In this document: positions 1 to 36,194 of the stretch, piece after piece
How positions within the stretch are numbered: position 1 is the stretch's first letter
Layout: the number at the start of each line of letters is the position of its first letter
Virus record (IMG/VR): IMGVR_UViG_3300037882_001468
Location: 1-36,194 of that record
Length of the DNA: 36,194 bases
Direction: 5' to 3' (one strand)
From: a virus
Taxonomy: Duplodnaviria > Caudoviricetes
Program-made: the position numbers and the translations under genes
The notes under the pieces: generated by a model
The model's database searches: none
Seen by the model: only the letters and a program-made list of their open reading frames with translations
What the model was told of the DNA's origin: nothing

Positions 1-99
1 GGCTCAACCACGCCTTTTAATATGCTCTTAATCACACGCTCTTGTTCAGGCAAAATAACGCCTTGCTCAATCAAGCCGCTAACATATGCGCCGATACTA
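1..99. repeat. 99-bp terminal overlap, left copy
   Basis: 1-99 is identical to 36096-36194. It lies inside a CDS whose frame continues across the junction, typical of an assembler k-mer overlap on a circular contig. Confidence 0.97.
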
Positions 100-3000
100 T
101 CTTCAAGGTTTAGGCTCAGGTTTTCAACAACCGCCTGTGTTTCTTTTAGCTTGCCATTCAGCGTTTGAACATATTTTGTTTTGATGTCATCGGCATTTCT
201 TTTAGAAAATTGCGATAGCCTTTGAAGGGCTGCGTCTTCATCATAATTAAAATCAGGGCGGGTAACTTTTTCAGCCACCATCGCTTTGATATAATCCCTT
301 TTGGCTTTAATCCGCATCAGCTTAACATCTTCGGCCGACATATCAGAAACTTTAACAATAAGCTTGTTATATTTTTTAGCTTTTTTCATAGCCTTTGTAG
401 CGTCTTCGCTCTCAGCACCAAAAAACTTTTTGCTTTGAATAATGCCGCGCACCCCTGCCACATAGCTAATCAAAGTTTGCATACTGTCTTCGTAATACTC
501 ATTAAATTCGGGGGTCACATAATCAACACCACGAGCTTTTGAATAAGATGGCCGTGCAAGCGTAATGCGGCTTGATGAAAAACCACGCAAATATTTGTTG
601 ATAAAGTCGGCTTTTTCTGGCTCTGTCAATAAATTCTTAGGGTCATGCTCTTTTAAAGCAAGCTGTATTGCGCCCCAGTTATCTTTTTTCTTTAACAGGT
701 TTAAGTAATCTAGCTTTTTATCAGCTTTTACTTGCCGTGGAAAATAGTCTTCAATATAGCCAAAGCCCAACCCAAGCGCCTCAGTTTCATTATAAAAGCC
801 ATCTAGCAATTCACGCACCCCCTGATATTCTTTTTCAATACCATACTTATTTACAAGATAATCAACCTTAACATTGTCACGGTTTTTAAGCGCAAGGTCA
901 AAAATCTTATAATCTTCGGGGGTCATTTTATCCGAAACAGCCTGAATAAATGGCTTAACAATTTTGTGGTCTTCCTGCGTGGTAATGCCAGTTTCAAACA
1001 CAAATTTACGCACAGCTATTTTTAAGCTCTTATGAATTTTGCCAAGGCGTGTTGATACAGGCACAAAAATATCGGCCGCACTTTCACCAGCACTTGACAA
1101 AACATTAAGCGCATCGGTTTTCAAGGTGTTTGGGGCCACATAATTAGCCACACGCTCATAATCGGCCTCAATATCACGCTCTTGCTGCGCCTGAAAAAGC
1201 TTTTCGCTTTTAACAAAATCGCTACCAAGCATACGGTCAAAAACATCGGAAACTTCGGGCGATATTGTCACATTCAAATTCTGTGCAGATTTATAAATAT
1301 CATTCAGCCATTGCTTAAACTTGTCAAACACGGTGTTTAATTCTGGCCGTGGTGATACGCCACTACGCAAACGTTGCTCAAAGCCACGAGCAAAACGCTC
1401 TTCCTGCGGCCGAGTAAAGCCATTGCCATCATTGCCAAGCCACTTTTTAATCTTTTCAAAATCCTGCTTAACGCGGGGTCGGTTAGTATTTTTTGCCACT
1501 TTTTCCATGTTGCGTAAAAATATGTGGGCGCTTTCATGCAGCAATGTGGAAGCATTTTTGCCAGCAAATAGCGTGATAATTGTCTGGCCATCTTTAAATT
1601 CAACCGAGCCACGAGCTTTGCCAGCTTTATCTTTTTGGTTTAATATGCGCGCATCGGCAGGGCTAAATGTGCCTTTGTTATTTACCGACTTAATTTGTGT
1701 TGGCTCAAAGGCTACATATTGTTTATCACCATTTGGCTGTGTGCCTATCACGCCATCATAACCATCTTTTATAATCTTTTTAATGCCCATACCACGCGGC
1801 ACATTTCTATCATTGGTAATTAATGGGTTTAAAATAGATAAATATCCACTAACTACTTTAACTTTAGAATTGCCAGATTGATAACCGCCAAACTGTTTTG
1901 CCGTAGTTTCATATTCACTAAAATAAATGCCAGCACCAAATTCGCCGCCACTTGACCTATTAAATGTTTCAAAATCAGCCTTAGTGCCATGATAAACCAC
2001 CATTGGTCGGCCTTGGTCATCAACCACCTTGCTATCACCAAACCAACGCCAGAAGTTTTGCAAGCCCTCTTGTGTGGCCGCAATAGGCTGGCCTTTATCG
2101 TTTGTTGTGGGGCGCACCACACCATCAACTTCAATGGTTGGCGCATCGTATGCCATGCCCTCAGCCTGAAAAAACAGCCCATCGTCAATTTCATCGGGGA
2201 TAATATCAGCAGGTTGCTGCAACGCATCGGCCGCCATAAATTCTGCAATTTCTGGTATGGTCATGCCATCGTTAATGCCCACGCGCGCATAATGGTCTAA
2301 GATTTGGTTTTGATAATCAATTTCGGCCGCAACGCTTTGCTCAATTTGCGCAGGATAAATTTTAGTGCCATTGGCCTCTTGCTCAATTAAATCCACTAAA
2401 TCATTGGCATTGACATCTTGCCCCTGCCCAAAATAGCCATCTTTTTCTAAAAGCCTAATCATGTCATCAACACTAACACCACCGGCCCGAACATAACGGC
2501 TCAGCATACCACGGCGGCCATCAAAGGCTTGGCGCAATTCACCCTGTTTCATCTCGCTTTTAGTTTTGCCACCATAGGCCAATGTGTCACGCTCTTGCTG
2601 TGTTAGCCCATCGGACAATCCACCATGGCGATAAATGGCCTGCAACAAAGTTTCGGGTGCTTTATCTAGCTTTAATGCTTTTTTAACCTGTGCAGGGTTG
2701 TTTCTATCAACCTGCATGGCCAATGAATTTTTAACACTAACAGCCTCAGCCACAAATCGCTTGGCGTTATCGCTAACCATTGGCTCATATTTGGCAACAA
2801 GATAATCGGCATCGCCAGTTTCAACCACACGAGGGGTAGGCGGGGACACCACACTACCATCTTTAATTTGCAGGCCTAAGCTATCCACCCACTCTTTTGG
2901 CGTAATGCCAAGGGCACGGCTAGAGGCATCGCTAACAGCGCCCCACAACTTGCTATTCTGCATGGCCACATCTTCGTTTTCACCTGCGGCAATAGCTTGC

Positions 3001-4385
3001 TCATAAACTTGTTTTTCAACCGCCGCAATGCCGCTTTGGTCGCGGCTGCTATCGTTAAACATTTTTGTGAATTGGTCTAAGGCCGCGCGGCTTTCTTCGT
3101 CTAAATCTTGGGCGCTTGCAATATCAACATCATTGTCAAAATCTTTCATAAGCTGCATGAATTTTGCGGCCGAGGCATCGTCTTTTGCAATGGGGGCAAG
3201 CTCTTTTTGAATAAATTCGTCCATGCCGCCTTTGGCAGATTGAAAGTTTTCAGCAGCATACTTGCCCATTTTATCAGCTTGGGCTTCATTAAAACCTTGT
3301 TTGGTGGCTTCATCTTTTACAAATGCGCCAACGGTTACGCTTGTTGTGCCGCCAATAATACCACCCAAAACGCCTTGGTAGAGAATATCTTCGGCTGTTT
3401 GCTGCATACTTTTATTGCGAATACCTGAAACTTGGGTAATTAGCTCTTCACCAGTTGCTTGCCCACTCTCTTGCATAAGTTCTGTAATGCCACCTGAAGC
3501 AAAACGGCTTACAGCACTGTTGGCTCTTAACCCTGACATAAAAGCTGGCAAACCCACAGCTTCAAGACCACCATCAACCATACCACCAAAAGTTGATATG
3601 TCTGAAGATGTAGCAGCGTCTTTAGTTTTTCGCCCCTCTTGATATAAATTTGATTTTTGTAACCCGCCAAAAAAAACCGCAGACATAGTAGTGCTTTTTG
3701 TCAAATAGGCTAAGCCAAGACTAGTTAATAGAGAGCCTGCGCCAGAGCTAAGGTCATAAATTTTTTGAGCCCCCCATTCGTTATCGCTTGGCCGCTCAGG
3801 CAATGCCTTTTTAACCCACTCTTGATTGCGTTCGCTAAGTTTTTTTGAACCTTCTAGCAAATCTTGATAATTTTCCATGCCAACAAATTTATCAATGTAA
3901 TGCTGTATGACTTTTACAGGGCGTTGGTTTATGGGATTTGTTACATATTCGCCCTCGCCCATGCGCTGTAAAGCAGTTTCTGCAATTTCAGTTTCAAGGC
4001 CTAAAAACGCTTGCGGTATTTGCCCAACAAGAAAGTTACCTACACCGCCAGCAGCAGCTTTTAGGCGGCCTACTGGCTTCATAGCCCAAAATTCTTTTAC
4101 TTCATCAACATCACGCTCAATAACAAAGCGAGTTTCATCGGCATTAAGCGTTTGCGGCACACTCAGCACACGCTTGCTTTTAGCGTCATAAACCGTGTTA
4201 TTTGGCGCATTGATGGTTTTAAGCTGCAATGGCTGCAAGATTTGTTGCGCGCGGCCTGTGTTGTCGCCTGCCGTTAATTCTGAAACACTCACTTGTGGGA
4301 TATTGCCATTGCTAGCGGCTGGCTTGGCGGCCCCCGCTTGGGTCATCTTTACTTCGCTTGGGGTTAAACTGCGCAAATCAACCAT
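1..4385 (-). CDS. Giant internal virion/DNA-ejection (polyvalent) protein, 5' part; joins 35090..36095 across the junction, ~1796 aa total
   Basis: ATG at 4385 overlaps the TAA of the upstream gene (TAATG) and reads MVDLRSLTPSEVKMTQ. Segments I translated by hand are open and in frame with the 35090..36169 ORF (36169 maps to position 74, same frame). Contains NFWRWFGDSKVVDDQGRPMVVYHGT, STLLHESAH and EERFARGFE..FKQWLNDIY..VFDRML, typical of epsilon15/BPP-1-type large ejection proteins. Confidence 0.9.
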   Translation of the reverse strand, partial: MVDLRSLTPSEVKMTQAGAAKPAASNGNIPQVSVSELTAGDNTGRAQQILQPLQLKTINAPNNTVYDAKSKRVLSVPQTLNADETRFVIERDVDEVKEFWAMKPVGRLKAAAGGVGNFLVGQIPQAFLGLETEIAETALQRMGEGEYVTNPINQRPVKVIQHYIDKFVGMENYQDLLEGSKKLSERNQEWVKKALPERPSDNEWGAQKIYDLSSGAGSLLTSLGLAYLTKSTTMSAVFFGGLQKSNLYQEGRKTKDAATSSDISTFGGMVDGGLEAVGLPAFMSGLRANSAVSRFASGGITELMQESGQATGEELITQVSGIRNKSMQQTAEDILYQGVLGGIIGGTTSVTVGAFVKDEATKQGFNEAQADKMGKYAAENFQSAKGGMDEFIQKELAPIAKDDASAAKFMQLMKDFDNDVDIASAQDLDEESRAALDQFTKMFNDSSRDQSGIAAVEKQVYEQAIAAGENEDVAMQNSKLWGAVSDASSRALGITPKEWVDSLGLQIKDGSVVSPPTPRVVETGDADYLVAKYEPMVSDNAKRFVAEAVSVKNSLAMQVDRNNPAQVKKALKLDKAPETLLQAIYRHGGLSDGLTQQERDTLAYGGKTKSEMKQGELRQAFDGRRGMLSRYVRAGGVSVDDMIRLLEKDGYFGQGQDVNANDLVDLIEQEANGTKIYPAQIEQSVAAEIDYQNQILDHYARVGINDGMTIPEIAEFMAADALQQPADIIPDEIDDGLFFQAEGMAYDAPTIEVDGVVRPTTNDKGQPIAATQEGLQNFWRWFGDSKVVDDQGRPMVVYHGTKADFETFNRSSGGEFGAGIYFSEYETTAKQFGGYQSGNSKVKVVSGYLSILNPLITNDRNVPRGMGIKKIIKDGYDGVIGTQPNGDKQYVAFEPTQIKSVNNKGTFSPADARILNQKDKAGKARGSVEFKDGQTIITLFAGKNASTLLHESAHIFLRNMEKVAKNTNRPRVKQDFEKIKKWLGNDGNGFTRPQEERFARGFEQRLRSGVSPRPELNTVFDKFKQWLNDIYKSAQNLNVTISPEVSDVFDRMLGSDFVKSEKLFQAQQERDIEADYERVANYVAPNTLKTDALNVLSSAGESAADIFVPVSTRLGKIHKSLKIAVRKFVFETGITTQEDHKIVKPFIQAVSDKMTPEDYKIFDLALKNRDNVKVDYLVNKYGIEKEYQGVRELLDGFYNETEALGLGFGYIEDYFPRQVKADKKLDYLNLLKKKDNWGAIQLALKEHDPKNLLTEPEKADFINKYLRGFSSSRITLARPSYSKARGVDYVTPEFNEYYEDSMQTLISYVAGVRGIIQSKKFFGAESEDATKAMKKAKKYNKLIVKVSDMSAEDVKLMRIKAKRDYIKAMVAEKVTRPDFNYDEDAALQRLSQFSKRNADDIKTKYVQTLNGKLKETQAVVENLSLNLEDSIGAYVSGLIEQGVILPEQERVIKSILKGVVE
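1240..1620 (-). other. Zincin-like HExxH metallopeptidase-like domain within the giant ejection protein
   Basis: RGSVEF..IITLF..NASTLLHESAH (HESAH at 1524-1538), followed by a downstream EE motif (QEERFARGF). Confidence 0.7.
1640..2150 (-). other. ADP-ribosyltransferase-like (ART-PolyVal type) domain within the giant ejection protein
   Basis: Manual translation gives VVYHGT (YHGT at 1983-1994), FGAGIYFS, YLSILNPL, GYDGVI and YVAFEPTQIKS-NNKGTF, the motif order of ART domains in polyvalent proteins. Confidence 0.8.
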
Positions 4386-6088
4386 TAGAAACTCATGCCT
4401 TCTGGGGCTTTACCCGCATTTTCTTGTGTGCCATCAGGATAAACCCGATATAAATTGCCATCGCTGCCAAGCTTAACATCAAAGGCGGGTTTAGCAATGG
4501 CATCGGGCTTAACATTGCGCTCACCAGCCATGCCCTGTGTAAGTGTGCCACCATCTAAAACTTGGTTAGGCAGGTCATTAAGTGTGCTCAAAATTGGGTG
4601 ACTATCAAGCATAAAGTTTTTCTTGGCCATATTAAAGGCCTCACTTTTAATCTTGTTTTGCTGCATTTTGTTTAAGCTACGAATATCGGCCACGCTTTTA
4701 ACACCATAGCTATTGGCTTGCTCTTTTAGCGCCCCATAATAATAATCAGCCATCTTAACTTTATTCAAAGCATTAACCATAGAATTTTTCTTATTCAAAG
4801 TGCGCTTGGTTTCGTTTGATGGGTCATCGTCAATCGGCAAAGCTATCTGGTCATCAAACATACTATTGACTTTATCAAAGCCCAAGCTGTCATCAAACCA
4901 TGTGGTTGGCGAACTCCAAGACGATGGGTGCTCAAATTGCTTAACCTTACTATCGGCCAAGGGTTGCACCAAATCTGAAACAAACCCCTCTGCCTCTTTT
5001 GGTGTAATAGCACCAACTCTAGCCGCCCGATAAACGGTATCTTGAAAAGCGCCAAACTCTTCGGCGCTAATATCGCGCGGCTCACCGTCTTCATTAGGCG
5101 ATGTCACCCGATGCACTTTATCGTAAATTTCCATTTTAATGGCCATCTTGTCTTCGGGCGATGTTTTTTTGCCATCAGTTTGGTCTAAAAAGCCGTTAAT
5201 CTTCATAAGATATGCACCAGTTTCGGGCGAAACTTTCTTTTGCTCAATCTGAGTTTGCAAATCTGCATAGCCCATAGGCTTTTGCATTGAACTTGCCACA
5301 AGCTCATTGCCTGCCATAATGCTGCTATAGCCATCACGCTGCACGGTCATCTTATTAAACGATTTAGCTTTGCGCTCTATGCTGTTTTTCATGCGCATAT
5401 AGGTATCAGCATCGCCAAAATCATTGGCCATGTTCGGGTCTTGCATAAGTTGCAGGGCCTTATTTGGATTTACATCAGCAACACCGCTTAAAAATGTTTT
5501 TAGATAATCGCTTTTATAATTACCCAATAGCTCGGCCGTTGTTTCTGAACCCAAATTGCGCTCACCAAAAGCCTGAACTTGGTTAATAGAATTTTCAAAA
5601 TCAAGGTATGCGCCCATTTCTGTTTGGCCGCTATTAGCAAAGTTTTGGCCATTAATCATAGCCGCAGTTAAATTGTTTTGCAGGCTGGTATTAATAGAAC
5701 TAACGGTGTTTTTCTTTGATTGGTCAATGCCCCATGCCTGAATTGTTAAATCGTTTTGGCTGCTAATTTTAAGCGTGTTTTCATTCCAATATTTACGATA
5801 AACAGGGCTAATTTCGGCGCCATAAGTGTCAAAAACTTCTTTACGTTTTTCTTGGTATTGTTTCAAACCTTCGGCATTGGTGGGGTCGCCTTCATAATCA
5901 ATTTTGAACTGATTATCTAAGCTTTGCAAATCAATCTGCGCCTTTGATAAATTCTCGTTTATCTTGGCCTCTTGGTTGCTCTTCATAATATCGCCAGCAA
6001 CCGCCCCTAGCACTTGGCCAATCGGGTCGGTAACTTTTGGCACAACCTGCCCAACAGTTTGAAAGTTTGATAAATCACGTTGCGCCAT
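4385..6088 (-). CDS. Internal virion/ejection protein (T7 gp15 position), 567 aa
   Basis: Long helical N/Q/A-rich ORF between the small and giant ejection proteins; assigned from synteny. Confidence 0.7.
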   Translation of the reverse strand: MAQRDLSNFQTVGQVVPKVTDPIGQVLGAVAGDIMKSNQEAKINENLSKAQIDLQSLDNQFKIDYEGDPTNAEGLKQYQEKRKEVFDTYGAEISPVYRKYWNENTLKISSQNDLTIQAWGIDQSKKNTVSSINTSLQNNLTAAMINGQNFANSGQTEMGAYLDFENSINQVQAFGERNLGSETTAELLGNYKSDYLKTFLSGVADVNPNKALQLMQDPNMANDFGDADTYMRMKNSIERKAKSFNKMTVQRDGYSSIMAGNELVASSMQKPMGYADLQTQIEQKKVSPETGAYLMKINGFLDQTDGKKTSPEDKMAIKMEIYDKVHRVTSPNEDGEPRDISAEEFGAFQDTVYRAARVGAITPKEAEGFVSDLVQPLADSKVKQFEHPSSWSSPTTWFDDSLGFDKVNSMFDDQIALPIDDDPSNETKRTLNKKNSMVNALNKVKMADYYYGALKEQANSYGVKSVADIRSLNKMQQNKIKSEAFNMAKKNFMLDSHPILSTLNDLPNQVLDGGTLTQGMAGERNVKPDAIAKPAFDVKLGSDGNLYRVYPDGTQENAGKAPEGMSF

Positions 6089-6101
6089 CTAAAAGCTCCA
6101 A

Positions 6102-6590
6102 TTAAAAACCCGGTCCCTGTGCGCCGTTTAAGCTGCCGAAAATATTACCCATGCCACCATTAAACAGGCTTTGGCCACCAGTTTGCAAACCAAATGAGCC
6201 AGCCTTAAAGGCACTAGCCCCAGCCCCTGCAAAGCTTGCGCCTGCAAAGCTAGAGGCAATAGATGAAATGGCCTGAGCGCGCCCCTCAGCAATTTGCTGT
6301 TTAGCCTTAGTGTTGTAATTTGAAGACAACTGATTAAGGTCGGTTAGCCCTGTGCTAAAGGTGCTATCAATAACATTCTCAGGTGTGCCCTCAAGGGTAA
6401 GCCCTGAATTTAAGAAAGATGATTTTTGCCGTGCGGCGCGCATTTGCACTTCTTTTGCCTTGTTGGCAGTAGCAATATTGCCCTCAGCGATAGTGGCATT
6501 AGCAGCAGATTTGGCATTTTTTATTGACTGGCTGGCAGAAAAAGCACCAGAGGCGAGCGTGCCAATCAAAATTGCGGTTTCTATTCCCAT
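6102..6590 (-). CDS. Small internal virion/ejection protein (T7 gp14-like)
   Basis: Likely start MGIETAILIG at 6590 after a G-rich RBS. Hydrophobic N-terminus, RAARQKSSFLNSGLTLEGTP motif and Gly/Ala-rich C-terminus. Confidence 0.75.
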   Translation of the reverse strand: MGIETAILIGTLASGAFSASQSIKNAKSAANATIAEGNIATANKAKEVQMRAARQKSSFLNSGLTLEGTPENVIDSTFSTGLTDLNQLSSNYNTKAKQQIAEGRAQAISSIASSFAGASFAGAGASAFKAGSFGLQTGGQSLFNGGMGNIFGSLNGAQGPGF

Positions 6591-6979
6591 GTTGCCCCCC
6601 ATGTATTAACTGTTTTGCCATCAACGACAGCTTGCCCAATCTTTTCAAAGCCAAAAAACTTGTGCCATCGCTCTAAGCGGTCATCTTGCAAGCTGGCAGT
6701 CATGCAGCTTTTTGGGCTATAAGCATTAGTAGCATTATTTAAGAACTGTTTCAATTCTTTAATGTCACCAATTTTAATATCGTTAGGCATTAAAAAGAAA
6801 ATGCCAAATTCCCTTGGCTTATATTCGTGCCAAATAACAATCCCACGCACAACCCCCAATGTTTCTAGTGTGTATTTTTCATACAAAATATTGCCAAAAA
6901 CAAAGTCATACTTAGAAAAATCAGAAAACTCATTGCAATTAAGCTTTTTTTCATCGCCATGCTCATAGGGTCTAATCAT
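6581..6979 (-). CDS. GNAT-fold virion assembly protein (T7 gp13-like)
   Basis: 132 aa with C-terminal ERWHKFFGF motif, directly after the nozzle gene. Confidence 0.7.
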   Translation of the reverse strand: MIRPYEHGDEKKLNCNEFSDFSKYDFVFGNILYEKYTLETLGVVRGIVIWHEYKPREFGIFFLMPNDIKIGDIKELKQFLNNATNAYSPKSCMTASLQDDRLERWHKFFGFEKIGQAVVDGKTVNTWGATWE

Positions 6980-9240
6980 CGGGTGGTGCTATAGTTAGCG
7001 TCAAGCATTATAGCCGTTACACACAAGGGCAATGGCGCTTCTTGAACAATGTAAAAGAATTTATCCTGAGCATTGTCATCGGATAAGGTGATAGATTTAA
7101 TGCCATCAATAGGAATTGGCGGCAAATAGTTAATATCTTGCTGGCCAAGCTCTTGCACAGGCTCAAGATGGTAAGGGGAAGCGCCAAACAAACCGCCAGC
7201 ACTTGCCACACATCTTAAATGGGCACGGCTAATAGCCTTCATGGTAACTTGGGTATTTTCGGCCCCCGCCTGAAAACCGAGGCAGAAAGATTTAATTAAG
7301 CCCTTATATCGGTAGCCAATGACAGTATGCGTAACCTGCCCAGTAAATGACAGCACACCGCCGCTAATTTCAAAATCCGATAGGTAGCCGCCATCAGTTA
7401 CAACCCCGACCGTAGTGCCGTTAAATTGGCTTAAACCGCTAAGGCTAGAAAATGACAAATACCAATCTGTGTATGTGTTAGATGTTGGCTCTTGCAGCAC
7501 ACTAACAGTTACATTGAAAGCATCAATAAAAGCCGTTATCTCAAAGCGCCCACTTTCATAGCCTGTGGCCGTTTTATAGACTATATGCTTGCCCACATCG
7601 CCCAAGACAAACACAGAGCTAGTGGCCGTTATTTTGTTCAAACCCGCATTATAGGTTATTAAATTGCTTTTTAAATCACTATAAATAAGGGCCCCATCAA
7701 GATAAACGCAGCTTTTTAGCTCTTCGGCAACCTTGCGGACATATGCCACATCGTCAATTTGCTGGCTATCTTTATCAGTAAAAAAGTTTATGCGCTGTGA
7801 AAATTCCACAAAATCCGCTTGTTGCTCAATGTAAAACACGCCATTGCGCTGCACCAGCGCTATCAGTTGCGGGTCGCCATTGTTATTTGTGATAACAGCC
7901 ATGTCTTCAAAAAGGCCATTGGTTTCCTGAGAGTGAAAGCCGATAATATTTTCATCTTTTTTGAAGTTTAAGGTGACTAAATCGCCATCGCCGCGAATTG
8001 AATAGATAATATCGTTGCGGTCTTTTTTGTGCCTAATCTTACCAAGCCCACCCGCCGTGATGTCATACGAGATAAAGTTGGCATCGGCCGCCACAAAGCT
8101 CTCGGTCAAAAGGTCATAGTTAAAATAGTAAAGGTTGCGATTATTGCGGCCCACATAAAACACATAGCCATCTTTTCTTAATGGGTATGTCTTATTGCAA
8201 CCATCGGCAGATGTTAAGGTGAATTCTATAGTATCGGCTGTAATAGCATTGCCCACGCCGCCGCCATTAACCGCAACAATGCCGCTTGCAGAACCAACAA
8301 TTAACGAGTTGTCGCCAGCAAATAGCCACTCAATTTTTTGGCTAATTTCGGCAATAGTAGCTTGCAGCGCCGAGGTGTCAAGCACAGTCACAGGCAAGGT
8401 GAAGGTATCGTAAAACCCTTGCTCGCTGCCCCAAATTGTCGTTAGCTTTGCCGTTGTGGCCGCATAATACAAACGGCTCTTATAAAACAAGCAGCAAGCT
8501 GGATAATCGCTTGTCAGAACCTGATTTACAATGCCGCCAGAGCTATAAGCCGTAAAGGTTGTTGTATCCACATCAATAGAAAATGTTGTGGCCGTGAGCA
8601 CCGTTACAATGGCGGTATAGCCATTAATTTGCGTCATGCCAACCACGCCGCTAAATTTTGCAGATTGCCCAGTTGTCAAACCGTGGGCCGCCGATGTGGT
8701 TACAACGCCATTAGCCGCTTTGGTAATGCCTGTTATTGTGATATTGGCGCCAAATGTTAAACCAAATGGGTCATCTTTTATAGCAAATGTCTTGAATGTA
8801 AAGGCATTAGCCGCCGTGCGCACAAGCTTTCGGGGCGCATGGTTGGGGTGTGTAAAAATCATTGTGTCAAAGTTTTGGGTGTAATCTAAATCTTCGCACT
8901 CGGCCAGCGTGTAAGGGGTGGCCACTTCAATCGGCACCCCAGCGCTTAAAACCCACCCAAAGTTGCCGTTAATATCAAATGACATGAAGCGGATTTTGTT
9001 GGCGTAAAAGAACAGCACATAGTTTTGCGTGTTATTAAAGTTAAATTCGGCCATAACGCAATCTTCAAAAGCGACTATGCTTTTAAAACCTTTGCGATAA
9101 ATGGCATTGCCCTTGAAGTTTGAAATAAAGTTTTCGTAAAAGTCTGCGCCAGATTGATAAATGGGCAAATCAAAGCGCCCCATCATGTCATGGTCTATGC
9201 GGCCCCGACTGAAATTATTATAAGCGGTTAAAACTTTCAT
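6976..9240 (-). CDS. Tail nozzle / tail tubular protein B with inserted FCCH-like beta domain
   Basis: 754 aa, N-terminal NFSRG..MMGRFDL..Y..G..ENF..G..RKG motif, YPACCLFYKSRLYY, beta-rich; follows the adaptor gene. Confidence 0.88.
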   Translation of the reverse strand: MKVLTAYNNFSRGRIDHDMMGRFDLPIYQSGADFYENFISNFKGNAIYRKGFKSIVAFEDCVMAEFNFNNTQNYVLFFYANKIRFMSFDINGNFGWVLSAGVPIEVATPYTLAECEDLDYTQNFDTMIFTHPNHAPRKLVRTAANAFTFKTFAIKDDPFGLTFGANITITGITKAANGVVTTSAAHGLTTGQSAKFSGVVGMTQINGYTAIVTVLTATTFSIDVDTTTFTAYSSGGIVNQVLTSDYPACCLFYKSRLYYAATTAKLTTIWGSEQGFYDTFTLPVTVLDTSALQATIAEISQKIEWLFAGDNSLIVGSASGIVAVNGGGVGNAITADTIEFTLTSADGCNKTYPLRKDGYVFYVGRNNRNLYYFNYDLLTESFVAADANFISYDITAGGLGKIRHKKDRNDIIYSIRGDGDLVTLNFKKDENIIGFHSQETNGLFEDMAVITNNNGDPQLIALVQRNGVFYIEQQADFVEFSQRINFFTDKDSQQIDDVAYVRKVAEELKSCVYLDGALIYSDLKSNLITYNAGLNKITATSSVFVLGDVGKHIVYKTATGYESGRFEITAFIDAFNVTVSVLQEPTSNTYTDWYLSFSSLSGLSQFNGTTVGVVTDGGYLSDFEISGGVLSFTGQVTHTVIGYRYKGLIKSFCLGFQAGAENTQVTMKAISRAHLRCVASAGGLFGASPYHLEPVQELGQQDINYLPPIPIDGIKSITLSDDNAQDKFFYIVQEAPLPLCVTAIMLDANYSTTR

Positions 9241-9866
9241 TATTTTTTGCTGCTATTGCTAGGAAATGGTGTGTATCTTGATTGCTTATAAAGCGAATTG
9301 CTTATTCTAATAGGCCTGTTTTCTTGGGCGTTCATGCCGCTAATTGAGCCAATAACACGTGATACCATGACCTCTAGCTGGCCAGCCTTGGCAACATCTT
9401 GTGTCACGCTCATGCAGGCCTGTGAGGCCAGATAAAGCGAAAGGCCTTTGACAAACTCAGCGCTAAACTTTGAAACATCTTCAACATCGGCGATAAAGCG
9501 CAACGGCAGGCCATCGGCATATTCGGTGTTGGTTAAAATCATGTTGCTTTCAACTGTATAATCATTTTGCTTATCTTCAACATTGCCAATGCCTAGCACC
9601 TTCAAACAGTCGCTTGGATATTCATAGGCATAGGCAAAAGAATTGGCGTAACCCGCAGGCACAGCAGATAACGCAGCTACAATGCGGCGGCTAAGCGCAA
9701 AGTTAGGCATTAAAAGCTTTAATAAATACTGTCTTGAAATATCATACCAAAGAGCAAACGTAAGCTCTTTATCATTTTGCGGCGTGTCAATATTGGTAAT
9801 GGTGCCAAAATTGCCCATTAGACCGAGGGACATATTGCAAATAGTTATCTTTGATGAAACCGACAT
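9240..9866 (-). CDS. Tail adaptor / tail tubular protein A
   Basis: SKITICNMSLGLMG start, YDISR..L...PNFA and YAYEYPSDCLKV motifs typical of podovirus adaptors. Confidence 0.88.
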   Translation of the reverse strand: MSVSSKITICNMSLGLMGNFGTITNIDTPQNDKELTFALWYDISRQYLLKLLMPNFALSRRIVAALSAVPAGYANSFAYAYEYPSDCLKVLGIGNVEDKQNDYTVESNMILTNTEYADGLPLRFIADVEDVSKFSAEFVKGLSLYLASQACMSVTQDVAKAGQLEVMVSRVIGSISGMNAQENRPIRISNSLYKQSRYTPFPSNSSKK

Positions 9867-9890
9867 TGCGCCCCCTAATAGTTTTAACAG

Positions 9891-9917
9891 AAAAAAGGGG
9901 CGGCGCTAACCGCCCCC
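9891..9917 (-). terminator. Rho-independent terminator after the capsid/cement genes
   Basis: Minus strand GGGGCGG-TTAGCG-CCGCCCC followed by TTTTTT. Confidence 0.9.
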
Positions 9918-9925
9918 TTAATTAT

Positions 9926-10441
9926 TTAGTTTGTTGAAGCTTCTTCAATCATAACTTCAAGGTCCAAAACGCCATCAACCGATGGTTTAGTTGGGAATTT
10001 TAAGCCCAAATAAACGCCACCAGCAGGCTCTTGGTCATGTGTTTGGCCTAACAATTCGCCGATGTTCTTGGTTGTATCAAGAGCAGGGGTAAAATGCATC
10101 AACAAATCACGAGTTGATAATGCGGCCGCCAAGGTTGCACCAGTCCATAACAAAGCGTCTGAGCCTGATTTAATCAAGGTTAATGTGCCATCATTGGCCT
10201 TATAGTAAAAACCTAATTTACTATCAGCGGCCGCAGTTAAAGCAGGCGAGGCATTGGGTGTAGAAATACGAGCAATGCGTTCGCCGTAGGTTAAAGGTCC
10301 TGCAAGCTCAACAATATCGCCGTTAGTCATGCTAGCGGTTAAAAGAGCAGCGCGCGCAGGAACTGTGCGATATTTTTTGCCTACAGTATAGACAGGGTTT
10401 TTAGGTTTGGCAGTAAAGCCAGTTGTGCGGAAAGTCGCCAT
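9926..10441 (-). CDS. Capsid cement/decoration protein (putative)
   Basis: 171 aa, beta-rich, GGAG RBS, directly after the MCP and before a terminator. Confidence 0.65.
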   Translation of the reverse strand: MATFRTTGFTAKPKNPVYTVGKKYRTVPARAALLTASMTNGDIVELAGPLTYGERIARISTPNASPALTAAADSKLGFYYKANDGTLTLIKSGSDALLWTGATLAAALSTRDLLMHFTPALDTTKNIGELLGQTHDQEPAGGVYLGLKFPTKPSVDGVLDLEVMIEEASTN

Positions 10442-10457
10442 TTTTAGTTACTCCAAT

Positions 10458-11387
10458 TTAAAGTGTTGTGGTTACGATTTGAACGAGAACGCCTTCGGTG
10501 CGCATAGCGTTAATCCAAAAATCAATAGTGATCTCATAAGAATTAACTTTAGTCCCACTTTTAGCAACATCAATGTCACCAATTTCCATTGCCATCGCAA
10601 TAGATTTTGGAGCCAAGACGAGGCATTGGCGAGTGGTTGATAATTCGGTTAAAATCGGGCTTGTAACCTGAATGCCGCCATTAACAGAACCAGCAAACAA
10701 TTGCACACGATATGCACCAGCTTTTTCCATCACGCCTTTTTCAACTACAGAACCTGTAATGTAAAAGTTGTTAATGAATTTATCTTCGTTCATCAAGTTT
10801 GTGTTTTCTTTACCAGTAACACAGATTGTTGAACCACTAAAAACGCTATAATCTACATCGTTGTTGATAAAGTTTTCAGTAATTTTTTGAACGATAGGAT
10901 AGGTAAAGCCAGCCGTGCCATCAATGGTTAAAACGCCATCAGCAGCAGCGCTAATTGACGATTGAACAGCATCAGGAGCACCAACCGAAACAGCACCAAC
11001 AGCCGCAGAAGCCGCGATACGGTCAATCACACGCTCTTTGGCTGCATCTAATTGCATCAAAATGTCGCTGCGTGGGTCTTTCAACAATTCGTTAATGTCG
11101 TTTTTAGCATCAATAGTGATGGTTTTTGTAAAACGACGCTTAGTGAATTGGCGGTTATCCAAAGCATAGTCGCCATATTGTTTGTCAGGGTTGCGGGTAT
11201 TAACTTCGTTTAAGTCAATACGGCCAATGCGCGCCATGTTGTTGGTTTTGCCTTGTGATGGCAACCACATAATAGCACCAGTTGAAACGAGTTTAGATTT
11301 GGTTTGTTGCGCTAATGAATAAAAGCTATCTTGGAAGTTTTGCTTTGCACCAGCATCAATAGATGGGTTAATAGTATTTGAAGGCAT
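10458..11387 (-). CDS. Major capsid protein
   Basis: ATG at 11387 follows GGAG. Motifs LAQQTKSKL, AKERVIDRI and C-terminal AMRTEGVLVQI fit BPP-1/T7-like capsids; synteny agrees. Confidence 0.9.
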   Translation of the reverse strand: MPSNTINPSIDAGAKQNFQDSFYSLAQQTKSKLVSTGAIMWLPSQGKTNNMARIGRIDLNEVNTRNPDKQYGDYALDNRQFTKRRFTKTITIDAKNDINELLKDPRSDILMQLDAAKERVIDRIAASAAVGAVSVGAPDAVQSSISAAADGVLTIDGTAGFTYPIVQKITENFINNDVDYSVFSGSTICVTGKENTNLMNEDKFINNFYITGSVVEKGVMEKAGAYRVQLFAGSVNGGIQVTSPILTELSTTRQCLVLAPKSIAMAMEIGDIDVAKSGTKVNSYEITIDFWINAMRTEGVLVQIVTTTL

Positions 11388-11393
11388 CTTCAA

Positions 11394-11510
11394 GCTCCAT
11401 AAGTTAAGAATGATAATTTGTTGTCTTCAAAAAGGTGTCCTGTAATCAGGGCTTTTTTAGCATTTTCGGCTGCATAACCATTTTAGGGTTGCGCAAAGCA
11501 AGTATCCACG
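11394..11510 (-). promoter_or_regulatory. Structured 5' leader of the major capsid gene
   Basis: Hairpin AAAAAG-C-CCTG-ATTA-CAGG-ACAC-CTTTTT at 11457-11429, plus a weaker related hairpin at 11507-11486. Confidence 0.6.
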
Positions 11511-11516
11511 TGAAAC

Positions 11517-11545
11517 ATCATAATCTGATTTTTTAACTTTTGCAA
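11517..11545 (-). promoter_or_regulatory. sigma70-like promoter for the capsid operon
   Basis: TTGCAA(11545-11540)-N17-TATGAT(11522-11517), right after a terminator. Confidence 0.7.
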
Positions 11546-11547
11546 AT

Positions 11548-11575
11548 AAAAAAAATAGGGGGCAAAACCCCCTAT
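11548..11575 (-). terminator. Rho-independent terminator
   Basis: ATAGGGGG-TTTTG-CCCCCTAT followed by a T run on the minus strand. Confidence 0.9.
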
Positions 11576-11599
11576 CTTTATCAATTTAAATCATATGGC

Positions 11600-12268
11600 T
11601 TAGGCCGCAGTTTCGCCAAACAAACGCTCATATAAATTGTCATACTTGATATTTACATGGTGTTTAATGCCCTTTTCACGGGCCAGCGATACCAATTCTG
11701 CCATGGTAGGCTTGCCGCTATCATCTTCCACATTGTTAAGATATTCATCATTTGTGGTATTTGCAGGGCTTGTAAGCACCCCATCGCCCACAATGCAAGG
11801 CTCTTGATTTGATAGGGTAAAGCCCTCTTTGCTAACATCAATATCAACGCCATAAACAACGGCATAGTAGTTAGCATAGGCGGCAATGCGCATTTCCTGA
11901 ATACTTTGGCCAGAAACATGGCGCGGCACAGGCACACGACGCAAATCTTTGGCCGTGGCCAAATCCTGCAACTCGTTTTCGTTCATTTCGCGAATGTCTT
12001 TGCCGATGAATGAAAGCTCACCTTCAACCTCTTCGGGTTCATCAATAAAGACTTGGCGAATATTTTCAATGCGCTCAGGATAGGCTTTGTTGCCATCGGC
12101 ATCAACAGCTTCCCTAATCCATTTAACAGCATAACGGCTGCGAATGTGCATTTTAGCAATGTCAATATCGGTGTAAGGCACAACGCCTTGCAAGTCTTCA
12201 AAGTCAATTACTTTGTTGTCAGATGTGTGGAATGACCCATGAATTGTAAATTTTAACAGTTTTGCCAT
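11600..12268 (-). CDS. Hypothetical acidic protein with C-terminal HeH/LEM-like motif
   Basis: 222 aa, GGAG RBS, C-terminal TMAELVSLAREKGI...YDNLYERL. Confidence 0.7.
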   Translation of the reverse strand: MAKLLKFTIHGSFHTSDNKVIDFEDLQGVVPYTDIDIAKMHIRSRYAVKWIREAVDADGNKAYPERIENIRQVFIDEPEEVEGELSFIGKDIREMNENELQDLATAKDLRRVPVPRHVSGQSIQEMRIAAYANYYAVVYGVDIDVSKEGFTLSNQEPCIVGDGVLTSPANTTNDEYLNNVEDDSGKPTMAELVSLAREKGIKHHVNIKYDNLYERLFGETAA

Positions 12269-12269
12269 T

Positions 12270-13127
12270 TTATTTAACTCCCTTATATGTTGCTGCTAGT
12301 TTTTCTTTTAACGCTTGATACTCAGAAGCAGTATATGGGCGTTTCATCATTTCGTCAAATTCATCACGCAGCTTAACGCGAACAACATTGATGTCAGTTA
12401 CTGAACCCGCAATGCCTTGTGTTTCGGCTTGCTTACCAGTTTCTTCGGCGCCGAATTTCTTCATAATGTTAAATACAGTTCTGTCTAAGGCAACCCGCAC
12501 ATTGTTGTTAATACCATCTAAAATGGCTTTATCTTCGGGTGTGGCAAATGCCTTATAGCCTTGCTCAACTTGGGCAACCACTTGTTTAGCCTGAGCGCCA
12601 AAGCTTTTGCCCATAAGCTCAAGATAACCATCAGCGCTAACATTGGCCGCTTGTTGGGCCTCAACCATCTTAGCCGATAATTCGGTTACTTGCTTGATAA
12701 TTTGGCTGCCTTGATAAGCCGATATGCCATTTTTTAGAAACAAATCGCCCACGGCCGCCTTAAACTCAGGCTCAGCGCCTTCGCCAAACTCATAGGCATC
12801 GGCACTTTCTGGGCGCAAGGTAGCGTGGTATTTTTCAATTTGCTCAGGTGTGGCAGTCGCATAATCAATCGGCAGCACTTCCTTTTTGCCAACTAAGGCG
12901 CTCAGGTTATCCAATTGCTTATAAACATCGTCTTGGGTTTTGATTTTGCTGGCCCATGATTTATTTTTATGGTCCTCAGGCAAAACAAATGCATCGTCCG
13001 CAGGGGTAGCAGTTGCTTTATTTTCTGGCGTTGTTACATCAGCCGTTGTAGTTCCTTGGGTTGTGGCAGCGTCTAAGGGCGCGGTATCTGCCGTTGTGGC
13101 AGGCGCGGTATCCGTGGTTTCTGTCAT
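12270..13127 (-). CDS. Capsid scaffolding protein
   Basis: T/A/P/D-rich N-terminus, LPED...YKQLDNL..LVG...RPESADAY motif; lies between portal and MCP. Confidence 0.85.
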   Translation of the reverse strand: MTETTDTAPATTADTAPLDAATTQGTTTADVTTPENKATATPADDAFVLPEDHKNKSWASKIKTQDDVYKQLDNLSALVGKKEVLPIDYATATPEQIEKYHATLRPESADAYEFGEGAEPEFKAAVGDLFLKNGISAYQGSQIIKQVTELSAKMVEAQQAANVSADGYLELMGKSFGAQAKQVVAQVEQGYKAFATPEDKAILDGINNNVRVALDRTVFNIMKKFGAEETGKQAETQGIAGSVTDINVVRVKLRDEFDEMMKRPYTASEYQALKEKLAATYKGVK

Positions 13128-13129
13128 TT

Positions 13130-13450
13130 TTAATCTTCCAATTCTTTTCTAAGTTGAACATCAAGATAAGGCCGTATGTGCTCTAAATACAAGTAGCGCA
13201 GGGCTTTATCTTCCACCAAAGCCATGCCGTCCATCTTGCGTGTTACCGCAAATACACCACAGGCTTTAATGAGGGTTTTTAAGAATACTTTCCCATTTGG
13301 TGTTGAAGCCACACCATTAAGGGCAATTTTATATTCTTCCTTATTAGCAACAATATTTTGCTTTATGGCCTCCATATTCACACGGTCAGCCATAAGCTTG
13401 CTTGCAGTATCTTTAAAAGCCTGCACTTCGGGGGGCTCATTTTGCGACAT
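13130..13450 (-). CDS. Small post-portal protein (Bbp19-like)
   Basis: STPNGKVFLKTLIKACG motif and position between portal and scaffold. Confidence 0.7.
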   Translation of the reverse strand: MSQNEPPEVQAFKDTASKLMADRVNMEAIKQNIVANKEEYKIALNGVASTPNGKVFLKTLIKACGVFAVTRKMDGMALVEDKALRYLYLEHIRPYLDVQLRKELED

Positions 13451-15236
13451 TAGCGGCCTCAGTATTGTTCTTGTTAGCTATTGATGCTTTTTGCTGGATT
13501 TCAGCACCAGCTTGGCCGGCTTGCAATGCAACGGCCTGTGCGTTTGCCTGCGCAATCTTCATGATTTTATCCTTAAATTCCTTCTCACTAAGCAAAATCT
13601 GGCTATTAGCATCAAGGTTTTCGTTGATGGCCAGCAACAGCTTAAACCAATTAACCCCCTCAGCAATCTGCGGGTAAAGCGGCATAATGGCACTAATAGC
13701 CTGCAACACCTGCAATAGGTTTTGCACGGCTTCGGTGCGTGTTAGCTTTTCAAGCTCATTGTTAAAGCGCAATTCATACCAAGGTTTGCCCTCAGCGATA
13801 ACTTGCAACACAGCTTCGGGAATAATGCGCTCACTCAAACCAAGGGCAGCCAATTGTTTGGCTTTATCTTCCATCAAAATAGGATTAACCCCAAGCTCAC
13901 CAAGCATATAAAGCAGCGAGATAGAGCGCTTGCATACTGGCACAAGCACCTCATTTTTTTGCTGCAACAGCGTGCCCGACAATGATTTGCCCCGAATAGC
14001 ATAGCGCTGCAAGCTTTCGGTGGCGGTCATATCCTTGGCCGAGCTAAAATCTAGCAGCACGTCAATTTTAAATGCGGTGGCTATTTTTTCGTTCAGGTAA
14101 GGCAGTAGGAATTTAAGAATAGCAGAAGGGTCGCCAACATCGGCAATAGGGAAGATTGGCGGCGCTTTACCAACAAACGCATCGTTAAACACGGTTAAGC
14201 TATTGGGGCTACTATCAAGCACACTATCCCCGAAGATGGCATTGTTAAGTATGCCTAAAGCGGGGTTGCTCATTTTTTCAACAATTTCTATCGCATTACC
14301 CACCATAAAATTGACTGAGCGAATAGTTGAGATAAGCATTGTGCCGCTTGCACGGCCATAAACTTCATTACGCACCTTAATGGCGCGCGCTACAGCAATT
14401 GGGCGTTCGGCAAAATCTTCTTCGCGAAAAATGCTGTCATCGTTTTGACCGTCCATAAACCAAACACCCTTATATCGGGTGCCACGCTTGCCGGCCATTT
14501 TAGGGTTAAAATTGGCACGAGGGAAAAAGCCAAACACAATAACAAACTGCTTGTTCAAGTCTTTTGTGTTGTAGGCATCACGAATAGCTTGGGGCATTTT
14601 GGCAAACAGCTTGTTATCAAGCGCACCGCCAACAAAGCAAAAATCCTGAATAATACGATTAACACGCATGGCTTCTGGCACAAATACAGTATCAACCTGC
14701 ATACCACGGCCTTCATCAATTATCAGGTTATCAACCCCATAATTCTTAAAGTTTAAGGCGTTTTCATCAACACCATTGATAAAATCATTATTCTTGAAAG
14801 TGCCAATGCCCGATGTGCCAAAAGCAATTTGGTCGTAAGCATATGGGCGCAATGCAACAGAAAAGCCAGCGTTTGGGTGGTTAATGTGGAATAGTGCCGA
14901 GCGTGTGGCATATTTATAAAACGGCTCAACAACAGATTTATCAACCAACTCTTCAACATGGCGGCTTGGGATAATGTCAAAAAGCTTGTCACCTGTGCCC
15001 ACAAGTATGCCAGCCATATAATCACCCGCCTGATTTACGCTAATGGCACAAGTGGGGTCATCAATCATAACGTCTAAGGCATCGCCTTTGCGGTTATTAT
15101 TCGTGGTAACATTGCCATCAGGATTAACGCTAATGCCAACATAGGCGGCAATATCTTCCCATATGGGCTTTTCTTGCTCCCAGTTTGTTTTTAACTGGCT
15201 ATAAATCTGCCGAATGTTTTGGTTTTCAGTTAGCAA
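13437..15236 (-). CDS. Portal / head-to-tail connector
   Basis: 599 aa, TTG start, motifs DQIAFGT, EVYGRASG and MTATES..R typical of T7/BPP-1 connectors. Confidence 0.93.
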   Translation of the reverse strand: MLTENQNIRQIYSQLKTNWEQEKPIWEDIAAYVGISVNPDGNVTTNNNRKGDALDVMIDDPTCAISVNQAGDYMAGILVGTGDKLFDIIPSRHVEELVDKSVVEPFYKYATRSALFHINHPNAGFSVALRPYAYDQIAFGTSGIGTFKNNDFINGVDENALNFKNYGVDNLIIDEGRGMQVDTVFVPEAMRVNRIIQDFCFVGGALDNKLFAKMPQAIRDAYNTKDLNKQFVIVFGFFPRANFNPKMAGKRGTRYKGVWFMDGQNDDSIFREEDFAERPIAVARAIKVRNEVYGRASGTMLISTIRSVNFMVGNAIEIVEKMSNPALGILNNAIFGDSVLDSSPNSLTVFNDAFVGKAPPIFPIADVGDPSAILKFLLPYLNEKIATAFKIDVLLDFSSAKDMTATESLQRYAIRGKSLSGTLLQQKNEVLVPVCKRSISLLYMLGELGVNPILMEDKAKQLAALGLSERIIPEAVLQVIAEGKPWYELRFNNELEKLTRTEAVQNLLQVLQAISAIMPLYPQIAEGVNWFKLLLAINENLDANSQILLSEKEFKDKIMKIAQANAQAVALQAGQAGAEIQQKASIANKNNTEAANVAK

Positions 15237-15238
15237 CT

Positions 15239-15436
15239 TTAATTCCCCAACAAGGTTTGGCGTGTTTGAACTTGGTCAGGCGCTAATTCTGAGCCTGCTA
15301 AACCGCCCTCAGTTGCCAATAATTGTGTGCGTGAAAGCTTAGCTTTGCGTTTTTCTTCGGTAACATCGGCTATTGGCGCTGTTGAAACTTTTGGCTTGTC
15401 GCCACCGCCTAGCAATCCTGTAATTAAACCACCCAT
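15239..15436 (-). CDS. Small pre-portal virion protein (T7 gp7.3-like position), 65 aa
   Basis: Likely start MGGLITGLLGGG at 15436; ends in TLLGN, as do small proteins preceding podovirus portals. Confidence 0.75.
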   Translation of the reverse strand: MGGLITGLLGGGDKPKVSTAPIADVTEEKRKAKLSRTQLLATEGGLAGSELAPDQVQTRQTLLGN

Positions 15437-15491
15437 ATTCGGCCCCCGCATAAAGCTTTTTTTTAATACCGCCCAAACATAGCTCAATTTT

Positions 15492-16853
15492 TCATCTGCG
15501 TCTAGCACTTTTAGCGCGCGCCGATACATTGCGCTTAACCACATTAACCACATTGCCCGAAACACTATTGCTATCGCGGCCCAAATGCTTGACAGCTCCC
15601 CAAATTGCCATCATCAAACTATCCATATCATCAGGCGAATATTTCAATTCTTTTTTCATATCCTGTTTTGATTGAATAAAGCGCTTGCCATCTGAGCGTG
15701 GCTTGGCTTTAATTTTTTCAGCCTGCTTAATCACTTCCCTATCTTTATCTTCAAGGCACAAATAGCCCAAATCAAACCAGTCACGCGCGGTATAGTATGC
15801 AGCGGCCCGAACATTGCCATAGGCTTTGTTATCAATCCCATCGGTGCTGCCACCATCAAAAGCCTTAACATCAAGCTTTAATTCATGCAAACGGTCATAC
15901 ACGACCTTGCCCATGCCGCCAACGTCTATAATCACCACATCAGGCTTAAACTGCCCGATATAATTCACAATGCGGCCTGTGCTCACCATGCTATCGTCTT
16001 CGTCCCACGGTATGCGCTCAGTTAGCTTCCAATGCTGGCTTGTCATGCGGTCAAGCACGGTTGCAACACATTGGTCATTGCCCTGTGCCGCAAAGTCAAT
16101 GGCCAGCACACGCTTGCGGGGCACTTCATCACCAAACCACTTGCGGCCAATGGCGGCATCTAGCTTGTCGTAATTGAATAAATATTCATCGGCCGAGCTT
16201 AATGGGTGCCCAAGCCAAATGTGGTTATAATCACGCAAACTTTTGGCCTTCATGTCTTCGGCCTGAATTTTAAGCGACAATGGGCAAAATGGGTTTTCAA
16301 AATAGTTAATCTGAATATGCAGGCACTTTTTATGCCCGATGCAATACTCCGGCACAGCGTCATCACGCATATAGCGGTTCATGGTGAAAAACACGCGGCT
16401 ATTGTTTTTACGAATAGTAGGCATGATAATGCCCAAAGTGTGCTTGGTTATGCTCTGAGCCTCGTCAATCCATAGAATATCAACGCCTTCAAGCCCTTTT
16501 ACGCTAACATTGCCCTGATCACGGAAGCCCTTAAACCTAAATTCTGTGCCAGTTGTGCGATGAACGATGCGGGTTTTAAACACTTTGTAGGCTAAATTAT
16601 ATTCTTCAATCAAATCCTTGAGCAGCGTATAAACACTTTCTTCAATGTTGGCCTGAATTTCACGGCCGCACACCACGCGAATTTTATTCTCTTCGCCAAG
16701 GAATAGCAGAAACCTGCCAACTGAATGTGATTTAGCCGAGCCACGGCCACCTTCAAGAAAAAAAATGTCAAAGTCGTTAAAATTTGTCACCATTGGTAAC
16801 AATTTAGGCGGTATATTTAGAATTTCAGGCAGGGATATAACCGCCTCCGTCAT
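15492..16853 (-). CDS. terL: Terminase large subunit (PBSX/SPP1-like)
   Basis: Walker A GGRGSAKS, Walker B WIDEAQ, coupling motif TMN, nuclease motifs AIDFA and SPDDMDS. Confidence 0.95.
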   Translation of the reverse strand: MTEAVISLPEILNIPPKLLPMVTNFNDFDIFFLEGGRGSAKSHSVGRFLLFLGEENKIRVVCGREIQANIEESVYTLLKDLIEEYNLAYKVFKTRIVHRTTGTEFRFKGFRDQGNVSVKGLEGVDILWIDEAQSITKHTLGIIMPTIRKNNSRVFFTMNRYMRDDAVPEYCIGHKKCLHIQINYFENPFCPLSLKIQAEDMKAKSLRDYNHIWLGHPLSSADEYLFNYDKLDAAIGRKWFGDEVPRKRVLAIDFAAQGNDQCVATVLDRMTSQHWKLTERIPWDEDDSMVSTGRIVNYIGQFKPDVVIIDVGGMGKVVYDRLHELKLDVKAFDGGSTDGIDNKAYGNVRAAAYYTARDWFDLGYLCLEDKDREVIKQAEKIKAKPRSDGKRFIQSKQDMKKELKYSPDDMDSLMMAIWGAVKHLGRDSNSVSGNVVNVVKRNVSARAKSARRR

Positions 16854-17446
16854 TTTTTAATTTTTCTTGGCACTTGGCCCACGTTGAAAGTTAGGGTTTT
16901 TTGCGTGCCATCGGCCGAGTTTTTCATGGTAACACGGCCCATCTGGTTAAAGTTAATATCTAAGCCAGCGCCATCGCTAAATAATTTAAGGTGCTTGCCC
17001 AATTTATCTAGCGCCCCAAGCTTATCATACATTTTTACCTTGGTCCGCATACCGTGAATTGTTTCCACTTGGCTAATTTCAGCAATGGCCAAGGCATCGT
17101 CATCGGCCAAATCTTCGCTATCAACCGCCTCAATTCCCTTATGTCCCCACTTAACTACACGGCGCGCATCGCTAAAGGCCAACCGTGCTAGCTCTTTAAG
17201 CACATGGTCAGCCGTAATTTCTAGCCGTTTGTTGCGGCTTTCCATCAAGCGGTTAATTTCCTGCACAATATAGGGATTGTCTAAAGCTTCGCTGGCAGTT
17301 TCAGCAGCCGATAACTTAGAATAGCCAGCACGACAGGCGGCCTTAAAGCCGTTTAAGTCAATAACATACTCCTTACAGAAAAGCTTTTGCTTCTCAGTCA
17401 GGCCAATATCTTCAACAGGAGGCGGCTTTGGTCCTTTAGATTTCAA
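16850..17446 (-). CDS. terS: Terminase small subunit
   Basis: LTEKQKLFCKEYVIDLNG..AACRAGYS..TA HTH, ITADHVLKELARLAFSD and KLGALDKLGKHL. TTG at 17446 after GGGGG is the likely start; the ORF extends to 17482. Confidence 0.92.
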   Translation of the reverse strand: MKSKGPKPPPVEDIGLTEKQKLFCKEYVIDLNGFKAACRAGYSKLSAAETASEALDNPYIVQEINRLMESRNKRLEITADHVLKELARLAFSDARRVVKWGHKGIEAVDSEDLADDDALAIAEISQVETIHGMRTKVKMYDKLGALDKLGKHLKLFSDGAGLDINFNQMGRVTMKNSADGTQKTLTFNVGQVPRKIKK

Positions 17447-17780
17447 GTTGAACCCCCAAAACTTCGGCATAAGCTGCATCAACCTTGGTATTATATTCGG
17501 CTACAGTAGCTTGGGCCAGCTTATTACCTTCTTCGCTCAGGCTTTTAACCTTGGCGCACATTGCAGTAAAGGCGGCAACACCATCTTCCATAAGGTTAAG
17601 ACAGGCCATTTCCACGTTATGAACTGAGCCAGCATCGGCAACCACTTGCACCATGGGGTGTTGGTGTGGCGATAGGAAAATGCCTTTAACTCGGCCAACG
17701 CCGTGCACAATTTCACCCTCGGCCGTTTGGCGCACAAAGCTAACAGTTTCGCCGAGTTGTGGTTGGATTTTATTCATCAT
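17436..17780 (-). CDS. Hypothetical protein
   Basis: 114 aa, coupled to terS; first gene after a candidate promoter. Confidence 0.7.
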   Translation of the reverse strand: MMNKIQPQLGETVSFVRQTAEGEIVHGVGRVKGIFLSPHQHPMVQVVADAGSVHNVEMACLNLMEDGVAAFTAMCAKVKSLSEEGNKLAQATVAEYNTKVDAAYAEVLGVQLEI

Positions 17781-17821
17781 GGCTATGGTCTTTCTGTGGT
17801 TGGTTAGGGATTACATTAACA

Positions 17822-17851
17822 GTTTTAGCACAAGTTTAGGCTAAACATCAA
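17822..17851 (-). promoter_or_regulatory. Candidate promoter of the packaging operon with a palindrome in the spacer
   Basis: TTGATG-N18-TAAAAC with TG upstream of the -10; spacer holds GTTTAG-N-CTAAAC (17834-17846). Confidence 0.45.
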
Positions 17852-17852
17852 G

Positions 17853-18446
17853 TTAGAAAATGGCCTTAAAGACATCGGCCAGCAGCAGCGTGTCACCATA
17901 GGCCGAGTGCAATTTGGCTTTATCAACCTTAATGCCGAGCCGCTTGGCCACATCAGCCAGATTGTTTTTTTCCTTTGGCCACAGTATGCGCGCACGTTTA
18001 AGGGTGCAAATTGTTTGGCCAATGCTATAGGCAGGCTTGCCAGCAAGTGCCAATTCAGCGTTTAAAAAGCCAATATCAAAGGGCGCGTTGTGAATTACCA
18101 TCACATCTGAGCCGATAAAATCAATCAAGGCATCGGCATAATGGGCAAAATCAGGGCAGCCATGCACAGTTTCATTGCAGATACCGTGAATTTGAGCAAC
18201 TTTGTCGGGTATATGGCGGCGCGGATTTACGAGAGCGTTCAAAAATTGGCCAGTTTGCTCCCCATTTATCAGCTCAAGGGCCGAAAATTCAACAATCCTA
18301 TCGCCCGAACTAAATCCAAAGCCAGTAGTTTCACAGTCAAAAACAACATGGCGGCGCACTTGTGGGGTAATATTATCATTAACAGCAGCCGCGTTTTCCA
18401 TCATGCGGCGCTTGGCTACAGCCTCCCAATCTATCGGTGTTTTCAT
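17853..18446 (-). CDS. dnaQ: DnaQ/epsilon-like DEDDh 3'-5' exonuclease
   Basis: ExoI FDCETTG, ExoII HNAPFDIGFL, ExoIII HSAYGDT; GDRIVE and resemblance to bacterial epsilon subunits. Confidence 0.9.
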   Translation of the reverse strand: MKTPIDWEAVAKRRMMENAAAVNDNITPQVRRHVVFDCETTGFGFSSGDRIVEFSALELINGEQTGQFLNALVNPRRHIPDKVAQIHGICNETVHGCPDFAHYADALIDFIGSDVMVIHNAPFDIGFLNAELALAGKPAYSIGQTICTLKRARILWPKEKNNLADVAKRLGIKVDKAKLHSAYGDTLLLADVFKAIF

Positions 18447-18682
18447 TTTACGGCCTTTCTTTTTTCAAGCCATTTATAATAATCATGTAAAACTGCCATT
18501 ATAAAATCATCGGACGTAGGATTAACCACCCGTTTTAAGGCAGCTTCGGGCAGAGATTTAAGGTAAGCAAGAAAAATAAGGTTATTGCCTATGCCCTTAT
18601 CAACCTTGTTTTTGATTGAAAAAACCTTATAACTCTGGATAAGTGCCGATTTTATGCGTATGCCTGCCACATCAAACCTCAA
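18443..18682 (-). CDS. Hypothetical protein
   Basis: 79 aa, overlaps both neighbours in the operon, TTG start. Confidence 0.55.
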   Translation of the reverse strand: MRFDVAGIRIKSALIQSYKVFSIKNKVDKGIGNNLIFLAYLKSLPEAALKRVVNPTSDDFIMAVLHDYYKWLEKRKAVK

Positions 18683-19046
18683 TTTCTGCCGTGGGCGAAC
18701 GAATTATTTTAACATCAATGCCGTGTATTGCTAGCATCAATTTACGCTTTAACACAAATTCAGGCAACAATGCACCCCCCTTAAAATCTTCAACCACATA
18801 AACCCACTCATTTTTAACTTTACAATAACGCATATAGGCAAAATCCGCTATATAGACGCATACAGGGCAGTTGTTAATCTCAAGGCTAAATCTTACCTGC
18901 CGAGCCAATTCACGCACACAGCCCCCCTCTGCTTGATTATTTAGCCATATCCATCTTGATGCCTCCCCTATACTGTCAAATTTATGGCCACCATATTCGC
19001 ATTTTTTATTGCGATATTTATTCTTTGCAATTCCTCTGTAAGTCAA
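18672..19046 (-). CDS. DUF1064-family PD-(D/E)XK endonuclease (putative resolvase)
   Basis: NKYRNKK..FDSIGEA..RQVRF..YIADFAY..VVEDFKG..LKRKLM. Confidence 0.88.
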   Translation of the reverse strand: MTYRGIAKNKYRNKKCEYGGHKFDSIGEASRWIWLNNQAEGGCVRELARQVRFSLEINNCPVCVYIADFAYMRYCKVKNEWVYVVEDFKGGALLPEFVLKRKLMLAIHGIDVKIIRSPTAEIEV

Positions 19047-19123
19047 TGTCTATGCGCCTTTCACGGTTTTTTATCGTATTTATTAGAGTTAGTTAGGGAG
19101 TGTTAAAGCGTTGATTTAATGGG

Positions 19124-20335
19124 TTAAAATTCAGACAAATTCGCTACCACTAGCTCACGCATAAATGGCCCATTGCCATCAATTTGCAAATATGGGTTGT
19201 TCTCATCGCCCAAATCCCTCATAGGAGTTGCGCGACTAACAAGCATTTTAAGCCATCTTCCACCCTCTTGCTCTCGTGGACTTGATAGGTTATTAAGGCT
19301 AATTAAAATATGACAAGCTTTATTTAATCCATTGCCAGCAAAGACATCGCCCTGTTTATTGACCTGCGCTAACAATAAAACCCAAATCTTATTTTTTTTT
19401 GCAAAGTCAGCTAGGCCTTGAGCCACCTCTCGCAAGTGATATTCTTCAGTTTCCTTTGGGTTGCGGCCTTTTATGAGTTGCCAGTAATCAATAATAACCC
19501 CCTCAACTTTGTGTTTATGCACGGCTAAGGTCATTTTCTGCTGCAATTCTGTCCAAGTTATACCTGCTGCGTCTGAATAAATCACGTTATTTTTAATCAA
19601 ATCATAATTAGGCTCTTTAAGTTTTTTGTAATAAGTTTGGCTGTATCGGCCATGTTGGCGTATTTCAATATCGGCGGCGCCCATTTCCATTGCAACATAA
19701 AGATGTTTGTGCCCCATAAGGTTAAGATTGCCTGAAACTGTGCCAGCAAACATAGTTTTGCCTGATTTTTCTGGGCCAGCAAAGCAGTATAGTTTACCAC
19801 TTTCCATGCCACCGTCCATAACACTATCAAGGGTTTTAAAGCCTGTTGGCGTAACTTTGCCGCTAGTTTTGTTTAAAAAATACTGTTGAATAACCTCTTG
19901 TTGGCTTAAAAAATCATCAGCAGGTAGATAATCCATACTTTGTTTGGCAATAAAATCATATAATACGGTTGGCTCAGCCCCTTGAACGCTAGCCATAATT
20001 AAAAGCTCTTTTGCAATAGCTTGGGCTTTTCTCACATGATAACCATCAATCAAAGCTTTTTGGTAAAAACTAAAATTTGCCTTCAAGGGGTTAAAAACAA
20101 GGCAATCGGCAAGCGTTTCGCTAACCTCTTTAGTAGTTTGTCCAGTTTCTGCCGCAATCTGAGAAAAGACCCACGGTGCATTAATTTTACCATGAGAAAG
20201 CTTACTTTCAAAGGTTTTTTCAAAAAACAACCCATAAAAATCAAAGTGGTATTTTTTTAATTCTGTTTGATAAAACAGGTCATCATGCGTTAAAAGTATT
20301 GATAATACGCTATATTCAAGTTCTTGAGTGTCCAT
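19124..20335 (-). CDS. DnaB-like replicative helicase
   Basis: Walker A GPEKSGKT, AMEM, Walker B IIDYWQL and LLAQVN; follows the initiator gene. Confidence 0.9.
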   Translation of the reverse strand: MDTQELEYSVLSILLTHDDLFYQTELKKYHFDFYGLFFEKTFESKLSHGKINAPWVFSQIAAETGQTTKEVSETLADCLVFNPLKANFSFYQKALIDGYHVRKAQAIAKELLIMASVQGAEPTVLYDFIAKQSMDYLPADDFLSQQEVIQQYFLNKTSGKVTPTGFKTLDSVMDGGMESGKLYCFAGPEKSGKTMFAGTVSGNLNLMGHKHLYVAMEMGAADIEIRQHGRYSQTYYKKLKEPNYDLIKNNVIYSDAAGITWTELQQKMTLAVHKHKVEGVIIDYWQLIKGRNPKETEEYHLREVAQGLADFAKKNKIWVLLLAQVNKQGDVFAGNGLNKACHILISLNNLSSPREQEGGRWLKMLVSRATPMRDLGDENNPYLQIDGNGPFMRELVVANLSEF

Positions 20336-20943
20336 TATAGCCCTGCCAATGCATTGTTAGATTTAGTTTTAGGCGCTGTTGTCTTCTCGTTTTTAGCCCA
20401 TATTCTAAAAACTGCGTTATAATCCTTATAGGTTTTGCCCTTAGCTTTGCAGTAATCAAAAATCTTATCTCGCAGGACCAGCCTATCAATGTTAAAATTA
20501 TTAACATCAAGCCACGGCTGCAAATAATCCAAACTATCAAGTTTAAATTCATTTAGGCTTTTTTGCGGCCTATCCTCTACTCTACTCTTCTCTACTCTTC
20601 TCTTCTCTATTCTAGCACCGGTGCTAGCATCTGCTAGCAACTTGCTAGCATTAGAGCTAGCATCGTCTATTTTTAGCAAAAATCCAACATCAACTAGAGG
20701 CTGAAAGTCAGGTTTTACGCTAATGTGTGCCATCTTTTGAACGTAATCGGGGTTATCAGGTATGCAGCCATCGTGACGGCTTGCTAGCATCATGCATACA
20801 ATTGCTAGCAACTTGCTAGCATCGTCTAACATTACCCATGTTGAAGATGATATAAGCTCATAATGCAGTTTTATCCAAGGTGGCGACCTATGTTTATAAT
20901 GCTGGTATCTTTCCCATTTATCAATTTTATACGCATATTCCAT
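20335..20943 (-). CDS. Replication initiator (lambda O-like replisome organiser)
   Basis: WERYQHYK..PPWIKLH N-terminus, low-complexity EKRRVEKSRVE linker, C-terminal YKDYNAVFRIW; carries iterons; coupled to the helicase. Confidence 0.8.
   Translation of the reverse strand: MEYAYKIDKWERYQHYKHRSPPWIKLHYELISSSTWVMLDDASKLLAIVCMMLASRHDGCIPDNPDYVQKMAHISVKPDFQPLVDVGFLLKIDDASSNASKLLADASTGARIEKRRVEKSRVEDRPQKSLNEFKLDSLDYLQPWLDVNNFNIDRLVLRDKIFDYCKAKGKTYKDYNAVFRIWAKNEKTTAPKTKSNNALAGL
20575..20828. repeat. Iteron array / putative replication origin inside the initiator gene
   Basis: Palindrome TGCTAGCA at 20622, 20632, 20643, 20782, 20803 and 20814 (plus GCTAGCA at 20656). 20-bp direct repeat at 20632-20651 and 20803-20822. 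Adjacent pyrimidine/purine-asymmetric tract at 20575-20614. Confidence 0.8.
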
Positions 20944-21122
20944 TACTCACCTGCCTTACTAACAGCAGCCACAAGGCTGTAGCCCAAATCAAGGGCTTCC
21001 TTTTCTGTCATTTCAAGCCTAAATAATGGCAGGTCTTTTGTTTCAATTGTAATTAAATTAGGTTTAGCCGCAATGCTAAAGCCTGTAAATTGGGCTTCCC
21101 GCCCTTGGGTTTTGTGTATCAT
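20943..21122 (-). CDS. Small hypothetical protein, first gene of the replication operon (59 aa, not in track)
   Basis: MIHKTQGREAQF...VSKAGE*, GGAGG RBS, stop overlaps the initiator ATG (TAATG). Confidence 0.8.
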   Translation of the reverse strand: MIHKTQGREAQFTGFSIAAKPNLITIETKDLPLFRLEMTEKEALDLGYSLVAAVSKAGE

Positions 21123-21129
21123 GGTTTAG

Positions 21130-21156
21130 CCTCCAAGCTATTATCCTCCAAGCTAT
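21130..21156 (-). repeat. Tandem duplicated RBS, ATAGCTTGGAGG x2
   Basis: Plus-strand CCTCCAAGCTAT at 21130-21141 and 21145-21156. Confidence 0.9.
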
Positions 21157-21222
21157 AAAATTGGCGGCTTTGCCGCTCGGAGGGTTAGCAAATACAGACC
21201 GCTAAGTCTTACCGCCGCAGCT
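21157..21222 (-). ncRNA. Structured leader RNA of the leftward operon with anti-RBS element
   Basis: GGCGG/CCGCC outer stem, TTAGCGG/TTGCTAA hairpin, and CCTCCGAGC (21183-21175) complementary to GCTTGGAGG. The G-U pairs form only on the minus strand. Confidence 0.65.
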
Positions 21223-21252
21223 AATAAAGCACAAAACCCCCGCGCCTGTCAA
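21223..21252 (-). promoter_or_regulatory. Leftward promoter (replication operon)
   Basis: Perfect TTGACA at 21252-21247 and an AT-rich, non-consensus -10 (TTTATT) 18 bp downstream. Confidence 0.55.
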
Positions 21253-21253
21253 C

Positions 21254-21273
21254 TGGAATAATTGTTTATTCCA
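21254..21273. promoter_or_regulatory. Inverted-repeat operator between back-to-back -35 boxes
   Basis: TGGAATAA-TTGT-TTATTCCA, perfect 8-bp arms. Confidence 0.6.
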
Positions 21274-21287
21274 CCAATAAAAGGGTA

Positions 21288-21316
21288 TTGACATGACATT
21301 AAAAAGGAAACAAGCT
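21288..21316 (+). promoter_or_regulatory. Rightward promoter for a putative small RNA
   Basis: TTGACA at 21288-21293 with a weak -10 (CAAGCT/GCTAGT); followed by non-coding structured sequence. Confidence 0.5.
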
Positions 21317-21319
21317 AGT

Positions 21320-21430
21320 TTTAGGCTAAATTATCCTTGGTGGGCGCGCCAGCCGCCCAAGCACACTAAATCGGTATGCAGTATTTAGCCTAGTTTCATA
21401 GCCTGTAAAAATACCGATAAGCTGGCACTT
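21320..21430 (+). ncRNA. Putative two-conformation small antisense RNA
   Basis: No ORF. Helices: 21322-31/21383-92 (10 bp), 21341-46/21354-59, 21370-77/21411-18 (8 bp) and 21348-53/21421-26 (6 bp). Confidence 0.6.
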
Positions 21431-21519
21431 TACCCGATAATATTGTAAAATAAATCAATTTTCTTTTTAATAAAACCAATAGCTTAAATAGTTTTTTCTG
21501 CTAAGTCTAAAAATAACGC

Positions 21520-21548
21520 TTGACAGTCTTTTATAATACCTTTATAAT
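21520..21548 (+). promoter_or_regulatory. Consensus sigma70 early promoter
   Basis: TTGACA-N17-TATAAT, perfect consensus. Confidence 0.92.
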
Positions 21549-21592
21549 ACCTATATAAGAAGAAAAAAACCACTAAACAAAAGGATTACAAG

Positions 21593-21718
21593 ATGCGCAC
21601 AATTGAAACACAATTTACAACCGAAGAAGAATGTGAAGCCTACGCAGCCGCCGAGGGTATGGTTATTATCATGCTTAGCCAAGCAAGTGGCGGCACTTTT
21701 GACATGACAGTAATTTAA
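21593..21718 (+). CDS. Small acidic early protein (41 aa, not in track)
   Basis: MRTIETQFTTEEECEAYAAAEGMVIIMLSQASGGTFDMTVI*, AAGGA RBS, first ORF after the promoter. Confidence 0.75.
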   Translation: MRTIETQFTTEEECEAYAAAEGMVIIMLSQASGGTFDMTVI

Positions 21719-21729
21719 GGGGGTTGGCT

Positions 21730-21945
21730 ATGCACGGCAAATTCAAAGACATTGAGCAGCAAATTTTAACCTACCACGCCGACTGCAAAAAATTAGCGCG
21801 CGGCCGCCAAGGTTTAAGTTTTTCAGACCAAGTGCAGCGCCAGCGCAACCACATAGAAAGCCTAATCAGTGGCCTAAACGAGCCGACATCGCAGAAACTT
21901 TTAACCAACGCACTAAACAAGGGGTTACAGCTATGGACACGATAA
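21730..21945 (+). CDS. Hypothetical early protein
   Basis: ATG at 21730 after an AAGGGGG RBS. Confidence 0.7.
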   Translation: MHGKFKDIEQQILTYHADCKKLARGRQGLSFSDQVQRQRNHIESLISGLNEPTSQKLLTNALNKGLQLWTR

Positions 21946-22043
21946 TTTTACAATTACAAGCCTATTACCTGATGCAGGTAGGTGAAAGCGCCGACAAAGT
22001 TTTACAACAATTAGCAGATGCAAGAAAGGAAACCCAGTTATGA
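21933..22043 (+). CDS. Small hypothetical early protein (36 aa, not in track)
   Basis: MDTIILQLQAYYLMQVGESADKVLQQLADARKETQL*, AAGGGG RBS, ATGA overlap with the next gene. Confidence 0.65.
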   Translation: MDTIILQLQAYYLMQVGESADKVLQQLADARKETQL

Positions 22044-22300
22044 ATATTTTTCAATTAGCAACAGATTTAGCCGTATTACAGCACCGCGACATCATGGGCC
22101 AACCAAGTGAGCCACAGCACGGCAGCCCATGCGACAGAGGCAGCGCCGATGCTTATTATAACCGTGCACCGCGGCCGCACTATTACAAGCAAATTGATGG
22201 CCAGCGTGTGCGGGTTACTGATTTAACACCAGAAGAATTAAGCGAATATGCTTATGGATATGATAATGAGCACGATAGAAAGGATAGAGCCGATGATTAA
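22040..22300 (+). CDS. Conserved phage hypothetical protein (HGxPxDRGSADxYY family)
   Basis: HGSPCDRGSADAYYNRAPRPHYY..LTPEEL.EY..GY motif; AAGGA RBS. Confidence 0.8.
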   Translation: MNIFQLATDLAVLQHRDIMGQPSEPQHGSPCDRGSADAYYNRAPRPHYYKQIDGQRVRVTDLTPEELSEYAYGYDNEHDRKDRADD

Positions 22301-22520
22301 TTTAGCACCTAAACAGCCTTGGCGGCCAATTGAAACTGCGCCTAAAGATGGCACAAGATTAATAGGGTTTTTTAAACATACCATGCCAGATATGCAAATA
22401 ACAATTATCAAGTTTTCAGAAAAAGAATGTTCATGGTTAGATGATTTTGAAATGGCTTGGACAGCGCCATGTTTTTGGCAACCATTACCACAACCCCCAC
22501 AGGAGGCCTGCGATGATTAG
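22293..22520 (+). CDS. DUF551-like protein
   Basis: WRPIETAPKDGT...WQPLPQPP; likely ATG at 22293. Confidence 0.8.
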   Translation: MINLAPKQPWRPIETAPKDGTRLIGFFKHTMPDMQITIIKFSEKECSWLDDFEMAWTAPCFWQPLPQPPQEACDD

Positions 22521-22803
22521 ATGGCGTAACTTTTGGCTAGCCTTGGCCTTTTTAATTCAAATGGCCTTAAATTGGTATAGCGCCCCAGTTATGTGGCAAT
22601 ATATGACCCTAAAAAACCAAATTGCAGGCTACCAAGCCATAGCTGGCAAAATTCAGGCAACCAACACGCCTGCCGCTATGCCTGCACCAGTCAAGCCAGA
22701 ACTTAAAACCAGCTTAGAAGTGCCATTTTCAACGCTATGTGGCACAGATAACACCGAAGCAGCTTTAATTTGTTCAACATTTAGCCGAGGGGCGGGAGAA
22801 TAA
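22513..22803 (+). CDS. Membrane-anchored hypothetical protein
   Basis: AGGAGG RBS before ATG at 22513; N-terminal hydrophobic helix. Confidence 0.7.
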   Translation: MIRWRNFWLALAFLIQMALNWYSAPVMWQYMTLKNQIAGYQAIAGKIQATNTPAAMPAPVKPELKTSLEVPFSTLCGTDNTEAALICSTFSRGAGE

Positions 22804-22805
22804 CC

Positions 22806-22940
22806 ATGACAAAAACAGAAATTTTTAAGGAAGTATTGGGCGGCATAGTGTTTTTTGCATTATTGGCTGTCTTGTATGTTGCCCTATCGGGCCTATGCAT
22901 TGCAATACATGGGCCGGCACTTTGTGGGGGCTATTACTAA
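22806..22940 (+). CDS. Small membrane peptide (44 aa, not in track)
   Basis: MTKTEIFKEVLGGIVFFALLAVLYVALSGLCIAIHGPALCGGYY*, GGAG RBS. Confidence 0.7.
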   Translation: MTKTEIFKEVLGGIVFFALLAVLYVALSGLCIAIHGPALCGGYY

Positions 22941-22949
22941 AAAAGCCTA

Positions 22950-22978
22950 TTGACAATCCTTTTTAATACCAATATAAT
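22950..22978 (+). promoter_or_regulatory. Consensus sigma70 promoter for the recombination operon
   Basis: TTGACA-N17-TATAAT, perfect consensus. Confidence 0.92.
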
Positions 22979-23004
22979 ATCAGAAACAACCAAAGGGAAA
23001 AGCC

Positions 23005-23976
23005 ATGACACAAGAAATTGAAACACTAGAAACCGAAGCTAACGCACTTGTTAGCCTTAGCCAAGTAACCCCTGCAATGATATTTGTAGAAAATGGGTGC
23101 CAGCCATTTATTGATAAAGTCAAACAGATGGTTGATGAATTTGAGGCCGATGTTACCACCGAAAAAGGCCGTGCAGCCATGAAAAGCATGGCGCGCAAAG
23201 TTGCCAGCAGCAAAACAGCCATTGACGAAATGGGCAAAGAGTTAGTGGCCGTGCTTAAAGTGCAAACAAATGCCATTGATGCCGAGCGGAAGCGTGTGCG
23301 TGATGCCTTTGATGAATTGCGTGATAAAGTAAAAGCCCCAGCCGTTGAATGGGAAAATGCAGAAAAAAGCCGTGTGGATAATTTGCAAAATGCCCTTGGC
23401 CTAATCAGAAGTCATGCAAATGCCGCTAGCATTAACGACCCTGAGCATATTAGAAACTGCCTATTAGGCGCTAAAGAAATTTTTACAAGCACAGTTTGGC
23501 AAGAGTTTAGCGATGTGGCCGTGGGCGCATACAAAAACACCGTCAATACCCTAGAGCAAGCCTTGGCCGATATTGAAGCCCAGCGCAAGAAAGATTTAGA
23601 GCTTGAGCGTTTGCGCGCCGAGCAGGCCGAGCGTGAAAAAGCCGACCGTGAAGCTAAAATTGCAGCCGATGCCGCCGAAAAAGCTGCTAAAGATGCCACA
23701 GATGCAGCAAATAAAGCGGCACAAGATGCTATTGACGAAGCAAACCGAAAAGCTAAAGAAGCCCAAGATGCCCTAGACGCTCAGAGCGCCAAAGAAAAGG
23801 CCGAAGAAGACGCACAGGCGGCCCGTGATGCCGACAAAGCCCATAGAGCTAAGATTAACAACGCTATTGTGGCAGCCATTGTGGCGGCCGTGCCAAGCCT
23901 TAGCGCTGACAACGCCAAAAACATCGTGGCTGCAATCCTGCAAGGCCAAGTGCCAAACACAACCATCAAATATTAA
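23005..23976 (+). CDS. Coiled-coil phage protein associated with recombination modules (often mis-annotated TolA-like)
   Basis: DVTTEKGRAAMKSMARKVASSKTAID motif, A/E/K-rich coiled coil, C-terminal AHRAKINN..QVPNTTIKY. Confidence 0.75.
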   Translation: MTQEIETLETEANALVSLSQVTPAMIFVENGCQPFIDKVKQMVDEFEADVTTEKGRAAMKSMARKVASSKTAIDEMGKELVAVLKVQTNAIDAERKRVRDAFDELRDKVKAPAVEWENAEKSRVDNLQNALGLIRSHANAASINDPEHIRNCLLGAKEIFTSTVWQEFSDVAVGAYKNTVNTLEQALADIEAQRKKDLELERLRAEQAEREKADREAKIAADAAEKAAKDATDAANKAAQDAIDEANRKAKEAQDALDAQSAKEKAEEDAQAARDADKAHRAKINNAIVAAIVAAVPSLSADNAKNIVAAILQGQVPNTTIKY

Positions 23977-23988
23977 GGGGTAAAAACT

Positions 23989-24666
23989 ATGATAAAAATT
24001 CATACCGACATTGTGCAGGGCACAGATGAATGGCTAGAGATGCGCCGAGGCATTTTAACCGCTAGCGAAATGAAACTAATTTTAACGCCAACTTTAAAAG
24101 TGGCCAGCAACGATGCTGAGCGCTCACACCTTTACGACCTATTGGCGCAGCGCATAACTGGCCGTGTTGAAGCCCACTATCAAAACGATGAGATGCTGGC
24201 AGGGCATGAAGCCGAATATCATGTTAAAGAATACTACGCCACGAAAAATGATGAGCCTGTAAGTGTTGGTTTTATAACAAACACAAGCCTTGGTTTTAAA
24301 ATTGGCTACAGCCCAGATGCTCTTGTGGGCGAGCACGGCTTAATGGAAATAAAAAAACGCCGCCAGAAACACCACCTAAAAACAATGTTAAGCGGAACGG
24401 TGCCCGATGAGCATATAATGCAATGTCAAGCTGGCTTGTTTGTTTCAGGCCGCCAATGGATAGATTATTGCAGCTACTGTGCAGGCTTGCCGCTTTTTAT
24501 AATCCGTGTTTATCCGATTAAAGAAATTCAAGATGCCATTGTAACGGCAGCCACAGCATTTGAAGGCAGAATAGTTAAAGCACTAGAGGCTTACAATGAA
24601 ATTCTGGCAACAAATAACCGACTAATACCAACCGAATATAGAGAATATGGGGAGATTGTAATATGA
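23989..24666 (+). CDS. YqaJ/lambda-exonuclease family protein
   Basis: QGTDEWLEMRRGILTAS, GHEAE, GYSPDALV, MEIK and QCQAGL motifs. Confidence 0.92.
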   Translation: MIKIHTDIVQGTDEWLEMRRGILTASEMKLILTPTLKVASNDAERSHLYDLLAQRITGRVEAHYQNDEMLAGHEAEYHVKEYYATKNDEPVSVGFITNTSLGFKIGYSPDALVGEHGLMEIKKRRQKHHLKTMLSGTVPDEHIMQCQAGLFVSGRQWIDYCSYCAGLPLFIIRVYPIKEIQDAIVTAATAFEGRIVKALEAYNEILATNNRLIPTEYREYGEIVI

Positions 24667-25313
24667 GCGACATCAATATGAATGATTTTACTAAACCAAA
24701 AAGCGACCAATTAAATTATGATGACTTAATTGGCGGCGATATAACGATTAAAATTCGTGATGTCAAAAAACACAGCGCACAACAGCCAGTTGCTATTTAT
24801 TTTGAAGGCGACAACGGCAAGCCTTGGCTACCATGCAAGGGCATGATGCGGGTGTTAGTTGCTATTTGGGGCAGCCGTGCAGCCGATTATGTGGGCCGCA
24901 GCTTGACACTATGGGGCGACCCGACTGTTACATGGGCAGGCGCAGAAGTTGGCGGCATAAGAATTAGAGCTATGGAAGGCTTAAAAGATGTGCGTGTTAT
25001 GCCCCTGAGTGCAAGCAAAACAAGCCGCAAACCTTTTACAGTCAAGCCGCTAGTGGTTAAACAAGCAGCGCCGCCAGCCGCACCATCAAACCAAGTGCCG
25101 CCTAAGCCTGCATTATCACACCAAGAGCAGATTGATAACTTGCTTGTGGCCTTTGATAAGCTTGGCGTTACCAATGATATGCTAGAGGCACAGCAACAAT
25201 GCGCTAGTGTTAGCTTTGACATTGCACAGTTGCGCGAAATCTATGCAAAAATCACCAAAGAAAATATGCCTATATCACAATTTTTTAACCAAATAACCGA
25301 AGAGGAAATTTAA
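24663..25313 (+). CDS. Putative ssDNA-annealing/binding partner of the exonuclease
   Basis: KSDQLNYDDL..KPWLPCKGMMRVL..WG..GGIRI family motif; coupled to the YqaJ gene. Confidence 0.65.
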   Translation: MSDINMNDFTKPKSDQLNYDDLIGGDITIKIRDVKKHSAQQPVAIYFEGDNGKPWLPCKGMMRVLVAIWGSRAADYVGRSLTLWGDPTVTWAGAEVGGIRIRAMEGLKDVRVMPLSASKTSRKPFTVKPLVVKQAAPPAAPSNQVPPKPALSHQEQIDNLLVAFDKLGVTNDMLEAQQQCASVSFDIAQLREIYAKITKENMPISQFFNQITEEEI

Positions 25314-25315
25314 CA

Positions 25316-25651
25316 ATGTCAAATCCATTTGAAAAAGCTGAGCAGATTATTAACAAAGAAGTTGAACGCCAACAGCGAGAACCAGAACTTTTTAACCGTA
25401 TGCATGGCACAGAAAAGGCACCCGATGCAGGCGCGCGCCTAAAGCTTTTGATTGAACGCATTGAACGCTTAGAAGAGGAAAAAGCAGCCATTGCCGATGA
25501 TATTAAGGAGGTTTATGGCGAAGGCAAAAGCGCAGGGTTTGACCCCAAAATTATGCGACAAATTGTGCGCTTGCGCAAGCTGGCCACCGACCAACGCCGC
25601 GAACAAGAAGAGCTGGTTGAACTTTATAAATCTGCATTAGGCATGGTGTAA
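25316..25651 (+). CDS. gapR: GapR/DUF2312 (UPF0335) nucleoid-associated protein
   Basis: LKLLIERIERLEEEKAAIADDIKEVYGEGKSAGFDPKIMRQIVRLRK..RREQEELVELYKSALGM. Confidence 0.92.
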   Translation: MSNPFEKAEQIINKEVERQQREPELFNRMHGTEKAPDAGARLKLLIERIERLEEEKAAIADDIKEVYGEGKSAGFDPKIMRQIVRLRKLATDQRREQEELVELYKSALGMV

Positions 25652-25652
25652 G

Positions 25653-26141
25653 ATGAAAACTAGTGTTTTACTTGATATTGCTGAGCATCATGCTGGCTCT
25701 CAAAGCCAAGCCATAGAGGTTTTTCAAGCGTTAGATAAAGCAGGATATTACATAACCAAACGGCCACGGCCAATAGAAGAAGCGCCAAAATGTGGCAAGC
25801 CTTTTTGGGTTTTGATTGATAGGCTGCCATATCTTGCAAAATATGGTGAGCATGGCCGCTTCGTGTGGTGTATGCACGGAAACATTGCAACAGGTGCATC
25901 ATATAATGTTAAAAACATAGATGGCAAAAGGCTTTTGGAAGAAACAAAGGCCGCTGAGTATGACTACCAAAGGCAATGGTATTTATGGCGCTTAGGCTTT
26001 GAGCATAAACCAACCCACTTTTACGACATAGACGCGCTACCAAAACCAGAAAGCGCCACCATGTGCTTCATAGATGAATGTGCAGAAATACCACCAGAGA
26101 CATTTGAAAAATTAAAAACAATGCAACTTAAAAAGGATTAG
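25653..26141 (+). CDS. Hypothetical protein, DUF551-like
   Basis: RPIEEAPK...KPTHF...LPKP. Confidence 0.65.
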   Translation: MKTSVLLDIAEHHAGSQSQAIEVFQALDKAGYYITKRPRPIEEAPKCGKPFWVLIDRLPYLAKYGEHGRFVWCMHGNIATGASYNVKNIDGKRLLEETKAAEYDYQRQWYLWRLGFEHKPTHFYDIDALPKPESATMCFIDECAEIPPETFEKLKTMQLKKD

Positions 26142-26144
26142 ATT

Positions 26145-26327
26145 ATGAGCTTACACCCATGCCATCATTGCAACGGCGGCGGCATCGTATCAGGTCAAGG
26201 GTGCTGTGGTCGCCCAAGATTTGGCGAGTGCTGTGGTAACGCTACTGAAGTGCCAGAACCATGCAATTATTGCGGCGGCACAGGTGATTATTATAACGGA
26301 GAGCAAGAAGATGACACAAGAAACTAA
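26145..26327 (+). CDS. Small DnaJ-type zinc-finger protein
   Basis: CHHCNGGG and CNYCGGTG (CxxCxGxG) motifs plus two CC pairs. Confidence 0.75.
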   Translation: MSLHPCHHCNGGGIVSGQGCCGRPRFGECCGNATEVPEPCNYCGGTGDYYNGEQEDDTRN

Positions 26328-26703
26328 ACACCTATGGGAAATTGAACACCCATACTACTGCAACGAGGGCAATTATTTTGCCAGTGAAAAAGTTGGCACT
26401 GATTATAGAACATTTTCAGAATTTTTAGAGGCCGAGGGAAGTCAAGATGAAGACTTGAACTTGATTTTTCGCTGGGATTGGCAAGAGGGTGAAGACCATG
26501 AACTGCCAACATACAATGGCGACAACTACTACCGCAACGGCAGGCTTATGCTTTTTTATATGGGCCAACGCAAAGGGCTTTATAGATATGTTAGCGTAGA
26601 AGTGTGCCGCGCCGATGAACCTGCCGTGATTGAATTTTTAAAGCCACGCTGGGAACATATGAAATTACTTTGGGAGGGCATTAGCGATGACCCAAGAAAC
26701 TAA
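26311..26703 (+). CDS. Hypothetical phage protein
   Basis: Likely start MTQETKHLWE at 26311 after GGAG; HPYYCNEGNY..NLIFRWDW. Confidence 0.75.
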   Translation: MTQETKHLWEIEHPYYCNEGNYFASEKVGTDYRTFSEFLEAEGSQDEDLNLIFRWDWQEGEDHELPTYNGDNYYRNGRLMLFYMGQRKGLYRYVSVEVCRADEPAVIEFLKPRWEHMKLLWEGISDDPRN

Positions 26704-27271
26704 ACTAACCGAGCCAGTCCAAGCCGGCCTGTGGTATCAGACAAACGGCGGTTCCATCACTTGCATTAACCACGATGTTGGCGATTGCCCATACCCTATG
26801 CACGCTAATAATGGTCAATGTTATGACCGTGAGGGTAAATTAAAGTGGTATAATGATTTTTACGACCTCATCAAATGCCTTGGCGCAGACCCTTTTAATC
26901 AGGCGGTTAATGAATATGGGGACAACAACGAAACCAGCTACACCCGCACCGACATACACGAGCAGACAAAGGCCGAGCTAGAGCGCACCGACAAGACTCT
27001 TAAAGACCTTTCAAAAAGCTATGTTGAGTTATCCCATGGGGCAGCACAACAAGCCTTAGAGCTAGAGCGGGTTAAGCAAAGCCATGCCGAGTTAAAAGAA
27101 AAGTATGAGAACGAAAATTGGCAATATAAAATGGCTTACAGAAAATTATTAACTATTTTGGTGTGGTTGCAAATACCTACTAACGCTGCCAATTTAACAG
27201 AGAAACAATTATTTGAAATAAAACGAGCTATAGCAAACGCAGAAAAGGTGGTGGGTAATGACAATGCTTAA
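26687..27271 (+). CDS. Hypothetical mosaic protein with coiled-coil C-terminus
   Basis: GGAGG RBS, overlaps its neighbours. Confidence 0.75.
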   Translation: MTQETKLTEPVQAGLWYQTNGGSITCINHDVGDCPYPMHANNGQCYDREGKLKWYNDFYDLIKCLGADPFNQAVNEYGDNNETSYTRTDIHEQTKAELERTDKTLKDLSKSYVELSHGAAQQALELERVKQSHAELKEKYENENWQYKMAYRKLLTILVWLQIPTNAANLTEKQLFEIKRAIANAEKVVGNDNA

Positions 27272-27581
27272 ACCATTTTTTATGCCGCTAAAAACAGAAT
27301 ATTTTGAGCAATTCAAGAATGGCACTAAGAGCTATGAACTTAGGAAATATTCTAATAGGTTTTGCAGGGCTAAATTCCCTATAGGTAGGCATGTTATATT
27401 ATCTAAGGGCTATGGGAAAAAACATAGGCTTATAGGAACTGTTGCACACATAAACATAGTAATGGCAGATGAACTTTCTATCATTGACCGTAAAGCTGTT
27501 GTTGATTGCTATGGCAATGGTGAAATAAAAATAATTCAAATTTGGCTTAAAGATATAACCGAGGTGCAACATGACAATTAA
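27258..27581 (+). CDS. ASCH/PUA-domain protein
   Basis: LKTEYFEQFKNGTKSYELR..GRHVIL motif. Confidence 0.8.
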   Translation: MTMLKPFFMPLKTEYFEQFKNGTKSYELRKYSNRFCRAKFPIGRHVILSKGYGKKHRLIGTVAHINIVMADELSIIDRKAVVDCYGNGEIKIIQIWLKDITEVQHDN

Positions 27582-27957
27582 ATATACCTATAGCGATGGC
27601 GGGGAATACTATTCAGGCGAATATGCCTCAAGACAAAAGGCTATATATGATAACCGCACAAATAAAGACGAAACTTGCTATACAGCTATTATTGACCACA
27701 TTAAGTTTAAAGACCTTTGCATACACCCCGATGCTATCATACAACACGCCCAAGAATGTGCCTTTGATATTGTTGGCGAGCTTGCAGATGATTATCTAAT
27801 AGATGTCACACCAGACCAGATAAAAGCCATAAGCGAAGGCTTGCCAAAAGTGATACACAGCTTATTCAAAAAGCATGGTGTTGCATTAACGCCAAAGTTT
27901 TATGGCGTTAGAGATGTTATAGAACACGAAGGAGAAGACAGCGATGAAAATAATTAG
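27571..27957 (+). CDS. Hypothetical protein
   Basis: GAGGTG RBS, coupled to its neighbours. Confidence 0.75.
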   Translation: MTIKYTYSDGGEYYSGEYASRQKAIYDNRTNKDETCYTAIIDHIKFKDLCIHPDAIIQHAQECAFDIVGELADDYLIDVTPDQIKAISEGLPKVIHSLFKKHGVALTPKFYGVRDVIEHEGEDSDENN

Positions 27958-28384
27958 CAGACCAAGGGGGGGCGGCAAAACCTACGACGCTGTAAATTTA
28001 TGCCGTGAAACAGGCGCTCATTTAATTGTGCATAACATATCTGAGGCCAGAAGGGTTTTAACCGAATATCCTGATATGCATGGCATGGTGTTAGACTATA
28101 GCACAATAATGGCCTGTGGCTTAAATGGCATTAGGAATGTTGTTATTGATAACATAGAACTATTCTTACAAAACCTATTAAGAACAAATATATCTGCCAT
28201 AACCACAAATTATAAGACTTACACAACGGCCCAATATCTAACAGATGCCATGTTTGAAGTTATCAAAGCCAATACTATTAGCGATGGCATCGGGGCGCAC
28301 TACACCTTTGAAGGTGACTTTGGCAACTGGGCCTATCTTTATGGGCAATTACGCAAAACCGCAGCACAGGAGAAAAGCAAATGA
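27944..28384 (+). CDS. Small P-loop NTPase-like protein
   Basis: N-terminal IISRPRGGGKT and later VVIDN (Walker B-like). Confidence 0.6.
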   Translation: MKIISRPRGGGKTYDAVNLCRETGAHLIVHNISEARRVLTEYPDMHGMVLDYSTIMACGLNGIRNVVIDNIELFLQNLLRTNISAITTNYKTYTTAQYLTDAMFEVIKANTISDGIGAHYTFEGDFGNWAYLYGQLRKTAAQEKSK

Positions 28385-28683
28385 GCGATGTTAAACCAAT
28401 AATTATACCAAGAGAATTAATGATTGAAAACACACAGCCTGACAGTTTTATTTATAAGCAGAATTTAATTAAGGTTTCCCCTGACAGACCGCCCACAGTT
28501 GAGCCAGCAGTGCTACTTAGCGAAGTGCTGGAGTTGTTGCGGGAACATGAGAAATATTTTGAAGATAGAGTTTTAGCGTTACCGCATTTAGCAATGAGCG
28601 CTGGTGTGCATAAAACAAGAGCTGCTTTTTGCAGAAAACTAGTAAAACAGCTAATTAAAAAATACGGGGCAAACAATGATTAA
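28381..28683 (+). CDS. Hypothetical protein
   Basis: AGGAG RBS, ATGA overlap. Confidence 0.7.
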   Translation: MSDVKPIIIPRELMIENTQPDSFIYKQNLIKVSPDRPPTVEPAVLLSEVLELLREHEKYFEDRVLALPHLAMSAGVHKTRAAFCRKLVKQLIKKYGANND

Positions 28684-28840
28684 ATATAGCATATGGCACG
28701 ACTGGAACGCCGTTAAATATCGCTTGGCTTTTTTTAAGGTTGGCCTACACGCCTACAACAGCTTCAAAGAATGGGAATTTACTCTTGAAGTGCTAGGCAT
28801 TGGCTTTGATGTAACATTAGATTTTAGTGGTGAAAAATGA
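28676..28840 (+). CDS. Small hypothetical protein (54 aa, not in track)
   Basis: MIKYSIWHDW...DFSGEK*, GGGG RBS, ATGA overlap with the next gene. Confidence 0.65.
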   Translation: MIKYSIWHDWNAVKYRLAFFKVGLHAYNSFKEWEFTLEVLGIGFDVTLDFSGEK

Positions 28841-29022
28841 CAGACAAAAAACAAACACAAGCCGCATCTAGCAATATTGAAAACTGTAAATTTTGCAACC
28901 AACCACCCAAACTAGTGGAATGGTCAAGTGGCAATTTTAAAGTTATTTGTTTTTACAAAGATTGCCCCGATAATAATAAAAATAAAGCTATAGCAGAATG
29001 GAATAAAGAAAATGCAAAATAA
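28837..29022 (+). CDS. Lar-like (restriction alleviation) zinc-binding protein
   Basis: CKFC..VIC....C..KAIAEWN. Confidence 0.65.
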   Translation: MTDKKQTQAASSNIENCKFCNQPPKLVEWSSGNFKVICFYKDCPDNNKNKAIAEWNKENAK

Positions 29023-29353
29023 CCAAGCTATCAAATCGTGTTCATTTTGTGAAAGCGAGGCTAAAGATACCAGCCATAGCTCGTGCGATTGCTGCGGCAA
29101 GCACTATAACGGACAAGTTACCTGCCAGCAATGTGGGGCACAGCTAACGCATTTTGATACAAATTTAGAAGCCATTGCGGCATGGAATAAGCGGCCATCA
29201 AATTCAGCGCCAATGGTGCCGTTAGATGAGTTACTTGAATTATTGAAGCGTTTAGAAAGCAAGGATATAAGTCTTCAATTTGCTATTCATAAATTACAAT
29301 ATGTTTATGGGCAAAAACACCCAAATGCTTACAAATTTATAGGGGTAAAATAA
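29012..29353 (+). CDS. Lar-family restriction alleviation protein
   Basis: SCSFC..VTCQQCG..EAIAAWNKR. Confidence 0.75.
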   Translation: MQNNQAIKSCSFCESEAKDTSHSSCDCCGKHYNGQVTCQQCGAQLTHFDTNLEAIAAWNKRPSNSAPMVPLDELLELLKRLESKDISLQFAIHKLQYVYGQKHPNAYKFIGVK

Positions 29354-29517
29354 TGTATAAAGTTGAATATAAAACATACACAATATTTTTGGGCTTAATT
29401 GACACCAAGATAAAGCAATATCGCTTTAAGTGGTGGGCCAAGCTTATGGGGTGGAACTGTAACGGTGCACCAATTTGCAGGTTTGGATTTATGACAGCTA
29501 GATTATTAGAGGATTAA
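29353..29517 (+). CDS. Small hypothetical protein (54 aa, not in track)
   Basis: MYKVEYKTYTIF...RLLED*, AGGGG RBS, TAATG coupling. Confidence 0.6.
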   Translation: MYKVEYKTYTIFLGLIDTKIKQYRFKWWAKLMGWNCNGAPICRFGFMTARLLED

Positions 29518-29518
29518 A

Positions 29519-30088
29519 ATGCTATATTTTGTTGGCCACGCCCATGTTGAAAAATGCCAGATGTTTGCCGAGAAGGTTGTTCGCAGCTTTACAAAAAATA
29601 AACGATATAGGCCCTTGCCAATGGGCGGCATGCGCATTGAAGAGAGTGTGCCTATGCAGTATGCCGCCAGAATTAGCGAGCTTGCTGTGGCCCTTTATTT
29701 GGGCTTAGACACCAAAGCGCTTAATTGGCAGACTGGCACAGATGGCGGATATGATATTTTGGCCCCAAACGGCCTGCGGATTGACGTTAAATGTTCGCGC
29801 TCACCATATGCCACAAGGTTGATTTGGCCAGTAACAAAAACAAAACAGCTAGAAAAAGACAACTTTGACATCTTGGTTTTTTGCAAGGCCTTAGATGTTA
29901 ATAAAAATAAGCTTGGCCATGCGGTTGATATTGTGGGAGCCATAACAAAGCAAGATTTTGTGGCCAAGGCTAAAAAATCCTTTGGCAATTCGGGCGTTAT
30001 AGATGGAAGTTTATTTTTTCCTGCTATTGGGCTTGACAGCATAGAGGCAGTTATGGCACAATTAGATAACATTAAGAAAGAAAGCTAG
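29519..30088 (+). CDS. PD-(D/E)XK nuclease-like protein
   Basis: SELAVALYLG..DGGYDI..IDVK..FDILVF motif pattern; GAGG RBS. Confidence 0.75.
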   Translation: MLYFVGHAHVEKCQMFAEKVVRSFTKNKRYRPLPMGGMRIEESVPMQYAARISELAVALYLGLDTKALNWQTGTDGGYDILAPNGLRIDVKCSRSPYATRLIWPVTKTKQLEKDNFDILVFCKALDVNKNKLGHAVDIVGAITKQDFVAKAKKSFGNSGVIDGSLFFPAIGLDSIEAVMAQLDNIKKES

Positions 30089-30090
30089 AC

Positions 30091-30318
30091 ATGAAACCCA
30101 CACCAGCACAATTAAAAATCACCAAAGCCCAATCAGATGTTTTTGAAATTCTGAAAAAGCGAGAGCGCAAAGGCCTTACATCAACTGCCAGCGACATATC
30201 GGCAGAATGGGGCAATCGCTCAAAGTGCTATGTTTATCGCGTGGTGCAAGTGCTAGTTGATGCGCGCCTTGTTGAGCGCTATTCGCGCCGCTATTACAAA
30301 GTCAATTTACAAACTTGA
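30091..30318 (+). CDS. LexA-N-like winged-helix DNA-binding protein (no peptidase domain)
   Basis: TKAQSDVFEIL..STASDISAEWGNRSKCYVYRVVQVLVDARLVER. Confidence 0.7.
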   Translation: MKPTPAQLKITKAQSDVFEILKKRERKGLTSTASDISAEWGNRSKCYVYRVVQVLVDARLVERYSRRYYKVNLQT

Positions 30319-30342
30319 CCGAAAAATAAAACGACCTATAAT
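30315..30342 (+). promoter_or_regulatory. sigma70 promoter for the HNH cassette
   Basis: TTGACC-N16-TATAAT. Confidence 0.7.
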
Positions 30343-30347
30343 AATTT

Positions 30348-30392
30348 TGGGCAGAGCAAGCGAGGTTGCGTTTAACACTCTTGCTTTGCCCA
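30348..30392 (+). promoter_or_regulatory. 5' leader hairpin of the HNH transcript
   Basis: TGGGCAGAGCAAG/CTTGCTTTGCCCA, 13 bp with one G-U, starting at the predicted TSS. Confidence 0.7.
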
Positions 30393-30411
30393 TCAATTAT
30401 AAAGGGCTGAT

Positions 30412-30867
30412 ATGGGCGACTACAACCCACACATGATTTACAATTGGTATAGGGAAGTAAAAGCCCAAAGCACTTGCCCTAGCTGCCAAATTATGCAGCC
30501 GACCGCCACCCCCATTGAATACCACCACCTAGACCGCGCCAGTAAATGCGATACGATTAGCAACCTTGTTTATAACCTAGCCCCTTTGCCCATTATCATG
30601 GCAGAGACATTTAAGGTGCTGCCATTATGCCACAATCACCATCAGCGCTACCACAGGCTTGACCGCTACGGCCATACCGATATAATTCACAAGCTATATG
30701 ATTTTGAAAACGACAAGTTTTATCAAAAATCCATCATGGATTTTCACGCTATGGCTTGGGCAAATGCACCACGGCCAATGCAAAGCAGCTATTTAGATTA
30801 TCTTAAAAATGGTTTTGATATGTTGGGCTTTGGCTATAAGCCGCGCAAAGCCCTAAATTATGGCTGA
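30412..30867 (+). CDS. HNH-family endonuclease-like protein
   Basis: CPSC..IEYHHLD..K..IS..KVLPLCHNHHQRYH zinc-finger HNH pattern. Confidence 0.8.
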   Translation: MGDYNPHMIYNWYREVKAQSTCPSCQIMQPTATPIEYHHLDRASKCDTISNLVYNLAPLPIIMAETFKVLPLCHNHHQRYHRLDRYGHTDIIHKLYDFENDKFYQKSIMDFHAMAWANAPRPMQSSYLDYLKNGFDMLGFGYKPRKALNYG

Positions 30868-30949
30868 TTTGGCCTTGATAATCATATTAGCAATAGGGTT
30901 TCGTGCCATGTGGAAATTTTACCGCAAATATTTTCTAAACGGCCTATAG
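30860..30949 (+). CDS. Putative 29-aa membrane micropeptide (not in track)
   Basis: MADLALIIILAIGFRAMWKFYRKYFLNGL*; overlaps the HNH stop; no clear RBS. Confidence 0.45.
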   Translation: MADLALIIILAIGFRAMWKFYRKYFLNGL

Positions 30950-31032
30950 ATGGTGCGCCGCCCACACAATGTAAATAATGGGAAATGCGTAGGCGGCCGC
31001 CAATTAAAACCACACTTTTACAGTTTTGTCAA
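30950..31032 (-). ncRNA. Putative antisense RNA with own promoter and 5' hairpin
   Basis: TTGACA(31032-31027)-N18-TTTAAT, then GCCGCCTACGCA/TGTGTGGGCGGC, a 12-bp stem whose G-U pairs form only on the minus strand. Confidence 0.55.
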
Positions 31033-31036
31033 AGCC

Positions 31037-31630
31037 CTACATTAAGGCAATCAAAACCATCTTAAACACCAAATAAGCCCACGGCAGCGCGTGTAAGCCA
31101 CCATAACTTTGCTCGCCAACAGTCCATGCATTAAACCACTTATTGCCACCAAACCAAAACCAAACACCCGAATAGCATAAAGGCATCAAAAACAAGGCAG
31201 GCAAATAAAGCAGCGCCAATTGCCAGCTATAGCCAAAACCCACCACAACCATAAGCGGCAAACACCACGAGGCCGAGCGCAAACACACAATTTGTGCCCA
31301 CCACGATTTTTGGTTTTTGCGAAATGCGTCATCTACTTCATCACGGAATAGGCTATAAGACTGCCCGAGGCGTTGTGCAAGGGCCATAAGCACAGCCAGC
31401 CACCAAATACCAGTCAGCAACCCAGAGGCCCCCACAAGCAGCGCATGAACAGTTTTTAGGTGTGGTATGCTGGCGCCATCGGCCATTTGCTCAGGCGTGT
31501 AAAAGCCTTGCTCAATTCCCCCGCCACGCAGCAGCCAATTGCTTAAACCATACGCCAAAATCACTAGGCTGGCCGCCATTAGCGCTGTTTCTGTTTTGTG
31601 GCTGATTGCCCACATCAATAATTGGTCCAT
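31037..31630 (-). CDS. Multi-pass membrane protein, last gene of the lysis cassette
   Basis: 197 aa, several hydrophobic W/L-rich helices, AAGGGG RBS; overlaps the endolysin by 119 nt. Confidence 0.75.
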   Translation of the reverse strand: MDQLLMWAISHKTETALMAASLVILAYGLSNWLLRGGGIEQGFYTPEQMADGASIPHLKTVHALLVGASGLLTGIWWLAVLMALAQRLGQSYSLFRDEVDDAFRKNQKSWWAQIVCLRSASWCLPLMVVVGFGYSWQLALLYLPALFLMPLCYSGVWFWFGGNKWFNAWTVGEQSYGGLHALPWAYLVFKMVLIALM

Positions 31631-32078
31631 GCTCAGCCCCCTTATATGGCGTTAAAAACAAATCTCTTTCAATGGCGCGGCGTTTAACAAGGCCATTTAG
31701 CTTTTTACCGCCTGCAAACACCCATTTTTCAAATTGCTCAGCCGCCTCTTGCCATGCGCTTGCATTAACCTTGCGGCATAATGTGCTGCCTTTATATGCC
31801 GTGGCCCCCAGATTATAGCAGAAGCTGGCAATAGCACACAATTTATTTGGGTAACTAGCCAGAATGGGGGATATTTTCAAAGCAGATGACACAAATCTAG
31901 CACAATCTGCCTGCATACGCCGCTCAGCCCACTCAATTGTAACAGGCGGGTGCGACATGGTAATGTCACGCCCAGTGCTGCCATATCCTATTGTAGCCAC
32001 ACCAGCGGGGCACAGATAAGGCTTTAGCCTTAGCCCCTCATATTTACGCACAATTTGATAAAGCGGCTCCAAGTCCAT
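31512..32078 (-). CDS. Endolysin, GH24 lysozyme
   Basis: YEGLRLKPYLCPAGVATIGYG, SFCYNLG, STL and WVFAGGKKLNGLVKRR..E. Confidence 0.95.
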   Translation of the reverse strand: MDLEPLYQIVRKYEGLRLKPYLCPAGVATIGYGSTGRDITMSHPPVTIEWAERRMQADCARFVSSALKISPILASYPNKLCAIASFCYNLGATAYKGSTLCRKVNASAWQEAAEQFEKWVFAGGKKLNGLVKRRAIERDLFLTPYKGAEHGPIIDVGNQPQNRNSANGGQPSDFGVWFKQLAAAWRGN

Positions 32079-32551
32079 TATTTTTTACGCAAACTTCTAT
32101 CCACAAACCAAAAGCTTATAATGCTGCTAACGATAGATTTTTCATTAGGGCCCCACAAACCTAAAATTGCCGATGTGTAAGTTTCACCCGCATCAATCAG
32201 CACAAAATATTGGGCGGCCAAGGCCACGCTATACAACACAATCACCCACCAAAATGTGATAACAGGCCGCATCAGCGAGCTAATAGCATCAACCCAGCCA
32301 ATGCCAGTAACTGTAGCTTGGGCTTTAGTTGCGGACACGATGGCTTGCACTTCGGCAAGGCCAAGTGCGCCACTGTTTTTAGTGGCTTCTAAATTTATAG
32401 ATTGGTCAGTTTTAAGCTTTTCAAGATTGAACTGTTTATCAACCATCACGGCCTCATGGGCACGCTCATTTTTACGGTCAAACATTTTCATAGCTTCGGG
32501 GATAACACGAAAAGCGCCACCAACCAAAGACCCTAAAATAGTTTCAAGCAT
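32078..32551 (-). CDS. Holin (3TM / GTA-holin-like)
   Basis: WVDAISSLMRPVIT..TM..IISFWFVDRSLRK motif; coupled to the lysozyme gene. Confidence 0.8.
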   Translation of the reverse strand: MLETILGSLVGGAFRVIPEAMKMFDRKNERAHEAVMVDKQFNLEKLKTDQSINLEATKNSGALGLAEVQAIVSATKAQATVTGIGWVDAISSLMRPVITFWWVIVLYSVALAAQYFVLIDAGETYTSAILGLWGPNEKSIVSSIISFWFVDRSLRKK

Positions 32552-32552
32552 A

Positions 32553-32666
32553 TTACCCCCCCATACTAGCTAACATTTGCGTTCTTGTTTCAATTTTTTT
32601 ACCTGCATATTTTTTGCCGCCATTTGGGGCAGGCTTGGGTTTAGGCATCGGTTTTGATTTCTTCAT
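32553..32666 (-). CDS. Small basic K/P-rich peptide (37 aa, not in track)
   Basis: MKKSKPMPKPKPAPNGGKKYAGKKIETRTQMLASMGG* fills the gap exactly; weak RBS. Confidence 0.4.
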   Translation of the reverse strand: MKKSKPMPKPKPAPNGGKKYAGKKIETRTQMLASMGG

Positions 32667-32676
32667 GGACTTTTTC

Positions 32677-33048
32677 TTAATAGCCATTTTTCGCCTCCCT
32701 AAAATCTTGTTCAACTCTATTTAATCGCACTCCAAGGCCTTTAACATCGCCCTTAATAATGCCAGTTTCTTTTTCAATAGCTGTCACACGCTCATCAGTT
32801 TTTTCTTGGTTTTTTTGCAAACCTTGCAGGGTTTTATCTATATTGGTTAGCGTAACATTGCCAACAGCCTGTTTTGTAACCATAACAGTAAGCGTTGCGC
32901 TCATTTCTTTATTGGTAGCAAGTTGTGCTTTAACCATAAATCCAATGACAGTTACAGCAACGGCAAAAAACAAACCTAATATGGGCATAACAAACTTTGT
33001 AAAAGCCCACTCCATAGCCAGAAACTTGTCAAAAACTTGCTTAACCAT
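32677..33048 (-). CDS. Single-TM coiled-coil lysis-region protein
   Basis: One TM helix followed by a coiled coil; GAGG RBS. Confidence 0.7.
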   Translation of the reverse strand: MVKQVFDKFLAMEWAFTKFVMPILGLFFAVAVTVIGFMVKAQLATNKEMSATLTVMVTKQAVGNVTLTNIDKTLQGLQKNQEKTDERVTAIEKETGIIKGDVKGLGVRLNRVEQDFREAKNGY

Positions 33049-33050
33049 AA

Positions 33051-33335
33051 CTAAACCTCTTTAACTTCCTGCGCCTCAACCTCATAAGGCAATTCAGCTT
33101 TAATTTTAGCATAAAGACCATCAATAAAAACGTCATCAACTTCGCCACGCTTATAGCGGATTGCGTAAATATCAACTTCATTGGCATAGCGCTCAGCACG
33201 ACGTTGTGCAATGTAGTTATTGCGCTCTTCAAGCGTTGGAGGCAATGGCAAAGCCGCTATTTCTTCAGGTGTTAGATAGACAATAGTTTCTTCACCAGTT
33301 ACAACATCAATTGAAGTTCCAAAATATTTACTCAT
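33051..33335 (-). CDS. Tail fibre assembly/chaperone-like protein
   Basis: 94 aa right after the fibre gene; LTPEEIAAL..RRAERY..KIKAELP. Confidence 0.6.
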   Translation of the reverse strand: MSKYFGTSIDVVTGEETIVYLTPEEIAALPLPPTLEERNNYIAQRRAERYANEVDIYAIRYKRGEVDDVFIDGLYAKIKAELPYEVEAQEVKEV

Positions 33336-35034
33336 AACTAATATTTACACTCCCTAAGTCGAATGTGTCTGTGCCATTTTCTGTTGTAATGCGAATTTGA
33401 GTGAGTACATCCGACAAAGTTTTATCCCCTGCAAAATAAACGGTTGCAGCACTACCTACACCACTAATACCCTTGCAAACCCATAAATTACCTGAAACTC
33501 TATCTAAATCCAAGCTCCCTTGACGTGTAGAACCAGCGTTAGCACCATTATCATAAATAGCAAACCCTGATGTGAAAAACGCTGAAGCTACGCCGCTTGA
33601 TACCAAAGTCGCAGAATGTCTATAGCCTGTATTTTCTATGCCCCCGCTATCACCTAACCTAACCACAACTTGCGAGCTACCATTAGTGCTAACATTGCTA
33701 AAAGAAAATCTAATTCTATTAACTGTGCTTGGAATACCAGTAAAATCTTTAAATGTGCCAGATGTGGTGTTTTGTGCTGTAGCCAATATATAACTATTAC
33801 TAACAAGCGCTTTGCCGTCAGCTTTAATAATAGCCAAATTCCACAACGTGCCGGTTGCATTATATGTTGCAATAGCAATGTCCCCCGCCGCCGTGGTGTA
33901 GCTTGCACCATTATTGTTTAAAACTAAAGTGGCGCTTGCTGTTAATGTAACACCAGCAGGAAACTCTAAAAATTTAGTCATGCCATCTACGGCACCAGTT
34001 GTCCCAAAGCTATTTAAAGTTCCTGTGCCAGCAGTAAAAAGCACAACATCACCATCTAAGCTGCCAAGCTGAACAGTTGTCGCAATAGCAGTTGTTGGCG
34101 CACGTTTGCCAATTTGAAAGTTTGACCTTGCCCCTGCAACAGTTTTTGCACCACTGCCACCATGCTCAATGTTGGTAAGTGCAGGGGTGCTAATCATAAG
34201 CCATTTTGTGCCGTTATATTCAGCTTCAAACACCGCACCTGTTAAACAATCGCCCAACGCAAGAGCAACACCATTATGCTTTTCAAATGCTTTGTCACCT
34301 GTGCCATCAACATTAAGTGTTACAGCAGTTGTGTTGTTAGCTGCAAAAAAGCCAGTTACACGCTTGCCAGTCGCAAGGGTAACACTGCCACCAGTTGTTA
34401 AGACTAACGCATTAGCCGTGCCAGTCACCACCCCATAGGCAGCGCCAGCAGATGCAGCATTATTCGCCGCCGCAATAGCGCTAGCGTTTGCAGCGTCAGC
34501 CGCCGCAATAGCCGCCGCCGCCGCACCACTCAAATCGCCAGCAGTATCAGGGTCATATGTGGTGTTTATCAAAGCTGTGGCATCAGAATTAAATTTTAAA
34601 GCCCTGTTCGCCGCAGGCACAGGCAATGGGAAGTCAGTAAAACCCGATGCCAATGGGAACTTTAACGAGCGCCCAATGTCATCTTCAAGGTTTTGCGAGA
34701 TGGCCACGGCTTTATCTAAACTATTTTCTAGCGTTTCGCCCTGAAAACCTTTTGCCGTTTTATATGGCTCAGTTTGATTTAAGGGGATTTCTCTAGCCAT
34801 AATGATTGATTTTGTGCTAGGCGGGGCCACTATCATGGTGACAGTAAAACCAGCTTCATTAAATGTTAAGGTATAATCAACGCCTAAAACCTGCAAAGTT
34901 TGGACATTTGTGGTGTTATCTTCAAGATAAACACGCATATAAGAGGCATTAAAAACCTTCCAACTACCTGTAAATATGGTTGTTGAGCCATTGCCAAGCT
35001 GCTTAATGGGCGCATAATTATCTGATATAGCCAT
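33328..35034 (-). CDS. Tail fibre / receptor-binding protein
   Basis: T7 gp17-like N-terminus (GNGSTTIF..DYTL..R..P..Q..LENSLDK), Ala-rich stalk, G/T/S-rich beta domains. Confidence 0.9.
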   Translation of the reverse strand: MAISDNYAPIKQLGNGSTTIFTGSWKVFNASYMRVYLEDNTTNVQTLQVLGVDYTLTFNEAGFTVTMIVAPPSTKSIIMAREIPLNQTEPYKTAKGFQGETLENSLDKAVAISQNLEDDIGRSLKFPLASGFTDFPLPVPAANRALKFNSDATALINTTYDPDTAGDLSGAAAAAIAAADAANASAIAAANNAASAGAAYGVVTGTANALVLTTGGSVTLATGKRVTGFFAANNTTAVTLNVDGTGDKAFEKHNGVALALGDCLTGAVFEAEYNGTKWLMISTPALTNIEHGGSGAKTVAGARSNFQIGKRAPTTAIATTVQLGSLDGDVVLFTAGTGTLNSFGTTGAVDGMTKFLEFPAGVTLTASATLVLNNNGASYTTAAGDIAIATYNATGTLWNLAIIKADGKALVSNSYILATAQNTTSGTFKDFTGIPSTVNRIRFSFSNVSTNGSSQVVVRLGDSGGIENTGYRHSATLVSSGVASAFFTSGFAIYDNGANAGSTRQGSLDLDRVSGNLWVCKGISGVGSAATVYFAGDKTLSDVLTQIRITTENGTDTFDLGSVNISYE

Positions 35035-35089
35035 TCTATTTAATCCCTATTTTCACCGCCAGCATAGACGATATTTTTAAAAACTCAAA

Positions 35090-36194
35090 CTATTTTTTTT
35101 CGCTACCGCCGCCCCACCACCAATAGTATAATCGGCCCACAAATGGCACACTACCCAAAACCTTAGCATCTTTAAGCTCTTTGTCACCAGAGGCTATGCC
35201 TTTAACATCTTTAATCAAATCGCTTATCGGGGTGCCGATTGGCGGCCCAAATAAAGATGCAAATAACGCCTCCATGAAACCATCACGCTCAGACTTCATA
35301 GCCTGATATTTATTTGAACCATAAAGCTTTAAGATGTTATTCATAACTAAATCGTCTAGCTCAATATCACGGCCCAAGATTAAATCTTTCAAAGCGTCCG
35401 AGGCCATGCCCATAATCATTAAATTAACAGCAAGGCTTATTAGATTTTTCAGACCAAGCGCCGTTTGTTTAGCATTGCCGCTTGCCAAGTTATCAAAAAC
35501 TTCGCGCCGATAAACATCAAACTGCTTAACCGTGTATGTTTTTAGCATATAAAACAATCGGCCTTTATTGGCATTAAGGTAGGCTAAAGGCATTTCTGCT
35601 AACGATATTGGCTGCACATCAGAAAGCTCACAGAAGGCAAGAAATAATGTGTTTTCACTCATAACACCGCTAAGCAATTCTTGCTTGACTTCGTTAGCTT
35701 GCTCCCCAAATGCCATTTTAAGCATATCGTTAAATTCGGCATTGCCTTTTTTAGCCTGCTTTTTAAGCCGTGCCATAGCGCCGTCCATGAAAACTTGCTT
35801 ACCAAAGCTATCAAATGCGCTTAGGCCAACTTTATCAAAAACAAATTTAACAGCTCTTGACGAACGGCTTTTATCTCTCAGCTCTTCAAGCATATTGTCT
35901 AAGCCAATATCAGTAGGCTTAATCATGGTTTTTCTAGCAGCAAACTTAGCGACCGATTTAATTGTTTGATAATAGCCATTAGAGTGCAATGAAAATGCCA
36001 AATCCTGAATTTGTGTGATGGCGCTTAAAGGGCTACCCATCAGATAAATGTAAGAAGCGTTTTTAGCCCATGCAACAGCACCGCTTGTGCTAGTCGGCTC
36101 AACCACGCCTTTTAATATGCTCTTAATCACACGCTCTTGTTCAGGCAAAATAACGCCTTGCTCAATCAAGCCGCTAACATATGCGCCGATACTA
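35090..36194 (-). CDS. Giant ejection protein, 3' part (continuation of 1..4385)
   Basis: The ORF is open to the window edge and in frame with 1..4385 through the 99-bp overlap; helical C-terminus ending VPFVGRLYYWWWGGGSEKK. Confidence 0.9.
   Translation of the reverse strand, partial: SIGAYVSGLIEQGVILPEQERVIKSILKGVVEPTSTSGAVAWAKNASYIYLMGSPLSAITQIQDLAFSLHSNGYYQTIKSVAKFAARKTMIKPTDIGLDNMLEELRDKSRSSRAVKFVFDKVGLSAFDSFGKQVFMDGAMARLKKQAKKGNAEFNDMLKMAFGEQANEVKQELLSGVMSENTLFLAFCELSDVQPISLAEMPLAYLNANKGRLFYMLKTYTVKQFDVYRREVFDNLASGNAKQTALGLKNLISLAVNLMIMGMASDALKDLILGRDIELDDLVMNNILKLYGSNKYQAMKSERDGFMEALFASLFGPPIGTPISDLIKDVKGIASGDKELKDAKVLGSVPFVGRLYYWWWGGGSEKK
36096..36194. repeat. 99-bp terminal overlap, right copy
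   Basis: Identical to 1-99. Confidence 0.97.

Follow-up and report, generated by a model that had tools for sequence, protein, structure and literature searches.

The first gene of the leftward replication operon of this phage is probably under the control of an RNA-level translational switch. An anti-Shine-Dalgarno (anti-SD) arm in the mRNA leader is predicted to rest either on the real ribosome binding site (RBS) or on a duplicate of it that acts as a decoy, and a small RNA transcribed divergently would tip the balance towards repression. We give this whole reading, cis decoy and divergent trigger RNA together, a probability of about 0.4. Its best-supported part is the cis anti-SD/decoy design, which was absent from the earlier note and which we hold with fair confidence; the trans-acting small RNA is put forward tentatively. 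The switch is a prediction from a single sequence. The earlier note had proposed an RNA-only switch analogous to C4 and CI. An RNA-level switch is retained here by way of the cis design, while the small RNA itself stays a candidate in its existence, its strand and its ends.

Genome Setting of the Control Region

The window, by which we mean the whole stretch of DNA analysed, is a complete virus record of 36,194 bp with direct terminal repeats. The studied region is the 470-nt gap that separates a leftward operon from a rightward operon of early/recombination genes. The leftward operon comprises a 59-aa orphan ORF, a replication protein, a DnaB-like helicase, a resolvase, an exonuclease, a terminase and podovirus-like structural genes. 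The 59-aa ORF (20943..21122, minus strand) is its first gene, and its stop overlaps the start of the 202-aa replication protein (20335..20943, minus strand; phrog_26426), after which the DnaB-like helicase follows at 19124-20335.

The 59-aa ORF and the 71-aa ORF that flank the gap are both orphans, and Atlas matches for the ORFs scored at most 0.85. The 59-aa ORF had no PHROG or Pfam match, the sequence search gave two repeat-driven matches only, and the fold searches returned neither a clear match nor a significant match to an RNA-binding fold. Its structure model (pLDDT 72.5) showed four strands and one helix, which is neither a helix-turn-helix nor a ribbon-helix-helix arrangement, and on this prediction the product would be a soluble domain rich in strands, not a membrane toxin. 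Among the 55 ORFs compared with PHROGs and the 30 compared with Pfam, no recognisable integrase or cI-type repressor was present, so the view of this phage as one without either was borne out. No antirepressor family was detected among the ORFs scanned in this way, and a weak helix-turn-helix match at 30091-30318 was the only one among them.

Avoidance of GANTC is tied to CcrM, which is found in alphaproteobacteria. The whole genome contained a single GANTC site, against ~141 by a flat estimate, and a gene for a GapR homolog was located at 25316-25651; these two features together suggest an alphaproteobacterial host. Among other features of the genome, the 86-aa ORF at 22040-22300 had no PHROG or Pfam match but is a member of a large viral family, with 467 stretches confirmed. 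Origin repeats can lie inside a replication gene, as in lambda O. In the present genome, seven of the nine (T/A)GCTAGC(A/T) palindromes were clustered inside the replication gene at 20613-20822, where the strongest folding window of the genome was also found (z -7.8), and these palindromes are likely to be origin repeats.

A Duplicated Ribosome Binding Site with an Anti-SD Arm

The start region of the leftward operon contains a 12-nt exact tandem repeat with a period of 15 (21130-41/21145-56), one of two such repeats in the genome. Copy 2 (21130..21138, minus strand) is the real SD, GCUUGGAGG, located 7 nt before the AUG at 21122, and copy 1 (21145..21153, minus strand) is the predicted decoy partner of an anti-SD arm. 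This arm, CCUCCGAGC (21175..21183, minus strand), can form 9 bp, including one G-U, with either copy, and the minus strand of the genome offers GCUUGGAGG no other such partner. The duplication of the RBS is thereby accounted for, because the cis anti-SD arm would toggle between the two copies. Across the window and the fetched loci, a 9-bp anti-SD arm was found at 24 of 2347 SD-bearing starts; an arm with a second partner in between was found at one of the 2347, namely this locus, from which the criterion itself was taken.

The balance between the two copies was sensitive to the length of the leader. In the free ensemble, the ratio of pairing of the anti-SD arm with copy 1 and copy 2 was 0.48:0.52 for a short leader starting at 21215 and 0.89:0.11 for a long leader. 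When copy 1 was blocked, the probability of the arm pairing with copy 2 rose from 0.52 to 1.0 in the short leader and from 0.11 to 0.42 in the long one. With 21140-53 blocked, opening the RBS cost 8.4 instead of 4.4 kcal/mol in the leader from 21215, and about 10 instead of 5.9 kcal/mol in longer leaders. By this prediction, a blocked copy 1 leaves the real SD buried more deeply, by about 4 kcal/mol.

Two further elements surround this domain. A perfect 10-bp long-range helix, 21239-30/21116-07 (spanning 21107..21239, minus strand), encloses the RBS domain with P=1.0 and requires an mRNA start upstream of 21239. Only three close perfect inverted repeats of at least 10 bp exist in the genome, and two of them are located here, this helix and the stem P1 described below. 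A candidate five-codon mini-ORF (21119..21136, minus strand) has a TTG start 8 nt behind the GGAGG of copy 1, and its TGA overlaps the ATG at 21122.

The Candidate Small RNA and Its Complementary Blocks

The candidate small RNA (21323..21441, plus strand) carries three blocks, E1, E2 and E3, which had been reported as complements of the duplicated RBS and were all confirmed in the sequence. E1, ATTATCCT (21330-37, plus strand), matches 21140-47, and its target, assigned to the decoy copy, is AGGAUAAU (21147-21140, minus strand). E2, CCAAGC (21357-62, plus strand), matches 21133-38 and 21148-53 and is the only block matching both RBS copies. E3, TTTAGCCT (21384-91, plus strand), matches 21125-32, and its target AGGCUAAA (21132-21125, minus strand) lies between the SD and the AUG. 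E1 and E2 are contiguous in the target and colinear with copy 1; E3 is out of order and not colinear with them. A fifth block, CAAGCTA (21311-17, plus strand), is located upstream of both candidate RNA starts.

The longest match to the RBS region was 8 nt, and a match of 10 nt was found inside the ORF. Among 20000 shuffles, 105 contained two 8-mers, 124 contained a 14-nt split match and 17 contained both. With the genome's own words as reference, 9 of 650 non-overlapping 111-nt windows held at least 16 nt of 8-mer matches. Among 2214 gene starts, the window included, the 14-nt colinear chain was present at 99, which makes it a 4.5% event, and a 20-nt three-part chain that includes the CAAGCTA block was present at 11. 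The words of E2 and E3 are common in this genome, with 51 copies of GCTTGG and 13 of AGGCTAAA; AGGATAA, the core of E1, has 6. Overall, the blocks match the RBS better than chance would give, yet only modestly; against the genome words and the gene starts, which are the fairer references, the match is less striking than against shuffles. E1 was also considered as targeting the first gene of the rightward operon; this was not supported, the match being only 6 bp and outside the top 5 of 56 starts.

The RNA had been placed behind its own TTGACA. This hexamer was found on the plus strand at 21288-93, but at a spacing of 17 nt it is followed only by CAAGCT, a weak -10 element, and ATGACA-17-TAGTTT fits equally well. 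These overlapping weak promoter candidates (21288..21321, plus strand), identified by consensus match only, derive from a duplication of TGACA at 21288-98 that yields two promoter readings 5 nt apart, each matching 8/12, with starts at ~21323 and ~21328. No plus-strand terminator was found after the candidate RNA. The rightward early operon has a perfect sigma-70 consensus promoter at 21520..21548 (plus strand; first ATG 21593), and the promoters at 21520 and 22950 both matched the consensus at 12/12. The two (21520-21548 and 22950-22978) share the spacer motif TTTWTAATACC, which was discarded as a phage-specific signal, a looser motif being present in 18 unrelated loci.

On the leftward side, a TTGACA at 21247..21252 (minus strand) lacks a good -10 element (TTTATT at 18 nt), and a promoter candidate TTAAAA-17-TACAAT at 21442..21470 (minus strand; start ~21435) matched 9/12. 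Between the opposed TTGACA hexamers lies a single-copy 20-bp palindrome (21254..21273) that could be an operator or an RNA hairpin; with up to 3 mismatches it has one match in the genome, and 31 of 100 shuffles give one. The genome has three copies of the motif TTGA(C/A)ATGACA, and no more than 700 nt contain them all: 21288-21302 (plus strand), 21699-21713 (plus strand) and 21016-21006 (minus strand), which places them at the candidate promoter and in sense orientation inside the first ORF of each operon. Its chance mean is 0.57, and 2 of 100 shuffles reached 3. A leftward RNA across 21302-21288 and the rightward mRNA across 21699-21713 would show complementarity at 14 of 15 nt.

Alternative Folds and the Transcribed Strand

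The helices listed previously for the two folds of the candidate RNA were all present, with 21378-81/21403-06 including a G-U pair. Fold A is closed by stem P1 (21322-31/21383-92). The 5' arm of P1 repeats the RBS word, and the RNA start at ~21328 falls inside this arm. Fold B is a rod formed by 21330-35/21436-41, 21339-44/21429-34, 21348-53/21421-26 and 21370-77/21411-18. The accessibility of the blocks differed from the earlier description. Fold A does hide E2 and E3, which cost 6.1 and 10.4 kcal/mol to open, but E1 is mostly open (2.0 kcal/mol). Fold B had been said to leave all three blocks unpaired; no modelled state frees all three, E2 or E1 being buried depending on the 3' end. The mean unpaired probabilities of E1/E2/E3 were 0.93/0.22/0.51 for 21328-21430 and 0.27/0.66/0.51 for 21328-21445. 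E1 is buried in the longer RNA because of the further helix 21330-35/21436-41, and its opening cost in full-length fold B was 4.1 kcal/mol. What computation supports of the two-state description is a closed fold A against an open RNA (fold B, or an RNA without the 5' arm), with best seeds of -1.7 versus -5.1 kcal/mol; the simultaneous exposure of the three blocks does not.

Within this genome the folds do not stand out. In fixed 100-nt windows they were ordinary, with z no lower than -2.0 and none among the best 25 of 722 genome windows. With chosen bounds they were moderate: z was -2.15 for plus 21328-21442, and for 21308-21410, an interval picked by eye, it was -3.56 on the minus strand (0 of 300 shuffles) and -2.92 on the plus strand. 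The structured island 21336-81 has 63% GC, and its flanks have 22-30% GC.

Read leftward, the same DNA (21300..21435, minus strand) gives a hairpin (21431-08), a three-way cloverleaf (21406-21310) and a U-tract. Fold A and its extensions contain four G-U pairs on the minus strand that become A-C mismatches on the plus strand, whereas the G-U pairs of fold B favour the plus strand and are mismatches on the minus strand. Since the DNA is quasi-palindromic, each strand has its own preferred fold. Given its G-U wobbles and the U-tract on the opposite strand, fold A may be a leftward leader, and both plus and minus transcripts may exist. GGA motifs would also allow the minus strand a CsrA-type decoy role.

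Predicted Pairing with the Leftward mRNA

The predicted interaction with the mRNA depended on the 5' end of the plus-strand RNA. In an RNA starting at ~21323, P1 closes, and the best seed was only -1.7 kcal/mol, a value that 24 of 60 shuffles equalled. In an RNA starting at ~21328 or refolded to B, E3 paired with AGGCUAAA at -5.1 to -6.1 kcal/mol and E1 with the decoy at -3.6 kcal/mol. The accessibility-aware E3 seed of 21328-21430 (-5.1) was matched by one of 60 shuffles; the C4 RNA of P1, treated identically as a control, gave a seed of -6.6 kcal/mol. In the modelled complexes, the E1 and E3 seeds would both act toward repression.

The expectation that pairing would exceed shuffled controls was not borne out by the cofold and duplex energies, which were no better than those of the shuffles (at best 16/100 for plus-strand RNAs). 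The P1 C4 control failed the cofold comparison too and passed the duplex comparison at 1/100. As this control also gives 0.0, equilibrium cofolding cannot judge the pairing. Forced nested complexes, in which pseudoknotted states are omitted, were all unfavourable with the longer leader (+0.9 to +18.4) and near zero or positive elsewhere; the exception was E3 on the short leader, at -10.3 to -1.8. Seeds of the minus-strand RNA for the RBS were weak, the best being -1.7. The known C4 case, with its success in the duplex comparison and its completely accessible elements, is thus stronger than the candidate.

Search for Relatives

Homologous loci were sought with the replication protein family (three collections), the helicase, the terminase, a profile of the 86-aa ORF and a 323-aa protein, and the last of these yielded no homologous loci. 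Nothing significant resembling the leader or the RNA was found by blastn/nhmmer over 225 loci and 118 loci. A single-sequence covariance model had no match beyond the window in 287 loci, apart from one fragment at E=4.1, in a scan that left out L206-L226 and L233-L266, and it had none in five whole records. A DNA search of five MAGs was empty, and blastn against phages and plasmids gave no relevant match.

Operon heads of the replication protein family were collected from 221 loci and the window where enough upstream DNA was available, with duplicates and short ones dropped. Among the resulting 140, the duplicated SD occurred only in the window (0 of the 139 others). A scan for the duplicated-SD pattern gave 14 loci; the look-alikes in L234, L239 and L243 were rejected as antisense between genes of an unrelated phage. 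The structural relatives of this phage, with a capsid ~75% identical, have short control regions and no such RNA, and two of them (G004 and G005) had no match to the replication protein profile.

Several observations were made in related phages. Short ORFs that appear ribbon-helix-helix-like by eye were seen in L001 (2822-2977), where the window has the 59-aa orphan, and in L230 (2616-2861) and L347 (1396-1590 and 15939-16199). In L005, a distant locus like L012 below, the leader of the replication operon holds a short stem-closed RNA with a U-tract on the same strand (3683-3771). Its 5' part is predicted to pair with the RBS located 30-40 nt further downstream, to which GAACCC and CCUUAGC are complementary in colinear order, and CTAAGG is duplicated. 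This leader is IsrK/C4-like, had no Rfam match and gave a fold z of only -0.7 to -1.0. In L012 (3860-3990, on a contig shared with L002), a 21-bp stem with an inner hairpin and a U-tract directly precedes the replication gene (z -5.5; no Rfam match). L005 and L012 show that RNA-structured leaders occur in such modules; they do not show homology.

Proposed Mechanism and Alternative Explanations

In the proposed mechanism, the anti-SD arm would rest on the decoy copy in the on state and on the real copy in the off state. A small RNA transcribed rightward from 21323-21328 would turn the gene off by binding both the decoy and the stretch next to the real site. An RNA without stem P1, either started at ~21328 or refolded to B, would expose E3 for AGGCUAAA, and E1 would be open for the decoy while the 5' end of the RNA is free; with P1 closed, the RNA would be nearly inert. 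The start site or the length of the RNA may select its state. Silencing of the 59-aa ORF would shut down the replication protein and DnaB via translational coupling or polarity, and the switch could time or limit replication in place of a protein repressor. In an elaborated form, which we consider improbable, the locus would be an all-RNA flip-flop: the choice of start (21323 closed, 21328 open) or refolding on lengthening would set the state, the small RNA would take the decoy and the SD-AUG spacer together, and the same DNA read leftward would be an attenuator.

The element may instead be read leftward, as a leader starting at ~21435 whose hairpin, cloverleaf and U-tract form an attenuator or a C4-like RNA cut from the leader, with read-through to the anti-SD/decoy domain; the plus-strand complements would then be sense copies or arms of the quasi-palindrome. 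The promoter candidate at 21470-42 and the long-range helix that needs an upstream start make this a serious rival, although a doubtful one. Just downstream of this 9/12 promoter, the minus strand has the four G-U pairs in place of A-C mismatches, the lower z over 21308-21410 (-3.56 vs -2.92) and a U-rich run directly after the outer stem. Refolding from B to A is predicted as the minus RNA grows, the order of two hairpins and then a 3' junction is as in P1 C4, and structured same-strand leaders precede the replication genes in L005 and L012. However, a multibranch stem is not a typical terminator, the wobbles of fold B favour the plus strand, the RBS seeds of the minus RNA do not exceed -1.7, and the single-stranded E1, an exact complement on the plus strand, is left unexplained. 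It is unlikely that the cis toggle alone is real, with the upstream matches due to chance or local duplication debris. In that case a ribosome translating the copy-1 mini-ORF, the position at which the mRNA starts, or an RNA-binding protein such as, perhaps, the 59-aa product would flip the toggle. The cis design is indeed the rarest feature of the locus, the stop of the mini-ORF overlaps the ATG, leader length shifts the copy 1:copy 2 ratio from 0.48:0.52 to 0.89:0.11, the 14-nt chain is a 4.5% event, and CAAGCTA at 21311-17 lies upstream of both starts, as duplication debris would. Neither the GC-rich island at 21336-81 (63% within flanks of 22-30%) nor the 20-nt three-part chain (11/2214) is explained in this way, and the 59-aa protein lacks a significant match to an RNA-binding fold.

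Two explanations dispense with RNA control. The repeats could be DNA sites through which Rep or another protein autoregulates transcription, as the SD is covered by a TAGC-N6-GCTA that is similar to the likely origin repeats inside the replication gene. All four TAGC-N6-GCTA sites of the genome are in 20613-21140, and the palindrome lies between two TTGACA hexamers; but copy 1 breaks the TAGC-N6-GCTA palindrome, the sites are not at a good promoter, and the strand-specific helices that depend on G-U pairs, together with the anti-SD arm, point to RNA, which makes this explanation very unlikely. It is scarcely probable that everything beyond a neutral 15-nt tandem duplication arose by chance in a GC-patchy intergenic region: the window z-scores are unremarkable, no conservation was found and the criteria were all chosen after the locus had been seen, yet the rarest repeats and the anti-SD arm are co-located at the first gene of the operon.

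If the combined reading, cis decoy plus divergent trigger RNA, is true, phage replication genes can be placed under an RNA-only switch built unlike C4, CI or IsrK, in which a decoy SD amplifies a weak 8-nt seed into an RBS occlusion of about 4 kcal/mol. The whole module occupies about 330 nt, and the design would constitute a compact riboregulator. This phage would also enlarge the group of phages that have no protein repressor in the divergent control region.

Comparison with Known Systems

In the literature consulted, mostly without subscription papers, no toggle was described in which a divergent small RNA of a phage gates a decoy SD. Rfam gave no gathering matches in the window, with only a chance match to TUG1_2; in particular, the suggested match to the C4 or CI models was absent, with no C4 match at E<=10 in 20900-21800 and no isrK or CI-type match. 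The predicted fold A (21322-92) nevertheless resembles C4 (RF01695) on either strand in its three stems, P1-P3, and its length of ~70-77 nt, although its P1 has 10 bp versus 17 in P1 C4. As in C4, elements of 7-8 nt match duplicated targets, one of them at the RBS of a small first gene (annotation of P1; excerpts of PMC5320573). C4 lies on the strand of its targets, between the target sets, whereas the best complements of the candidate are on the opposite strand and its duplicate target is tandem, with a cis anti-SD. The elements of C4 are colinear and cost almost nothing to open (0.06 and 0.17 kcal/mol); those of the candidate are partly buried, with E1 and E2 colinear to copy 1, E2 paired (6.1 kcal/mol) and E3 out of order. 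C4 controls icd-ant; among the ORFs scanned here, no antirepressor family was detected. In fold B, a GGU-started stem at 21339 that closes at 21434 bears a resemblance, and only that, to the RNase P 5' GGW of C4.

The tisB/IstR-1 pair has a divergent layout. A small RNA encoded beside the structured 5' leader of a small ORF is a trait that the candidate shares with type I antitoxins, and the layout alone is not new, because a TimR-type divergent small RNA acting on a structured leader is known. TimR is divergently encoded and blocks translation of a small ORF with a structured 5' leader (excerpts of PMC8167048), and IstR-1 acts on tisB away from the SD (excerpts of PMC6690012). The pairing of IstR-1 is extensive and perfect, while that of the candidate is split into blocks of 6-8 nt without long continuous complementarity. 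Moreover, the 59-aa ORF heads a replication operon and is modelled as four strands and a helix, in contrast to a hydrophobic membrane toxin. Among phage antisense RNAs, sar overlaps its target. P22 sar and lambda OOP are small RNAs that repress an early regulator post-transcriptionally, and OOP is listed as cis antisense (excerpts of PMC12197685). Both are fully complementary to the targets that they overlap, whereas the candidate is 170-320 nt from its target.

A CI-type layout, in which the RNA comes from the leader with targets on both sides, would fit only the minus-strand reading, and no upstream target set was identified. The likeness to P4 CI (seqA/seqC) lies in RNA control over an operon with replication genes, and the likeness to Gifsy-1 IsrK in a small RNA that shifts an mRNA leader between two states and in translational coupling (excerpts of PMC4825925 for both). 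Both of these RNAs come from the transcript of their own targets, while the candidate is a divergent unit; IsrK activates through about 30 nt of pairing, and the candidate is predicted to repress through 8-nt seeds. The predicted switch thus works like C4, CI and IsrK but, having no Rfam match and the wrong strand relation, is not a member of their group.

Follow-up and report, generated by a model that had tools for sequence, protein, structure and literature searches.

The divergent early region and the replication operon

The window, that is, the whole stretch of 36,194 nucleotides analyzed here, is a complete 36-kb phage record with direct terminal repeats at its ends, and its gene content includes podovirus-type tail genes, a terminase, a DnaB-like helicase and a replication protein. 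A GapR-like DNA-binding gene at 25316-25651 (plus strand; E = 1e-31) suggests an alphaproteobacterial host. No tyrosine integrase, resolvase or HTH_3 repressor was detected in the window; a winged-helix gene with a weak match lies at 30091, and in positions 1-4300 none of the 13 ORFs scanned matched a PHROG. The leader studied here sits in a divergent early region, with a plus-strand promoter on one side and the minus-strand operon of ORF59, initiator and helicase on the other. A perfect-consensus promoter, TTGACA-17-TATAAT, is located at 21520-21551 on the plus strand (the promoter itself at 21520-48) and overlaps the tandem 11-nt repeat TTTATAATACC.

ORF59 (20943..21122, minus strand) encodes an orphan small protein and is coupled to the replication initiator (20335..20943, minus strand; phrog_26426, E = 6e-11), which is itself coupled to the DnaB-like helicase (19124..20335, minus strand; phrog_19, E = 2e-37); the initial annotation had proposed this coupling, and both gene junctions are TAATG overlaps. 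The codon bias of ORF59 is coding-like (0.32 in frame versus 0.03 and -0.09 in the other frames), and four strands and a helix are predicted for its product (model pLDDT 72). Searches for relatives of ORF59 found none, one of them returning two long proteins with 7-10 repeated partial matches, the structure searches gave no clear match (best Z of 6.2 in the fold search, nothing under E 0.5 with Foldseek), and Atlas matches were under 0.9. An RNA-binding role for ORF59 is unsupported because a profile of seven similar-looking small ORFs misses it (E = 5.7). The initiator gene contains TGCTAGCA iterons at 20622, 20632, 20643, 20782, 20803 and 20814, in two clusters (20613-20659 and 20782-20821), which are likely to be the origin. 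Three or more copies of GCTAGC are present within the first 450 nt of the initiator gene in 114 of 146 relatives, and the 300 nt upstream contain none in 134 of 146.

The leader and the unit upstream of it

The anti-SD CCTCCGAGC (21183-21175, minus strand) pairs 9/9 with both copies of GCTTGGAGG, and the positions that the initial annotation gave for this pairing were all correct when re-checked on the minus strand. The genome has exactly two copies of the target, and the minus strand has a single 9/9 partner for it, with no other 9/9 complement found there that might act as a separate blocker; when the bases of the 66-nt leader were shuffled 200,000 times, 429 shuffles (0.2%) contained such a partner. 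Two features had been overlooked: a three-way junction is predicted (21163..21216, minus strand), with the anti-SD as one of its loops, and the second target lies in a small hairpin over the SD. The junction, which is the minimum-energy fold of 21217-21157 (-17.5 kcal/mol) and agrees with a descriptor parse, comprises P1 (21216-11/21168-63), P2 (21209-05/21200-196, loop UAGC) and P3 (21192-87/21174-69), with the anti-SD held at 21183-21175 in the P3 loop AACCCUCCGAGC (21175..21186, minus strand).

The first copy of GCTTGGAGG, T1 (21145..21153, minus strand), follows P1 by 9 nt and would be the spare target, or decoy. The second, T2 (21138-30), includes the SD GGAGG 7 nt before the ATG and is embedded in hairpin P4 (UAGCU/GGCUA, -3.8 kcal/mol), T2 and P4 together occupying 21127..21140 on the minus strand. 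Duplex energies of the anti-SD are -16.9 kcal/mol with T1 and -16.1 kcal/mol with T2, and in pseudoknot-free folding the loop pairs with T1 at 0.63-0.76 versus 0.20-0.36 with T2; in ViennaRNA, a program unable to form pseudoknots, P1 and P3 are lost from the fold as soon as the sequence includes T1. The earlier statement that only the second copy is spaced to an ATG stands insofar as copy 1 has no ATG, but the GGAGG of copy 1 is 8 nt from a TTG that opens a 5-codon frame, the stop of which falls in the ATGA over the ORF59 start. A palindrome, TTTAGC-N6-GCTAAA, at 21065-21078 inside ORF59 resembles the P4 arms.

The overall stability of the leader is ordinary compared with shuffles (z = 0.04 for 21222-21100, -0.75 for 21217-21157 and -1.47 for 21217-21120). 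The probability of P1 is 0.5-0.6 if +1 is at 21219-21217 and 0.22 if it is at 21222. A putative leader promoter recognized by sequence (21223..21252, minus strand; TTGACA at 21252-47, 18 nt, TG-C-TTTATT at 21228-23) has a predicted +1 at about 21216, where P1 begins; the -11 A is missing, the -10 is poor and the promoter scan did not call it. The leaders of relatives carry TANNNT 2-10 nt before P1 in 8 of 16 cases. A consensus scan of 20800-21800 found no antisense (plus-strand) promoter covering the leader.

The initial annotation had also described mutually exclusive helices, and the positions of GGCGG (21216-12)/CCGCC (21167-63) and of the hairpin GCGGC-AAA-GCCGC were confirmed on the minus strand. 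The alternative hairpin (21176-64), followed by the weak U tract CAATTTTATA (together 21154..21176, minus strand), might provide the 3' end of a short form lacking T1. It is a terminator-like scan match of a kind found twice against 1.2 expected, its probability in a short RNA is 0.2-0.4, and two A precede the four U. The likeness to an attenuator seen in the initial annotation found little support: the hairpin reaches -12.0 kcal/mol against -17.5 kcal/mol for the junction, its U tract is weak, and a run of four U occupies this place in only 4 of 78 members of the RNA family discussed below. Two further pairings were noticed. The P2 tip could pair with GCUAA 3' of T2 in the window, a pairing absent by eye from three other leaders sharing the tip (L080, L233 and L517). 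In addition, a 10-bp perfect pair, GGGUUUUGUG/CACAAAACCC (21239-21230 with 21116-21107, minus strand), has two others of its kind within 900 nt and may be due to chance; in a read-through transcript it would enclose the leader and the ORF59 start, and it is present in the 337-nt fold.

Lying 100-200 nt upstream of the leader and likewise overlooked initially is a C4/CI-like unit (21298..21470, minus strand), with a weak putative promoter (21470-42), a 5' hairpin (21431-08), a junction (21406-21310) and a U-rich tail (21309-21298). The 5' hairpin contains the boxes GCCAGC (21426-21) and AUCGG (21418-14), and the junction arms match both in order, an arrangement seen in 3 of 300,000 shuffles, or in 455 under a looser rule, both figures being post hoc. 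The junction is more stable than shuffles (z = -2.73; 0 of 200 shuffles as stable), and once transcription has proceeded beyond about 21315 the predicted fold switches, box-loop pairing giving way to the closing stem. Of 480 genome windows scored, that with the unit ranks first, and none of 149 upstream regions of relatives reaches its score. RF01695 gave no match in the window, and a homolog search by pattern returned at least 105 distinct matches; among the matches listed, five had both hairpins and none was convincing. No second, downstream box pair was found, the genome scan having given a box pair at 21426 only (minus strand). As described in the available parts of PMC4825925 and PMC5320573, the P4 CI and P1/P7 C4 RNAs are small branched leader RNAs that silence replication or antirepressor genes by loop-target pairing, which in the case of C4 partly occludes the RBS. 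The P4 seqA-CI/C4 layout set out there resembles the upstream unit (21431-21298), with its two loops and upstream boxes. Two loops matching adjacent upstream boxes are found in 21431-21310 and not in the leader, which, unlike P4 CI and C4, has one loop and two downstream targets.

Relation of the leader to int-alpA RNA

The leader resembles int-alpA RNA (RF02996; Rfam type 'Gene; sRNA'), which was reportedly described by Weinberg et al. in 2017. We found no function for int-alpA in the literature searched, where its mentions are a table entry or a use in gene order; the name does not occur in the available part of the main text of PMC5737381, the supplement of which may already note the second target. 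The Rfam model of int-alpA stops at T1.

We collected 206 loci around relatives of the initiator. Several contain short leaders in which a stem closes off two hairpins and one loop matches the SD region. On ten such loci, RF02996 matched L029 and L080 above the cut-off and L119 below it, and 20 related loci scanned with Rfam at the gathering cut-off gave no match. In total, 156 int-alpA-type leaders were gathered, 129 of them distinct; 123 were parsed and 121 remained after duplicate removal. Two downstream loop sites of at least 5 bp are present in 78 of the 121, as compared with 10% when loops are swapped and 8% when the DNA is shuffled, and at 6 bp in 26 of the 121 versus 1%; these counts are of sequences, not independent events, and include as misses some loops that were misparsed. 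When a subset was picked by a pattern using neither loop nor targets, twin sites were found in 49 of 86 versus 7%. The family contains 103 different loops and, among the 78, 52 different target cores, and with such diversity the match between loop and target amounts to covariation and not to a plain anti-SD. Covariation was also seen in P1-P3, in an alignment that had been fitted to that structure. Where one phage has two leader copies, the loops differ (5 of 5 genomes), and a loop matches the targets of the other copy in 2 of 10 directions versus 7 of 10 for its own.

Among the 75 members with both sites and a start codon, the median spacings are 8, 7 and 6 nt (9, 6 and 7 nt in the window leader), T2 overlaps an SD-like word in 61, and a P4 hairpin surrounds T2 in 55, compared with 43% when the linker is shuffled, and T1 in 17. 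T1 is longer than T2 in 38 members and shorter in 14. The decoy idea of the initial annotation, with a nearer spare target and a farther target at the SD, thus describes a design that is family-wide and covarying (78 of 121 leaders), the nearer site being more often the stronger (38 versus 14, n = 75). The genes that follow the members differ widely, and many look nuclease-like by eye. A palindrome of at least 4 nt occupies the P2 tip in 57 of 116 members and is not found in the window leader.

By sequence models, the leader falls outside this family. RF02996 gave no match to it at E up to 10, let alone one reaching the gathering cut-off of 35.8 bits, the wider models R1 and R2 (built without the window) left it undetected, and Rfam scans of the window produced no real match. 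The junction words CUAG, GAAAA and CUG of the int-alpA consensus are absent; unlike the family, with its CUAG, GAAAA and CU and its medians of 6 for the loop and 5 for the duplexes, the leader has a 12-nt loop and 9-bp duplexes. The layout is nevertheless shared: a predicted P1[P2,P3] three-way junction with P1 enclosing P2 and P3, a P3 loop that can pair with two sites downstream, of which the second lies at the SD and within a hairpin, similar spacings and a position before this initiator family. The UUAGCG tip of P2 is common to the leader and those of L080, L233, L382 and L517. With a twin-target descriptor, which was written after the leader had been seen and recovers 55 of 121 canonical members, the leader was the only match among 472 starts in the genome (score 18), and the best score in 12,680 starts of related loci was 15.

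In the 182 of 206 loci searched, R1 found leaders directly before the initiator in L029, L055, L057, L080, L119 and L131, those in L055 and L119 being weak (E = 0.6-0.7), and in L069-L071 before a 73-76 aa ORF overlapping the initiator, the same order as in the window. Such matches before the initiator or a coupled ORF amount to 9 of 182 loci, and most initiator relatives are without such a leader. R2 added L079 and recovered 0 of 10 other divergent leaders tried, and in L072, the helicase of which is by far the closest to that of the window (E = 2e-44), the initiator follows a leader in which twin targets can be read by eye. The top match of both R1 and R2 in the window is a GC hairpin with a U run at 9860-9917 (minus strand), between virion genes, that resembles an ordinary terminator.

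Six initiator relatives (L035, L043, L062, L130, L145 and L154) have junction leaders before the initiator in which a 7-9 nt loop matches a single target set in an SD hairpin; R2 misses them. In L002 (2860-2990), L034 and L040, this position is taken by leaders of other types, which have self-matching boxes, and in L001 (2822-2977) a small gene that is ribbon-helix-helix-like by eye replaces the leader and ORF59. L152 (139-405) resembles the window, with a junction leader, a 12-nt loop and then a 57-aa ORF coupled to the initiator, the protein similarity being weak (E = 0.41).

Comparison of the leader and ORF59 with the 206 loci by blastn/nhmmer gave nothing, window-shaped patterns in IMG/VR matched 26, 29, 85 and 0 stretches, none of which proved to be a homolog when inspected, and BLAST of the region against named phages returned chance matches only. 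Because no close homolog was found, covariation is not demonstrable for the leader itself, and a MAFFT alignment of divergent leaders was too poor for model building. The leader would seem to work like int-alpA yet falls outside the family by sequence, and it may be a distant form. We are highly confident that its architecture is regulatory-looking, that of an int-alpA-like variant which has diverged and which stands in tandem with the C4/CI-like unit. It keeps the switch logic and drops the conserved junction words, which separates what a switch needs from what the family has inherited.

How the leader may act

The recurrence of the same design with different letters in a catalogued, unexplained RNA family makes a protein-free translation switch likely, and we assign a probability of roughly 0.55 to the reading that the leader is a translation switch of the replication operon with T1 as its decoy. 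Since T1 is made first and is usually the stronger partner, the loop likely pairs with T1 in cis. During transcription, the loop would form a pseudoknot with T1, using up the loop of the mRNA itself, and the SD would be left in the weak P4 hairpin (-3.8 kcal/mol), which ribosomes could open; ORF59 would then be made, followed through coupling by the initiator and the helicase. With a loop bound to T2, the entire GGAGG would be covered, and ORF59, initiator and helicase would be shut off. In the IncI/IncB plasmids, the initiator gene repZ is gated by a pseudoknot between a loop and the RBS region together with translational coupling, the pseudoknot activating and a countertranscript blocking. 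The leader resembles repZ in the loop-to-RBS-region pairing and the coupling, and differs from it in having two targets and in that the consensus scan of 20800-21800 found no countertranscript promoter.

The least certain step is the source of the loop that captures T2, which we tentatively suggest comes in trans from a short leader form ending between P1 and T1. This form would accumulate with genome copy number and time, and would provide repressor-free negative feedback on replication. For such a step speak the terminator-like hairpin and U tract, which fall exactly between P1 and T1, the high diversity of loops across the family, and the precedent of the Gifsy-1 RNA IsrK, where the short isoform of a leader acts on its own long mRNA (PMC4825925, available part); against it, four U in a row at that place are found in 4 of 78 members, the junction outcompetes the hairpin, and IsrK, in the same account, activates and does not repress (PMC4825925). 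IsrK resembles the leader in combining a structured leader, a small ORF and a translationally coupled downstream gene, and differs in its proven terminator, again according to the part of PMC4825925 available; Rfam gave no match for the leader.

A switch acting in cis only, as the initial annotation had it, is rather unlikely in our judgment. A protein, a ligand or another RNA would displace the loop from T1 or remodel the junction, and the same loop would move to T2. The near-equal energies of two 9/9 pairings suit this idea, as do the junction words kept by canonical members, which could bind a factor, and the own-match of 7 of 10 versus the cross-match of 2 of 10 between copies in the same phage, which fits self-contained units. 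However, no trigger was found: the minus strand has no other 9/9 complement, an antisense promoter was not detected, the window leader is without the junction words, and the bulge CCAAG of the upstream unit matches the targets over just 5 contiguous bp. Less probable still is an unregulated rheostat, in which the loop alternates between T1 and T2 and holds the rate of initiator synthesis constant and low. The predicted T2 occupancy of 0.20-0.36 at equilibrium, the variety of genes behind family members (many nuclease-like by eye) and the six initiator relatives with one target are consistent with it; a junction is unneeded for a fixed rate, however, and 52 different target cores would be left unexplained.

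The leader peptides repY and tap of plasmids are a model for coupling through a short upstream frame, and the GGAGG of copy 1, followed after 8 nt by TTG and by a stop in ATGA, could be the real SD of a 5-codon frame that starts with UUG and has its stop in an overlap with the ORF59 start. We consider this very improbable, as such a frame is present in 0 of 53 family members and follows from the 15-nt repeat period. We give next to no credence to the repeats being TAGC-N6-GCTA palindromes bound by the initiator for autorepression: all four exact sites of the genome lie within 20613-21140, but the iteron core is GCTAGC (7 in the initiator gene, 0 in 20944-21600), the origin palindromes arise from neighboring iterons, the leader site is hairpin P4, and the anti-SD is left unexplained. 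Equally implausible is chance, that is, a recent 15-nt RBS duplication beside a GC-rich leader; the ordinary folding energy and the lack of a model match or homolog agree with it, but the match alone has a frequency of 0.2%, it also sits in a loop with family spacings, and the descriptor score exceeds those of 12,680 control starts.

As regards the leader as a switch with a decoy, the identical 9-bp targets make the idea directly testable with few reporter mutants. If the action in trans is true, the leader would be a translational repressor both compact and programmable, and would open a way to the repressor-free control of replication in phages. If its own poor -10 makes it dependent on read-through, the two RNA units would act in series. 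We speculate, as a rather doubtful extension, that two RNA switches in series replace a lambdoid repressor gene, namely a transcription gate resembling C4/CI and an antisense leader that disarms itself, its decoy T1 silencing the loop of the mRNA so that only short copies repress in trans. If this were true, the loop would be a lineage-specific address, copy number would be controlled and immunity groups set up with no protein involved, and the entire int-alpA family would gain a function.
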